Positions 1 through 64,000 of a stretch of DNA of 64,000 bases are shown one piece after another. The translations under genes and the position numbers were made by a program. Source of the stretch: Podospora anserina (lineage: Eukaryota). The stretch lies in contig CM030333.1 of assembly GCA_017654855.1 (NCBI GenBank), positions 372,001 to 436,000 on the forward strand. Reading direction: 5' to 3'. Under the pieces are notes generated by a model. The model saw only the letters and a list, made by a program, of their open reading frames with translations, was not told the origin of the DNA and made no database searches. Within the stretch, counting starts at the first letter, position 1, and every line of letters starts with the position of its first letter.

Positions 1-3000
1 AAGAGTCGGAGCCAGAGTCGGAGGAAGAGCCACAGTCATAGCCAGAGTCGGAGTCAGAGCCAGAGTCAGACTCATACTCCGGAACATGTGCTGGGACTGG
101 GACCGGAACCGGCTCGGGGCCCGAGCAGCAAGGGGCCGGTGGCGGATTGGAAGCATTCCCTTGAGGAGCAGGTTGAGGCTGAATATAGTTGGGCTGCTCA
201 TAAGGAGGAGCCTGGGGTGCTGGAGGTTGGGAATTCTCTGCCTTGGGAGGTTGGGCCGGAGGTTGAGGCTTCCCGCACCCGGGCTGCTCTTCGCACTCGG
301 GTTTGGGAGGCTGAAGTTGCTGAGGTTGCTGAGGTTGCTGAGGTTGGAGCTGCTGAGGTTGGGGGTGCTGTTGAGGCTGTTGAGGCTTCACACACTTGGT
401 GGGCTCGTGGTCGGATTCGCTTCCGGAGTCGCAGTCTGAATCCGAATCTGAATCAGAGTCAGACCCGGAGCTGGAATCGCAGTCACCGTCACTGTCATTG
501 CCCGAGTCGTCCGAGGTGTCCCAGCAGTCATCGTCATCGTCATCGCAGCTAGCGGGCTCCTGGGTATTCACCTCACAGTTGCTGCCCTTGCAGTGCTTAG
601 CAGGAGGGGCAGGAATGAACGGCCCGCAGTCTGTCCCATTACCGCAGTGAACTGGCGGCGGAGGAGGGCAGTTGTCTCCCTGACAAGGCACGTAAGGCGG
701 AGGAGGTGGAAGGCAACCAGCTCCTCTGCAAGGAACATAGGGAGGAGGGCAATTGTCCCCATGGCAAGGCACATACGGCGGCGGTACATGGTTGCAGTGT
801 TCGCCCTCGCAGGGAACAGGAGGCGGGGGCCGGTAACCGCCTGTGGTGTTGAGGTTGACATCCCGCGGGGGGAATGGATGGGCGTGTTCGGGGTAGTTGG
901 GTTGGCAAGATTGGAACGGAGGGCAGCGGTCAGTATCGATTTCACAGAATGGAGTCCTTCGGTCGCAGTATTGAACAGGGCGGCAAGAATAGCCTTCAGG
1001 GCATCGAGCTCTGTGATAATCATCACCAAGATTGCCGCTGTGGCCGTGACCGCGATCAAACCCAGATCCGTCTTGGCCACCATACCCGTTGCTATGTCCG
1101 TTTCTGTCGAAGCCAGGCACAGGAGGCGGTGGAGGGATCGGAACGCCGTATGGTCCGGTGTCAGGGCGGCCGTCATGATCTGGTAGATGATCGGGAGACA
1201 CCCGAGGAGGGTAGAGAGGGTTGGGGTCGCTGCCATGGTTGTTGCCATTGTGGCCATGGCCGAAGTCATCATGTCCAGACTCATCCTCAAAACGGTCATG
1301 ATCATGACCTCCAAAGCCACTGTCACCATAGGAGGGGAAGCCATGACCGCCGTTGCCGTGACCTCCGGGGAATCCTCCACCATGTCCATCGTGTCCGCCA
1401 TGACCGTCTTGTCCACCATGACCGTGCTGACCACCAGGAACAGGGAATCCGGGGAAAGGATTCCCACCATTATGGTCTTTGTTATCGTGCTTGTTGTCGT
1501 GCTTGTTGTCGTGCTTGTTGTCATGCTTGTGGTCATCGTGCTTGTGGTCATGCTTGTGTTCATTGTGCTTGTCATGCTTGTTGTCATGGTGCTTGTTATC
1601 ATGGTGCTTGTTTTCATGGTGCTTGTTGTCATGGTGCTTGTGGTCGTGCTTATTGTCGTGCTTGTGATCATCGTGCTTGTGATCATCGTGCTTGTGATCA
1701 TCGTGCTTGTCGTTATTGCCGCCTGGAAGATGAGGAATACCTGGGAATGGACTCTTTTCATCTTTGTCCTCATCATGATGCTTATCCTTGTGCTTGTCAT
1801 GCTTGTCGTGCTTGTCATGCTTGTCATGCTTGTCATGCTTGTCATGCTTGTCATGCTTGTGGTCCTTGTGCTTGTGGTCCTTGTGCTTGTGGTCCTTGTG
1901 CTTGTGGTGATGTTTATCATCGTGGTTGTTGTCATCATGGTTGTTGTCACCGTGGTTGTCGTCATGCTGGTTGCCGCCAAATTTGTTGTCCTTGTCCAGG
2001 TTGCCGCCAGGGAAGTTGCCTTTTCCTCCCTTCTCATCATCAAAATCACTATAATCGGGGAAGTCGAAGCCTGGACCACCGCCGCCACCGCCGCCGAAAT
2101 AGTCATCATCTGTCCATTCGCTTTCCCAGTCTTCAAGATCGCCCCGAGACTTGCCGGGTCTGAAGCCAGACTCTCCATCATAGCCATTATAATTTCCTTC
2201 ATCAACAGAGTGACCCCACTTCTTGGAGGCATTGCATGGTGTTTTGCTGTTCGGGTGGCAGCCGAGGTCATACTCCGCACCGGCAGGAGAAGGCTCGGGG
2301 AAAGGAACCTCTGTAGCGGTGGACGGGTTGGGCTGAGCACTGGGGGCAGAGGCTTCTGGCTTGGGCGATGGCTGCGGTGTAGGCAAAGGGTCTGACCAGA
2401 CAGAAGGAATGGTAGCAGAGGCCCGGACAGAGGGGTAGTCAGAGGCAAACTCCTGTTGCCCCCCCACCTCTAGCTCATCCTGTAGCTCATGTTGGGCCTC
2501 GGTCTCAGCATCAGTCTCGACATCAGTCGGGACCTCCTCCTCAACTTCGATCTCGAGCTCGCTCTTGACCTCGGTTTTCACCTCAGTCTTGACTTCCACC
2601 TCGACCTTCGGTTCAGGTGAAGGCCGGGGAAAGACAAGCGAGGAGGCCAAAGGAGAAGCGATGGGAGAGATTTGCAAAGAAGACTGGGCGGATGGTTCGG
2701 CCGAGGGGTGAGGACTGGCAACTGTGGCAGCTCCCGATGTTGGCTGCCACGCAGCTACGGTTCTGGTGTGGGCAATGGGTATGACGATGGGCCTGGTTGA
2801 GTAGACTGTGAGACCTGGTCTCACGAGAGTCTTGGTGTGGCAGAAGACACCGCTGCCGCCGGCTTTGCACAGTCTGTCGGCGAGCTCGTCATCTCCTTCC
2901 GCACCCTGATAAAAGGGAAGGGGAGAGGAGATGGGGCCAGCAGAAGCCGGGGGAATGGTATCGGCTGATGCTGCCTCGAGCGGTTCAGGTGATATAGATG

Positions 3001-3064
3001 ACACCGGAAAGGGAGCAGCCTTGATAACCAATGCGGCACCAAGGGCCACTATTGAGGCCTTCAT
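1..3064 (-). CDS. Large secreted low-complexity repeat protein (His/Asp/Lys-rich, Cys/Pro-rich, Ser/Asp-rich); 3' end runs off the window start (>1020 aa)
   Basis: Manual translation from ATG 3064 gives MKASIVALGAALVIKAAPFPVSS..., a signal-peptide-like start. No stop was seen in the stretches translated down to position 2, and the ORF track lists no ORF in this frame, consistent with it running off the window. It encodes HDKHDK repeats, PYVPCxGxxCPPP units, DSDSDS and QPQQP tracts. Confidence 0.85.
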   Translation of the reverse strand, partial: MKASIVALGAALVIKAAPFPVSSISPEPLEAASADTIPPASAGPISSPLPFYQGAEGDDELADRLCKAGGSGVFCHTKTLVRPGLTVYSTRPIVIPIAHTRTVAAWQPTSGAATVASPHPSAEPSAQSSLQISPIASPLASSLVFPRPSPEPKVEVEVKTEVKTEVKSELEIEVEEEVPTDVETDAETEAQHELQDELEVGGQQEFASDYPSVRASATIPSVWSDPLPTPQPSPKPEASAPSAQPNPSTATEVPFPEPSPAGAEYDLGCHPNSKTPCNASKKWGHSVDEGNYNGYDGESGFRPGKSRGDLEDWESEWTDDDYFGGGGGGGPGFDFPDYSDFDDEKGGKGNFPGGNLDKDNKFGGNQHDDNHGDNNHDDNNHDDKHHHKHKDHKHKDHKHKDHKHDKHDKHDKHDKHDKHDKHDKHKDKHHDEDKDEKSPFPGIPHLPGGNNDKHDDHKHDDHKHDDHKHDNKHDHKHHDNKHHENKHHDNKHHDNKHDKHNEHKHDHKHDDHKHDNKHDNKHDNKHDNKDHNGGNPFPGFPVPGGQHGHGGQDGHGGHDGHGGGFPGGHGNGGHGFPSYGDSGFGGHDHDRFEDESGHDDFGHGHNGNNHGSDPNPLYPPRVSPDHLPDHDGRPDTGPYGVPIPPPPPVPGFDRNGHSNGYGGQDGSGFDRGHGHSGNLGDDYHRARCPEGYSCRPVQYCDRRTPFCEIDTDRCPPFQSCQPNYPEHAHPFPPRDVNLNTTGGYRPPPPVPCEGEHCNHVPPPYVPCHGDNCPPPYVPCRGAGCLPPPPPYVPCQGDNCPPPPPVHCGNGTDCGPFIPAPPAKHCKGSNCEVNTQEPASCDDDDDDCWDTSDDSGNDSDGDCDSSSGSDSDSDSDSDCDSGSESDHEPTKCVKPQQPQQHPQPQQLQPQQPQQPQQLQPPKPECEEQPGCGKPQPPAQPPKAENSQPPAPQAPPYEQPNYIQPQPAPQGNASNPPPAPCCSGPEPVPVPVPAHVPEYESDSGSDSDSGYDCGSSSDSGSDS
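1480..1965. repeat. Coding tandem repeats (9/12/15/18-nt units such as gcttgtcat, cgtgcttgtgatcat) encoding HDK/HDDHK/HKD
   Basis: Directly visible, e.g. (gcttgtcat)n around 1792-1860 and (ggtccttgtgcttgt)n around 1861-1905. Confidence 0.9.
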
Positions 3065-3851
3065 GGCTTCCGGAGGCGACGTTCAACACACAGGAGGAGC
3101 AAGAGGGTTGCTGCTACCTCGCTGAAAAAAAACTGAAGAAGGGGTGTCGTGGAAGTGACCGAGTGAGGGGACAGAAGAAGATCTAGAAAGATGCGTTTCG
3201 GGGAAGGACATTTCTAAATTGATTTTATGGCTGATCACAGGATCGGTTCCGTGCCGTCATCAATGTCCGGCTTGCATCTAGGTTTGTTGGGGAAAGCCCC
3301 CATGGGCCATGGCACCATGGACTCCGAATGTGTTGGACTGGAGCGGACCGACGGCGTCCCTAGCACGGCATGGAAGACACGAAAACACAGTATTGACAGC
3401 GGGGACCGGTCTTGGAGCTGTCAAGAGTATGCTTTGTGGCGTAGTTTTGGCGTGTTAGGAAGTCCGTATTGACCAGAGAGGGGCTTCTGAGGGCACACAC
3501 CTCTGCCACATCTCCCATTGCCGAAGCCATCCTGAGTCGGCTGCGAGGGGCAGGTGGAGTTGCTGCCGAGTTCTTCCTCCGGACGGCTCAGCCTGGGGCA
3601 AACCTTCAAGTCGGAATGGGTACGAGTACAGGGGCGAGTGTGGAACCGGGTCTTCTTGGGATCGGGTCAATGATTGTATCTGATTGCCTGTTCAACTGAC
3701 GATGCCGTCTTCCCCATGGAAATGATCGATATCATCGACTGCTGCTTCCCCACCCTATCTTCCCTACCTCCTCGCCGCTACCTGTTGCCTGGTGATACCT
3801 TCACATTCTCTGCCTCTATCGAAACCATGAACCTAACGCCCCAAATGCATC

Positions 3852-4641
3852 CTAATCTTCAGGCACTCCCGAAAACAGTCCAACGCGCATGCGGTGACTC
3901 TGTACGTTTATCATGTGTGAGAAGTGACGTTTCCAGCCAAAGGGGAACAAACAGACTGAGGGGAACAAAACTTACGACGGGCAGTTTTGGAATTACGACT
4001 CCCAGAACAGCGAGAAAGTTGATTGTAAAATAGGCCAAATCGTAGTGCGTATAGTGCGTACTCAGGAGGAAGAGCACAATGGGGACGCTCAGGAGAAACT
4101 TCTTGGCGGGCGTGTACTGGGCTCCATCATCAATTTGCTCCCACATGTTCAGGTTGTCGTACGCTCCGCCGTTGAACTCGAATGGCACGCCGCGGACGTA
4201 GTGGAACATGATGTAGGAGCCAAACATGTACGTGATGTTGGTCAACGTCCATGATGTCTCCTGTGAAACGCCGGGGAGACTGTCGTAGAAGATCTTGAGG
4301 CCAAAGATCAAGACAAAGTGAATTGTCCATGCACCTGGCCGAGAGAGAGAGATATTAGCATGGGTCTTCCTCTACTTTGAGTCCTTCCTTGATCGTCTTC
4401 CCCTCTCAGAGCTTGTTACACTCTCCGCTGCTCCCCCCAGCCTTCCTGAAAGAGTTGATTTCGGCAAACCAGATATCACAAAAGCACAAAGGCAAAAGGC
4501 TGTACCTTTAGCATTGACCCAGTTGGCGTTCAGGTTCGGCAGGGCAGACTGGTCGCTCAGTTGCTCAATCGGCTCTGGTGGCTCATGGTAGACCTGGAGG
4601 ATACTACTAGACCTCCTTCTTCGGCCGGCCTTGTCTGCCAT
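3852..4641 (-). CDS. ORM1: ORMDL/Orm1 family sphingolipid homeostasis (SPT regulator) protein; 3 exons 4641-4506, 4334-3976, 3899-3852
   Basis: Motifs MADKAGRRRRSSSI, NLNANWVNAKGAWTIH, FHYVRGVPFEFNGGAYDNLNMWEQIDDGAQYTPAKKFL and PKLPVSHRMR. GT-AG introns restore the frame. Confidence 0.93.
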
Positions 4642-6117
4642 GTTTCCGTGCGTGGATCCACGACGCGGAGGATTGGCGCCCGCGTCGTAAGAGACGGTGC
4701 GTGGTATGAGGATTGGGGAAGACAGCTTGGCGGTGTTGGCGGTCGGCGAAGGGTGCGACACACAGGATCGAGAAGCCGGACCGGGAGCTTGGAGGAAACG
4801 GGCACGAAGCACGATCGGTCGGCCGGGAGTTAGGTTGGGGAGCAATGCGGTCGGTCGAGCGAGGTCACACGCGGAGGATTGACACAGCCAATGCCAGTGC
4901 CAGATGTATCGCCAGTGGGATGATGTCACAACCAATCGCCGAGCTGGACAACAGACAGCACAGGAAGAAGTTGCGTGGTCTGTCCAGAAGCCGAGTGCAT
5001 GAGTGAGGCTGCGGCGGAGAGCTTGTGGGGGCGTTTGAAGAATCGATGTTCCGTGAAAGCCGAAGAGAGGTGCGTGAGGCAAGGAAGGGGTCTGAAGAGG
5101 AGACAAATAGTGGACGCGGCTCCCCCCTGACAGGACAGACGGGCACTGATCTGGCTGCCCTTTTTCGCGACGTATTCTGCTTTTTATTACAACGTGTATT
5201 CTGTAGTAGGTAGTGTACTGCTCTTCGAGACTCGGAGTGAGAGCACACAGGATTCAGGTACCAGAGGGAGAGGCTGAGCGGGTGTTGATATGGAGATGCA
5301 GCGAGCGGAAGTTGGCTGGGTTCGGCGTCCGATGGCCGGGATAGCCACGACAGCCAGTGACAATGGGGAAAATGCGCAAATGCTGGTGAGAGGTGGTGGT
5401 TCAAGGTGGCAATCTGGCCAGAATCAGACCCCCCCAGGCGATGGCCTGTCAGGTACCTCCACTGCGCAGATTGGCCCGAGATTGCGGAGGAGAAGACGTG
5501 CAGCACTAACATTTAAATGCCGGCCATTGCAAATTACTGCCTGCGGCCGCTGCGACATGTGCTGATGGGCCGACCTCGTATTTATTAGGGACTTCCATGC
5601 CCTGTACCCTGGGGCGTAGTGAGATTTGATAGTGATGCAACCGACTGTCAGGCGGCCCAACATCTGTTGCCGTTAGGCTGCTATCAGAGATGTGTGGCTT
5701 TCTCTCCCGCCTGTTTGCTGCTTGCTCCATTTCCAAAGTCGACCCACAAAACATCAACATCATCTCTTTCATCATCAGGCCTCGTCAACGATATCTACGT
5801 TTTTACTCTTTACTCTTTGGGCTTTGGCCCCGGTCATGGTGAAGACTGACTGTCTCCCCCTAATACTGTGAAGCTATACCATCTTGGGTCTTCCCCCCAA
5901 AGCTACAGACAGCTTACTTATCAAGGTTCGAGAACATCACCAGCTGGCTTGGCAGTGACAGGGATTTGGCCGGCCGCTTTTTTCTCGATTAATTTTTTGA
6001 CATCTCATCGCGGAAGGCAGACCGCAGACGCGTCATCCCCTGCCTGCCGAGACGACATTACCACCATCATTCCCTTTCGTCCTCTCATTCACCACGGCTA
6101 TTTTAAGAACCTTCAAC

Positions 6118-8289
6118 ATGGATACAGCGCAAGATACTGTGGTGGACGACCACCCAGTTGCCAGGAAAAGATCTCTTTCAGAGGTGGAACCTTCCAGTCC
6201 AGCAGGCGAAGAGGATGTGGACTCAACCAGGAAACGCACAAGGACTGTCGAGCCTGATGAGAAGGATGAGGGGGAGATCACAGATTCCAAGTCTGGCTCG
6301 TCGCCGGCACCGGAGAGCTTCACGCCAGTCCAGCCCTTCGCCAAAGCTCATAATGGCTGGAATGCTGGTGTCAATGGCGGGTTGAGGATATCCTTTCCCT
6401 CGCTCAGGAAGCCACCCCAAACAAACGCTGAGGGTGATCAAGTCCCAGAGGCCCCAGAAGCGGAGTCCGGGCAGCCGTCCGAAGAAAAACCCCAGGTCCA
6501 AGGTCAGCCAGATGCTGCCGTCGAGCTTGAGGCAAGGCCGTCTATTGAGGGTCTGATTACACCAGATGGATATCCGAGTCAGCCTAAAAACTCTCGACGA
6601 CGATCCTGGGATGCCAGGTTCAAGCATTGGTGTATTGAACTGATGAGGCTGAACAAGGACCACGAGGGAGTTAAAGACCCAAAGGTTCTGCGAGAGGCCT
6701 GGTCGAACTGGCTGCAAAATCGAAAAAAGCAAGACCCGCTGGCGCAGACGGCGGCACTACGGGCAGCTCAAAGTTTTGAATTCACTCCAGAGGCCCTCAC
6801 AGAGATGGCATCGGCAGCTCTTGCTCCGGAGAACGAACCAGCATCGCCTGCAGAGCAGCAGAGTGACCGCAGCACAGACAAAGCGACCAGCGATACCGGC
6901 AAATCCGAAAACAGCAACAAGCCACTGACAACTTGGGAGGCTGGAGGCATGACCCAACCCATTCGGCCAAACCAGTCCGCACTTCCCCTGGACGCCAAAG
7001 ACGACCAAGCATGGGAACACATCTTCACCATATGGTGCCAGGACTTGGCTGAAATCAACTCCAAGAAGATCAAGACCAAGGAACCGCGAGACTTCAACAG
7101 GATCTTGACGGCTTACAATCAATGGATTGGTACGATTGATGGGCTGCCGAAAATCAGAGCCACGGCAGCCAGGCGTAATGCGAGCAATTACCTGGCGAAG
7201 AACAAGGGCAGGGTTGCCTCTCTGCTTTCTAGTCGGCCGTTAGACGACGAGCAAGAGACAGAAGAAGAGGAGCCCAAGGAGAAGGAGGCCGGGGAGGAAC
7301 CAGTCCCAGAAACAGTGGTTGCGGAGGAAACCTTGCCTCTCGCAGCACCAGTCAACGACGGGAACGAGGAGGTCAAATTCATTCCGCTCACAGAGGGGGA
7401 AATGGCGTACCGGGACCGGTACTTTCCCGGCCTTGCTCCGGACGCTGTCTTTTGCGTCATGTGCGCTTCTTCGGAGCACAACTCGGCCGAGTGCCCCGAG
7501 ATGGCCTGCAAGTTCTGCCACAAAGACCACCCTTGCTGGACTTGCCCTGCTCGACAACGCTGCTCCAAGTGCAAGCAACTTGGGCATTCTGTGGCTGAGT
7601 GCAAAGAGCGACTGATACTAGCCCAGGACGAAATGGACTGCGCCCTCTGCGGCTCGCGCGACCACATTGAGTATAGCTGCGTCAACTTGACGAGAAGCTT
7701 CCGACCCAACCCCTCCAACACCCCCAAAGTCCAGTCCTTACCCGTCTTTTGTTACCGATGTGGTGCTGAGGGGCACTATGGTGGCGACTGCGGGCTCAGC
7801 GCGCTGGAGAAAAAGGGCAGCAGCTTCAACCCATTCACCAAGGCGAACGCAAGCCAGTACGTGGATCCAAACTCTTCAGAGACGGCCCTTGCCTACCGCG
7901 GCGGTCACCGGTCTGCAGGAGATTACAGATCAGGTGGCAGACCGGATCTTGGTAAAAGCATTGTCCCTCGCCAGCACATTCAGTTCGAGTCAGACGACGA
8001 CGATGATGATGAGTTCATACAACCCATTGTTCAAAAGCCGGCGTGGTCTGGGCACATTACCTTCTCTGGATACAGTGGGAATGGCAGTCAAAACCAGGAG
8101 AAACCCAGCGTGAGATACCCATCCAGCCTCCCTCCAAAGCCTCCGGCGGTGTCGGTGCAACCACTACCGCGTGGGCCCCCTCCTCCGCTACCTCCAGGGC
8201 ACAATTCTTTTGGGAGAAAACACGGCGGTGGAGGAAGTAGGGGCGGGGGCAGAAGTGGAGGTGGGGGTAGGGGCCGAGGTCGCTATTAA
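6118..8289 (+). CDS. CCHC zinc-knuckle protein, Air1/Air2-like (TRAMP-associated), with C-terminal RGG tail
   Basis: 723-aa ORF with five knuckle-like motifs: CVMCASSEHNSAEC, CKFCHKDHPCWTC, CSKCKQLGHSVAEC, CALCGSRDHIEYSC, CYRCGAEGHYGGDC. Ends GGRSGGGGRGRGRY. Confidence 0.8.
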   Translation: MDTAQDTVVDDHPVARKRSLSEVEPSSPAGEEDVDSTRKRTRTVEPDEKDEGEITDSKSGSSPAPESFTPVQPFAKAHNGWNAGVNGGLRISFPSLRKPPQTNAEGDQVPEAPEAESGQPSEEKPQVQGQPDAAVELEARPSIEGLITPDGYPSQPKNSRRRSWDARFKHWCIELMRLNKDHEGVKDPKVLREAWSNWLQNRKKQDPLAQTAALRAAQSFEFTPEALTEMASAALAPENEPASPAEQQSDRSTDKATSDTGKSENSNKPLTTWEAGGMTQPIRPNQSALPLDAKDDQAWEHIFTIWCQDLAEINSKKIKTKEPRDFNRILTAYNQWIGTIDGLPKIRATAARRNASNYLAKNKGRVASLLSSRPLDDEQETEEEEPKEKEAGEEPVPETVVAEETLPLAAPVNDGNEEVKFIPLTEGEMAYRDRYFPGLAPDAVFCVMCASSEHNSAECPEMACKFCHKDHPCWTCPARQRCSKCKQLGHSVAECKERLILAQDEMDCALCGSRDHIEYSCVNLTRSFRPNPSNTPKVQSLPVFCYRCGAEGHYGGDCGLSALEKKGSSFNPFTKANASQYVDPNSSETALAYRGGHRSAGDYRSGGRPDLGKSIVPRQHIQFESDDDDDDEFIQPIVQKPAWSGHITFSGYSGNGSQNQEKPSVRYPSSLPPKPPAVSVQPLPRGPPPPLPPGHNSFGRKHGGGGSRGGGRSGGGGRGRGRY

Positions 8290-8630
8290 CAGCGAGAAAT
8301 AGAAGTGATAGATGAGATAAAGCCTCTACCAGTTGCGAAGTCCTGCAGGAAGAGAAAGAATACCACGACATGATGCTACCAATGATCCACATGCCATGAC
8401 CAGTCCACTCAACTGCTCCTCTCTATGTGGTGGCAGTTTGAAGCACACCGCTTGCGAATCACAGACGATGTAGCAGGGGGGGGAGAAGTTTCGAAACATT
8501 TCTGATAGGCCGGCAGTTGGGCACCGGGAGGAAGTGGGGGGCGCGTCCTGGTCGCGACTCAAAAGACTTTCTCGGCAATTTGAAAGTGAGGCCTCGGAAG
8601 GCGGTGGTTTTTGATATGTCCACGACTGTG

Positions 8631-8672
8631 AGCATGAGCATGAGCATGAGCATGAGCATGAGCATGAGCATG
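8631..8672. repeat. (AGCATG)7 hexanucleotide microsatellite
   Basis: Seven perfect tandem copies, intergenic. Confidence 0.95.
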
Positions 8673-8829
8673 GGATGGGTGCTCCTTTTGAGTGAAATAT
8701 TCGATATCGGCATGTAAGGAAACCCAACGTGGGCCATGGAGGCCTAAGGCAAAGGCGACATTGTTCTGGAAGACGGGCGGGGCGCTTAATGGCTTTATGT
8801 GATCGGCCGCGGAACCAGCATCGCGCCAG

Positions 8830-8858
8830 TTTCGTGCACCAATCGCGCGTGTTTCGCG
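8830..8858. promoter_or_regulatory. Putative SCB/MCB-like (CRCGAAA) plus CCAAT cluster upstream of the 9736 gene
   Basis: TTTCGTG 8830-8836 and TTTCGCG 8852-8858 read as CACGAAA and CGCGAAA on the minus strand. CCAAT at 8839-8843 and CGCGCGT lie between them. Confidence 0.3.
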
Positions 8859-9735
8859 CGACGTGGCCTGCCAAGAGCTATCTCAACGTTCTCGACGCCA
8901 TCGATTGGACAGAAAGTCACCGTCGACGAGGACCCTGTCTTGTCCTCCCGCCCTGTCTTTTATCGATAGCGACTTCCCCCCCTGGCCTTCCCCGCAACTT
9001 CAAGTGCCGTTTCAACATCTCCCAGTGGTCGAGAAGAGGCGGCCTTGAGACAGCCTGCAGACGGCCGCAGTTGTCGCATGCAGGTCTCGTAGCCTCCAGG
9101 CCACTCAGGAGACCCGGCGCGGTCCGCACACGTCGGTCGCGGTCGCAGCACTGTTCTCATGTCCCTGGCCCTACCTTAAATCCACGCTTGTCCAGCTGCA
9201 TGTCCAGTCCAGAGCTGCAGAGGGACATGGGACAATGAGTCACTCACCACCACTCGTTCTCCCAGGTCGGCCATCTGGGGCGACGACGAACCATGACCCC
9301 TAGCGAAATCGCGCACGAGAGAGGAACCGCGAAGGGGGAAAATTGGGAGGTTGTTGAGTCGGTAGGGGAGGAGGAGGAGGAGAAGGGGAAGGGGGGGCTT
9401 GTATAACTTGGTCCACGGGCTTTCTCTCGCGCGTCCGGTGATCAAGAATTTTTCTGTTCCCATTTCCCCATCACACCTCTTCTTTTTAGATCAAGCAGAT
9501 ATCTATTTCCCGGTTCTCAGCGAGAAATACAACCCGTTCTCTTTCTCTCTCGTCTCTGACAGAAATCTCAGGTTCTCAGGTTCTCACCTCCACAGCGTTT
9601 GCTATACACCTATCTCACTTACACATCTCACCTACACACCTCACTTGAAACCACCACGTTTTGCTTGGCGCAGGGCTCCTGGCAGTTCCCAAACATTCCA
9701 GTGTTGGTTGTGTTTCTTGACGACATGCTAGAGCT

Positions 9736-12294
9736 ATGGCGTCAAGTACACAATTATTCTACCACCTTTGGCAGGAGGAGACGGTGCGCGAGAGATTCTT
9801 CGAGCTCTTGTCCAAGCAGGACCTCTGTGCCGTGAGAGTGGCCAATTCGGCCTGCTGCAATCTCGTCACCAGGCGGCTGTTTGTCCGCATCAACTTGACC
9901 TTCACATCAAACACCTTCACCAATCCTCACCGCATTCAGGCCTTGTCAAGGATTGGCCACCACATCGAGCACCTCAGCTTCACCTTTCCCCATTCCAATG
10001 CCACCTTTCTACCCCCTCTCATTCACCCACAGACAGGCCAGGAGATCCTGTTTCTGTACAACCCCCACACGTCCATGGCTTCGGCGCTCACAAGGCCAAA
10101 GTATGGCAATTCGGAGCTCGGCGACATCCTCACGCAGCAGTACCCGCCTCTTTTCCATGCGGCCAGTAATGTTCCCTCCTTCATCAACGCCATGAAGCAC
10201 ATGACCAACATGCGCCACCTCACCATCAGAACTCCCGGCCAGGAGCCCAGTGAGCGTTACCGGAGGGACATTGTTGATTACGCCCTCATCAGCCTCCGCA
10301 TCTCAGTCGAGCGCGCGCCTCTCACCAAGCTCACCAAGCTTTCGCTCTCTGGTGTTCACCCTTCCTCCTTCAACTACCTCCGTCACAAGCCGGGCTTCGG
10401 CGCTCTCCCCTCGGCGGCCCTCCGATGGCGTCAAATCAAGAAGCTGTACATTTCTGTCGAGAGCTGGGACTTTTATGGCCCTGCCCCCGGTCTCGACCAC
10501 CTCAAGATTATTGACGACTACATCCGGGAGTTTGCCCCTCAGCTGGAAAAGTTTTCATTCACTTGGCTTGGGAGGAAGGGACCCTGCCCCATTGCCCTCT
10601 CTGGCGACCCCCTTTTCGCCGCCCCAAGACACTCCAAGAAGCTGTTCAACGAGGTCACTTCCCCCATGTCTCCTCTTCCGCCCAAACCACTTAGACATTC
10701 GCTCGTGATGCCCAAGTTGAGGTGCATGGCGGTCAAAAACGCGACGATGAATGGGCAGCAGGTGAAGGGACTCGTCGCCGACCATCGGGGCACTGTCAGG
10801 GAATTTGACTTTGACAATGTGGCACTCATCAGAGGCAGTTGGGACGATGCGCTGGGCCCACTGGTGGACAAAGAAGAGGGCGGCAGTCCCGACAGCTGGT
10901 CAAGAAAATCATTCGCTTCCGCAGGCTCAAACACAAGACCCGGGACATCCAGGACAAATACCTCGGCAGGGTCTGCGGTGGCAAACTCGTCGGAGGACGA
11001 AGCTGTCACACCGTCGTCGGCTGCGGCCGAGGCAAGCAGGGAGTTGTTCGAGGTCGACCTGGAGGGAATGGTCTTTGGCGGCGTCAACGACGTCGACAAC
11101 TTCGAGGCCGGGGTGGAGGAGTGGGCTAGGGGTGTTACTGCTGCCGCTGCTTCTGCGTCTGCCAGCAACGACCGCTTGGATGACTATGATGACGTCGCCT
11201 CTGACATTGAGGCCGCCAAGCAGGCGAGCGAAGGGTTCAGCACGACGCTTAGGAAGAGGAGATTGAGAAAGAAGAGGAGGCACCATGACCACGATGAAGA
11301 AGACGAGCGCAAGAGCCAGAAGAGCACCGAAAAAGAAAAGGAAAAGAGCACTCGCCACTTTCCCGGCCTCGGCAAGAGCAGCAGCAAGCTTACGCTCAAA
11401 CACTCGCGCAGCCGCAGCGACGAGACGGCTTCCACCACCCCCAAAGAAACCAAAGATCGTGAACGCTCTGAATCCCGTCCTCGTCTCCAACGTCGCCGCC
11501 GTCACCGTCGCCACCACTCCTTGGATGATGCTCTCCCAGCTCTCCCTACAATGCCGTCCATGCCGGAGGTGGTTGGCTCTGACGACGAGTCCTACTTCAA
11601 CTCGCAGCACCCTTACTATACCTCCCCTGGTCCATCCACGCCACCCCCCCTCACCCGGTCTAACTCTCTGTCTTCCTCCCATTCTGTCTCCCCGGCCCCT
11701 TCCCCATCCCCTACCGGAAATAACAGGGGCAGCTCCAGAATCGAGATCTCAGTCCCTCTCCTCAACCCGGACCCCTTCCCCGTCCTCCTCCAGCCAACAG
11801 TTTACGACCCCTCGGCCAAGACCGGGCCGTTCGTGTGCTCCGTTGTCGGAGAGGAAGACCATGGGCTTTATGAAGACGACGGTCTGAGCCCAGCACAGAG
11901 ATTGATCGAAGCGGACATGCTTGCCGAAGCGCAAGAGCGTGAGGCTAGGTCGTCTGCGCTCAAGAGAGCGAGGGAGGCAGTCATGACGAAGCTCTCGAGA
12001 GAGTTTTCGAGAAAGGCCAACGCGAACAGTGAAAAGAACAAGGGGTCGGCGGCGGTGCAGCAGGTCGCTGGGATGATGAGCCTTGCCGATTTACCTTTGC
12101 ACCCTTTGCATACCGGAGGCAATGCTAGCAGCCACAATGTGGGCGGAGGCAATAACAGTATCGGATGCAGGATCCGGGAAGGGCTGTTTGGAAAGAGCAT
12201 GGCGAATGTGGCCGAGTGCAGGTCGGATCAGCAGAGGGTGACCATGGAGAGTAACGGCAGCGTGTTGGTGCCGCTTATTTTTGCCAGGTCTTGA
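9736..12294 (+). CDS. Conserved fungal hypothetical protein; F-box-like N-terminus, LRR-like middle, disordered basic/Ser-rich C-half
   Basis: 852-aa uninterrupted ORF with biased codon use. The N-terminal segment LWQEETVRERFFELLSKQDLCAVRVANSACCNLVTRRLF resembles an F-box; LRKRRLRKKRR is NLS-like. Confidence 0.75.
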   Translation: MASSTQLFYHLWQEETVRERFFELLSKQDLCAVRVANSACCNLVTRRLFVRINLTFTSNTFTNPHRIQALSRIGHHIEHLSFTFPHSNATFLPPLIHPQTGQEILFLYNPHTSMASALTRPKYGNSELGDILTQQYPPLFHAASNVPSFINAMKHMTNMRHLTIRTPGQEPSERYRRDIVDYALISLRISVERAPLTKLTKLSLSGVHPSSFNYLRHKPGFGALPSAALRWRQIKKLYISVESWDFYGPAPGLDHLKIIDDYIREFAPQLEKFSFTWLGRKGPCPIALSGDPLFAAPRHSKKLFNEVTSPMSPLPPKPLRHSLVMPKLRCMAVKNATMNGQQVKGLVADHRGTVREFDFDNVALIRGSWDDALGPLVDKEEGGSPDSWSRKSFASAGSNTRPGTSRTNTSAGSAVANSSEDEAVTPSSAAAEASRELFEVDLEGMVFGGVNDVDNFEAGVEEWARGVTAAAASASASNDRLDDYDDVASDIEAAKQASEGFSTTLRKRRLRKKRRHHDHDEEDERKSQKSTEKEKEKSTRHFPGLGKSSSKLTLKHSRSRSDETASTTPKETKDRERSESRPRLQRRRRHRRHHSLDDALPALPTMPSMPEVVGSDDESYFNSQHPYYTSPGPSTPPPLTRSNSLSSSHSVSPAPSPSPTGNNRGSSRIEISVPLLNPDPFPVLLQPTVYDPSAKTGPFVCSVVGEEDHGLYEDDGLSPAQRLIEADMLAEAQEREARSSALKRAREAVMTKLSREFSRKANANSEKNKGSAAVQQVAGMMSLADLPLHPLHTGGNASSHNVGGGNNSIGCRIREGLFGKSMANVAECRSDQQRVTMESNGSVLVPLIFARS

Positions 12295-13760
12295 GGTGGT
12301 TTAATGGGGTTTCTTGTCACTCTTTATCAACACCTTTTTTTCTCTGTCTTCTCTCATGTTAACGAATGAACGGACGGGGATGACAAGACACGGTGTTATG
12401 TATTTATGATTCAAGGACGGAAAAAAAGGACTGGCTGGCATACTTTGGCAAGGTACAGGTGCAACGGACCGGTCAAACAAAGATACCTTGGGAATGGCAT
12501 CATCGCTGGTGTTGGGGATGGCGGGACATGGAAGGGTGTGTGATTGGGCGGTGGGTGGCAGTTGTTTTATGACATTTACGACCATTTTTACGTTACTATT
12601 CTGAACATTGTTATTTATCATCATCGACTTGACGATCATTACCATGATATGATATATCTCAAGTCTCTGTACCTTACTTATCTTTTGGTATCACCGAACT
12701 ATGCGCACCTTGAATTCTAGAAATCCCTCAGTACCTACCTTACCTAGGACAGAGACAGCAGACGGTGTGACAGGGTCCGAAACAGAAACTCTGTGACACT
12801 GACTGACTGCTTTGGCTGCCAAGTGCTGGTGTTTCGAGGGCGTCCAAGAAAAAGGCATCAGCATTGATAACAATCCCATGCCGTCCAACCAAGAAAGCGA
12901 TCGAAAATGGGCACGCTCGGCTCACTCAGCAGACAAGACTTCTTGAGATCAGCGATCACCAAGCGATGAAGCGATGAGGTGCAGCGACCAACAGGCATGG
13001 GACGTGCTCCGACGAAGTGCCTGCAACGGCTTGGCAGCACTGTTCTAGGCCCGACCGAAGGGCCGGGACGAATCAGACCAGAGCTTGCAAATATCCGTGT
13101 CCGCCTTCAGGGTGGTTGCTAGCCCCGACGGGCATAGCGTGGACGTGTTCGCTCAGCTTCCCTGTCCCAAAAATCCTTGGAACCTGGAGATTTGCTCCAT
13201 CTGAACCCGCGAACCCGCCGCCGCAATCAATTGAGAGCCTCGACAGGTTCCCGCCCTGGGGCTAGAAGCTCAGAGCTCAGACGTCGTTTACGGTTTCGCT
13301 TTTTGATTGATTTCGTCCTTCTATCATCTGTCTGTCAGTGCTGTCAGTCTGTCCGTCTCTCGCCCGCCTTGTGCCTGTCCTGTTCGTCTTCTTTGTCAGC
13401 CACGTGTTGTCCCCAGCAATCAGATCATCCGAACCTCCTGACCTGACAGGCCCTCCCGATCTATCTCGGCTTGCTTTGACTATCCGAAAACCGAACTGAC
13501 GCACATAACCCACAGACGACACCTGTCGGCCACCATCCTGTCCGCATCTTTATGACTCGGTCGAGCCGGTATTGAGTCTAATCGCCGTTCACCTACGAGC
13601 AACCGAAGCCCTGGATATCGCCCTCCCTCCCCCGAACTGTCACGATACGGTCCCGTCGACACGCCCACCAAGCTCCGAGCCTCCCTACAGCAAGCAGCAT
13701 GCATCGGCCCCGACAGACCCGTCCAGACTGTCTTTTATAGTCTGCCGAAGTCTGCCGAAG

Positions 13761-16700
13761 ATGAGAGTCGCGATCCGGGAGCAGCTCGCAGCCCTTGTGA
13801 TATTTGCCGTCCTCGTTGCGCTCGCCATTGTCTCGATTCCAACATGGATATTTGTCAACAATTTTGTCATTGGCGTTGAGTCGGGTGGTCTGCTTCTGAC
13901 TGCCTCGCTCAAGGCTGCAAGGATATCATCCGAAATCGATCTGATTCAGACAACATGTCTTACCATCTCGACGCGCTTGATGCTGCAACAAGCATTCAAG
14001 AACTATTATCAAGGGAAAACCGAACCTGGAAGCGAAGATCCCTGGGTGGAAGCCGTCGCCGATCTCAAAAGCGCTCTCGGCAGCTCAGGCTTCTCGGGAC
14101 TTGTGCAAGGCCGCTTATACTCGAGGAATTCAACCGGCAATGCCAATGGGCTATTGAGTATCACCGGAAACGGAAACGGTGGCCCCATTTATCTTCCCTA
14201 CCTGGGAAGTAACGGCTTGCCGGTTGTGCTTGGAGACGATACTTATGGCAACGGCTTCCCGCCCATGCTCTATCCAAACATCAGCTACCGAAATAACGGC
14301 CGGCAACACCAGTTCGTCAACACGACATCCTTCTCCGCCGAGGTCTTCCCCGGCGTGTCTCTCGGCAACGGAAGTGATGGAAATGGCATCCTGCTTGGCC
14401 CTCTAGTTGTCAACTCCAGCTTTGCCCTGGTTTCCATCACCGTCCCCGTTCGCCAGAACGACCAGCCCCGTTATATATTGGGATACATGACACTCGTTGC
14501 CACTGCGAATACCTTGATAGATGTCCAGAGGTCTCGGGAAGGGCTGGGTCGCACGGGAGTGGTCCTTTTCATGGGCTCTACGAACCCTTGGAATCACTTT
14601 GAGAGGCGGGTAGCGGCATCGAATGAAACATGGCAACCGCCGCCGGACGAGTTCTCCAAAGAAGATATACACTTCCTCCTCCCACCCCATCCGCCAGAGG
14701 ATCAGGATGATCGTCATGACCAACACAGCTATGAGTCGGGAAACTTTGGCGCTCCTTTCCCCGTAACTTCTTATCCCATGGTTCACGACGTCTTCCGCAA
14801 GCAAAACCTTGAGCATCCCAACTATGCAATCAGCGACCTGACTACTACCAACGAACAAGGGCACTCGGTGGCGGTGGGTGCTGCCCGACCGCAAACATCA
14901 CTGGTGTCGTGGGCTGTGGTGGTAGAACAAGATGCAAATGAGGCCTTTGAACCCATTCACACCCTCAGGAGCATCCTCTTGGCCTGTGTGTTTGGCACCT
15001 TGGGACTTGTGCTGCTCCTGATCTTCCCTTGCGCCCATCTCAGTGTTATGCCCATTTTGAGGCTCAAGTCTGCCACAGAGAAGTCGATCGCCCCGCCAGG
15101 TTACGAGGATGAAGACAGCGACTCGTATGACGAAGAAAACCCCAGCTCGGGGGGCACAACTTCCGGGCGGCTATCCGAAAAAACGATCGTGGGCAAGATT
15201 CGCCGTCACATCCGCAGACGTAGACGAGCCAAGGCTCGGCAGGGCATTTCGAATGAACCCACTCGTCGACAGTTCAAGATACCAGCACGTGTGGAGGACC
15301 GCAAGCACTTTGTGACGGACGAGCTGACGGAGCTTACGCAAACATTCAACGAAATGACGGATGAGCTTTTGAAGCAATACACCTCGCTGGACGAGAAAGT
15401 GGCCGAACGGACCAGGGAGCTCGAGATCAGCAAGAAGGCTGCCGAGGCTGCAAACGAGAGCAAGACCCTGTTTATCGCCAACATCTCGCACGAGCTCAAG
15501 ACACCGTTGAATGGAATTATGGGCATGTGTGCAGTTTGCATGGAGGAAGACGACATCGTTCGTATCAAGCAATCGCTCAAAACGCTCTACAAATCGGGAG
15601 ATTTGCTGCTCCATCTGCTTGAGGACTTGCTCAGTTTCTCCAAGAACCAAATTGGGCAACAAGTCAGCCTTGAAGAGCGGGATTTCCGGTTGGGTGAGGT
15701 TCGATCACAGATGCTTGCCATTTTTGACAAGCAAGTCCGGGAGAACAAGGTCAGCTTTGCTGTTAACTTTGTCGGCACCGAATACATCGACGGAAACCCA
15801 AGTCCAGAACGGACAAGCATCGACAAACGGCTTCCTGCTCTGGGCCCCCCTGGTGTCGGCAGGTTGAAGGATATGTGTCTCTGGGGAGATCAGCATCGTA
15901 TCTTGCAAGTCATCATTAACCTGGTGAGCAACAGCTTGAAGTTCACGCCAGCAGGAGGCAAGGTTGAGCTCAGGATCAGGTGTCTTGGTGAGATCGAGCA
16001 GCCAAGTGATGAGAGTAGGACATCGTCCTTCTCCAAAAATGGGTCCAACCGCCCGGGACGAACGCGTCATCGCATGGGTTCCGGGTCGACACATTCGGCC
16101 AGTTCCAAGGGCGGGCAGTCTCCAGCGTCACCACCACCAAAAACAGATGGCACGGCGCTCTCCATCAACCCCGTTGATCGAAAGGTTTCCACCCACATTC
16201 AAATCAGAGAGCGCTCACCAACACCTCCACCGCCGAATGCAAGAACGTACATGTTCGAATTCGAAGTGGAAGACACAGGCCCTGGTATCCCCGAGCACAT
16301 GCAGCAAAAGATCTTTGAGCCTTTCGTACAGGGCGACTTGGGCCTGAGTAAGAAGTATGGCGGCACCGGTCTGGGACTGAGCATCTGCTCGCAGCTGGCG
16401 ACCATCATGGGCGGTAGTATCTCGCTGAAGAGTACTGTTGGTGTTGGTACGACGTTCACCATGCAGATACCACTCAAGTACATTAGAGATCGGTAAGTCA
16501 ACAAGCCTTTTTATTCATGGTGATGACGTGGTCATGGCTAATTGTTTCTCGTAGCGCTTCCAGTACAGCATCCAGTAGTATTGGGTCTCGTCCACAGAGC
16601 GTGTCTTCAGCAGACGGGCGCGCGGCTGCTGAGGCTGACCGGCGGAATTCGCTATCTAGAGCCTCCAACGACGTCCAGCCTCCGCCATCTACCGTGCTCG

Positions 16701-17377
16701 ATAAGCAACCCCGCCTAGTAGGCCTGAGACAGCCATTTTTTGCGACAAATCTCACAGCCCGCCCTACTGCAGAGGATCAGTTGGCCGTGATTGATCGCGC
16801 CATGGAAAACAAGCCACCTGAGCAAGGGAAGCTCCGCGTCCTCGTGGCCGATGACAACTCGACCAACATTGAAGTTGTCAGTCGAATGCTCAAGCTGGAA
16901 GATATCTACGATGTGACCATTGCCAAGGACGGGCAAGAAGCATATGATCTTGTCAAAGCCAACATGGAGAACAACCAGCGCTTCGATGTCATCTTCATGG
17001 ACATTCAAATGCCAAATCTCGATGGTCTCCAGTCCACTCGATTGATCCGAAAGATGGGTTACTCTGCTCCCATTGTTGCTCTGACCGCATTCTCCGAGGA
17101 GTCCAATGTCAAGGAGTGCATGGAATCGGGAATGGATGAGTTCCTGAGCAAGCCTATCCGACGGCCGGCATTGAAACAAGTGCTCAAGAAGTTTGCCACC
17201 ATTGAGGAAGAGCCCGAGACATCAAGCTTGACGACAAAGAAAACCTCGCCAAACCAGACCCCGGCACAGACGCCAGGCCAAGAGAGCTCCGACCCCCTTG
17301 CTCTCACCAATGGAGACGCCGTTGCACCTAAGGCTAAGGGAACTGCCCATGGCCCTCGTATAAATGGTTCGGCCTGA
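13761..17377 (+). CDS. SLN1: Transmembrane hybrid histidine kinase, SLN1/TcsB type; intron 16493-16554
   Basis: Two TM segments flank an extracellular domain. H-box [16 protein letters not shown]-box [18 protein letters not shown]1 EDTGPGIP, G2 [10 protein letters not shown]; receiver VLVADDN...IFMDIQMP...KP. The intron gtaagt...gctaat...gtag joins ORFs 13572..16496 and 16517..17377. Confidence 0.92.
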
Positions 17378-18456
17378 ACTGCATCTTGATCTCCCGCCTT
17401 TCAATACACTTTCTGTCATATCTCTTATAATCTGGCGGTTGCTTCTTGGACGAAGATATAATCAGCATACTATTTCGGTGCAAGGCGTTTTTGGATTTTG
17501 GTCTTTTTTTCTCTTCGTTCTTCCGAGCAAGGCGTAGGGCGTTTGCTGTTTTTTTTTCTCTTCTAGCACGATTCCAACCCCCAATCTGCTTTTTGGGCGG
17601 GTTTCTAGAATGCTCGGTGGGTTTGCCGTCTCTGCTGCTATGCTGGACGAGACGGGCTTGCCCGCCAGGATCTGCTATATCTATCTTCTTTGCTCTTTAT
17701 TCTTTTCTTAACCCTTTCTCATTGAAGTGTAGGATTGGCCGAGGGCTTCTTGGGATGGGGTAGCTCGTGTATATGGGCCATGTTTTTTTTTGGGTATCTA
17801 GTGTTGGACCGGCAAGGCAAGGGGAATAAAAAGGGTCAGTCGGGTTTTCTTTGTGCCAACGACCAACATAAAAACTGGTCAGGAGCAAAAACGAGAGAAG
17901 ATGCAGAGGTACATAGTAATTTTTCTTGTCAATTTGTTGATGGGATGGGTGGCCGCGGTAGGCAGAGGTTGCTTATGAGGTTGGAAGGGTGTGGTTAGTT
18001 TGCAAATATAGGAGCTGTTCTTGTCTTGAGAGTCATAACTTTATGTCTGAAATTTGTGAATACATGTTGTTTTGTAGGGTCAGGGCCTAAGGGGGTCTCA
18101 TTTCAAAAAGGGGGATTCAGGGGTAGGTCCATATTCACCTCTACTATGACGCCAAATTGAGCAGCGGCCATTTAAAATTATCATCGTAATCATACAAAAA
18201 AACACTTGCACTATGAAGACCCTAGGAGAAGGCACACTAATTTGCTGCCCAAACAACGCGACTGCTGAACCGTGCTCTCAGTCTCAAAACCAACGGCAAA
18301 GGCATTCGTTCAATGTGCTCAATCCAATCAAACTCCGTCAGACCATCAACCCGAACCAAACCAAAAGTTATCAACTCAAAATTCAGAATGAGTACATCCT
18401 CTCATGGTATAACCTCTTCCTCTCCGTCTTCCCAAGACAAACTCAGACCTCCCCCC

Positions 18457-19367
18457 CTAAGCATGGCCGTTCTGTTGTCCAGTCATGTAAGCACTGAATG
18501 ATCTCTGTTGCTATTGTCAGTCACGCAGTCCTTTGTCAGGAGAAGGGGTCTGAAAGAAAAAAGAAGAAAACATACCGCGTTTCTGGTCTGAATAAACACC
18601 GTCCCTGGGCCGGTGAACTTGCAGACGAGACCTTCACCAGACGCAAAGCCCGAAATGATGCCTCCCGAGGTGACCCGCTCCATGATGTACTTGACGTTCC
18701 AGGCGACCAAGTGGCCGTTGTCCACAATGTATTTCTCGCCTTCGGCCAGCTGTTTCCATGACATTAGCATTCCGGAATGTTTATTGTCAAGACTGGGCGG
18801 GAGAAAAAACAAAACTCACGTCTTTCCTGATAATGGCACCAAAGCTCGTCAGCCACAACAGGCCCGTCCCGCTAATCTTGTACACCCAGAGCCCCTCCCC
18901 GCTAAACATGGCCTTCCCCAGCCCCTGCCTCTTGTAGTCCTTGATCACATGCTGCGTGCTGGCGAGATACCCATCGTGGCTCACCGACCACGACTCGTTC
19001 CCGGTCAGCCTCAAGCTCGTGATGTCGCCCAGCATCGGCGGCGCGAGCAGCAGCTCTCCGGGACCGGTGTAGTGTGACTGGCTCATCTCGCCGCCCGCCA
19101 CCAGCTTCTTCATGCTGAACTTGTAGGAGCCTTTGAGCTGGATAGACGGGGACATGGCAATCATGGCTCCGGGTCTCGCCTCAAAGGGGCAGCCAATGGC
19201 GAGCTGGATTGTGAGGACGGTATTGCAGTCGCGGTGGCTGATGCGGTAGGAGCCACCGTTGAAGGTGCCCACGTCGTCTACTACTGTGGAGGTAGCACCG
19301 ACGAACTGGCCAGCGGCTGGGGCGCCGAGCAGGGTGCTGGCTACTGAGGAGGGATCCATGGTTACGG

Positions 19368-19406
<39 letters not shown>

Positions 19407-19918
19407 TCTCGGCTGGATAAGAGGCATCCTTGTCTTCTGTGGGATATGAAGGAGGCGGTGCGAACTGTTGTGGCTGCTGCTGCTGCTGGGATGTCTGTGA
19501 TTGACTGCGTGCGTGTGTGGGCAGCGCAGCGTGTTGCGCCGGCGAGGGGGCTTGGGGTGGTGATGAGAATTGTGGCTGCTGGGGAGGAGGAGGGTACTGC
19601 TGGGGTGAAGAGGCAGCAGGGGGTGGTGTGGCAGCAGCTTGAGGAGGAGGAGGGTAGTTTCTACCCTGAGAGCTGCTTGGGGGAGCTGGGTAGGAGAACT
19701 TGGTCTGAGTCGGGGGAGCTGACATCGGTGGAGGCGGGTAGCTCTTCTGTGCTGGATAGGTCAAAAGTTATTAGCATATGGAATTCTCTCTACTGAGGAT
19801 GTAAACAGTCCATCGTACTTCCAGCACCGGCCGATCCGGGAGGGGCTATTCTGGTCAGCGCATCCAGTTGCCAGAGTTGAGTTAAGCAATAAGACTCACG
19901 AGGATAATAGCCGGACAT
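18457..19918 (-). CDS. AIM24/DUF124 (TRAP-like) family protein with Pro/Gln-rich N-terminus; exons 19918-19900, 19845-19819, 19751-18820, 18749-18576, 18504-18457
   Basis: Motifs [54 protein letters not shown] and [21 protein letters not shown]. Canonical introns restore the frame. Confidence 0.88.
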
Positions 19919-21216
19919 GCTGTAGAACTCACGAATACACTGAGGGTATGATGATGCACTTTCTCTTCTTCTATTCAAACACTGTTAGCATTGCGCAGCA
20001 AATCATGCACCCTTCAGATCATGGATCCAGACCTACACCCCGCACTTACAAGTTTCCCCGCGTTGATATCACAAGGGACTCACTTTGGTGACAGGTCCTG
20101 GGTATCACTGTAGTTTTTGAAGAAGATGAAGAAGAAGAATGTATTTGACAATACTAAGGGAAAGTAACAAGCTACAGCCTCACGAACAGACAAAAAAGAG
20201 GAACAGGAACGGGGAAGAGGCCAACCCGAGGCAGCTTTTGAAGGGCCGCGCAACGAACGACCCCGCAGCCGCCTCCCCCATGCTTTTGCAGCTTGTCGAG
20301 GCTGCCCACCACAGCGGCATTCGAGGGGGGAAAATGGCTGACGATCCAATCAGACAGCTTCACCTACCGTGGGCAGGCACGGGGAGCTTATGGACGAGGG
20401 CGCTTAGATGGATGAGTGCGAGCAGACTGAGCTGTTGATTGGCCGGCCAAGCATAGGGGTCGTACCAGTGCATTCTTCATCAGCATCCAGCCATCTGGGC
20501 GTCGATTCGGAATTGATTGCATGGTGCATCTTTAGGGTATCTTCCATGTCGTTGGCGGTCTCGGGGCTTTTTATAGATCCTGTCATTCTACACGACAATG
20601 GTGCCCTTGAGAGTTGTCACTTCATCCAAAGTCAATGCATGGGTATAGGTGAGGTGTCACAGGCCTTGGCAATCGCAGCTGACGGCGGCTGGCACCCTTC
20701 CAGGAAAAGGTCCAGACCATTCCCCCAACGGCCCGGTGAAATCTCCGCTTACAGATAATTGTCCAATTAGAACGCACCAGATCGAACATGATTGCATCAC
20801 TGCGCATGTGCCAAAGCGGGAGGAGCTTCGTCGGGAGCCCGGAGCTATCCTGACGAGGGAAAAAAAAGATCCAACGTCCGGAACTCACTCAGCACACATC
20901 CCGATCCCGATCCACATCGAACCACTCCGCCGACCGTCCCCCGGTGACCCGCTCGGTGATCAACAAATCAACAACAACAACAACGACAGCTCGAGCCTTG
21001 AAAAGGAACGCCCAGCCGTTGACCCTTCCTCAGTCAGCCGAGAGGGAGCCCGTGACGACGCTCTTCGCCGCGCCCTAGCTCGGCGTTAACGGAGAGACAA
21101 CAACCCCACCAGCGCAAGGAACCTTCGGTGACGACTTTGTTAAAAAAGGTGGAAGGGCGAGGTGGACTGTAGACAGCATTGTTCAAACCGACACAATTTC
21201 GATTACTCACGCCGTC

Positions 21217-22163
21217 ATGTTACGAACAGCCTTCGGGACGCTCGAGGCCCTTGTGGAGCGGAGCGCCTTGTCCATTACCAGAAATACCACAGGGAGACAG
21301 CTTTGGGCGAAACGGATATCGGCCAATACAACCAACGGACTACCATGGCATTGGAGGGCGAGGTTGTCACAGCTTAGACAGGCTTCACCAACCAAGTCCG
21401 CCTCGAACAAGAGCCCCTCGAAAGCCATCCCGCGCCAACAACTCAAAAACTCTTTTTTCACATCACGGCGGAATTTTCACTCTTCCAAAGCGAGGCGGGG
21501 GGATTCTGAGTCGGCCAAGAATGGGACTAAGACCACTGGGTCGCTGAGCCTGCGCGATAGGTTGAAGAAGCTATCGAGAGAGTACGGTTGGACGGCCATG
21601 GGTATCTACCTGGCTTTGTCTGTCTTGGACTTTCCCTTCTGCTTTCTGTTGGTGCGGACTGTGGGCACGGAGAGGATAGGTAGGAGCTACCCCAGTGTAG
21701 TATATACTGCTGGGACAATCAAAGCTGACTGGTGGCCTTGGCGTTGAACAGCTCATGTCGAAGAAGTAGTGGTGTCGAACGCAAAAAAGGTGATTCCGGA
21801 GCGAGTTCAGAATCGATGGAACGAGTATCGCAAGTCGTTGAAGGAAGCAAAGCAAGAGCTCACTGGCAAGGCTGATGCCGAAGTGGTGGGCCATGGCGTA
21901 GCCGAAGCGGAGGAAGCAAACAAGGGAGAGGGAGCCAGTAAGTTCATGCGGTGCTTTTGTGCCATGTCACGACACGTAACCTAACATTTCGTCTAGGCTT
22001 GGCAACCCAGCTCGCGCTGGCTTACGCTATTCACAAAAGCTTCATCTTCTTCCGCATTCCCTTGACAGCAGCTATCACTCCCAAGATCGTAAAGACCCTT
22101 CGGGGTTGGGGCTGGCAAATCGGCAAGCGCCCGGTCAGGCCACACAAAAAGGCATCTGACTAG
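21217..22163 (+). CDS. Mitochondrial DUF1279/FAM210 (NAT2-like) protein; introns 21680-21751 and 21938-21996
   Basis: Arg/Ser-rich presequence, then LKKLSREYGWTAMGIYLALSVLDFPFCFLLVR and LATQLALAYAIHKSFIFFRIPLTAAITPKIVKTLRGWGW. Confidence 0.87.
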
Positions 22164-24113
22164 GACCTCGAGTAGGCTCTGTGGTCTCTGGACCAAGCGG
22201 TTGCTCGCGCCTGTGACAACTGTATGCCGACATATAGCGTTTGAGTATGGTATGTCAAAGCTGCATTTTGTCTAGAGAAACCTCTCCCTCATAGAATATG
22301 TAACATCACCTCTGTTCCACTTATCGTCTCCTTTTGTTTGACCCGGGATATCGTGGATGTCTCGAGCATAATATATGGGGGGGGGGCGTCAAAGTTCAGC
22401 GCAGATCCCCCCTGAGTCCTGTCCAACATGGAACTGCGGAACAATTCCGCAAAACACAGACTTTTAGCTTTCTCTCTCGTTTCGAAACGCAAAGCAATTC
22501 CGGGTCGCCGAGGCAAGCGATGTTAGTGCGCGCGGGCTGCCTCCTGTTAGTTCTCCGAGTCGACGTCGGAGCATGTCGTCAGAGCCGCAGCAAGCGACTA
22601 GTCCTGTCAAATGGGCAATGATGTGGGATGAAATGTCTGGAGGCGGAGACAACTTTGCATGGCATGGTCATGGGAACCCTGTGCATTAGTGCAGAGGTCA
22701 GAATAAGGTTTACGCTACTGGGCAACGTTCGTACAAGGACCAATCACCTCTGCTTCTCTGGACGGACTTTCAAGGTTTCCTGGTTTCAAATCACGCCTCG
22801 CGTTGTCAATTGCTCTCGTGGCGGTTAACGGGAAACCCCTCCCGCGTCGTCTGGAGACCGGGTGGTCCCTACGGGAGAGGTACGAGGTAGCAGAGCGAGG
22901 CATAGCCATGGCCCAGTGACAGGGACTTACTCACCAGGGATGGACCGTACCGAGGCTCTGGCATTGGAAGAGTGGTTGACGGCATCATCATCATTACCAA
23001 TCGAGGGACACTTTAACCTTTGCCCTGTGGTGAGAAATCTAACGCCTACAGGAGGCAGCCCGTCTCCATGATCAAGCCCCCTCCTTGGAGCTTTCACAGT
23101 CAGATGAATCAGCCAGGATACCCTACCCTAGGTCTGCGTTGGGTTCGAGAATAAGGTCCGATGGTTGCGGGATCTTACCTTGATATCTGCTTTCCAGGTC
23201 CCCGAGAAGTCCCCGACTACCCCCTTTCTCATCGTGCTCCACGATTCATCGCTTGGGCCCTCAGCTACATATCGCTCGCCCCCCATCCCACCACCCCTCC
23301 GAAAATACATATCTTGGCAGACGTTTGAAGTCTTACGATCTTGACATCGACGTAGTTTGGCTTCTTTTCGCTGTGAGTTTGGCAGATAGCATACCTTCTA
23401 CAATCCTGAAACTCGAAGTGAATGCAAAAATATCACCATAAACTGACCAGATATGGGAGACCAAGACTGGAACGATAACTGTCTAGTCATCAGCATCCCG
23501 TCTCGAGCAATCTGACGTGCCAAAATGGGATGAACGGCTGCCCATCCACGTGTGCTTCACTCGGACGAATGTTCCTTGCCAGGTGCTGGTTGGTGTGCTG
23601 AGTAGCTTGCCCAACGGCGTTTCTCAGACACCTCTTAACACTTTACCTTGCCTTGGACGGAATCGGAAGCTGGCCGGTAGCTCGTGGCATTGGCCGAGGT
23701 TGCCTTACCTCCAGATCCCCGCCGCTGTCAGTTTACGAGACGCTCTATTTCTTGCTTTTCGGCCCTGCGGTACAAATACGTCCTCTCCTCTAGCTCATGA
23801 ATAGCGTTCTGCATGTCCTTCGGACGCGGAAAACGGGATGCATACCCACATGGTGGTGGCTGAGCAAAGCTGGTGTGCTTTGATCCACCCACGACTTGTA
23901 CCTCACACGCTCCAACATGGATCTCGCTTGTGTTGCCATCCGATACAAGAAGGGAGGGTTCTCTTGCCAATCAAATAGGAGGGAGGAGTCAAGCTCAGCG
24001 ATCACACTCCCTTGTTGGCAGCCATATGAATGACAAACAGATTCTGCCCACTTCTTTTGCTCACCCGTATAAACCACTTCCTACCCGTCTTGCACCCCCA
24101 AAACCCACTAATC

Positions 24114-24656
24114 ATGCTGTCCACACAGGAACACCAGATCCCACTGCCCACTTTATGCCCTTGCTGCCTCGCTGCCATATCACCACCGGATCTGACCACC
24201 AACCCTCCTTCCCTTCATACAATGACCACCGATCAACAGTCAACTACAACCAACTCAATACCGTCACAGTCGCCCGCAATGGTCCCCTCCTCCCTCACGA
24301 CACCACAAGAACAGTCCGCCTTGGCAGCCCTGCATGGGCTCACACCTGAACAAGAGCTGATCCTGCGCGAGAAAGTAACGTCTTCCTCGGTCATGTTCGC
24401 CTTGGAACTCGCTCGGGAAAGCGAGGAGGGGGCCATCGAACCAACGGTCGCGAAGCTCCTCACAGACGCCTTCAACAAAATCTGGAACAAAGTCGTGACC
24501 AGGCCTGATCTCTACCTCATGTCAGAACAAGAATTCGCCGTGTTCAATTATTTTCAGTCATTCTGGCCGGACAAGGAGATTGCGAGAAAGGCAGTAGCCA
24601 GGTTTTGGGACAACCCTTGGGCCTTTGCGACTCCCGCAGGCCAGCGCCGGTCATGA
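24114..24656 (+). CDS. Small fungal hypothetical protein (start uncertain: 24030 GTG/alt, 24114 or 24222)
   Basis: ORF with a globular-looking C-terminus: AFNKIWNKVVTRPDLYLMSEQEFAVFNYFQ...IARKAVARFWDN. Confidence 0.65.
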   Translation: MLSTQEHQIPLPTLCPCCLAAISPPDLTTNPPSLHTMTTDQQSTTTNSIPSQSPAMVPSSLTTPQEQSALAALHGLTPEQELILREKVTSSSVMFALELARESEEGAIEPTVAKLLTDAFNKIWNKVVTRPDLYLMSEQEFAVFNYFQSFWPDKEIARKAVARFWDNPWAFATPAGQRRS

Positions 24657-25383
24657 CGGGACTGGTCATGGTCTCCACTTTTGCCGTGCCGCGAAAAACC
24701 AGGTTTGGATCGAGGACGGGGTCGGGGTCGGGGTCGGTTCTCGGGGGATCCACAAACCGGAATTGTGGAGCTCAACCGACGTCTTACAGAAACGAAGGCA
24801 ACGGCCTGAGTCAGGGCTGGCCTGATGGAACAAAAAGTCAGCTTTTCCAAATAATTTTCAAAACACGCGGTCCCTGGAGATTCACCGATAGCCTCTCACC
24901 CCCCAACTCACAAATTAAAGATGCGGTCGTTTGCCGGAACTGCCCCTCCGCCAAGCCTTTTCCCCTTTTGATCAACTGCCTGCACCACGGAGCGGGGGAA
25001 GACAACAGCCGATAACAAGCCAACGCCGGCTGCCACAGTTTCTGATGGCTGAATTGTGCCTTGATGTTTAATATACCCCTTATTATTTATTGTGCATGCT
25101 ATCTCGGGTTCGGAGCGCGGGGAATGGAAGGACAGCAAGCGGCGATGTGTTTTGAGGTTGCGCTTGGTTTATCAGGAGTTTGGGGAATGGAGGAGGGAGT
25201 GTTGCACTTGGGGTAGATAGCACCGCATCTGTATTCACCTCTCTCTCTCTGCCTGGTTTACTGTTCTTTCCCTTTTGTATGCTTTTTATCTTTGTGTTTG
25301 AAAGGTTTCCTGTCTGCTAGTAACAATACATTGATCGCAACTGACAAACCAAGGCCAACAACATTCCCCAACTGCGAAACTTG

Positions 25384-27840
25384 ATGGATGCTGTCATGGC
25401 GGGCCCTGAGGGTTGCTACGATGAAGATCTAAAAGAAGGTTCCCCTCAACGCCCTCTTCTTGTTCAAGACACCATCACTCCCGCCAACAACGGCCAACTA
25501 CGGCGCCGGCGGCGTATTATGCTCTGGCTAACGGCCTTTTTGGCGGGGCTAACGCTTATTTCCGCACTTCACCAGACGCCTTGTTTGAAAGAGCATGGAC
25601 CAGCAACGGCAGCATCGATTGCTAAGCATCATCTCGACGATTTCTGGCAATCCCTCAGATCTCGAGCAGCACAGAATGACGATCCCCCGCCAGCCCCTGC
25701 CCCCATGCGGGCTGTTCTCAAAACCTTTGAAGTCTCACAGCCAGTGCGGATGCCAGATGGCCCAGTTGAGAGCGACGGCTCGACCCGGCATGGGAATGAG
25801 TACAGCCCCAAGCTGTGCACGGTTTTGCTCATGAGAAGGGACTTTGCGTGGAGCTATGGTGATCCGTTCATTGGTACAGATGTCCCTTTACCACTATGCC
25901 GCATTTGCACCATGAAATTCTGTCGTTTTCTGAGCTGTCGATTCTGATACAAGAGTCATAACCAGGGGATTATACACCTCCCGACTGTTTTTTCAACAGA
26001 GTGGTGCTCAACTTTAGCTCCGTTTCTGTTGGCAGACAGTTTGACCGGCTTGCGGTGATGTACTTCGGGGATACCGAGGTTTGTAAGTGTATCCGCCTTC
26101 ACATCATGCCTCGAGGAAGTAGATAACTAATAGTAAATTTCTCAGGGAGAACTTCCACAGCCCAGCCCACCGCGCCTCCCGGAATAAGCTGGATCTACCT
26201 CAAGGACATGACGCACTACATGTACTTTTGGAAACGCCCTCAAAAAGTCATCTTTGACCTGGGAAACCTGATCAGTAAGACCCCGTGCCAGCCGATCTCG
26301 TCCGTTTCGGTGTTGACGTGAACCAAAAGACGAGAAATACACCGGCATCTTCAACACCACCATGACAGCCATCTTCTACAACGACCCAAACCCCCACCCC
26401 GCCAACCTAGCCCAGCAAGCCCCTCCCTCAGACCTGATCCTCCCCATCTCGGCCCGGTTGTCCTCGACCAATTCGCCAAGCGTGTTCACCCTCCCCTCCC
26501 AACGTGCCGTCACTACCTTTTCCGCTGGCTCCCTTCCCCGTGACATCCGCCGCGCGGTCGTCTCCCTCTCCACCACGGGACAGGCAAGCGAAGAATTCTT
26601 CTGGTCCAACGTCCTCGAGTCAGACACGGCGACATTCGAAGGTGACCCCCTCCCGGGGCTGTCCCCCTTTAGAGAGGTGCAGCTCTACATTGACAACCAA
26701 CTCGCCGGGGTGTCGTGGCCTTTTCCCGTCATCTTCACCGGGGGTGTAGTACCGAGTTTGCACCGGCCCATCGTTGGGATCCAGGCGTTTGATATCAAGG
26801 AGCAGGAGATCGACATCAGCCCCTGGTTACCTCTGCTCTGTGATGGAGAGGAACACACGTTCGAGATCAAGATTGCCGGCGTGGGCAGGGATGGGAAGTT
26901 GACGGAAAAGGTAGGGGACAACTGGGTGGTGACTGGCAAGGTGTTTATCTGGTTGGATTACGACAGGAAGGATGAGCACGCTTGTGCAAAGGGGGATGGG
27001 TGCATCACTACTGGGCTGAAGCAGCCGGTGGTTACAGCGCCGGAGCCTGAGATTGTGGCGCGCAGTGAGGTCAAGCTGGATCGGCAGCAGCTAGGTAATG
27101 AGACATTGGATTACTCTATTGTGGTCAAGAGAAAGATCGAGATTAGGGGGCAGGTGTCGGCTTTTCTGGGCCGGGAGAAGATGCAGGAAGTGAAATGGGT
27201 GCAGGAGCTGGCGTATTCAAATCAGGGGTTGATTTCTCAGCATGGATTGCAGGCGATAAATGATTTGACGATCGAGGGGAGAGACCAGGCTGGGTTTGTT
27301 TCCAACGATCTGGAGAAAGGCAACCAGCGGGGAGGGTATGAGGTGCTGTATCAGTACCCGCTGTCCGTGAACTCAAGCTATGCGGTATCAGAACAGGGGA
27401 ACTTGAGTATTTGGGCGCACGCCATTCAGGGAAGGCAGGTAGAGGTGGACGGATGGGGAGGAGGGGTGGTGTTCCCGACCGGACTGGAAGCCTTTGACAC
27501 GGGATACAGCAGGTCCAAGCTGTACACGATCAAAGAGGGCATAGCAGAGTATCGCCAGACAGGCGATCAGATGAGCAGTACAGGATGGGGCGAGTCGAGC
27601 CAAGAGTTTGAGTTTACGGGTGACGGAGAAGAATTGTACTGGAGGAGCGTGGGGGCTGTGAATGGGACTGTTATTTATGACCGGAAGAGAATGGGAGGGG
27701 GTGTGATTGTGGGAGGTCCCAGAGTAGTGTCTCAAGTGGCACTGAACGGTGACGGCGTCTCTACTCAGGCTTCTGGATATGATTCTGGAGTGGCGGTAGC
27801 AAAATGGCCAAGGTTGTTTCCGAAGGAAAATGGGGCTTGA
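25384..27840 (+). CDS. Peptide-N4-(N-acetyl-beta-glucosaminyl)asparagine amidase A (PNGase A family); introns 25874-25965, 26083-26145, 26275-26329
   Basis: Spliced product contains FAWSYGDPFIGDYTPPDC, GRQFDRLAVMYFGDTEVWRTSTAQP, GQASEEFFWSNV and SPFREVQLYIDNQLAGVSWPFPVIFTGG. N-terminal RRRRR followed by a TM anchor. Confidence 0.9.
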
Positions 27841-28360
27841 GCCTGGGTTTGATCTATTGATTGGTATGAGACAGTAGCACAGCCACTGTTTATTTTCTCC
27901 TCTTGATGATGTACCCACATGTCGATATGGCAACGTGTTGAGTGATCCGGAGTTACGGATAATGGGAGGTGGGTGATAATGGCACCACGGATGGCACTCT
28001 TTTCTCATAGGTAAACTGGGAAAAGAGGCCGCCAAGATATTTAGACCAAGAGCTTCACAACACCACCGGGTGCCAAGCCTCGGTGTGGAATGCTCACCAC
28101 AACCGGGCACGGAGCTCTCCACGAGTCCCGAGATACGGGTGCGCGGAATAGAGTCCATTGTTCTCCGGAGCCGCTGCTTTGGAAACGGGGTTCCACACAA
28201 TGAGGGGGAGGGGGAGCAGCACGCGTGGCACTCATGCATCGCCGTTGCTGGGTCAGAGAGAACAAAAAGGCTGAAGGCTGTCATCAGGGGTGGTGGACTG
28301 CAACCCTCGCCACAAAATAATTGACATACAAGTAGGTTAACTCATACCATATTGTGAACT

Positions 28361-28531
28361 ATGCCCTGAAGATAATTACCAGGCCCTCAAGATATTTAAT
28401 AGGCCTTTCCAGATATTTGATAGGCCTATGAAAATAGTTAGTAGGCCTATGAAGATAGTTAATAGGCCTATAAAGATAGTAATAGGCCTTTTAAAATGCT
28501 TACAAGGCCTATTGATTTGCTTCTAAGGCAT
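28361..28531. repeat. Degenerate 20-21-bp minisatellite, about 9 units, consensus AGGCCTATGAAGATAGTTAAT
   Basis: Unit starts at 28361, 28381, 28401, 28422, 28443, 28464, 28484, 28505 and 28526. AT-rich relative to its flanks. Confidence 0.85.
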
Positions 28532-29411
28532 GGGTTTATGATATGGGACAGCTTATTTGCTGTCTCAATATTTTGTGAGGAGTGTGACGGCTTATCGGAG
28601 CATTGGCCCAATGGCGCTAACGGCTTCAAACAGAAAAAAAAAAGGTGGCTTGTGTCCCAGCCAACCGACCCCATCACCCTTCAACATCCTTGTAGCAGAT
28701 CACAGAATGTCTTGCGTGGACTGAGGAGCTGGCGGTAAGCTCGGCGCATGGCTATGGAGGCTATGGAGACACAGAAAGTTTGTGTGGATGAGAGTGTCGC
28801 TCTTTTGGAGCAGCTGTTTCGGACTGGGGCAGACAAAGAGGAATTCGGGGTCGTGGACGGAAGCGCCATTGTTGACATGCGGTGTCGACAAAAGGAGCTT
28901 GGGCCGCTGTCGCCACCAAAAAACTGCCGTCATTGCCCCACTTTTCAGCAGTGTTGTGCAACAGCTCGATGATGCTCTTTCTTCCCCAGTTTCCCCTCGG
29001 CCCATCCTGGGCATTATCTCGAGGTTGTATGGCTCCTTCTTTTGTTGATCATATGTGACGGGCTGCTTTCTTAATAATACCGCCCTCCGATTTATTGCGA
29101 CTAGCACTCTTAGCCAGCCTAAAAACCGAACCCCCCCCCATCCACACATCCCAAAACCACACCATCCATCATCCGTGCAGAAAGTGACGACTCGCATTCC
29201 TGGGCACCTACACACCGGATAGCCAACAGTTCGCCTACAAGACCAGAACTATCCCACGAGTCGTATTATATTTCTCAGCACACATTAAAAAAACAACACC
29301 TACCCATAGCTATTTACGTCACAGACCTCACCTACACGAATTGCCGAATTGATCCAGTTCCGACGACAAAACCCGACGACAGCTACTACCTCGCACAAGG
29401 AAATCGCCAAG

Positions 29412-29918
29412 ATGGAAAAAACACCGCTCTACTTCCGCTCAGCGCAGCTCCTCTTCATTCTCATCACCACGGCCCTGATAGGCAATGTGATCGCTACCAA
29501 CGTCTCGGCCGCTTCGTCGGCCACAGCAGCCATCAACTTCACCATGTTCGTCCTTGTAATCACCTGGCTAGCCGCCCTTTACGGTCTCATTTCCACCGTC
29601 GTTGAGCGTCTCTCCTACCCGGTCGGCCTTCTCGCCCTCGACGCTGCCGCTACGCTCTTCACCTTTATCGCCGCCATCGTGCTGGCTGCCAAGTTGACAG
29701 TTGTTAACTGCGCCGACCCAGGCGATAAGGCGGCCGATTGGATTGCTTACGGCAGCGCCGACGATACCAAGCGGTGCAGACAGATCCAGGCGTCGACCGT
29801 GTTTATGTGGTTCTTGTTTCCGCTGTTCACGGCCGTTCTGGTGCTGAGCCTCATGGGATTTCGCAGGGGGGGTGGTAGCGTGAGGACTGGTCCGACTATG
29901 AGCCAGATTGGCGTATAA
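29412..29918 (+). CDS. MARVEL-domain tetraspan membrane protein, NCE102-like
   Basis: Four hydrophobic helices; motifs RSAQLLF..TALIGNVIA, AINFTMF, LDAAATLFTFIAAIVLAAKL and RCRQIQASTVFMWF. Confidence 0.85.
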   Translation: MEKTPLYFRSAQLLFILITTALIGNVIATNVSAASSATAAINFTMFVLVITWLAALYGLISTVVERLSYPVGLLALDAAATLFTFIAAIVLAAKLTVVNCADPGDKAADWIAYGSADDTKRCRQIQASTVFMWFLFPLFTAVLVLSLMGFRRGGGSVRTGPTMSQIGV

Positions 29919-30439
29919 GCTGCGCTGACTTATTGGCTCCCTTTGGTTGTTATGAACGACGGAAAGAGGAGGAAACAAATGTAATGAGGATTAATGACCA
30001 ACGCCGAGAGGGCTATGACGAGGGAGATTCCCTGGGCTTCGTAATGATAAGAAATGATGGGAATGCAAAGGCTGGGGCATGTAATGATGGATTAGGTACA
30101 TGGTTTGGGAGACGGGTTGTCTTTGTTTGTTTGGTATATAAGTGGGATCGTGTGTTTGGGATGCGGTAGTGGTGCCCCTGGAGCTGTACACTCAAAATAG
30201 CAACGATGTCGATAGGTCGACTTGAATACCAACAGTTGTATTATCTGCGCATTTGAACGACAAGTTCAGTATGCCGTTGATGTAGCTGTTTTCCCATGTT
30301 TTGTGCCGTGTGTATACATATCCCAATAACGCCATAAACGCTTCGCGGGGCTGCCCCTTATATAATGCCTCTAATCAGTTGTCGAAAAGAGTATATGTAC
30401 TGCTCAGAATGGCTCTTCCCAGCCCGTGAAACCACCAAG

Positions 30440-30834
30440 TCATAACGAAGAAGCCGCTTGTACAGCTCCCACGGCCGCAAACTCTCTCTTATTTGTCCAC
30501 CGGATCTCGACGTTGTGCATCCATTCCATATACCGCGCCCAGCCTGAAGAACTCCAGTTAGCATTATGGGACCTAAAAAGCAACCAGGCACAAGAGCCAG
30601 CATACTCCAGTAGGCAAACTTGCGGCCAAGATACTTGCCCGCAAATGGCATAATAATCATTGTCAGCAAAAGCTGTAGCTGCTCTAGACTTGTCTCCCAC
30701 TCCCTTTGGGCATCGGATTCGTCTTCGGAATCGAGAATGCTGCTGGAGATGGATGGAAGGGAATCGACATCGTCGTTGTCTGAGGAGGGAGCCATGTCGG
30801 AGATGACGAAGGAGTCTGAAGTGCTCGCCATCAT
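30440..30834 (-). CDS. MIM2: Mitochondrial outer-membrane import protein Mim2-like; intron 30605-30544
   Basis: Acidic N-terminus, then DAQREWETSLEQLQLLLTMIIMPFAGKYLGRKFAYWS|WARYMEW, matching the Mim2 pattern. Intron gtatgc...gctaac...cag. Confidence 0.8.
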
Positions 30835-31510
30835 GGAGCTTGGGCGATGAGGTGGGGAGCAGAGCAGCGTTGGTTGGAGTACGTCACGATGTCTGAGGAC
30901 GGGGGGTGAATCGGGTCTCGGTAGAGCTTTCACTAGAGTGAATGGTTCCCTCTCGTGGTATCGTGGACTGTCTACACTAGACTCGTGGCAACCGGCGCAG
31001 TGGTGAATGTATTGTATGGGTGCGGCAACCTAAGCATGGAGCAATCCAGCATTCATTCACCTGTCCCACTGGGCGCCTCGCTTGTACTGCAGTAGCTGCT
31101 GTAGCGGGCTGGAGTGCTGGGCACTGTCTACGCACTGTCTCCTCACCACAAGGCTTATCGTTGTCATTATCGGCAGCTGGCAGTGAGGTGGGAGCAAAAA
31201 CCCCCCGCTTGTCAGGTGACTGAGGGCCTGAGTCACAATGAGTGAATCCAACGTCATGAAGAAGGCGCCAAGTCAGTGATAGGGCGACCATCTCTACACA
31301 GAAACCACACTTGTTCGGCTCCCGAGAAAAGGCAAGGCATTAGGAAACAACCTGGCAAAAGAGACGGCTGCTGTGAACCCAGCACTTGTTGCACCCCACG
31401 AACCAGCGCACCCCGATCCCTTCCCTCACTAGCGAAAAAAAGCGGTGGAGAGTCCAGAACATCTTCGAGAAACGAGAAAACCAAGAACCCTGTGACATCC
31501 GTGGCCAAAC

Positions 31511-32937
31511 ATGAGCACTGAAGTAAGTTTTACATCTGTCTATCCTAGCCCTCACCTCCCGCCGTTTCCCCTCACCGGCACAGGCACGAGCACAAGCACT
31601 CCCACAGTAAATTCACTACCCCTCCAAAGACTACCCTCCTCTTTTTTTTTCTCCTACTCCCTTTGCGCCACCCGAGACCCTACCCACCCCTCCCCTTGTC
31701 CCTTTGACGGTTGACTCTTCCTTTAACCACCAAACCCGACAATCGCCCGCCCCTCCGGAAATTTTAGTTCCAAAGCGACTCGACAACCTACGACTGCGAC
31801 TCGAGACAAACAGCATCACTAACATCGTTAGGAACCTTCTCTCCAACGACGTGCCTCGCGCAAATCAGTTGCCTTCACCGACGAGAAGCTTGTAGTCGAC
31901 GCAGACGGCAGTGTAACCATGGTTGCTTCCCCGAACGACGATACCAAAGAGACAGCCATGTCGCATACCCCTCGTACGCCGCCTCTCTCCGCCGCTCTCG
32001 GTGCCTTTACTGATGCTGCCTCTCAAGCACCCGCCGCCGCTCCTGCTGAGGATGCTGACGGGCTCGATCTCAGACTCATGAAGAAAAAGAAGAAGGCAAA
32101 GGTCGAGACCGCTGAGGGTGACGACGAAGCCGCCGCCCCCGCTGCCGGCGAGGAGGGCATCGATCTCTCGCTCAAGAAAAAGAAGAAGAAGAAGGTTGCC
32201 AAGGACGATGATGACTTCGCCAAGAAGCTCGAGAAGCTCAACATCGAGGGCAAGGAGGGTGAAGAGGCTGCTCCTGAGTCGGAGGAGCAGGAGGGTGACT
32301 GGGAGAAGGGTACCGGCATCTTCAAGCACGACGAGACCAGCACTATCAACTACAGCCCACTCCTCTCCAGATTTTTCGCCCTCTTGTCGCAGAAGAACCC
32401 CGACCACGCCTCAACCGGCACCCGCTCCTACAAGATTCCTCCTCCTCAGTGCTTGCGCGAAGGCAACAAGAAGACCATTTTCGCCAACCTTGCCGAGATT
32501 TGCAAGCGCATGAAGCGTGCCGACGAGCACGTCACAGCCTACCTCTTTGCTGAGTTGGGTACCAGCGGTTCCGTCGACGGTTCCAGGCGGTTGGTCATCA
32601 AGGGTCGCTTCCAACAGAAACAGATTGAGAACGTTCTTCGCACGTATATTATAGGTATGTCGTCATGTCTCTGTGGCTCTCTTGCCCGTCGGACGCTAAC
32701 GCTTCGAAACTAGAATATGTTACCTGTAAGACGTGCCGTTCCCCCAATACCGAGCTCTCCAAGGGCGAGAATCGCCTTTAGTATGTTTTCCTGCCCCTGC
32801 CGTTCATGCGAGTGGCAGTGCACTAACAACCTCTCAGCTTCATTACCTGCAACTCTTGCGGCTCTCGTCGTTCCGTCCAGGCTATCAAGACTGGTTTCTC
32901 GGCCCAGGTTGGCAAGAGAAGAAAGAACAAGGCCTAA
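31511..32937 (+). CDS. SUI3: Translation initiation factor eIF2 beta subunit; introns 31523-31831, 32655-32713, 32781-32837 (possible extra in-frame intron 31974-32027)
   Basis: Poly-Lys boxes; [33 protein letters not shown]4 zinc ribbon CKTC...[10 protein letters not shown]. Confidence 0.95.
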
Positions 32938-34496
32938 ACGCCATGATTTCTTCGTACAGCATCGGCTTTTGCTTCGGTCGTTTTTTTGGGTCGGGATTCA
33001 TAAAAGCAACAACGGCGGGGTTTTTTCCTTTTAATGGGTATTCGTATTGCTCGGTAGAGGGAAGCTTTCGGCAGCGCTGTTTCTGGTCGATAGATGCTCA
33101 TGTTGCTGGTGTTATTCGACGCTATTCAACGTTTGTTGGAGGTAGACTAGTCGACCAAAAACTTCCCCACACCCACACCCCTTTCTTGCCTTGTTGATAT
33201 GACGGTTGACGATGGGTATAAGGGGATGGGAATGACGATCATGACGACGAACATAAAGACGGGGGAGATGGGGCAAACGGATGACATGCATTCGAATGGT
33301 TAGAGGGCAAGGTTGGGTGGTTCATTCGGACGCAACTGGTCTAGCATCTTTGTCAACCTAGAATGTGCGTTAATCTAATGCCGAGTATAACGAAGCGAAC
33401 GGAATATTGAGAGAAGTGGTGCCTGATTTGATGGTGTCTTGGTGATGATTCTTGATGAAGCTGCGGGTGGCGGTGTTCTCTCTGCCACCCTTCGAACAGG
33501 CGGAAAAAGAAGTGAACGAAAGGGGAGAGACGAGAACCTCGAGGAGGGGAGGAAAGACGACGGTTTTGATTTTGTGGTTGTCCTCAATATGTGAGTCATT
33601 CTATTGATCTATCTACCCATGCCCCCACTACACTCGGCAACAATGGCGACGCGAAGACAATAAGATGAATGCATTGACCTTCTCTCAGCGAGTAAACAAT
33701 GGGGATCTCTGCCGGCTACGTCGTCACTGTCTCCTCATCTTTGAACGCACGCTGCGCAGAGAGTACCAGCCACATTACAAATGGTATATACATAGTTCAT
33801 CCAACACGGGCTCTTACGGTCAATACAGCTGGCATCCTTGGCTCTCTCTCTTTCTCTCTCTCTCTTCCGCCTTTATACGCATACAGGACCAGACAGCTTT
33901 ACTCTGCTCAGTGATCAAATCACGGATTTTGTCATCAATTTCTTCAGGCATGTATCAAGGCAGGACATGAAAAATCGCGTAGGATAGATAGGTATAGGGT
34001 AAAAGTGTAAAACAAGAGAGTGAAAAGGAAAAAAAGAAAATAAAACAAGGAAAACAAGAGGTTCCCCTTCTCTCTCAGACCAGAGGGGCAACAGTACAGG
34101 CACAATGGTAACGAGACGACGGGAAGAAAGACAGGCGGAGCAGGATCAAGAGTTTTTGAACGAATCATGCTTGTTGTTCGTGTGTGTTGTGCTGGTGTTG
34201 TTGAAGAGGGGGAGATGATGACGAGTGTTATGTCTTGCTTTCCACAAAAAAGATTCCTTGAAATCCCTTTCAACCCATTCTTCCCCATCCCAAGACCCCA
34301 AGTCCAGTTCAGCCAACTGGCTCCCGGCTTTTACCTCCCCAGACCCTCCCCCAGACCCTCTCCATTTCACCCCTTTACACGTATTCCACAACCCCTCCCC
34401 CCTCCCACAACAGTTCCCGTCGATACGCTAACAGAAAAAGCCATACAGACATGCTCGAGATGCCATCCTCCAGAGACTACCCCTCTGACCCTATAC

Positions 34497-36689
34497 TTAA
34501 GCGTCCTTCTTCATCTCCGCCTCGCCGCTAGGTTTCCCCGCAGCCTCTGGCGTTGGCTCGGGCTTCTTCTCCTGCTCCTTCCCGGCAGCAGCTTCGCCGC
34601 CCTCGACTGACGACGCTTTGGACACCTGGCTTGCGAGATCCTTATCCTCCTCCGAGTTGTCAAACATCTCAGTGTCGTCTGAGTCGGTCAGCACCTCGGT
34701 CCCATCGCCCAGGAAGATGATGCGGCCCTTGTAACCACCGATGCCGAAGCTTCTGCCAGCGCCACCACCTTGCTTGTTCTCTTCGACATCATACCCGCTG
34801 TCACTATCATCAAAGTTGTGATGCACGCCGGGGCCGCGGAACTCAGCTAAAATGTGTGAAAAAGCCATGTATTAGTAATGATGTTTTGGTAGAAAAAGTG
34901 TGCGGTAGACCAGTGTCAAGAGCGCGCTCGGTTCCGAAAAGTATGATGATCCATATGAAAAGGGAGACGAGAAGGAGAAAGATACAGGATATGGGGGCAG
35001 GTGGTGGTCTTGATGTGGGCGGAGGAAAACAACCAGAGCGTGCGCGTTTAAGAAGACGGCGAAGATTCCCTACCATATTCGGGCGGGGCACAAGGACCGT
35101 CTCCGTTGGCAACCCGCCGGGCAATCTCCTCATACCACTCTTCCTTGGTCCGTCCCCTGAGGAAAGCGACAATGATCATGGTCATGTTGTCGCAGCCGAC
35201 GCCTCCCGTCTCCGAGTTGGAGGCCAGGCAGTTGTCCATCATGTTCTCGCAGATCTTGTCCAAATCCTGCTTGGCAGCGATTCCACGCCTGACGAATTCG
35301 ACAACGGCTTGGGAAGACTGACAATCCCAGATGCCTTGTAAATGGACAAGGTCAGCGAACAGTCCAAGAAACAGGGGATAGAGGGGGAAACTGTACCGTC
35401 ACAAGCAAGCACGAGGAACTCATCGTCGTCGCCCAGGTCATGAACCACAACGTCCGGATAAGCTGTCACGATTTGTTGTTCTGGCGCGAGCTCGGCGCTC
35501 TTCTTGAATTCGAAATCACCAATGGCTCTTGACAGGGCCAGGTTCCCGTTGACACGGCCAAAGTCGACAAAGCCACCTGCAGCCGTAATTCGCGCCTTTT
35601 CGCCTACACATCCGCAACACAATCACCCGGTTAGCGGACAGGCGCGGCTAGAGAAGAGTGACAGCTGTGTTTTCGGCGCACCTTCGTTCTGTGGTTTGTG
35701 GTCAAAAGAAAGGGGCTTCGCCCGGCCCTTTACGCCCAAGACGCCTCTCGAGTCACCAGCGTTCGCCTACCGCGGAGAGGCAAAGTCAGCATCAGTGGGC
35801 CAAAGTGGGGGTGCACAATGAGGGGAATTCTCCTCAGCAGCACGGGGTCAAACATACAACATAGATCTTGTCTTCCGTAATCAGGCCCACGCAGGCAGTG
35901 CAGCCGGACACTTCCTCCTCGTATTTGGGATCTGTTCAGGAGGCAGCAACAGGTTAGCGAACTCGTTCCAGAAAGGGCGCCATTTTCTGAGTGATTTGGG
36001 GATGTTGAATCACATAGCCTTCCTCCCCTAGCAAATCTGGACCGTCCAGAACCCCCCGTTTTGTGAGAATAAGAAGACCAGACTGGCATCATACCGTTGA
36101 GAATAGCTCTGTCGGTCGCCAAAAAGCCATCCTTGAGAGCCTGTTCGTAGTTGCCGGCTTTAAATGTATCCTGCTTCGCAATAATGTTGTGAATGTTGTC
36201 GCCCGCAAACAGTGCTACCTTGTCGCCGCCGTGGCCATCAAAGACGCCAAAGAAGGAGAGTTTCGAGCTGTGGTCCTTGGCAGCCTTAGTGCCAGCGAGC
36301 AGGTCGAGTACTGTCGTGTGAGAGTCCTCCATGCTGATGCGCCAGCCCTGCATGGCCGACACGCCATAGAGTAGTCGCTCGTCTCCGCCATTCTCTGAAG
36401 CCTATAGGCATTATCCCTGCCGCGTTAGCCTCTGGTTTTTGTATCCAGCGCGAGCAGCTGGAAGACGATATTGGCAAGGAAGGGAGCCATGGGCGCGGGC
36501 ATGTGAGCACCATGATCGGCCCCTGGCCTGGGGAGGAGAGCTTGAGGCAGAGAGGGGCAGACGAGCAAAGTGTGTGCGCGCCCGCGATGGCCAGGATGGC
36601 AGCACGGACGGCCAAGGGCTGCGACAACCACCTCTTCAGGAAAAGGCACATACCTTCTCGACAACAGGCTCAGAAAGTGTCTGGCCCAT
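34497..36689 (-). CDS. PTC2: Protein phosphatase 2C, Ptc2/Ptc3 type; about 7 exons
   Basis: Motifs [75 protein letters not shown] and GCDNMT, followed by an acidic C-tail. Pieces are joined by GT-AG introns (e.g. 36653-36402, 36094-35932). Confidence 0.95.
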
Positions 36690-38113
36690 GATGACGCGGT
36701 GGTGATATGGAATTCGGCGGCAGCAGCGCGGCTACCGGTGGTCGGTGGGGGGAGGGGTTTTGGTCGGCGAGATTGGGCAGAAGGGTGAAGGGGGAAGGGA
36801 GGGCAGGCGACACAGTCAGTTTAACGACAAGTCGATTTTGGGCCGGACCGAGCTCGTGGGGTGGGCGATGCCGATACCGATGACGTTGATGTCGGAGATG
36901 GGAATCAAGAAAAAAAAAGGGAGCCGCGAAAAAGGACGTCGGTGATGTGGTGTAATGCGGTATCCCGTAGTCACCAGGCGCTTTGTGTTATTTTTTTTTC
37001 CGTTAGGTGTTCAGGTCAGGTCAGGTCCCTTTCTTTGGCACAGTCCCAGGTCGCTGGGCGGGTTTGGCGGGTTTGCGTCCTGCTGGGTGGCGCACGGAGC
37101 AAATTTGTGGTGGAGCGGGGTTGTTGTTGGGCGGGAGCCGGCCGTGCCTGGAAGAGACAGCAGCAGAGAGACGTCTATCTTTTGTGGTGTGGCAATTGTG
37201 CAACAGCTAGGCGGCTAGCTGATGAATGACAAGCAGAGTAGAGAGACTACACTATCTTCCATATGTCATCAACAATCTGGACTAGATAGACCACGAGTAG
37301 AGACAAGTGCGAGATTAAACACTACATACAAGAGAGAGGCGTCTCAGAAACAAAGGACTAGGATCTGCTGCACCAGACACATGGGCACATCCACTTCCAG
37401 ATAACAACCTTGTCACCTCTCGCAAGGCAGAAAGCTGTGATGCTATTCAGACTGCCTGCCCTCCCTGGCCAAAGGATGTCGCGTGTGGGGTAGCTCTATC
37501 TATCAGTCACAGCCTTGACAGCTCTACCCAGACAGTCATAGGTAGATAGGTGTAGCTAAGGTGCCTGGAACATCCATCTCATGAGCGCGCCTTGAGATAT
37601 CAGGTCAACCACCTCAGCCCTCACTCAGCTCATCATCATGCGAAACGCAAGAGAAGGTCGTTCCTGAGTCGACGGCTGACGGTCTGGCCTCTCTCCAGTC
37701 ACGCTCGCAGTGGACTCCTGCCGATACCAGACCTCACAGTGCGCAAAAAAAAGACTGCGGGGCAATGAGGAGACCGTGGGCTGCTAAAAAGGGAAGCCGG
37801 GGTTGGGGGGACTCTCCACTGTGCCAATTCCTACCCCTGCGGCTGCCTGGAGTGCCTGCCTGGTCCGTCCGCACTTTCTGTTAAGGCTCAGGAGCACAAG
37901 ATTTCAGCGTCACGAGAGGCTGCGTATTTTACCGTATTGACTTCCTTGGCGTTTTACACCCATGACGACATTTTGTGTGCTCTGAGTAACAGTTTTAAAG
38001 CACATACTATGCAACATCCCCCATCATTTGGATCGTTGAGGTCAAGGAAGAGTTCAATTCTGGGTATTTGGCTAGGTAAACGGAAAACCAAAGATATTAG
38101 AAAGATATTCCAA

Positions 38114-41110
38114 TCAAATATACACCGCAAAGTCTGACTCCTCCCCCCTACTCTTGCCCGACATTAACGATACCCCTTTCGACTCACTACGCCCAGGCAG
38201 TCCAGACTGGTCCCGTTGGAATCCTCTCTTGTAACCTACTGCAGCACTTATGTTGGACGGCTGTGTCCTCGATGACGTCGGCTGCTGCTCCCGTTTCTCA
38301 TTTCCAGCAGGAGTGGAAGCGTCTCCTGGTCCTATCGACACGGGCGACGGCGAGTCGATCCCGGCATCCCAGTCTTTGATAAATGGTGAGTCTTGCAACA
38401 CGACCCAGTTAGACGGTGTGCCCATATCCTTCTTGGCCGTTTCCCTCTGTGGCGTGTCCATGCTCACGACTGTCTCATCCACCCACTCGTCGTTTGTATT
38501 TGTAGAAATCGATTGCCATGTGGCCGACGGGTGGAAAGGTGAGTTCTTGACCAGATCATCATAGGAGAGACCCAGGAAGTCGTCGGGTGACTCTCGCCAG
38601 TCGGGTAGAGGGGGTAGAGAGATGTCTTCTTGAGAGGCGACGCTTGGAGCACCAGGTCCCCCAGGGGTTGTGGGCGGCGCATTCACGGGAATACTCATCC
38701 CACTCTGGCCTTGACTGAGGATCATGCCTTCCAGACTCGCATCGGTAGGCCCCCTCCTGGTTACTGGCCGAGCCAGTGGAACTGCCCCAAGAAGTCTTGC
38801 ACGAGGAGGCGGTGTTATCTCAGGCGCCATCCCCGCATCGGCATACCCTAGGCCGATAGACTGCCCTGTTCTCTTGTAGGCAAATGTATCGACCGTCGAC
38901 GTACTCGGTTGCTTGCTATGTGTCCTTGAGCCCCAGCGGAGCTTGGAGCTGCGGCTCCTCAAGTTGTTTCCCCTGAACCACGGCCACATGAATCTCCTCG
39001 CGATTTCCGGCGGTCCGTAATGTGCCAGTCTCGATTCTGCTCGAAGCGGGGACGTCTCTGGGTCGGATTCTGCCGAGGAAGAACGGGACCGAGGACTTGC
39101 CATCGCATGAGGTTGATATGGCGAGTTTGGAGAGTCATTGTACCTCGACCTGGGCGTCCCTTGAACGCTGGGAATGTTGATCTCAATCCCGTCCCGGAAA
39201 GACCCTGTTGTCTTGTTCCCAAGCAGCCCGGCTGTACGTGCATCCATCTCGCCCGCCTCGTCGTTAACACTTCTCTCGGAAATAGACGCCAGAGAGCTCC
39301 CGAGCCGCATGGCACCAAAACTTCCGCCCCCTAAAAAAGGTATCCGTCCGCCACGGGCACCCCCGTGCTTGGACCGGACGCTCGGGGGGAGTAACTTGAC
39401 GGTAGCCAGGGATGTAGGCGCGCTCCCCTTGGTCGAAAACGAGCTGCGTGACTCGACGTACATCTTCTTTTCTGGCGTAAACACATCGCCGACAGTGAAG
39501 CTTCTGTCAAAGTTGTGACTGATATCGGGGAGAGATGGCGCGGTGTTGGGTCCATTGGACGTGATCACAAAAGACCCCGGTAGAGGCCCTGAGATATCGC
39601 GAGTGGTAAGCCGTGGCCTTTGCTTCGCTTTTTGTCTTCGGTAGCACCAGAACACGGCGAATGCCACGACAAAAGCGGATAAAATTGTTGGCAAAAGTAT
39701 CCCCAACAACACCACATTGACCTTCCCGCTTGGAGCAGCATCTCCCCCGACTGGGAGGACACCGCCGAGAGGCGTTGAATCTGCATCTGAGGGCGTATCG
39801 GAGTTAGGTGTAGAGTGTGCTGCCGCTCGAATGAGTAGTTTCATGGACAGCTTGTCAGACTTGTTGGATGATCTCGATTGCGCCGAGACCTCCAGCGCAG
39901 CAATGGTGTCTTTGGAGACAGAGGGAGGGTGTCCAGACAGGGTCTTTCGGCCGGCGTCGAACCGGATCCAGGATGCTGAGTCGCCCTGCAAAACTGAAAT
40001 CTCAATGTCGTCTGGATTGACCAGATGGGGCCGGAAATCAAAGGAAAAATGTTGGCCAGGGGTGGCTGTCAAGATCGGTAAACTTCCTTTGAAGACACCA
40101 GCCGCCCTCGTGGCCTGGCTTTCCACGTCCACCAGCATGGTGATGTTGAGAGTATCGGAGAAATTGTCCTGAAATGTTATGGTGAAATTGGTCGATGTGG
40201 ACTTTTCCGTAGGGGTGCCCGTAATATGCCAGCTGTCTTTGTTGACAGACAGCCAAGCAGGCATGTCGGAACTTGTGTTGAGTGTGACCTCGCCAGTGCT
40301 GGGTGGCTTCCCGTCGAGTTTAACGATATCCTTCAGCTTGGTGTAAGATACAGGTTTCCCCGCGACGGCAGTCAAGATGATGGTCGTTTCCTCTGCAGAG
40401 ATTTGATGAACTCCCACCACGAGATCGAATTGCAACGCGGCACCTGCGAAACCTGCCACATCGCTAGCAACCAAGTGAAAAGCGAAGCGCTGTGGCGGTT
40501 GTATCAAAGAGTCAAGTGGAGGCGTTCGTCCGGAGAAGGACAGTTTGTCTGGATCGAATGAAACCCAGGCCGGGAGCGGTGTATTGTCAGCCATGACAGC
40601 GTAGTAGCCTAAGCGACTGTTCGAGACACTTGTAAACGTCTTCTGGTCCAAGGCGAAGGAGAATGGCGCGTCTGGGCCAGACAGAATCGAGTATGGGCTG
40701 GAAAATATGCCAAAGTTTGGTATTTGTTGCTCCAGAGGGATCCCGACATTGGGTCCTCGATTTCTTGACACAACAAGCGTAGCTTCATGTGTTGTTGAGC
40801 CGGTCTGGTCTGTTGCCACCAAGTTTACTGGAACTCCCACCACCTCGCCTGGGGCGACATCTCCTTCACCTGGCGTGCCAAAAAGACGCCGGTTGCTGCT
40901 GTCGATCGAGAGCCATCGGGGGGCATTGGCCAGCGTGTACGTGAGGGGGAAGCTCGAGGTGAAGGTCGAGGGCGAGAAGACAAACGCGAAGGGCTGGCCG
41001 AACCGAGCAACCGGGGGCACCTGCGAGTTGATGGGGAAGGAGACGGTAGGGGCGGCCGCTACGAGGTCTGCGAGGAATATTGATATCCAGGCCGCAAGCT
41101 GAGGCCTCAT
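38114..41110 (-). CDS. AXL2: Axial budding/polarity landmark Axl2-like type I membrane protein with cadherin-like (CADG) repeats
   Basis: Signal peptide MRPQLAAWISIFLADLVAA; PINSQVPPVAR; repeated PxWLxFD...GTP modules; single TM (VVLLGILLPTILSAFVVAFAVFWCY); ISGPLPGSF. Confidence 0.88.
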   Translation of the reverse strand: MRPQLAAWISIFLADLVAAAPTVSFPINSQVPPVARFGQPFAFVFSPSTFTSSFPLTYTLANAPRWLSIDSSNRRLFGTPGEGDVAPGEVVGVPVNLVATDQTGSTTHEATLVVSRNRGPNVGIPLEQQIPNFGIFSSPYSILSGPDAPFSFALDQKTFTSVSNSRLGYYAVMADNTPLPAWVSFDPDKLSFSGRTPPLDSLIQPPQRFAFHLVASDVAGFAGAALQFDLVVGVHQISAEETTIILTAVAGKPVSYTKLKDIVKLDGKPPSTGEVTLNTSSDMPAWLSVNKDSWHITGTPTEKSTSTNFTITFQDNFSDTLNITMLVDVESQATRAAGVFKGSLPILTATPGQHFSFDFRPHLVNPDDIEISVLQGDSASWIRFDAGRKTLSGHPPSVSKDTIAALEVSAQSRSSNKSDKLSMKLLIRAAAHSTPNSDTPSDADSTPLGGVLPVGGDAAPSGKVNVVLLGILLPTILSAFVVAFAVFWCYRRQKAKQRPRLTTRDISGPLPGSFVITSNGPNTAPSLPDISHNFDRSFTVGDVFTPEKKMYVESRSSFSTKGSAPTSLATVKLLPPSVRSKHGGARGGRIPFLGGGSFGAMRLGSSLASISERSVNDEAGEMDARTAGLLGNKTTGSFRDGIEINIPSVQGTPRSRYNDSPNSPYQPHAMASPRSRSSSAESDPETSPLRAESRLAHYGPPEIARRFMWPWFRGNNLRSRSSKLRWGSRTHSKQPSTSTVDTFAYKRTGQSIGLGYADAGMAPEITPPPRARLLGAVPLARPVTRRGPTDASLEGMILSQGQSGMSIPVNAPPTTPGGPGAPSVASQEDISLPPLPDWRESPDDFLGLSYDDLVKNSPFHPSATWQSISTNTNDEWVDETVVSMDTPQRETAKKDMGTPSNWVVLQDSPFIKDWDAGIDSPSPVSIGPGDASTPAGNEKREQQPTSSRTQPSNISAAVGYKRGFQRDQSGLPGRSESKGVSLMSGKSRGEESDFAVYI

Positions 41111-41884
41111 GATGGCGACGGCAGACAAGTTGCTGCTGCGGGTGAGAGTAATAGCAGCATGCAGGTGCGCTGAATACGTGGTGGTATAGACAAGCAAAGA
41201 CCAGAAAAGACAGCAGTTGCAGAATGCCTAGATGCAAGAGAGAAAGGAAGTGTTGTTCATGTCGAAGAGGTGGTGGTTGTCATCTGGGACTTCAATCTTC
41301 AACTACGGAGGCCACCCCTTGCTTTCACTGTGATGAGAATGAGAATTGCACCCGTTACTAGGGGGCGCAGTGAGCCTACAGACTGTCCCTAAATTCTTAA
41401 GAATGGATAGTGCTAGATTAAATTGAACAGAGGGGAATGTCGAGTCCATTTTGCTGGGCTGGACGTTGAAACAACGGGTTGGATGACGGGAAAACATTCC
41501 AGCGTGGAGGTCTTCGCGAAGGCAGGGAGAGACAGGCGCGTGGTGAGGACTACACGACGTGTACGTACGCGACGACCCGGGTATTGGCACCCTTAAAGAT
41601 GAGATGAGGTTGAGAATGGGGTCCATGGCCGGGCAGGCAAGCCAGATTATCATCTTGATATCAGATAAGGAGAGATCGGCCGCCAAGCTTCGTGGATGTA
41701 GCGGGCCAGGGGACGTTGCTCGCGCAAAGTGGGCGGCGGTTGCAACCCAACCCCAACCATAAAAAAATGCCAAAAAAACGGCGCTGAGACCCCTTCTCCA
41801 ACCCCGCCATAATTCACATCACCAGCAAAATACACAAAAAACATCATTTTGATATTCGGCCTTTTCCGCACCAATTCGCCCAGT

Positions 41885-42802
41885 ATGAACGGCCGATCAA
41901 GGTCATCGTCGCCTGAAATCTCACCGCTGGACTTTGGAGAGGATTTGGCTCCTCTGCCCGTCTACAAGGCCGCGGCCACCACGGCCCTGGACTTCTCAGG
42001 CCTCTTGGATGAGCCATTAAAGCTTCATGAAGATCTCTCTTCGGGTTGTGGAGGACAGCTTTGGCCTGCGGGGATGGTGCTCGCCAAACATATGCTGCAC
42101 TATCATCGGGATAAGCTGCAGACCTCTAGAGTGTTTGTGCCCTCAGACGCTACATGAAGATCTTTTTGATGCCGGGAAGTTTCCCAGCTTTGGGACGGTT
42201 ATGAACTGACAGACATCTCCAACTTTTCCAGTCTCGAGCTCGGTGCTGGCGGCGGTATTGTCGGACTCACGATTGCAAAGGGCTGCAGGATAGACCAGCC
42301 CCTCTACATTACCGACATGATAGACATGGAGCCTCTCATGCAACACAACATTGCTCTGAACGAGCTGGACGACCGGGTCAGAGGCCGCATCCTCAACTGG
42401 TAAGTTCTAGCTGTGTGACTCCCCGGTTTTATTCCGTGACATTGTTGGGTAGCTGGCGGTTGGCTGCGTTGTTGTATGGGAGTTTGTTCTGACGGCGAAT
42501 GGGGACAACTCAGGGGCGAACCTCTCTCACAGGAAATTATCGACTTTAAGCCAGATACCATCCTCGCGGCCGACTGCGTCTACTTTGAGCCGGCCTTTCC
42601 CTTGCTTCTGCAGACGCTGGAAGATCTGCTGACGCTGAACCCTTCGGCCATCGTGTTTTTCTGTTTTAAGAAGAGACGGCGGGCTGATATGCAGTTCCTC
42701 AAGTCTGCCAGGAGAGCCTTTCGAGTGACTGAGCTCGAGGATGAAGACCGGCCCGTTTTCACCAGAGAGGGCTTGTTTCTGTATACCATCACAGCGAAAT
42801 AA
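41885..42802 (+). CDS. SAM-dependent protein-lysine N-methyltransferase, Methyltransf_16 family (EFM6/METTL21-like); introns 42133-42231 and 42400-42513
   Basis: Motifs GCGGQLWPAGMVLA, VLELGAGGG, YITD, ILAADCVYFEPAFPLL and KKRRRAD. Confidence 0.88.
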
Positions 42803-44324
42803 GAATGAAAACTTTTAGATGATTGGTTGCCATACTGTGTGCTGTCGAGTAGCCGCCGCCCTTGAGAGACAAACACGTATGCACTGGATTTGGAACGCCC
42901 CGCGGCTTCAGAGCGTCTCGGCCTCGACTCAAAATTACTAAGAAAAGAGACGGGACTATCGGTACTTGCCATAGTTATTGCTGATGTTGACCGTAGATGA
43001 GGCCCGGAGCAAGAACCAAGGTTCTCAACGGCGTGTTTCTAATTCCAAGTCAGGCTGGTAAAAAGCATGTCACGAATGGATTATGTTTCCCCACGGAGGT
43101 TTGCACTCAGCCGTGCCTTACCGAGCCACACCCAACTTTCGGAAGAACAGTTTCTCTCCTGTCCTGATACTTTGAAATCGAGATTCGCGACTTGGTCTGG
43201 CCGAAGTTGGGCGAAGTGTGCATAGTGAGAGTAAGAGAGTGAGACGGGAGAATCAGCGGCCCATCGGATGGGGTCGCCACCGCAGTGTTGTGATGCAAGA
43301 AAGAGGGGAAAGAGAGCAGAATTTTTTTTTCTTCTGCAGTCTGCAGTCAGTCTCCCTCGAACTGGAGGTTGTCTGTTAGTCGATGATGAATATGAGTGGG
43401 ATGTGGATGGCGACTCTTTGGCTCAAGCTGGAGGGGGTGGGGTAGATCGAACGTGGCCTTCCTTCTTGGCGGCGTCTGTGATTGGCTGCGGTGGTTTCCG
43501 CATTGGATGGCAGTTGGTTCGCTTCCCTGGAAAAGTCAGGGCTCCCGGGACTTGTCCCCGTGCCTTGCAGCATCCTGCAAGGAACAACACACTGGCGCCA
43601 TTTTCTGTCGAGATTCGGACGGCAGGGCTGTGCTAACATTTGCTGACCCCCCGCGACGATGTACCCGCCAAAGCCCTGTTAGCTCGGTACACCCGGCACC
43701 GCAGCGGCCACTAACAAGCAACGCGGTGCCAACCACTTATTGCAAGGGGGCGGCTTAACGGCCGCGTCTCCAATTTCAGTACCGTCCCAGGCCTTCGTGT
43801 TAGCAGAGAGACGAAGCGCGATGCTGCCCAGCATGCATCGAATTTGGCGAGAGAAAAAATTCCACCAGGCCTGCGCCTCTCAGCTCCCCAGCTCCCCAAG
43901 TCCAGCGTATTCCACCACAGTCAAGGTCCGGAACCCCCCTTGCCCTGGTCCTTGCTGGTGCCCTCACTCGTTTCCCTCTCTTGGCCGCCCAAAACACTGG
44001 GATGGTTCATAAACCCCGGCATCTTCCCTTCCACATCTTCTCTCCTTCATCTCATCGTTCGCTGTCTGTTTCGACCCACCGACAACCATACATTCATTCC
44101 CTTCTTGACCAGGCTCAGTGAGCTCACCTTCATTCATCAATAACCACCACCACAAGATACCGTCGACCAACGTCCTAGCTGACGTTCACTCAACCTTCTT
44201 TCATCATCTGTGGTACTCGATTCACAGCGGCATTCACATTCCTTGCCCATAAGCGAAGCGGGATCCCGGAGACAGATCAACAAGACATTCAGCAACCGCG
44301 CGTTTCAACCACTCATTTATCATC

Positions 44325-45188
44325 ATGAAGTCCACCACCGTTCTCGCCAGTCTATTGGCATCTGTTGCCCTCGCCCAGCCTCACCATGGCGGCCACGGCC
44401 ACATCCACCGCAGAAAGGCCCATCATGACAAGCGTGCCATCGTGACCGAGTGGGTGACCGAGACTGTCCACGAAACTGTGACGGTTCTCATCGACGAGAG
44501 CACCACCGAGGTCATCCTACCCACCAAGCCTGCTGCTGCCGAAGTCAAGGTGTCGGACCTCCCTGAGCCCCGTCCTGGCCAGTTCTTCGAGAGCCTAAAG
44601 TCCAAGTCATCAGTGGGCCCCGTCACATCAGTGGCACCACCCCCTCCCCCTCCTCCACCTGTTGTCGTGGAGCCAACTCCTACTCCTTCTCCCCATCCCC
44701 CACCTGCTCCTGTTCAGGCTCCTCCTCCTGTCCAGGCCCCTCCTCCTGTCCAGGCCCCTCCTCCTGTCCAGGCCCCTCCTCCTGTTCAAGCCCCTGCTCC
44801 CCCCCCGGCGAACAACAGCCCTCCCGCTGCCAAAGGTGGCAGCGAATCCGGCTCCAGCTCCAAACCCAGCGGCGAAGTTCACAACGGCGATCTCACCTAC
44901 TACGATCTCGGACTTGGTGCCTGCGGCTTCGATGACAGCGGGCTCGACCATACTGACAACATTGTTGCACTCTCTCACTTGATGATGGGGACTCAGTCCA
45001 ACGGCAACCCCTACTGCGACAAGACCATCACCGTCAAGGTCGGCAGCAAGACCGTCCAGGCCCGTGTCCGCGACAAGTGCATGGGCTGCGAGCGGGAGGC
45101 CATCGACTGCTCCGAGAAGATGTTCTTGGAGCTGTTTGGCTCGTTAGAGGCCGGCAGAAGGCCAGTCGAGTGGTGGTTCAACAACTAA
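44325..45188 (+). CDS. Secreted RlpA-like double-psi beta-barrel / allergen Asp f7-like (expansin-like) protein
   Basis: Signal peptide, His-rich propeptide ending KR, Pro-rich linker, then [14 protein letters not shown]...VALS...NGNPYC...VRDKCMGC...IDCS. Confidence 0.88.
44703..44792 (+). repeat. 18-nt coding tandem repeat (PPPVQA)x4-5
   Basis: cctcctcctgtccaggcc units are visible. Confidence 0.9.
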
Positions 45189-46059
45189 GAGACTCGCTCC
45201 AGTCTCGTATCTTGCACAACCTATCCGGCCGGCTGGTGGGGGTGCTGGTATATATACAACAAAGACGACAAGTTGGACACTTGGAGATCATGTGATGCCG
45301 TAACGACTATTTGCCCTTTTTTTCTTGCAACCGAAAAAACAAAAATCAACAGATCATTATTCGCCTCAGCCATTTTGGGCATTTTTTTAGAAGGGAAAAA
45401 AGGAGCAAAAGGATTGGAGACTTCGGCGGGCTTGTATCATTTTCCCACTCTAGGCTTATGAGTGTCGGAAAGAATAAATCAGTTGTGATACTTTCAAGCT
45501 TGTTGCCTCCGATTCTAAACCGGACCGGAGCGTAACACAGCAGAACAAGACCTGGTCGCGTTGGGGAAAATCACTTTTGGGTTTGGTTTTTTTTATTAGA
45601 AGGATACCTATATAGACTTGCTTCTTCTCGTATATACCAACTTTTATCTTTCGTCTTCTTTTCCAACCAATCAACGACCTTACGAGTCGAGGAATTATAC
45701 TAACCTCTTTTTAACTGGACGCTTTCCGTGACATGGAAACCCCAGTGTCAACCCATCTACATGTCAATGAGGGATAGCTTCTGCGCAATGGCGTCTGTCG
45801 CATCGAGACTGGCAAATTCTACCATGCAGTGAGTGTAACACTGTCTCGTTCTCGAGGGTTGGTTATTTGTGCTACCGAACCTAGGAGACAATTTCCCGGG
45901 CACAAGAGGTCAATGTTTCTGACAAAAACTCAAATGTAATAATAATTCAACAGTCGTGACCGACCAATGCCCCAAGGCTATGAAAATCGCCCACCCAATC
46001 AACAAAAAATATGTACTGTCATCCTCACGTATATATACCCCACCCAGTCCATTCAAACC

Positions 46060-48625
46060 TCACCGATTCAAACTCAACAACGCCTCAATATACCTCCTCG
46101 TATCAACCCCAATCCCCTGAGCCAACTTGGTCGCCCCATCCGCCCACCCTCCTCCCCCTCCTCCCCCTCCACCGGCACTCCCACTGGCAATATAAGACGT
46201 ACTCACCCCCCTCAACCCTCCCCCGCCGTGATCACTAGCCCGCCGGATAAGTATAATCTCCTTTGTCACACCAACCTCCCCCCTCTGTCCACCCTCCTCA
46301 CTACCACCGCCATCAGAGGAGCCATGGCCATCCACCCACCCTCTGATCGTCGCCGTGCCGGTGGTGCTTGTCGCCGTGGTGATAGTAGGCGTCAAACTGC
46401 CGTCGGTGCTCTTGCTGCTCCGTTCCAGGATCCTGGTCCAGACTATCCACCACCCCCGGCTGGTCTTGCACGTCCGTTCAAACTCTGACAGATCGTCTCG
46501 CGTGCTGCTGTACACGTTGAGAATCTGGTTGTGGGTGTTGAGGGACTCCACACGGGTCCAAGCACCTGGTTTCTTAACGCCATGCGCCGTTACCGATACT
46601 GGCTCGGGAATGTTGGGGATGGTGGAATGGATCGTGAGCAGCTTGGGGTCCCAGACCAAGTCATAAATCTGAGCTGTCGCCGCAGCACCACCGACGTCTG
46701 GTCGCTCGGGCCGGTATGCTGTGGAGGACAGCAATGGCTTGTGTAGGGGGGCAAGTTGGGTGTGTAGCGATCTGTACATGCCGTCCCAGGCCAACGAGTC
46801 GGTTCGGAGCTGGAATAAGAATATGTAGATGAAGGGTCGGTTGGCATATACCACCACCCGTAGCTTCTTGGTCTTGTTACGATCTTGGCTGTCGAATTCA
46901 GTGTTGGAGGTATCCGCGGGCTGGCCCTCCTTATCAGAAACGCCTTCCTCAGCTAGCTCAGTGTTTTGGCTGCCCAGGTCCTTGGTCATCTTTGACTCTG
47001 GCTTATCCTCGCCCTCTTTCTCAAGCTCGACGGTGAGGGTGCGCAAGAGAGTTCTCGAGTTGGGGTCGGCTGCATCTGCTGGGTCTTGGGCGTCTGGATC
47101 GTCCTCCTTACTCGTTGGTTCCTCGATATCACCCATAAGCCCAATGAGATAGCGGCCGGTGCTAAGAGAAGGCTGTCGTGATTTGGGAGCCTCTTCCGAA
47201 GTGGGAATCTGCTGTTCGCTGGCCTCAGCGGCTGGGACTTCTTGTTCCGCAGCTGGAGTGGTTTCCGTGATCCTTTTCCCAGTCAGAGACCAAGATGTCC
47301 CGTATCCCATCTTCATGTACCCAAAAAGTGTATCCATACCGCCCTTTCCTACTTCATCGGCACCCTTTGAAGATTCACCACTACTTCCAGAAGATGCAGC
47401 CTGTTGTTGTTGTTGTTGCTTGCCCTCCTTAGCAGCAGCGGCAGCCTTCCTTCCAGCAGCTCTTCTCCTTCTCGCAGCCTGTGATCGAGTCGCAGTAGGG
47501 CTGTCGTTCACTCCATATGCATTCTCCCCAAACATATACATATCTTCCATCCAGAATGTCAGGGCCCTCAAGGAATTCCTGGACAGCGCTCCAGTCCCGA
47601 GAAAAACCGCTCCATCTTCCGCTCCAGGTTCAATTCCGTTCCCAAGCCACTTTTCATCTTCCTCATTATCTTGCTCATCTTCAGAAGGAGCCTTTCCATA
47701 TCTTCCGACGACCAAGTCAACCAGCCCTTCTGTTCTTTCGACCAACCCTTCCAATACTTCCCTCTCCCCGCTGCCCCTTTCTTCCTCCCCAACTCCGATC
47801 CCCAGCTCTCCACAGGCAGCAATCTTGATACCCCCAAACACCGCGCACGCCGGATTTCCGTGGAGCATCACATTCCAGGTACTGAGAAACAGATCCCAGT
47901 ACCGCCCCAACACCGCCACAAACTTTTGCCTCTGCGTCTTGACAAACAAGGCCGAAAGCGAGCTAGCATGATGCAGCAAAAACACCGAATGTGCCCTCAG
48001 TAAATTCTGCAACAACAGCGACGTAGGCTTCACTTCCCTGGAGCTATACTCCATCTTCCTTTCCGCCCCTGCCTCCCCAGTACTAGCAGAAGGCAGCTGC
48101 GTAAGATCAATCGACTATCCCGCTCATCTTGTCAGTAACACATTTCACCTCCCCATGCTCGGCAAAAAAAAATAGTAAAAAACTCACAGCCAAAATCCAC
48201 CACCCCGGCTCCAACTCATACACCACCACCCTCCTCCTCTCCGTCTCAATCCCCTCCACCGCCTTTTCCCCCGCAAAACCCCTACTAAACTCCACCATCC
48301 CCTGCGCCAGCCCAACCTGCCTCAACCTCTCATTCCTTATCTCCCTTGACACCTGCTGCTCCATCCCACCAGTCGAAGACCGATGCCGTCTCCTCCCCTT
48401 TTTCAAACTCCCACCCTGCGACGAGGCATGCTGCTCGTTCAGCGAGGCATAATACACAATCTGGTCATTGACACTGTTCTCATCATCGCCGCCGCCGCCA
48501 GACCGCGAAGACAAGCTCGGGTTGTAAATCGCCAGAAACCCAAGCTGGGCCGGAATGATGGACGGTGCCGCCGCCGGTGGTGAGATGATGGGAGGTGGCA
48601 GGAGGGAGGGGGGTGGTGCTGCCAT
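46060..48625 (-). CDS. CCZ1: Vacuolar fusion protein Ccz1 (Mon1-Ccz1 Ypt7 GEF subunit); intron 48187-48115
   Basis: Motifs IPAQLGFLAIYNPSL, DQIVYY, NERLRQVGLAQGMVEFSRGF, ELEPGWWILA|SIDLT, EYSSREVKP, GVGEEERGSGEREVLEG and GIGVDTRRYIEALLSLNR. Confidence 0.88.
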
Positions 48626-49723
48626 TATTTTCTCTCTTTCTATTTTGGTTTTCTTGAGGACCCAAAAGCCGGTGCGCGGCGGTATAAGTTGAAAGATGAT
48701 ATATAACAAATCCCCAGTCTAGAAAGCCAGAGGGAGACAAAATGGCAGGTTAGGTAAGATAAGTTAGATACCGTCAGAGGTACTTGGGATCGCTTTACCC
48801 GCCGGGCCTGGCCTGATGACAAGTCAGCACCTGTCGATGTTGACAGGGCGGGTCCAAATTGAAGAAATGGCAAGTTGCGCTTCCCCTCAAAACGGAGATA
48901 AATGGCAAGAGCACTTGACGAGACCCTCACAAGTGAGGGATGCTAGGTTAGGTACACACTGTGCATATTGTTAGGGGAACGGCGCCGAAGGAGTGTCGTC
49001 ATAGCGAGCGCCAATTGGCTGACCTCTATCTACACTGTGGAGATCCCCGCACTGTGGAGAACCGTCCACGTATTGTATCGGCGCGTCCGACACTAACAAA
49101 CGATGGGAGCGTTGACCGGTTCAAAAACGGTCAATAGCAAAACAGAGGCCAAGTCATGATACTTGAAATTGAATTCTTGTCATCAAATATGACTGACTGT
49201 ACACGCTAGAAGAACATATACTCAAGTCCCCTCGCAAACCAAACATGCCCGCCCACCCAAGAACTCCGATTCACAGCGCCTCTCTCACTGACCTGAGAAC
49301 CAAAAGCGCCCCTTGGATACCTTATCCACCCTTATGCGTAACAGAACACCTCCTACCCGGCCCAAATGCATGTTGTGTGTGTGTATTGTCCACCTGCCAT
49401 CCATCGAACCTGCGATACAAAACCCAACAAGCACGCCGAATTAAAGCCCATAAAATAAAACAAGAAACGAAAAAGAACACGAAGAAGGAAAGTACAAGAG
49501 GTCATGACGCGTAGAGGCATCTCGGTTAGTACACCTCGTTCGGGTATCATGCGCACCCGACAATGTTGAATGGAAATTACAGCCGAGGTCGTAGTGCCCC
49601 CCTTTGACGATGCTGAAAAAAATAATCCCGAAAAGCACAGGATTGCGTAAATAATGACAAAATACAACCGTCGGCGGCGATGGGGCGGTTACGTAAAAAA
49701 AAGCTTGGAAAACGCCAAACTCT

Positions 49724-50837
49724 TTAGACGTCAATCTCCATCCTTGAAGCGATGTCCTCGCTCACACCCCGCCCGAAGTGGCTGTCGTCGGCAGCCAGGT
49801 CGAGGTCGTCATCGTAATCGTAGTCGTCGTCGTCGTCGTAGTGGTATGAGACGTCGCCGTCGGCATCGCGGTTCCATATTAAACCGTCATCCATGTCATC
49901 GTCACTGATTTCGATCCGCTCGGCGACTCTATCGCCTAGCCAGAAGATGGCTCGCTTGTTCGCGCCGACAGTGTCATCATCCTGATTGTGGGCCCACGAC
50001 TGGGTGCTTCCCCGCGACAGGAGGGCATGCGGTCTGACACTGGGGCTCTGGCTCATGACAGGCACGCCTCTAACGTGGATGTAGCAGACTCTCTTCAAGG
50101 CCTTGTTGAAGAAGAAGTAGTGGAAGGCCCAGATGGCACCCTCATCGTCCTCAAAGGGGTCATTGGCGGGTTGGTATGAGAAGATGCTGCACTCCTTCAG
50201 ATCCATCTCCTGGTCGATCAACGACCACATCTCAGGGCCCCAAGGTGGGGATGGTGAGACGCCCGTGTCAAACTCGGACACCTTGGAGGACAGGGAGTCG
50301 TAAGCGGCCATTGGGTCGAGGAAGTTGGTGTTTGGTCGCACGCTGCGGAGTGTGTTGTCAATGTGGGTCATGACGGAGCGGAGGACATTCTCGCGCTTGA
50401 AATCGCCCGGGCGGAGAACCTTGGAGAAGTCATAATCAGTGTGCGATGCGTTGAGGGTCGCGATAAGGTAGGCGAAGGTGCGCCGGTTCGACACCTCGTT
50501 TAGGGAGCCAAAGGGCGAGGAGCGCTCCAGGTTAAGACTCGCTGCCATTGAACTGCGCCGAGGTGGGGAAAGGCTTGCGTCGAACTTGAGAAGGGCGGCA
50601 TGTTGTGACTCGAGGGATTGGGAGATATTCTTGTAGAGCTTCTTGTCCGAACCGGCGGCCTTGGTCGTGTAAAGATCACAGCTGCCTTGTATGTGACAAT
50701 CGGGTGTATCAAAGTTGAGGGCGCTCGTCACTTTGTCGAACGCTGGGAGAGATAGGTACTGTCGCGGCTTGTCAGCTCGCTGCCCTGGCATAGACGGCAA
50801 CTATGATGTCAAGTGTCCACAGCACGCATACCTTCAT
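49724..50837 (-). CDS. MAF1: RNA polymerase III repressor Maf1; 6-nt first coding exon, intron 50831-50759
   Basis: Motifs MK|YLSL, GSCDLYTTKAAGSDKKLYK, SPFGSL...RRTFAYLIATLNASHTDYDFS and IWAFHYFFFNKALKRV. Confidence 0.93.
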
Positions 50838-52386
50838 TTTGGAAGCTGATAGCGGTGGGAAGCAGACTTTGCAAAGTGTGATATCTTGGGGAGATGTGCT
50901 CTGGAAAAGGTAGCCCTATCTTGCGGGGGCATCAAGACGGGAACGTGTCGTAAGATGGAGATGCGGAAGGTTGCCGGATGGACGCAGCGCGTGACCAACC
51001 AGGCGGAGTGGTGTGAATTGTGGGTAATGTTGACGGATCTGGGATGCTGAGCAGCTGTCCTGTTGTTGACGTGATGATTCGAAAAACTGATGAAAAGGCC
51101 GAGAAACTGAGAGATGGCTTCGGAGGAAGTGGTGCGCAATCCTGGGAATGTCGCAGAAGACTGCCTGTGTTGTGTGTGGTCACTGATAAAGAACAAAGAG
51201 CCAAGTTTCGGCGGGGGTGGTGTGGTGTTAGTGAGTTGCCGGGGACGATGCGATACGATGATGCGATATGGCTCGGCGCCAGATGCTGGCTGATTCGTGA
51301 TCAAAGGCACGTTTGAGAAACGCCTTTTGCACAGTTGAAACCCAGAAAGAGGGGAAGTGGAATGCAGGAAAAGAAGCTGGTTGCTGTTTTAGTCGAGTGT
51401 CTTTCAGCTGGCGGGCTGGGCCGGTGTTCGAGGTGCTGCATCATCTGGCCGCTGGCTCTGCCCACGTTGGCTTGGCCTGACCTGGCCCAGGTAGCGTAAT
51501 CCCGGTTTCGGGCGGGCACGGGGGTAAATGATCGGCAGTCCCAGGTCCTCCACCACCCCTTCCCCCTTTTCCGAACCCGGCACTCCCGTCATCATGCTGT
51601 CAACCATGAACGAATGGGAAACTCTCTTGTAACCACGGGCTGAATCTGTGAATAGCATCAGGTATAGGACTCGAAATCACATCTCAGCATCTCCCAACAA
51701 ACCCTTCAAACACATGGTCGCAATGCGGATGACAGATTCAAGTAGGGTTGGTGGAGCGCCTTGGTAGCGTTCCAATGTTGTAGTTATTAGTAAGTCGAAC
51801 TGACGTGTGCCGGGTGCTTGCTGGTCTCCTCAGAATGCATTCCCGAGGATGACCTGTGCGTTGCATGCAGTCCTTCTTTGCGGACCAGCACCGACAGACA
51901 GCCAAGTTATCTACACAATGCCCATATCTAATATCTAAGGATGGAGTTTGCTCCCTCCTCATGGGTAAATGTAGCCTAGCCCAATGCCTTCCCGCTGTTG
52001 CCGCCTGCCACGGCCTGCCATGGTCTGCTTCTTTGCAGCCGGTCTGTTCCTGCCTATAGCCATCATCATTTCCGTGTCCGTGCTGTATTTATTGTGGTAA
52101 CCGTCTTCGTCGCCTTCGGTTTGTTGGTTTGTTCGTCTTTCCTTCGTCGTCATCTAGGGGGTATCATGCCGCGTCCGCCGCCTGTTTCACAGGATTCCTG
52201 CCTCTTTGAGAGCCTTCTCGAGCTCTTCCGAAGTCTGTGTCGCATGTGTAAGCCAGCGCACTCAGTCAAGTCATGTATGATCTTTGTGTCGCCGGTGCAC
52301 AGTTTGAGGGAGGGACCTGCTGCCCAAAGTGGGAAGGGTGGGTGAATCCGTGGAGAGAAAGAGGTGCAAGTGATGATGCCGATCCT

Positions 52387-53197
52387 CTACATGATCTTGG
52401 TGACCTCATCCTCGACCTGAGGGGATAGGGTTGACGTGTCAGTAAGATCACCAGACTTGGCCGCAATAAGGGACTCGCGTGGAATGCCGTGATGAGGAAA
52501 AGAAAGGGGAGGCATCTCTGCCAAGCAGTCAACGAGTGGTGGGGGAAAGAAACCAACCTCCATGTCCTCAAGGGCATCCTGCTGGGAGATGCATCGCAAC
52601 ACATTCTTCTTGCTGCTTTCCTGCAGTTCTCCCGCCAGCAATAGCTCGTCAAGGATGTAATAGGCTTTGGTGAAAGAGAAGATAATATCTAGCTCGCACA
52701 CATTGCCGTAGTACTTGTCCATCTGCTCAACATATCGGTGGATGATTTCGAGCGTGATCAGCTCGTTGTCTTCGGAGGAGCAGCCGGCGATGAAGAAGAG
52801 GGAGGCATATCGGCGATAGACAATTTTGGTATCTGTTGATCATGCGGTCAGTATGCTGCCGAAAAAGATATCACCACTGGCATTCTCCAAAGTAGGCATG
52901 ACACACCCTTGTACTCCAGAAAGTTGCACATCCGGGTTCGTCTGGCAAGAACAAGCTGTGAAACGTCCTTGACAATCTTGGCTTTGTCCTTTGGGGACAA
53001 GGTGGTGAACCACTTGGCCAGGCGCTACAGCTGAGGTTAGGATAGATGTTCGTTGAAGCGACCGTGATGTTGGAGACAATGAGAACTGACCACTTTGCCC
53101 TGGCGCGAAAGGAGGATGAGATAGCTGCAAACACGGTAATTAGCGCAAAGAGCCTGGATGGCAGCACTGCAGGATAAACTGCCTACTTGATGGCCAT
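52387..53197 (-). CDS. APS1: AP-1 clathrin adaptor small (sigma) subunit; 5 exons
   Basis: Spliced product [23 protein letters not shown]...[26 protein letters not shown]...[14 protein letters not shown]...ELQESSKK. Confidence 0.92.
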
Positions 53198-54372
53198 GAT
53201 GAAGCTATTCAGGCTTCACCGACTGGCAGGAAGTTGTGTAGGTCTGAGGGAGGAGTGGGTGTTGTCAGGATGGTCTTGGGGAAAGTCGGTTGGCATGCTT
53301 CCATGAACAAAGTCTCCTTGCTCCAACCATCTGGAAGGTCGGCCACGACTGGACGCTCGGCCTGGGGAAATTTGGCGCCTTCCCAATCGCCGATGATGAG
53401 TGCCTGAGGAACAAACTTGCAGCGCTTGGACCCCAATTTGGCGGGGCAATCCCTGGGCAGAGGAGCTTGGGCAGATCGCCCACTGGACATCTCGAACGCC
53501 TCACAAGTGGGATCGATGGTGGGCGTGGTGGGGTAGTATACCCGACTTTCCGTCAAGGTGTTGTTGTTCCGTCGTCACCGTCCTTCGCCTTCATGGTCTG
53601 TGAAACCCTTTCAACAACTCATTAGAACTCCAAGTCTCGGCTCACTGAATAAGATATCTCTTCACCCAGCCAGTGCTCCTCGGGTGCACTGTGCAGCTTC
53701 GGCTTACAGCGGGTCAGACAACCTAGGAGCAGCAGAGTCTCAGTGGAAACAACTTCCTTATTCATCGCTCCTTGTCTGGGATTTGAAAGCGTGGGTAGAG
53801 TTCCTGAAGGGACGGCCTGGGTATGGCATGTGGGAGGTTCTAGGTCCCTCCCCACGCTCCGCGACAGAGTCCGTTGATGAGGTGGGACGGGCTTTCATCC
53901 CACGCTCTCAAATCACAAGGTCAATATTGAACAGTCTGCTCCCATCATTACTACTCCCTGTTGAAGCTGGTTCGATTTCCGCTTTGGGTACATCAATCCG
54001 GCTCTACGAGAGAGGTACATATACTAGACCTCTCCCAGTCCTTCAGGGTATACTTTCCTATATAATCACGCCTCATGAATATTCAACCGTTTATTACTCC
54101 CCAGCGTACATTCTCACATCACCAACACACATATTGACGAAGCAAGCTGGCGGGGCTCCTGTTGTTCTGACATGAATCATTAATAATTCATTGGAACCCC
54201 ACCAAGAGAGAACGCCTGCTGCGCTCGCGCTGTGCCATCCTCGAAATCTCCAACCTTTGCTCTTCTCTCTATGCGATTTCTAAAACTGCTCTACTTGCTC
54301 CTGGTGGACACCGGACAATCAATTTGGTTATTCCTGCCCGGAAGAAAGAAACGACTTGGGGGAAAGCGAACC

Positions 54373-55498
54373 ATGGCAAAGCTGATACTCTCTACCGGGT
54401 AACACTCGACCTCCTCATTTCTCCCCGTCCCATCCCTCCCCCTTCCCTTCCCTTGCCGCGCTGGCGCTGTGACTGTGTCGCATGAGAGTGGCTGCTGATT
54501 GCGTGATTTGGCATCTATCTAGGAACATCGTCTCGGGCGGCCCCTCCATCATCCGCAAGCCGGGCGCATATCGATCCAACCTTGAACTCACCAATTCGCT
54601 CCGAAGCAACTTCCTGGCCGCACAGGAGGATTACGCTACCGCCGCCGCCGACGACGAAGCCCAGGACGGGAAGCTACATGCTAACGGCGGAGTCGAAAAT
54701 GGCGCAGCGAAGAGCAATGGCAATGCGCTGCACGTAAACACAGAGACGGGCGGACGCCCTCCAGTATCGGTCTGGACTGCCGAAGAGGATGGCGCCCTGT
54801 ATGTACCCCGCATCGATTGGTCAGAGGCGGGCCTGCAGGAAGAGCCGTCGCAATACAGCATCACGGTCAAGCTCTTTTTCTTGCCGTCTGCCTCTGTCGA
54901 AAGGCGGGCGCAGTTTGCAAAGGAGGCGCTGGACTTGGTGCTGAAGGAGCTGGATGCGCCAGCTATCGACCTGCTGATTGTATCCTTCCCCGGCATGTCC
55001 TTTGAGGGCGACTGCGAATGGGAAGCCGACAGACACAACGCGGTTCAGGGCAACGACGAGCAGGAGCTCGCAACTTGGGCGGCGATTGAGGACTTGCACA
55101 GAGCTGGACTGGCCAAGAGCATCGGCCTGGCCGAGTTTGGCAGCGAGAAGCTCGCTCGCTTCCTCCAGAGGGTACAAGTCCGGCCGTCGGTCAACCAGAT
55201 TAATATCAAGAACTGCTGCAATGTACCACCACCACTCACGAAGTTGGCCAAGGAGGAAGGTATCGAGCTGCTGGCGCATAGCGACTGCATCGACATTCTT
55301 CCCGAGGGAACACTGAGGGAGCTGCTCGGCCAGGGGCTCGGTGGAGCTGGTATACTCGCTGATCCAGAGACGGGAGCCGGTGGACTGAAGGGAGATTTAG
55401 CACCGCAATGGGTTGCCAAATACACAGCCGTGGTGCGGGACCGGGGGGTGATTGAGAATAAGGGGTACTTTGCCGGTGCTGAGCTGACAGAAGGTTGA
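54373..55498 (+). CDS. Glutamate-cysteine ligase modifier (regulatory) subunit, aldo-keto reductase fold; intron 54399-54522
   Basis: Motifs MAKLILSTG|NIVSGG, YSITVKLFFL, IDLLIVSFPG, IGLAEFGSEKL, NQINIKNCCNVPP and WVAKYTAVVRDRGVIENKGY. Confidence 0.88.
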
Positions 55499-55668
55499 GA
55501 CCGGAAGTAATCTAGAAATATTCTGGGATTTACATATGGGTGGTTATCTGCTCTTTTTTGGGTACTGGATCAGACATGATATCAAGCGGAGTGTATGTAT
55601 GTTACGACCAAGATGCATGTAGCGAGCAACGCTGTTTTTGTTTCTGTTTTTTCGTTGTGGTCCTTGTA

Positions 55669-56478
55669 TTATCCAAGCATACTCCTCTTCCTCCCGCGCA
55701 TCCTGACATCTTCGAGCTTGTGAAGCACCCCCGGCGCCTTCTTGAAGGCTCCCCTATACGAGTCCAAGATGTGGTGAAATAACCTCTCCGCCCTGGGATG
55801 TGTACTCGCGAACGCTCTCTCCAACACGTAGAGATCTACCGCCCGGTCCTCGTCCGACTGACTCTGCATTGCGAGCCCAAAGTCAATCACCACCACATCG
55901 CCCGCTACAGCCTTTGCCTTCTCAGCCTTGTCCCCGTGCCCGTTTGGTAGTCTGTCGTCTGCCCATGGTCTCAGCATCATGTTGCTCGTCGTCAGATCTC
56001 CGTGTACCACGCCCGTCCTGTGAAGCGCCCCGACGGCGACTCCAATCCTCTTCATAAGATCAATCAGGGGCGTCTCGTCTTCCTGGCTGTGATCCACAAC
56101 GGCATCGTCCTCTGGCCGCTCCCCTAGCCATTTGTTGATTCCTACTCTGACCGGCTCTCCCTCGATCCACTCAATCATCATCCAGCCGGCAGCGGCATCT
56201 TTGGCGAGAACAGCTGGTACTGGGACGCCCTCACGGTAGCAGCGGTCGAGGACTTTGGCTTCGGAGGAGATGCGGGCTTTGGTGAGGCGGGCGTCGAGAA
56301 TGGGGTGGCGGTAGGGTTTTGGCGGGCGGTACTTGAGGGCGCAGAACTGGTCTGGTTGGAAGGGGGAGGGCGTTTTGTAGAGACGGCCTTCGGCACCTTG
56401 AGTGATGAGGATGGGCTTGTGGGCAGGGGAGAGGGTGAGGATTTTTGGTGGTGGGAATTCGGTTGCTGGTTCTGTCAT
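55669..56478 (-). CDS. BUD32: KEOPS/EKC complex atypical kinase Bud32/TP53RK
   Basis: Motifs ITQGAEGRLY, KYRPPKPYRHPILD, HGDLTTSNMML, IDFGLA, DRAVDLYVLERAF and VRMRGRKRSMLG. Confidence 0.95.
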   Translation of the reverse strand: MTEPATEFPPPKILTLSPAHKPILITQGAEGRLYKTPSPFQPDQFCALKYRPPKPYRHPILDARLTKARISSEAKVLDRCYREGVPVPAVLAKDAAAGWMMIEWIEGEPVRVGINKWLGERPEDDAVVDHSQEDETPLIDLMKRIGVAVGALHRTGVVHGDLTTSNMMLRPWADDRLPNGHGDKAEKAKAVAGDVVVIDFGLAMQSQSDEDRAVDLYVLERAFASTHPRAERLFHHILDSYRGAFKKAPGVLHKLEDVRMRGRKRSMLG

Positions 56479-57371
56479 GGTGGGCGAATCTGCTTTCTTT
56501 TGTCTGGCGGAAATCTCGAGGTTCTTGTCGTCGGCGAGTGTGAGTTTGTTGGGACAGATATCCTGTTCAATATTTTGGCGGTCGCATTTGTTTCCTCGGA
56601 CGTTGAAGAGGGGCAGTTGAAGAAAGTGGGATGGATCATGGAGGGGCAGAAATGTTACCCACTTGATCTGCCCGCCCACGCGGAGCTATGTAATGCTGTG
56701 GAATGGGCTATGCCCGATGCAAGGGGAAGACTTGGTGTCTGTAACGTTTAAAAGACCGTTTATCTCTCTCTTCTTCTTTTGTCTTTACCAAACTTCTCCA
56801 GACCTTGTCCCACATACGCTTAGTGGCTTCGGAAGGCATCCAAGACCTACGATTGTTTGTCCTCTCGAGTCGGCAAGCCCTTCCGATGTGAAGCACTCTC
56901 TTGATAAACTTCAGCACGACCTGATCCACCACACTTCGAACTCCCATCCTTTCAAAGATCAGAGGACATCTATCATCATCAGCGAGGACTGCGAATATGA
57001 AGCATCAACCGAGGAACCGCCAACAGCATCGCGGGGTTCTCAAGCGGCAGAATGTGATGACGCTCGGCGGCTCGCACCCCTGTCGGTGCGGGCGGTGAGG
57101 TCACCACCTCTCACAGCCAGAAAGCAGGAAACATGTGCCTGGTCCAGGGTTCGGGTCGTTCGGTGGTGGTGAGCGGGGGACAATCAAGTGACGTTCCAGC
57201 AGCCACTGTCTTTGCAATCACACACCAACGAGTGAAAAAAGCCCAGCCATCTTTCTTCCTGGCTTCTGATGGTTCGAAAGACGCCAACAATGTCATGTCG
57301 TTCACCTACCATGCCCTGAGAAATTAAGGAAGCAGCGCAGTAATCCAGGCACACGCACCACTACTGGCAAA

Positions 57372-58193
57372 ATGACAGCGGTTGCCAACACATCAGCGGG
57401 CCTCGGCGGGGACAGCTATGCCCAACAGTGGATCCTCATGCTGGCCCTTACTACCCTCGTCCTCTCGCTGGCCATCCTATCGCAGTTTGCAACCTGCTAT
57501 GCAAGAGCCTACATTGATGCGCCCAGCGAGGTGTCTGCTTTTCTGGATGCCATCGATAGCTCTATCGCCGAGAACGAGTCCTACGACCATGATATCGCCA
57601 AGGTGAAGCGGTTTGACGATAAGCTGCGGCTGGGGAAGTTGTTGCGCGACATTCAGAAAGCAGGGGACGTGCTGAGAGAGGCGCTTAATGCGTTGATGGA
57701 AGAAAGGGAGGGCGAGAAGAGGGCAGCCCAACTACGGACCGGCGCGAGATTACTATGGGCTAGTCACCGACAAGAGTTGGAGGATAAAGTGCGCCGGATG
57801 GATCTGTTGAGGATGCGGTTTCTGGTCGTGCACATGGGGATTATCTCCAGTATGGCAAGTGACATGGCGGCAATGGCGAGCAGGACGAATGGAATGGCTA
57901 TCAATGCGAGCACCAGACGAGAGTCGTCACAGAGGCCACTGCCGCCGGCAAGCCCACCTTTGACACCTGAGCCACCACCCTTACCACCACCGCTACGCGC
58001 GTTTACAGATTCGCCCATCAAGTCCAAGCCACCTTTGAGGAGGCTAACGGTACATTCGATGGGCCATCCAGAAGCAATAGAGGTGCCGCATCGAACGGGG
58101 TGGGCAGGTGTAATGCAAGAGCTTCAGAGAAGCCCGGTATTGAGAGAGAGGCACGCCAGCATCGAGCTTGCCATGTCTCGAGCGGTTTGTTGA
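57372..58193 (+). CDS. Fungal hypothetical protein: N-terminal hydrophobic helix, helical core, Pro-rich tail
   Basis: 273-aa ORF starting in a good context (aaaATG), with protein-like composition. Confidence 0.7.
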   Translation: MTAVANTSAGLGGDSYAQQWILMLALTTLVLSLAILSQFATCYARAYIDAPSEVSAFLDAIDSSIAENESYDHDIAKVKRFDDKLRLGKLLRDIQKAGDVLREALNALMEEREGEKRAAQLRTGARLLWASHRQELEDKVRRMDLLRMRFLVVHMGIISSMASDMAAMASRTNGMAINASTRRESSQRPLPPASPPLTPEPPPLPPPLRAFTDSPIKSKPPLRRLTVHSMGHPEAIEVPHRTGWAGVMQELQRSPVLRERHASIELAMSRAVC

Positions 58194-58605
58194 CGAACTG
58201 TTATGAATACATACGACATCTTGACGATTATGATCATTACGACCTTTATGACATTCCAGCATTCGGCGTTCGCGTCAGCCAGCTTCATTCAAAAATGGAA
58301 GAATGGTGGAATAGATCTATAGCGATGTTGATGGGTGCTGGCAGGATTGGTTTGGCAGTTGTTTGTCTGGTGTACTTTGACGAGATACCCTTTTTAGTCC
58401 CTTTTTCCGGTTGTTCGAGCAACAAAGCACATGTTCCGTTATATGTCATGCGGGCATCATATAGGTTCGACATTCTGGTTGATCTGTCTTCACTTTGAAC
58501 TCTTCAGTACTTGTATAATCACCATTCCATTGGTGGCTTTAGATGTATACAGGTCTCTTGAGATGTAATTGTACAATCACACTTATACACAACTGCATCG
58601 TCCTT

Positions 58606-59305
58606 CTAGTGAGCAGCATCGGGACCTGTTCCGTTTCTTTCGCCAACTGTTTTGTTTTTGTCAGCATAACCGCCACCCAGCTGGAAAATGGAGCGAAAAC
58701 CTACCATCAAGAGCAACCAAGAACCGACTGACACAGTTGTAGCACGCAACCTGTTATGTTGTTAGCTGTTTTGTTGCATTGTTGTTTCTCAGGTAAAAAA
58801 CAAAGCTTACAGTAGCAGTGATCTCAACCATCTCCTTGTCGCTGAAGATCTCCCTCATCTTGGCAAACGTCTCATCCCTCACCTGAACGTTTCTTGTCAT
58901 CTCATCCGTATAGCAAGTAACAGCCCACTGCTTGTCCGTAAGCTCGGCATGCTTCTGGGTCTCACCCAAAACGAGAGGCTGCTCAGTCTTGATGGCGTTC
59001 ATGCCCTCCTTGCTCACACCACCCTGCTCGGCGAGGGGAGCATGGTGAGCCCACTCATACCAGGCCCGGTTGACAACGGCAACGCGGGAGATGGCAATCT
59101 CACGAAGGTCCTGAGGGATGGTGGTCTTGGTGCGGACCGCGCCGAGGAAGGAGTTCCAGCCGTCAGCAACCGGGGGTGAATGAAGGAGGGTGAGATCCAA
59201 GGGTTGAAGGGGACGGGGGTGGCGGCGGGTCTGGATGCGCTGGACGATCTCAGCCTCCTCTGGGGTGGCCGTTGGGGGTGGGTCGGCGATGTAGGGGAGA
59301 CGCAT
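58606..59305 (-). CDS. Carboxymuconolactone decarboxylase / AhpD-like protein; introns 58810-58751 and 58704-58647, plus a 5'UTR intron 59425-59347
   Basis: Motifs MRLPY, LDLTLLHSPPVADGWNSFLGAVR, REIAISRVAVVNRAWYEWAHH and VEITAT|VACYNCVSRFLVALD|VGE. Confidence 0.9.
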
Positions 59306-61514
59306 TTTGCGAGTTTGATATTGGGGATAGGGGATATCTTGTTTACCTAAGAGTCAGTACTTGTATAAACATATGAAGCTCGAGTCATTCTCATCTTGTG
59401 ATGAGAGACAGCAGGTAGCACTTACAACAACGGGAGTTGCCTAATCGAGGTCTGAGACAAGGCCTGAGAATGGAGGTTACCTTCATGTGAGCTCACCTTT
59501 GAGAGGAAAAGAGAAAGATCAACAGTGATTCAGACAATGTGGACAAGGGCCCGGCAACGGCAACTGATGTCATCCCCACATTGCCGGTTCCGCAGCGGGT
59601 GACGGCGGGACAGAGCGGAGGTTTAGTGCGGGGGTATCCACCCCCTTTGCTGTAGCGGGACCATGTTCGGTAAGTATTTATTTACTTCGGCTTCAACTCT
59701 TTTCTAAATCTTGACATGGAAATACATGAGACACCGGATGACCAGATTATATAGGGCTTTCTTGCCACGATGCTGTTCACAAGGACTCAGAAGCGATTCG
59801 AAGCTTGATTTCCTAGGTACACATTCATTTCTCTTGTGAAGTACTGTTCGTGGCCCATCTTCCCAGTGAGCTTCAAATGACAGTCTTTGTTACTGTGTGT
59901 CACAAGGGGAACTTACACATATGATTCCGCTTGAAATTGGAATAACTTCCGCTTCACCACCACACCTTTTGCAAAGTTTGTGGAAAAGAGGCCTCTCTGC
60001 CTGGTAACTTTTCTAAGCACAAACTACTTCGATAGCCATTTCTATATTCAACACTTCTCCTTGATAGCTTGGTCTTTTATCTTGAACAAATTTGAAAACA
60101 GTGATTAAAGGACAATGTCCACAAAAGAGATATGAATGACTTGGTATATACATAATTAACTGACACACACGCATTACTCGCATGCCAATGACATTAGATC
60201 TCAAGCTTGCATCGATGGGGTCTCAAATGGTCGTTGAAGCCGGCATGCGCTTGCAGTTACTCACCGGGCCGTGGGCATTTCCTTTGAACTGGAAATGGAA
60301 GTGGCTCCCAAGTCACTGGGGAGCATGAACAGGAAGGTCATTTCCAAGATCAGCTGTACCGGCGTCAAATACCCCCCGAGACCCGCCTCCTGGGTAGGCA
60401 AGCGCAGAGAAGCTCCTTCTCTGGTATGTGACAGACTCAGCAAAGTGATGCTCTGGTGTTCCCAAACCTTCTCTCCTCTCCTCTCTTCCACCAATTCATC
60501 ACAGAGCGAAGTTGGGATTTCCAGCCCTACATAGCCAACTTGCCCACTCCCGGCCTCCTCTCTTCTTTTTTGGGTACATTGTGACATATTGTCTTTACCG
60601 GCATCCTTCATCAATCTGGCCTTGCCTTGTTCCACCTTGTGAACACCACCTGAGCGTTTTTTTGGGAGCGAGCGAGCGATCGAAATCAAATCACAACTGC
60701 ATGAATCATCTTGGACGACCGAGCACTACAATTGCCAATATAAAGAGGCTCGATACCTTACCTCCCCATCTTCTTTGCCGTCTCTATTGTGTTTTGGACT
60801 GGTCTCTCGGCACGTAATATTCCCGTCTGATACCTGGGTGCCTGGGCTGCGTAAAATTGGCTGCGAGTTGTCTTAAGAGAAGACTGAGGAGCTTTGCACT
60901 GGAGGGAGGCATTTCAAAGCCAAGACCACTCTTCAAACTGCTATTATTGGCTCAATTTTACAATCGACGACATCATCAGCTTGGTTTCCGGGGCCAAGGG
61001 CAGGATAGCTCTCGCCATTTTGGTCACATCTTGCTGTCAACACAGGACCAATTTCCTGGCGGCTGGGAAAACCCCTCGTCTCCCTTCCTAGGCAACTGTC
61101 TTTTCAACCTGACCACAAGCAGGAACAATTTCTTTGTCTCTCCTCAACTAGCAAGCTTCCTGGCAAGTTCGTCAACCATCTAGCTTGGAACAACTTCAAC
61201 GATCTCGCCTCAGTACAACTTGGTGTGAGGCTTCTGAAACGTTCAACTGGCTGGCCATCTTCTGGTTGACCATACTCTGTAAGTCTTCTCATACTTGGTG
61301 CTCCCCATTCTCCAATGAATCAGGCCTTTCAGTTGATGATTCACTGGGGGTTGATCCTCTTTTGGCGAGGATATTGAGAGATGATCCGAGGATTGAGTCC
61401 ATCTGGGGATATCTGCAACAACGTCAGCTAACCAAGGATTGAAACAGTCTACTGCCGTCACTCATTCCTCTCGATTTTAATCTTGGTCCTCCGATCGGAC
61501 TTCCCAACATCAAC

Positions 61515-63863
61515 ATGCTTCTTCCACGCCACTCAAGCAAAATCCAGCCTCATGGCTCCCAGGCCACCACTAGGCCAAGTCGGCTGAGATCTCCTGGTCT
61601 TCGGCTCAAGACAAGTTCGCTCGATCTTATTCCTTCAGATGAGAAGGCCCAGGCGATGGCTTCAGCCGACTGGAGAAAGATGGCGCCGGATTCTGGCCTC
61701 GGCGATAATCGTCAGCAGATTTCAGACGAGAATAGCAGACATCCATCCGACCAGAATGATGGCTTTTACTCGCCCTTTGTGCTGGGGATGAAGCCTATGA
61801 ATACTGGATCAAGGGCTCAGTACCAGTATGCTAGGGACCCTACAAGCGGCATTGCTTGGGAGGTCATTTCATCGGCTCCTGGGTGCGATTTCAGGCGGGA
61901 GGAAACGAGAACCAGCGAGTCGTCAGGCATACCGTCCTCAATCCTCAAGGCGTGCCAACCGAACCTCCAAAACACCACGATGGTGCGGCTTAAGGCCATC
62001 AAGCCAATGAACGTGAGCATCAACGGCGACATCATCAAACTGCCCAACAAGTACTCTTTGGATGTTACCCCTGTTGACATCCAAGAGCCAGACGCTGCTT
62101 GCTTTATGAACAGGGAACACGGCGAGATCCTGGCCACTCTCAAGCTCCTCAAGCCCAAGGCCCGCTTACGCCGTATGAAGTCCGAGCTTCACGAAGAGAG
62201 CGTTCTGAAAGATCTGGATGACTTCTTGTCCCAACAGAGTGGGAAGCCTCCAAAGGTCGTCGCGGCAAGCAAGGAAGCTCAACGCCAAAACCGTAGGTCA
62301 TCGGGGCATTGGAGCAGCCATGACTCTGGAATCTCAACCAGTTCTGAAACCTCTGGCCTTCAGAAAGAGATGCCTTTAGGGGCACATCACCGAACACCTG
62401 CGGAAGGTCACCGCTTTCAGACACTACTCAGCCGCCTACACTTGACCACGGAGACAAGAGAAGCTTCCCAGCCGCCGACAGCACCTGATCATGCTGAGAC
62501 GTCGAAGAGCCATGCTCAGGTGGTGGATCCTGCAATTATCGCCGCAAAGGTCAAAGACGAAGAGCGCGAGGAGACGCCCGACAACTCGGAAAGGGGCGCG
62601 CGCGAAGGTACCTTTTTCGGAAGGGATTCTACCTTGCTGTTTGGGAAGGGTAAATGGGCGCAAAAATCACACGATTCTGGCTATTCAACATTCCATTTCA
62701 TGAAGCAGGGCACACAAGAACCAACAAGGCCCAAGGCGGTCGAGCATTTTGGTCCTACGGTTCAGAAGCGCAAAGAAGATTCAACATCATGTTCAACCAC
62801 CTCAACCAAGTTGAATCCCACAGCTGCCGAATTCAAGTCGGTCACCAAAGGTGACCTCAAGTCAGGGGTGAAGAGCGATTTCAAGCCCGCGCCTGCAGCT
62901 TATCCTGCCCCTCCCTGGACTCCAAAAAGACGGACACGGCCTTTACTCAACAATATCTTTCCTGGTGTACTGGAAGATCCCGGTTTCATGGCCCAGACAG
63001 TGCCATTTGTGGCAAACGATTGTCTTCAAGGTAGTCCATGGCAGACAAGTGGTCCTCCAACAGGGCCAGTGTGGGTGGCTGAACCGGGACAGCCTATCCC
63101 AGAGATGGCCTTCCAACCACCAGTAGCACCAATAGCAATGGCACCTCTTCCCATTGTTGATCCAGTTACGCAGCAGTTGGTCCCACCACCCTTCGCTCCT
63201 CCGCCCAGCAACTTTGGAACCTTCCCGCCTTCCGGAATCGCTCCTATTGCCAGCCAGATGCCAGGTCCCAACCCCGTATTTAGCACGCTTCCTCCATTGC
63301 GGCCTCCCCCAGCCCCCAGACCAAGATTTTCTCAGCCTATCCCGATTCCTCCTGGGCAAAGAGCCCCTATGCCCGCCGTGCCGAATGCAACTAGCTTCCA
63401 AGCACCTACTCTATACGGTCCAACTCTTGTTGCCGGTCCACCGCCTCCTTTGGCCTAGGATGGCAAGGGACCACGACCGGTATTTCCCGTCACCCAGAAA
63501 CCACGAGACCATGACCCTGTGAAGCAGCAGGCATATGAATCGTATCTGGAGTGGCGAAAGGCCAATGAGCCTGGCTATCACATGAAGTGCAAAATGCGTC
63601 AAGCACACCGTGTGGTTCGTCAATACCAGCAACAGGCGCAGACTGCTGACTGGAAGACCGTAGCTGGGCAGGCCAAAGCAGCAGCTGGAGCGTTGGAAGC
63701 ACATGCAGCCGAGGAAAAGAGGAGGTCAAAAGAAGCAGCTCTCAAGGAGCAATTCAAAATGAGTGTGAAGAGGGTAGCAGAGTCCTCTGGAGCCACGGAG
63801 ATAAAGGAACAAACACTTCCGGACACGAATAATGAAAAGCAAACACAAACATTGGTCATATAA
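61515..63863 (+). CDS. Hypothetical protein with PAM2-like motif and Pro-rich region, interrupted by one in-frame TAG (63456-63458); 782 aa if the stop is recoded
   Basis: ORFs 61515..63458 and 63519..63863 are in the same frame (offset 2004 nt), separated only by TAG. The read-through gives ...PPPLA*DGKGPRPVFPVTQKPRDHDPVKQQAYESYLEWRKANEPGYHMKCKMRQAHR... Confidence 0.75.
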
Positions 63864-64000
63864 AGCACACGATGACGAAAAGAGGGATATGCCCGTTTGC
63901 TCCGGAATACGATTCTTGTCATTTCGAAAGCTCGCTCGCTCAGGACAATTCTTTTCAACAGTTAGCAACCTTCGTTTCCGTTCCCCATCTTATTATATTG

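Follow-up and report, generated by a model that had tools for sequence, protein, structure and literature searches.

Fusarium graminearum and Neurospora crassa correct premature stop codons by A-to-I mRNA editing, for which they use the tRNA deaminase Tad2/Tad3 together with cofactors, Ame1 among them. Podospora anserina has long served as a model in research on sexual development, ageing and meiotic drive. In F. graminearum, 71 genes contain a premature stop codon that is corrected by editing. Edited 'pseudogenes' of that species are PUK1, AMD1, FgAMA1 and FgRID (PMC4817773, Liu et al. 2016; PMC10776026, Qi et al. 2024; reviewed in PMC11156358). The F. graminearum zinc-finger transcription factor CHE1 has a conserved premature stop that is edited at a low level in vegetative hyphae (PMC11169179). 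Within the Sordariales, A-to-I editing occurs during sexual development of N. crassa and Sordaria macrospora (PMC11156358, PMC10776026). A developmental gate of another kind is found in yeast AMA1, where an intron is spliced only in meiosis (PMC10776026).

For P. anserina, no catalogue of A-to-I editing was found in the literature searched, and the 2022 re-annotation paper has 0 instances of the word 'editing' in its main text. A preprint about sexual development in P. anserina mentions editing in passing and describes ADAT-type genes as differentially expressed in the sexual cycle (bioRxiv 10.1101/2024.12.09.627484). Elsewhere, editing figured only among the references of one paper, and another brought up Podospora solely as a species for later comparison. 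No Podospora paper naming the gene described here, Pa_2_400 (PODANS_2_400), was found in this search.

The Pa_2_400 locus and its likeness to known editing sites

A 64,000-nt stretch of P. anserina DNA (the window) was examined. An earlier note, made from the letters of the window, had proposed that an in-frame UAG in one of its ORFs is corrected by editing. The gene with the internal stop is Pa_2_400. Its ORF begins with the ATG at 61515, runs for 647 codons and is terminated by the TAG at 63456-63458. A further 134 sense codons follow in the same frame, up to the TAA at 63863-63865, for a total of 782 codons if the TAG is decoded as sense. Both the 647-codon ORF and its in-frame extension, as the earlier note had them, were recovered when the frame was recomputed from the sequence, and the C-terminal peptide it quoted was found in the translation after the TAG. 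The features of the locus are as follows.

61000..61278, + strand, 5' UTR exon (X1 record 1, 872 nt, depth 91.6, spans 61000-61278 and joins 61448)
61279..61447, + strand, true 5' UTR intron of 169 nt (joint 61278^61448, GT..AG, in an X1 contig)
61515..63455, + strand, CDS codons 1-647 of Pa_2_400 (ORF search and protein comparison)
61811..61811, + strand, second A>G difference of X1, TCA>TCG, synonymous (X1 record 2, depth 109.6)
62805..62840, + strand, PAM2-like motif TKLNPTAAEFKS, residues 431-442 (PF07145, sub-threshold)
63165..63458, + strand, annotated 294-nt "intron" GTTACG...CCTAG, equal to codons 551-648 (retained in RNA)
63446..63470, + strand, predicted RNA hairpin, weakly supported, whose 6-nt loop U[A]GGAU (63456-63461) exposes A63457 (MFE of the 31-nt and 61-nt folds)
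63456..63458, + strand, in-frame TAG, codon 648 (TAG in DNA; A63457 is G in X1 RNA)
63459..63865, + strand, CDS codons 649-782 and TAA (frame, conservation, AlphaFold2 model)

Pa_2_400 was placed on the + strand because the 5' UTR splice reads GT..AG in X1, one of the public RNA runs described below. Its transcript starts upstream of 61000, since X1 record 1 extends beyond the aligned region. The gene would consist of a single coding exon, 61515-63865, behind the spliced 5' UTR intron. The open frame by itself is weak evidence: 2261/20000 (11%) mononucleotide shuffles of the Pro-rich 291 nt before the TAG are also open. The case is made by homology and RNA data instead.

On these data the TAG of Pa_2_400 is very probably a premature-stop-correcting A-to-I mRNA editing site. 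The locus resembles the F. graminearum genes in having a UAG within a conserved ORF and UGG in RNA, in apparent purifying selection past the stop, and in a stop that arose inside the Sordariomycetes and was kept in related species. The site itself has a U at -1 and a purine at +1, as the F. graminearum sites do; a hairpin loop like theirs is predicted in some of its folds. As is frequent there, its TAG does not derive from an ancestral Trp codon. It differs in belonging to Podospora (Sordariales) and to a different, uncharacterised family that lacks a Pfam domain. With CHE1 it has in common a site found in related species, a U before the putatively edited A, and an annotation confused by the stop; the A of CHE1 lies in a hairpin loop, as A63457 does in some predicted folds. 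Unlike CHE1, with its low-level editing in hyphae, the putatively edited form of Pa_2_400 is the majority form in one RNA sample. N. crassa and S. macrospora are in the same fungal order and offer the same class of event, UAG>UGG. Homologue searches recovered no Neurospora or Sordaria orthologue of Pa_2_400, and hence none that is known to be edited; the nearest Sordariaceae-like match was in Copromyces sp. As in yeast AMA1, a block to the ORF can be removed after transcription. While AMA1 uses splicing, the block in Pa_2_400 would be removed by a base change, and no splice across the stop was seen in the aligned contigs.

The base at 63457 in RNA and DNA

RNA data were taken from public runs as assembled contigs, which give the majority base only and from which no editing level can be derived. 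The alignment covered four runs (X1, X2, X3 and X5) from four studies. The run records give RNA as a guess for all of them, and X1 was counted as RNA only because one of its contigs has the GT..AG splice 61278^61448. X1 covers 2384 bases and is without cover at 61717-61775 and 62123-62232; interpretation was confined to the covered parts of the four runs. The earlier note had expected unspliced RNA to show A>G at 63457, and this was borne out by a high-depth contig: X1 record 3 (2101 nt, depth 185.9) aligns unbroken to 62233-64000 and its sole difference is A>G at 63457. The change turns TAG into TGG (Trp) at a depth of 185.9 of 185.9. The low-depth contigs of X3 (record 12) and X5 (record 15) have A at this position. 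Thus, the base at 63457 differs between RNA samples.

The DNA side was examined with 109 sampled words from 62800-63900. Five genome-size runs from two studies (X12-X16) contain 1.00 of these words. X1 contains 0.97 of them, and its only mismatch in this stretch is 63457. We infer that the approximately three words missing from X1 are those over 63457, all of which are present in the DNA runs. The middle base of the stop is therefore A in DNA and G in the RNA of X1, with DNA and RNA perhaps from different strains.

If the strains do differ, the G could be genomic. X1 and four contigs encoding a 782-aa protein would then come from a P. anserina strain with a TGG allele, and no editing would be involved. 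Alleles can mimic editing, and X1 was compared without DNA of its own strain. A second X1 difference, A>G at 61811, also points toward another strain because it is unlike an editing site: the base at -1 is C, and A61811 is predicted to be paired (P(unpaired) 0.04). X3 record 9 has A there. Of the two options for this change, an editing site of atypical kind and a SNP between strains, the SNP fits better; X1 would then be a different strain from the window. Against a TGG allele, both X1 differences in the 2384 covered bases are sense-strand A>G, and one of them falls exactly on the central A of the single stop in the frame.

The distribution of the two forms among contigs also argues against such an allele. 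A separate gene call (P0067) is 782 aa long with W at codon 648, and 781/781 of its other residues match the read-through protein of the window. It is found on 4 contigs, all short, the longest being 5301 nt, so that the 782-aa form is confined to contigs of 5.3 kb or less. The ORF that ends at the stop (600 aa) is found on 18 contigs, in sets whose longest contigs are 46-82 kb. Genome-size contigs yield only ORFs terminated at the stop: 14 of the P. anserina form, 2+1 of a P. comata-like form and 1 of a third form. The Triangularia setosa model stops at the same ...GPPPPLA. The earlier note had listed a sequencing error or a strain-specific nonsense allele among the outcomes that would undo its reading. 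Both are excluded by the presence of the stop in at least three haplotype forms and in T. setosa, and by the intact words in the five genome-size runs. The 684-aa model is the same in all six Podospora species that have it, which implies that the stop is present there too. Taking these points together, we consider a genomic TGG in the strain of X1 to be improbable.

Sequence context was then compared with that of known sites. Editing sites in F. graminearum have U at -1 in 85.74% and G at +1 in 36.92%, with enrichment of G at +2 and A at +3; only 1.25% have C at -1, and hairpin loops are favoured for the edited A (PMC4817773). The context given in the earlier note for A63457 was right. The site reads CCU[A]GGAU (-1 U, +1 G, +2 G, +3 A) and so agrees with the preference for U at -1, A/G at +1, G at +2 and A/G at +3. 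A63457 lies in a predicted hairpin loop in the 31-nt and 61-nt folds (61 nt being the length used in PMC4817773) and is paired in the 41-nt and 101-nt folds; its P(unpaired) is 0.92. The 61-nt context has an MFE of -23.3 kcal/mol, the lowest among the 13 UAG contexts of the covered mRNA. The hairpin is weakly supported (z -1.86), with 9/200 shuffles folding equally well. Folding places 6/13 UAG triplets of the covered mRNA in hairpin loops; therefore, loop position does not single out 63457.

The annotated intron and the conserved C-terminus

The reference models avoid the stop in another way. In six Podospora species they treat the 294 nt of 63165-63458 as an in-frame intron and excise it, and the same excised-intron model is present in Cercophora samala, Apiosordaria backusii and Triangularia verruculosa. 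The resulting 684-aa models join ...PIVDP|DGKG..., and the window protein equals the P. anserina S mat+ protein except for residues 551-648. If the annotation were right, the product would be 684 aa and the unspliced RNA would represent intron retention. The segment has GT...AG boundaries and a length that is a multiple of 3, and the model recurs across the six Podospora species and three other genera.

The RNA does not agree with excision. No 63165^63458 junction was found in 4/4 aligned runs, each from a different study, at the level of contigs, which could hide a rare or minor spliced isoform. Four contigs pass through 63165 uncut (X1 record 3, X2 record 4, X3 record 11 and X5 record 14). 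The earlier note had named splicing among the outcomes that would refute its reading and pointed to 63276 and 63378 as weak donors. In the four aligned runs, no splice that takes out the TAG was seen from either of these donors or from the annotated one at 63165.

Splice signals and length are also unlike those of a spliceosomal intron. The donor is GTTACG, and no CTRAY branch site occurs in 63165-63458. The true 5' UTR intron has the donor GTAAGT and the branch site CTAAC 16 nt from the AG, whereas the annotated 294-nt intron has neither signal. The mean intron of P. anserina is 80 bp (PMC9801653), in contrast to the 294 nt annotated here. The acceptor AG is nothing other than the AG of the TAG, exactly where a gene predictor made to avoid a stop would put it.

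Finally, the segment is conserved as protein. In comparison with T. setosa, 76/97 residues are identical in 63165-63458 and 397/542 upstream of it, and indels are whole-codon. The segment aligns to coding sequence in the unbroken proteins of Cladorrhinum samala and P. australis. Codons 551-648 thus occupy 63165-63458, the RNA retains them, and the reference gene model is wrong. A real intron at this position is even less probable than a TGG allele. To conceal the stop, the reference model drops 98 genuine codons. Five sister species received a copy of this model, and three other genera have the same one.

The part of the protein beyond the stop was compared across genera. Post-stop residues 649-704 are identical at 55/56 positions in three other genera and are the best-conserved part of the protein, while residues 1-550 are identical at 341-409/550 positions (62-74%) in those genera. 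In distant relatives residues 649-704 are identical at 47-50/56 positions. Purifying selection past the stop, the absence of which the earlier note would have counted against itself, appears to be strong judging from the 55/56 identity. An in-frame UAG in genomic DNA therefore lies within a conserved ORF. Translational read-through of the UAG, or a decaying pseudogene with a relic downstream frame, is the least probable explanation: the stop is genuine in DNA and read-through requires no RNA change, which leaves it as a possible minor route, but it is superfluous where the RNA already has UGG, and a relic is excluded by the higher identity of residues 649-704 than of the upstream protein.

The conserved domain comprises residues ∼654-704 (nt 63474-63626) and is followed by a long helix. 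An AlphaFold2 model of the 134-aa C-terminal piece predicts helices at 20-36, 40-62 and 65-111 with a mean pLDDT of 78.4. Pfam identified 0 families on the whole protein or on the C-terminal piece. Foldseek against the PDB with the C-terminal model returned two matches, with E values of 7.5 and 9.3 and none ≤0.001, and a protein atlas search with the protein gave no usable match. Upstream of the stop, PF07145 scored 14.3 bits (E 0.035) on residues 431-442 and 14.3-14.5 bits (E about 0.03) in 3/5 40-aa segments, below the gathering cut-off of 20 bits, and did not match the whole protein. L433, N434, P435, A437 and F440 of this motif are invariant in 24 sequences. With a sub-threshold score, the motif is a PAM2-like lead only.

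The TAG codon aligns with A, P, S or T in relatives, not with W; therefore, editing would not restore an ancestral residue. The restored residue is often non-ancestral at the premature stops described by Qi et al. (PMC10776026). 13/17 metagenomic relatives are continuous through the stop region in one ORF and 4/17 are cut by contig ends. A stop ahead of the C-terminal domain was found in 0/17, including the four that are cut. Three of these relatives (L001-L003) form one near-identical group and two (L005-L006) another, which leaves fewer than 17 distinct relatives.

Editing as a possible two-state switch

Correction of the stop by editing is supported by the G at 63457 in RNA, the lack of splicing and the selection past the stop. 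A63457 of the Pa_2_400 mRNA would be deaminated to inosine, and the ribosome would read UIG as UGG (Trp) at codon 648. By analogy, the candidate enzyme would be Tad2/Tad3 with Ame1-type cofactors. The edited mRNA would encode a 782-aa protein with the conserved C-terminal helical domain. The unedited mRNA would encode a 647-aa protein that lacks this domain, or would be degraded.

A more ambitious proposal has two parts. The TAG may have been a real two-state switch through the history of the P. anserina/Triangularia/Cercophora samala/Apiosordaria clade, and its annotation may be a signature that marks hidden editing-corrected genes. We felt that both parts holding together was possible but rather doubtful. 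In the unedited state the switch would give a 647-aa protein, still with its short motifs (the PAM2-like one included) but without the C-terminal domain, or a message silenced by NMD. In the edited state it would give the full 782-aa protein solely where editing is active. Sexual-stage specificity cannot be assumed because the premature stop of CHE1 is edited in F. graminearum hyphae (PMC11169179). The signature of hidden genes would be an in-frame 'intron' with a length that is a multiple of 3, ending in TAG, with no consensus donor or branch site, that is never spliced.

Pa_2_400 would provide a concrete, data-backed A-to-I stop-correction site in P. anserina. As the editing mechanism is already known, the gain is in extent and annotation and not in principle. 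With TGG, TAA and deletion alleles, the gene offers a test outside Fusarium of the idea that 'restorative editing resolves survival-reproduction trade-offs'. A cheap screen for similar genes could look for in-frame 'introns' with a TAG at their end and no sign of splicing. Separately, the whole window was scanned for single stops flanked on each side by at least 100 open codons; this returned 18 places, 10 of them with TAG. 1/10 of these TAGs is inside a canonical intron. In the same scan, the +1184 frame gives a low-complexity nonsense translation.

Reading frame and gene identity

The window sequence contains a 647-codon frame from ATG 61515 that is closed by TAG 63456-63458, and beyond the TAG 134 further codons stay open in frame up to TAA 63863-63865. 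Both the ORF and its open extension had been described in an earlier note proposing A-to-I editing of A63457 (UAG to UGG, Trp), and were reproduced, as was the base context, CCU[A]GGAU. The open frame by itself is weak evidence because 2261/20000 shuffles of the proline-rich 291 nt preceding the TAG were likewise open. Homology and RNA carry the argument.

The read-through protein (782 aa) was used as a query, which generated 58 relatives at E ≤0.001 from 8000 scored candidates. The named relatives were all Sordariales, with Podospora comata the top match (98%). A cluster look-up identified the gene as PODANS_2_400 (Pa_2_400) on chromosome 2 of P. anserina S mat+, whose 684-aa protein equals the window translation without difference except at residues 551-648. 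Pfam gave no family for the whole read-through protein or for its C-terminal piece. No publications on Pa_2_400 were found; the literature matches listed concern Pseudomonas PA2400.

A and G at position 63457

The survey took in 24 runs that share one organism label, and the record lists none as RNA. Logan contigs, not reads, of four runs from four studies (X1, X2, X3 and X5) were aligned to 61000-64000; contigs conceal minority editing. X1 holds spliced RNA, and the gene lies on the + strand, because record 1 (a record is one assembled contig) has a GT..AG joint 61278^61448 with 169 nt skipped. X1 record 3 (2101 nt, depth 185.9) is continuous across 62233-64000 and differs from the window solely by A>G at 63457, the change predicted for unspliced RNA. 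Within 62800-63900 X1 mismatches the window at 63457 alone, and 1/13 UAG triplets in covered mRNA reads G in X1 contigs. X3 record 12 and X5 record 15 (each depth 3-4) have A.

X1 record 2 has a single difference, A>G at 61811 (TCA>TCG, synonymous), seen in X1 RNA alone. The base is predicted to be paired and has C at -1. Either editing at an unusual site or a strain SNP would account for it; it looks like a SNP, and X1 may therefore be another strain. A genomic TGG allele as the source of the G at 63457 is nevertheless very improbable. X1 contained 0.97 of 109 sampled words, while five genome-size runs from two studies (X12-X16) contained 1.00. We infer that the ∼3 words missing from X1 are those spanning 63457, and that X12-X16 contain them and hence A.

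The P. comata protein cluster, which includes raw ORF calls from Logan assemblies, provides both forms. The 600-aa ORF (M48 to A647, closed by the stop) came from 14+2+1+1 contigs, the longest 46-82 kb, while the 782-aa ORF (P0067) came from 4 contigs, the longest just 5301 nt. P0067 equals the window read-through at 781/781 residues, with W at codon 648. Among the four 600-aa sequences, one is of the P. anserina form, two are P. comata-like (differing from P. comata at 0 or 1 positions over residues 48-550) and the fourth represents a third form; each ends ...GPPPPLA. By these contig sizes, several haplotypes carry the stop in genome-like contigs, and Trp is seen only in transcript-sized ones.

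Premature-stop-correcting (PSC) editing, in which UAG becomes UGG, has been established for F. graminearum (71 genes) and N. crassa (PMC10776026, PMC11156358). The stops in those fungi originated within Sordariomycetes, frequently at codons that did not encode Trp. The mechanism is already known and Pa_2_400 is very probably a further case of it. No Podospora editing catalogue was found in the main text of the literature searched. U occupies -1 in 85.74% of F. graminearum sites (PMC4817773), +1 is A or G, G is enriched at +2 and A/G at +3; likewise, 63457 has U at -1, G at +1, G at +2 and A at +3. Hairpin loops of 61-nt folds hold 62.4% of the F. graminearum sites (PMC4817773). In a 61-nt fold A63457 is predicted in a 6-nt hairpin loop (P(unpaired) 0.92), and its MFE (-23.3) is the lowest among 13 UAG contexts in covered mRNA, 6/13 of which are hairpin-loop UAGs. 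The z-score is -1.86 and the A is paired in other fold lengths; the predicted hairpin may weakly back editing of 63457. Developmental stage cannot be assumed because editing at one PSC site occurs in hyphae (PMC11169179).

The annotated intron

The 684-aa model fuses ...APLPIVDP straight to DGKGPRPVFPVTQ..., and therefore removes one stretch.

63165-63458, + strand, spliced out by the 684-aa model (294 nt, 98 codons, GTTACG...CCTAG)

The acceptor AG is the final two bases of the TAG. The same model recurs in P. comata, P. pseudoanserina, P. pseudopauciseta, P. bellae-mahoneyi and P. pseudocomata, as well as in Cercophora samala, Apiosordaria backusii and Triangularia verruculosa. The Triangularia setosa model, in contrast, keeps the equivalent as coding and ends at the identical ...GPPPPLA.

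The annotated intron is coding sequence. It has GTTACG as donor, and no CTRAY branch site was found in 63165-63458, while the true 5' UTR intron has a GTAAGT donor and a CTAAC lying 16 nt from its AG. P. anserina introns average 80 bp (PMC9801653), against 294 nt for the annotated intron. As protein the stretch is identical to T. setosa at 76/97 residues (27/30 over the last 30; 397/542 over residues 1-550), with indels of whole codons. Cladorrhinum samala (...PPPAPRPAFAQ...) and P. australis (...NATTFQAPTLYGPT...) both encode the same module, uninterrupted into the C-terminal domain. Of 17 metagenomic relatives, some near-duplicates of each other, 13 have a single ORF of 619-865 codons into the domain and 4 are cut by contig ends; 0/17 has a stop ahead of the domain.

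One contig per run crosses the supposed donor (X1 record 3, X2 record 4, X3 record 11, X5 record 14). Splicing out of the TAG, which the earlier note named as a refutation, was absent: the joint 63165^63458 occurs in contigs of 0/4 runs (X1, X2, X3, X5). This splice as the main route is slightly less probable still than a genomic allele. The practical upshot is a reference model that is wrong, both in a model organism and in related species.

The model of P0040 (Cladorrhinum sp. PSN259, 597 aa) ends in the Pro-rich region (...EAPTLYGPA), ahead of the C-terminal domain; this may reflect an artefact of the model or another premature stop that arose independently. Upstream, 61000-61514 is a long leader containing the 169-nt intron. 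X1 record 1 reaches another 324 nt upstream of 61000, giving a 5' UTR of at least about 670 nt, unless this record merges two transcripts. Where Pa_2_400 is barely covered, a far deeper contig begins in the 3' CDS end and extends beyond the window end, which suggests a neighbouring or overlapping transcript at 63572-64000, on either strand.

From 63572, X5 record 16, depth 14.5
From 63632, X2 record 7, depth 67
From 63900, X3 record 13, depth 105

The C-terminal segment, the origin of the stop and the protein family

Judging from conservation, the segment downstream of the TAG is translated. C. samala, A. backusii and T. verruculosa match residues 649-704 at 55/56 positions, compared with 341-409/550 over residues 1-550; distant relatives match residues 649-704 at 47-50/56. 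The majority of invariant columns in alignments of 24 sequences fall within this domain. Read-through of the UAG, or a downstream frame that is a relic, is the least probable alternative. The predicted structure (33-row alignment) has three helices, with mean pLDDT 78.4 and pTM 0.37; the C-terminal model had no fold match in the PDB and no match in the protein atlas.

The earlier note proposed checking whether orthologues carry TGG or a conserved TAG at codon 648; relatives align A, P, S or T of the linker ...LFG[APST][DE]GK... there, not Trp. A sense codon occupies this position in P. australis, in Cladorrhinum samala and in species further away, so the stop is derived in the clade that unites P. 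anserina, Triangularia, C. samala and Apiosordaria. Where the intron model applies, the codon is probably TAG, because the acceptor AG falls at the stop. An ORF terminating at that point adds to this for P. comata-like DNA; for T. setosa the evidence shows a stop of unspecified codon.

The C-terminal query gave 77 matches, with the family spread across Sordariales and one distant Trichoderma relative. The family protein is largely variable, with short conserved motifs, and residues 1-550 (61515-63164) show such motifs within an otherwise fast-evolving protein.

Conserved motifs, residues 1-550: KAQAMASADWRK, RFQxLLSRL, DPAIIAAKVK, SxDSGY[SAG][ST], LNPxAAEFK, SPKKxxRPPLTNxFP

DSGY-x-[ST] is a candidate phosphodegron by resemblance. 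LNPxAAEFK scored 14.3-14.5 bits against Pfam PAM2, below the cut-off of 20, in 3/5 segments tested; a possible link to poly(A)-binding protein is no more than a lead.

Window-wide, 18 places have two open stretches of ≥100 codons each that are interrupted by one stop, which is TAG at 10/18, for example:

1184, + strand
32711, + strand
47150, + strand
4374, - strand
6759, - strand

The + 1184 frame translates to low-complexity nonsense, and the + 32711 stop lies inside a canonical GTATGT...CTAAC intron.

Follow-up and report, generated by a model that had tools for sequence, protein, structure and literature searches.

The closest described systems are the premature-stop-correction (PSC) pseudogenes of Fusarium graminearum. 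In these 71 genes, one in-frame UAG with U at position -1 is edited to UGG (PMC10776026; the PUK1 case is reviewed in PMC11156358). According to Qi et al. (2024; PMC10776026), the PSC stops often come from non-Trp codons and arise repeatedly, and 50 of the 71 products have disordered regions. Reports on the enzyme and the developmental stage in this fungus (bioRxiv 10.1101/2023.10.18.562923, PMC11156358, PMC11169179) point to Tad2-Tad3 with the cofactor Ame1 and to fruiting bodies. PMC9600606 reports that more than 62% of the edited sites of F. graminearum lie in predicted hairpin loops, that the bases at -1 and +1 outrank structure, and that structure is the weaker factor at sites with preferred flanks. 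It is debated whether PSC editing is adaptive (PMC10776026) or tolerated; PMC13431901 reads it as harm-permitting and not adaptive.

Does Podospora anserina have a site of this type? The window analyzed here is a stretch of 64,000 nucleotides of P. anserina DNA (NCBI GenBank assembly GCA_017654855.1, contig CM030333.1, positions 372,001 to 436,000 of the forward strand), and positions are counted from its first letter. The coding region of PODANS_2_400 lies on the plus strand at 61515..63863. From the ATG at 61515, a 647-codon ORF extends to a UAG at 63456..63458 (plus strand), and the frame remains open for 134 further codons, up to the TAA at 63861..63863; the UAG is the single internal stop of the frame, as codon 648 out of 782. 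The product has 647 residues if unedited and 782 if edited, and no Pfam family was matched above the cut-off. A protein search of the species' own genome found the gene to be single-copy. In RNA, A63457 (context C-U-A-G-G-A-U) appears as G, which turns the codon into UGG (Trp). Very probably, the UAG is a PSC site at which A63457 is deaminated and a 782-residue product with Trp648 is made.

Further features of the gene lie upstream of the stop. The 5′ leader has a real intron of 169 nucleotides at 61279..61447 on the plus strand (GTAAGT ... CTAAC ... CAG), whose joint, 61278>61448, is present in the sequencing run X1. The 670-nucleotide spliced leader covered by X1 has a sole upstream ATG, which opens a 38-codon upstream ORF at 60701..60817. 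Both protein forms contain a PAM2-like motif (KLNPTAAEFKSV) at residues 432-443 (62808..62843, plus strand). PAM2 motifs link proteins to the poly(A)-binding protein and usually end in Pro; the conserved LNPxAAEFKS found here has a Ser at the position of the usual final Pro. The L, N, P, A, and F are invariant in the 17 aligned homologues, while the match to PF07145 is below the Pfam cut-off (E 0.02, 15 bits versus a cut-off of 20). As judged from its sequence, the motif suggests a link of PODANS_2_400 to the poly(A)-binding protein.

Contigs assembled from four (X1, X2, X3, and X11) of 24 listed runs were compared with 57000..64000. These are assembled contigs and not raw reads, and they drop minority forms, so that the editing level and a rare spliced form are not visible in them. 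None of the listed runs is on record as RNA; X1 was judged to be processed RNA because the leader intron is removed in it. One X1 contig, at a depth of 186, is uninterrupted and free of joints over 62233..64000 and differs from the window there in a single letter, A63457G; G is the majority form at this position in X1. Over about 4.3 kb, X1 differs from the window at two positions, 63457 and 61811, and each of these differences is A>G when read along the sense strand. X11, which is DNA-like and comes from a different sample, has A at both positions. A depth-3 contig of X2 has A at 63457, and X3 has no contig over this position. A read-through protein is also on record: P0076 (782 residues) equals the translation of the window except for *648W and occurs on 4 contigs, the longest of 5,301 nucleotides. 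The source of P0076 is most likely runs other than X1, since the X1 contigs are broken inside the ORF.

Alleles can mimic editing, and X11 is another sample than X1. A genomic TGG allele in the strains used for the RNA runs would give the same G at 63457, and the difference at 61811 could be an SNP. Nevertheless, such an allele is very improbable. All 18 contigs of the four stop-ended Logan proteins (P0075, P0077, P0078, and P0079; longest contigs 46-82 kb), which include variants with 13-16 substitutions, end at the UAG at 63456..63458, whereas the Trp form occurs only on contigs of 5.3 kb or less. Moreover, the stop is common to Triangularia setosa, and the two differences in X1 are of the same type and strand. 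The second A>G in X1 (61811, plus strand) is a synonymous change of Ser99 (TCA>TCG) in the context U-C-A-A-G-G-G and is predicted to lie in a stem; the C at -1 and the stem fit editing or a strain variant equally.

Some contigs of X2 and X3 concern the neighboring genes. A long minus-strand spliced contig of X2 and X3 over 57000..59337 runs from a gene at 58754..59353 across a plus-strand ORF at 57270..58193, which possibly reflects antisense overlap or the merging of convergent transcripts. The 3′ end of PODANS_2_400 (63632..64000) is entered by contigs of X3 (from 63632) and X2, the rest of the gene being barely covered, and these contigs possibly represent the 3′ end of a convergent neighbor.

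The public model of PODANS_2_400 (P0070, 684 residues) removes the stop in another way. It is reproduced with no differences when 63165..63458 is spliced out of the window, that is, with a 294-nucleotide intron on the plus strand that has the donor GTTACG, has no CTRAY branch point, and ends on the TAG itself. The same skip, from IVDP to DGKG, is found in nine public models (P0001-P0004 and P0070-P0074), covering six species of the Podospora complex including P. anserina as well as Cercophora samala, Apiosordaria backusii, and Triangularia verruculosa. Splicing of this segment would be supported by its annotation in all of these species, by the GT-AG ends, and by the maintenance of the reading frame. 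However, the gapless X1 contig runs through the segment with no joint, and the acceptor is covered by a contig of X2 as well. All four introns observed as joints have a GTA(A/G) donor and a CTRAY 15-20 nucleotides from the end, and the 98 skipped codons align with the coding sequence of homologues. With the read-through protein P0076 also on record, it is extremely improbable that the stop is removed by splicing, and the intron is most likely false. The preliminary description had argued for editing rather than splicing with a hairpin around the stop as its support; the editing part holds, on the strength of the RNA assemblies and the poor intron signals, while the hairpin adds little, as described below.

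What does the stop cut off? At 63477..63623 (plus strand) lies the best-conserved motif of the family, PxFPVTxKPRDxDPxKQQxYExYLEWRKANEPGYHxxCKxRQAxR, which is translated only when the stop has been corrected. At E<=0.001, the family numbers 192 representatives, with named members in genera including Chaetomium, Trichoderma, Cladobotryum, and Fusarium. Among 25 sequences, 37 columns are invariant, and every one of them is inside this C-terminal motif. AlphaFold predicts two helices for the motif (mean pLDDT 82); the C-terminal tail has no PDB match at E<=0.001 in Foldseek, no Pfam match, and no usable ESM Atlas hit. Four short family members (P0104, P0143, P0160, and P0170; 58-76 residues) consist of the C-terminal motif alone; they may represent additional split genes or fragments from contig edges.

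The 647-residue protein might instead be the real product, with the tail a decaying remnant and the editing neutral and harmless. This would be in line with the many F. graminearum PSC genes that have no reported requirement, editing being essential for 16 of the 71 according to PMC10776026. It is nevertheless improbable, because the tail is 92-97% identical among four stop-bearing models of the Triangularia clade (74 aligned residues; the 92% is for P0001, over a wider region) and retains all 37 invariant columns of the family, and because G is the majority form in X1.

The stop itself has a limited distribution. T. setosa P0068 ends with ...GPPPPLA, at the same residue as the Podospora stop, and the codon is inferred from the acceptor position to be TAG also in the other species with the modeled skip. 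By these gene models, the stop appears to be common to the Triangularia clade, cutting off the best-conserved motif of the family. The amino acids flanking the stop are conserved among the stop-bearing orthologues. Among 83 homologues examined, 35 are free of gaps at the stop position, where they have Pro (20), Ala (10), Ser (4), or Val (1). Since these residues stand there, the edited Trp is not ancestral. The idea that editing restores an ancestral Trp was rejected, as the 12 residues preceding the RPxFxV motif contain no Trp in any of the 83 homologues. Of the 35, 28 have Gly just before the site and none has Gly in the position following the Lys; the window has Ala and Gly at these two places. 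The codons for this Ala and Gly make much of the stem of the hairpin described below, which gives a post hoc hint of hairpin-linked change.

The 16 metagenome loci found are all distant, and the stop was seen in none of them; in 15 of the 16, the gene has no in-frame stop ahead of the motif (the pattern did not catch L008, and 4 are short upstream). In the metagenome folding, which omits L005 and L008, the base aligned with A63457 lies in a hairpin loop in 4 of 14 loci, three of which are one near-identical sequence misaligned by an indel.

A second stop may exist in the sister lineage. The Cladorrhinum-type models P0207 (Cladorrhinum sp. PSN259, which has a separate tail model, P0100) and P0069 end with ...APTLYGPA, ten codons upstream of the Triangularia stop (equivalent to 63426..63428 of the window). 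Three more models from the Cladorrhinum side (P0024, P0022, and P0020) have gaps over the stop region, and P. australis reads through both stop positions. The Cladorrhinum end may mark another premature stop in this gene, placed independently of the first. It is conceivable, though unlikely, that all of these observations belong together. The linker before the motif would then be a recurrent editing gate, with two sister lineages of Podosporaceae gaining stops independently and at a distance of ten codons, behind ...PPPPLA in Triangularia and behind ...TLYGPA in Cladorrhinum. The Triangularia changes from Gly to Ala before the stop and from Ile, Leu, or Pro to Gly after the Lys would have been selected for an RNA hairpin and not for the protein, and the Trp would be non-ancestral.

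Is the edited base selected by RNA structure? The preliminary description placed the UAG in the loop of a hairpin formed by the 25 nucleotides at 63446..63470 on the plus strand (UCCUUUGGCCUAGGAUGGCAAGGGA). The sequence is as it stated, and all nine of its base pairs are valid; the 9-bp stem has a 6-nucleotide loop, UAGGAU. Yet this is one of two competing folds. In the rival hairpin (63443..63464, plus strand), 63443..63449 pair with 63457..63464 around a 7-nucleotide loop, and the target A63457 closes the loop with U63449. When 63440..63475 is folded, the UAGGAU-loop hairpin has -11.2 kcal/mol, a value equaled when the G63452/G63453 bulge slips by one base, versus -9.2 kcal/mol for the rival. 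With ±30 nucleotides (63427..63487), the UAGGAU-loop hairpin is the minimum free energy (MFE) structure, at -23.3 kcal/mol and with a probability of 0.90. In this fold, it lies inside an outer 8-bp helix (63431..63482, plus strand; 63431..63438 with 63475..63482), which favors it. The z-score of the ±30-nucleotide fold is -1.86, and 9 of 200 shuffles equal it.

In contrast, the fold of 63420..63500, which the preliminary description had proposed as a check, has the rival hairpin as its MFE structure (z -1.55, 14 of 200 shuffles) and not the UAGGAU-loop hairpin. Here the A63457-U63449 pair has a probability of 0.88 and the UAGGAU loop 0.05. Across 100 windows with flanks of 15-60 nucleotides, the probability of the UAGGAU loop exceeds 0.5 in 16, with a mean of 0.21, and the rival wins most of them. 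At 37 °C, the UAGGAU loop has a probability of about 0.7 in windows of 601 and 1,001 nucleotides and 0.02-0.08 in windows of 301 and 401 nucleotides. Folding the edited (G63457) sequence leaves the hairpin probability about unchanged. The hairpin presenting the UAG can form, but the folds do not show it to be a dominant structure or one clearly above chance.

The chance expectation was assessed in two ways. First, 800 other UAGs of the 879 in the window, on both strands, were folded with ±30 nucleotides. Hairpin loops contain 256 of the 800 (32%); 62 are in hairpins with nine or more pairs, and 37 in hairpins at -10.5 kcal/mol or better. Second, the flanks were re-coded synonymously 1,500 times by the codon usage of the window. 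When ±30 nucleotides are re-coded, the A lies in a hairpin loop in 632 draws and in an equally stable one in 95, and the whole fold is at least as stable in 424. When ±12 nucleotides are re-coded, the A is still in a hairpin loop in 1,399 draws. The local stability of the hairpin is roughly in the top 5%, which is borderline. In the sequence, four of the nine pairs connect bases at first or second codon positions, which are fixed by the amino acids, so that the peptide P-P-L-A-*-D-G-K-G itself builds much of the stem. Because a third of unrelated UAGs are also in predicted loops, the hairpin is weak evidence. Setting the 62% of F. graminearum sites against the 32% of controls, a comparison across species, would give a likelihood ratio of about two-fold for editing. 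As an independent proof of editing, the hairpin was rejected, being weak against the control UAGs and the re-codings and dependent on the folding window. It is real but marginal and, alone, unsurprising.

Editing at A63457 may therefore be real while the hairpin is incidental, a by-product of the Pro-Pro-Leu-Ala and Gly-Lys-Gly codons, with the site determined by the flanks and nothing else. Such a reading is a form of the PSC explanation and compatible with it, and I regard it as evenly poised. The four amino-acid-fixed pairs, the ±12-nucleotide re-codings that keep the A in a loop, the ±30-nucleotide re-codings that are as stable, and the lead of the rival fold in most windows, with the UAGGAU loop dominant in 16 of 100, all speak for it. 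So does the greater weight of primary sequence over structure, more so with preferred flanks, in PMC9600606. On the other side, the hairpin is the MFE structure under the ±30-nucleotide convention of that same paper, and such local stability occurs in only 37 of the 800 control UAGs and 95 of the 1,500 re-codings.

Other A sites of the gene bear on both sides. By the definition of preferred flanking bases in PMC9600606, A63457 (C,U,[A],G,G,A,U) has five of the six preferred bases at -2 to +4, including the U at -1. It is the only site read as G among 56 A sites with U at -1 covered by X1, and its ±30-nucleotide fold is the most stable of 57 listed sites. Five other sites with U at -1 have five or six preferred bases; at four of these no stable hairpin is predicted, and at none of the five does X1 show a G, which argues against the hairpin being incidental. 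One site, 62378, has all six preferred bases and lies in a hairpin loop at all three flank sizes (robust, although weaker), yet it stays A in X1, which argues for it. Position 61811, predicted in a stem but G in X1, likewise speaks against a contribution of the hairpin.

The preliminary description had also likened the site to the anticodon loop of a tRNA. Among 30 tRNA loci returned from the genome, tRNA-Thr(AGU) combines a 5-bp stem with the loop CUAGUAA, and the UAG site resembles it in the linear pattern C-U-A-G-N-A-N, with CUAGGAU matching in 5 of 7 letters. The likeness is upheld for the sequence and fails for the predicted geometry, since, unlike the anticodon arm with A34, the predicted loop of the UAG site has 6 nucleotides and its C is paired. 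A true mimic of the anticodon arm (5-bp stem, 7-nucleotide loop, A third) was rejected in the folding model: the 7-nucleotide register has a probability of 0.0004-0.008 and -1.5 versus -10.5 kcal/mol, a cost of about 9 kcal/mol.

The PSC reading suggests the following course of events. Unspliced mRNA would be deaminated (A-to-I) at A63457, and the edited codon, read as UGG, would give a 782-residue protein with Trp648 and the conserved two-helix motif. In other stages, the unedited mRNA would give the 647-residue protein, which lacks the motif, or would be degraded. By analogy with F. graminearum, the enzyme may be Tad2-Tad3 with the cofactor Ame1, and editing may be confined to fruiting bodies, which would make the stop a developmental switch. 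The choice of the site probably depends mostly on the neighboring bases (U at -1, G at +1, G at +2, and A at +3), and the hairpin may be a metastable helper that exposes the A part of the time. That the hairpin measurably raises editing seems to me slightly less probable than that it does not. If unedited mRNA bearing the stop decays, G at 63457 could also become enriched with no help from structure. DUF726, the family of Ame1, matches three loci of the genome, a match at the family level only. Two of the matches have in-frame stops (L049, G000:C1:1204017-1204859, with one TGA and one TAG; L050, C1:4787449-4788042, with one TAG), which are probably introns. A preprint on a sexual time course of P. 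anserina (10.1101/2024.12.09.627484) mentions regulated ADAT genes; its main text contains neither the PODANS_2_400 locus tag nor the term "stop codon".

These results correct a gene model common to at least nine public annotations and give P. anserina, a model fungus that is harmless and easy to cross, a PSC site with good support. The two competing folds, together with several synonymous stem positions, make the site a handy test of the share of structure in fungal editing. Should the Cladorrhinum stop prove to be an edited UAG as well, the same switch would have evolved repeatedly at different codons, which would bear on the debate over adaptive versus tolerated editing (PMC10776026 versus PMC13431901). 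Searches for papers on the A63457 site, which covered main texts, found none; the search by locus tag is a weak negative.

How does PODANS_2_400 compare with the known systems? With regard to the hairpin-loop preference of Tad2-Tad3(-Ame1) (PMC9600606; bioRxiv 10.1101/2023.10.18.562923), the site is alike in the ±30-nucleotide fold and in five of six flanking bases, and it differs in that the hairpin at 63446..63470 changes with the folding window and has a competitor in which the target A is paired. AMD1 of F. graminearum (FGRRES_10094; PMC5496914) likewise has its edited UAG inside a wrongly predicted intron. However, AMD1 is an MFS membrane protein with the stop near the 5′ end, whereas the stop of PODANS_2_400, at codon 648 of 782, removes the terminal motif only. 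Like the F. graminearum PSC genes as described in PMC10776026, PODANS_2_400 encodes a hypothetical, largely low-complexity protein and has a lineage-limited stop, which may have come from a non-Trp codon. Unlike them, it is in Podospora (Sordariales), belongs to a family with no Pfam domain, and is known here from sequence and RNA contigs. The edited stop of PODANS_2_400 is well supported and belongs to the known PSC class, and the site itself is new.
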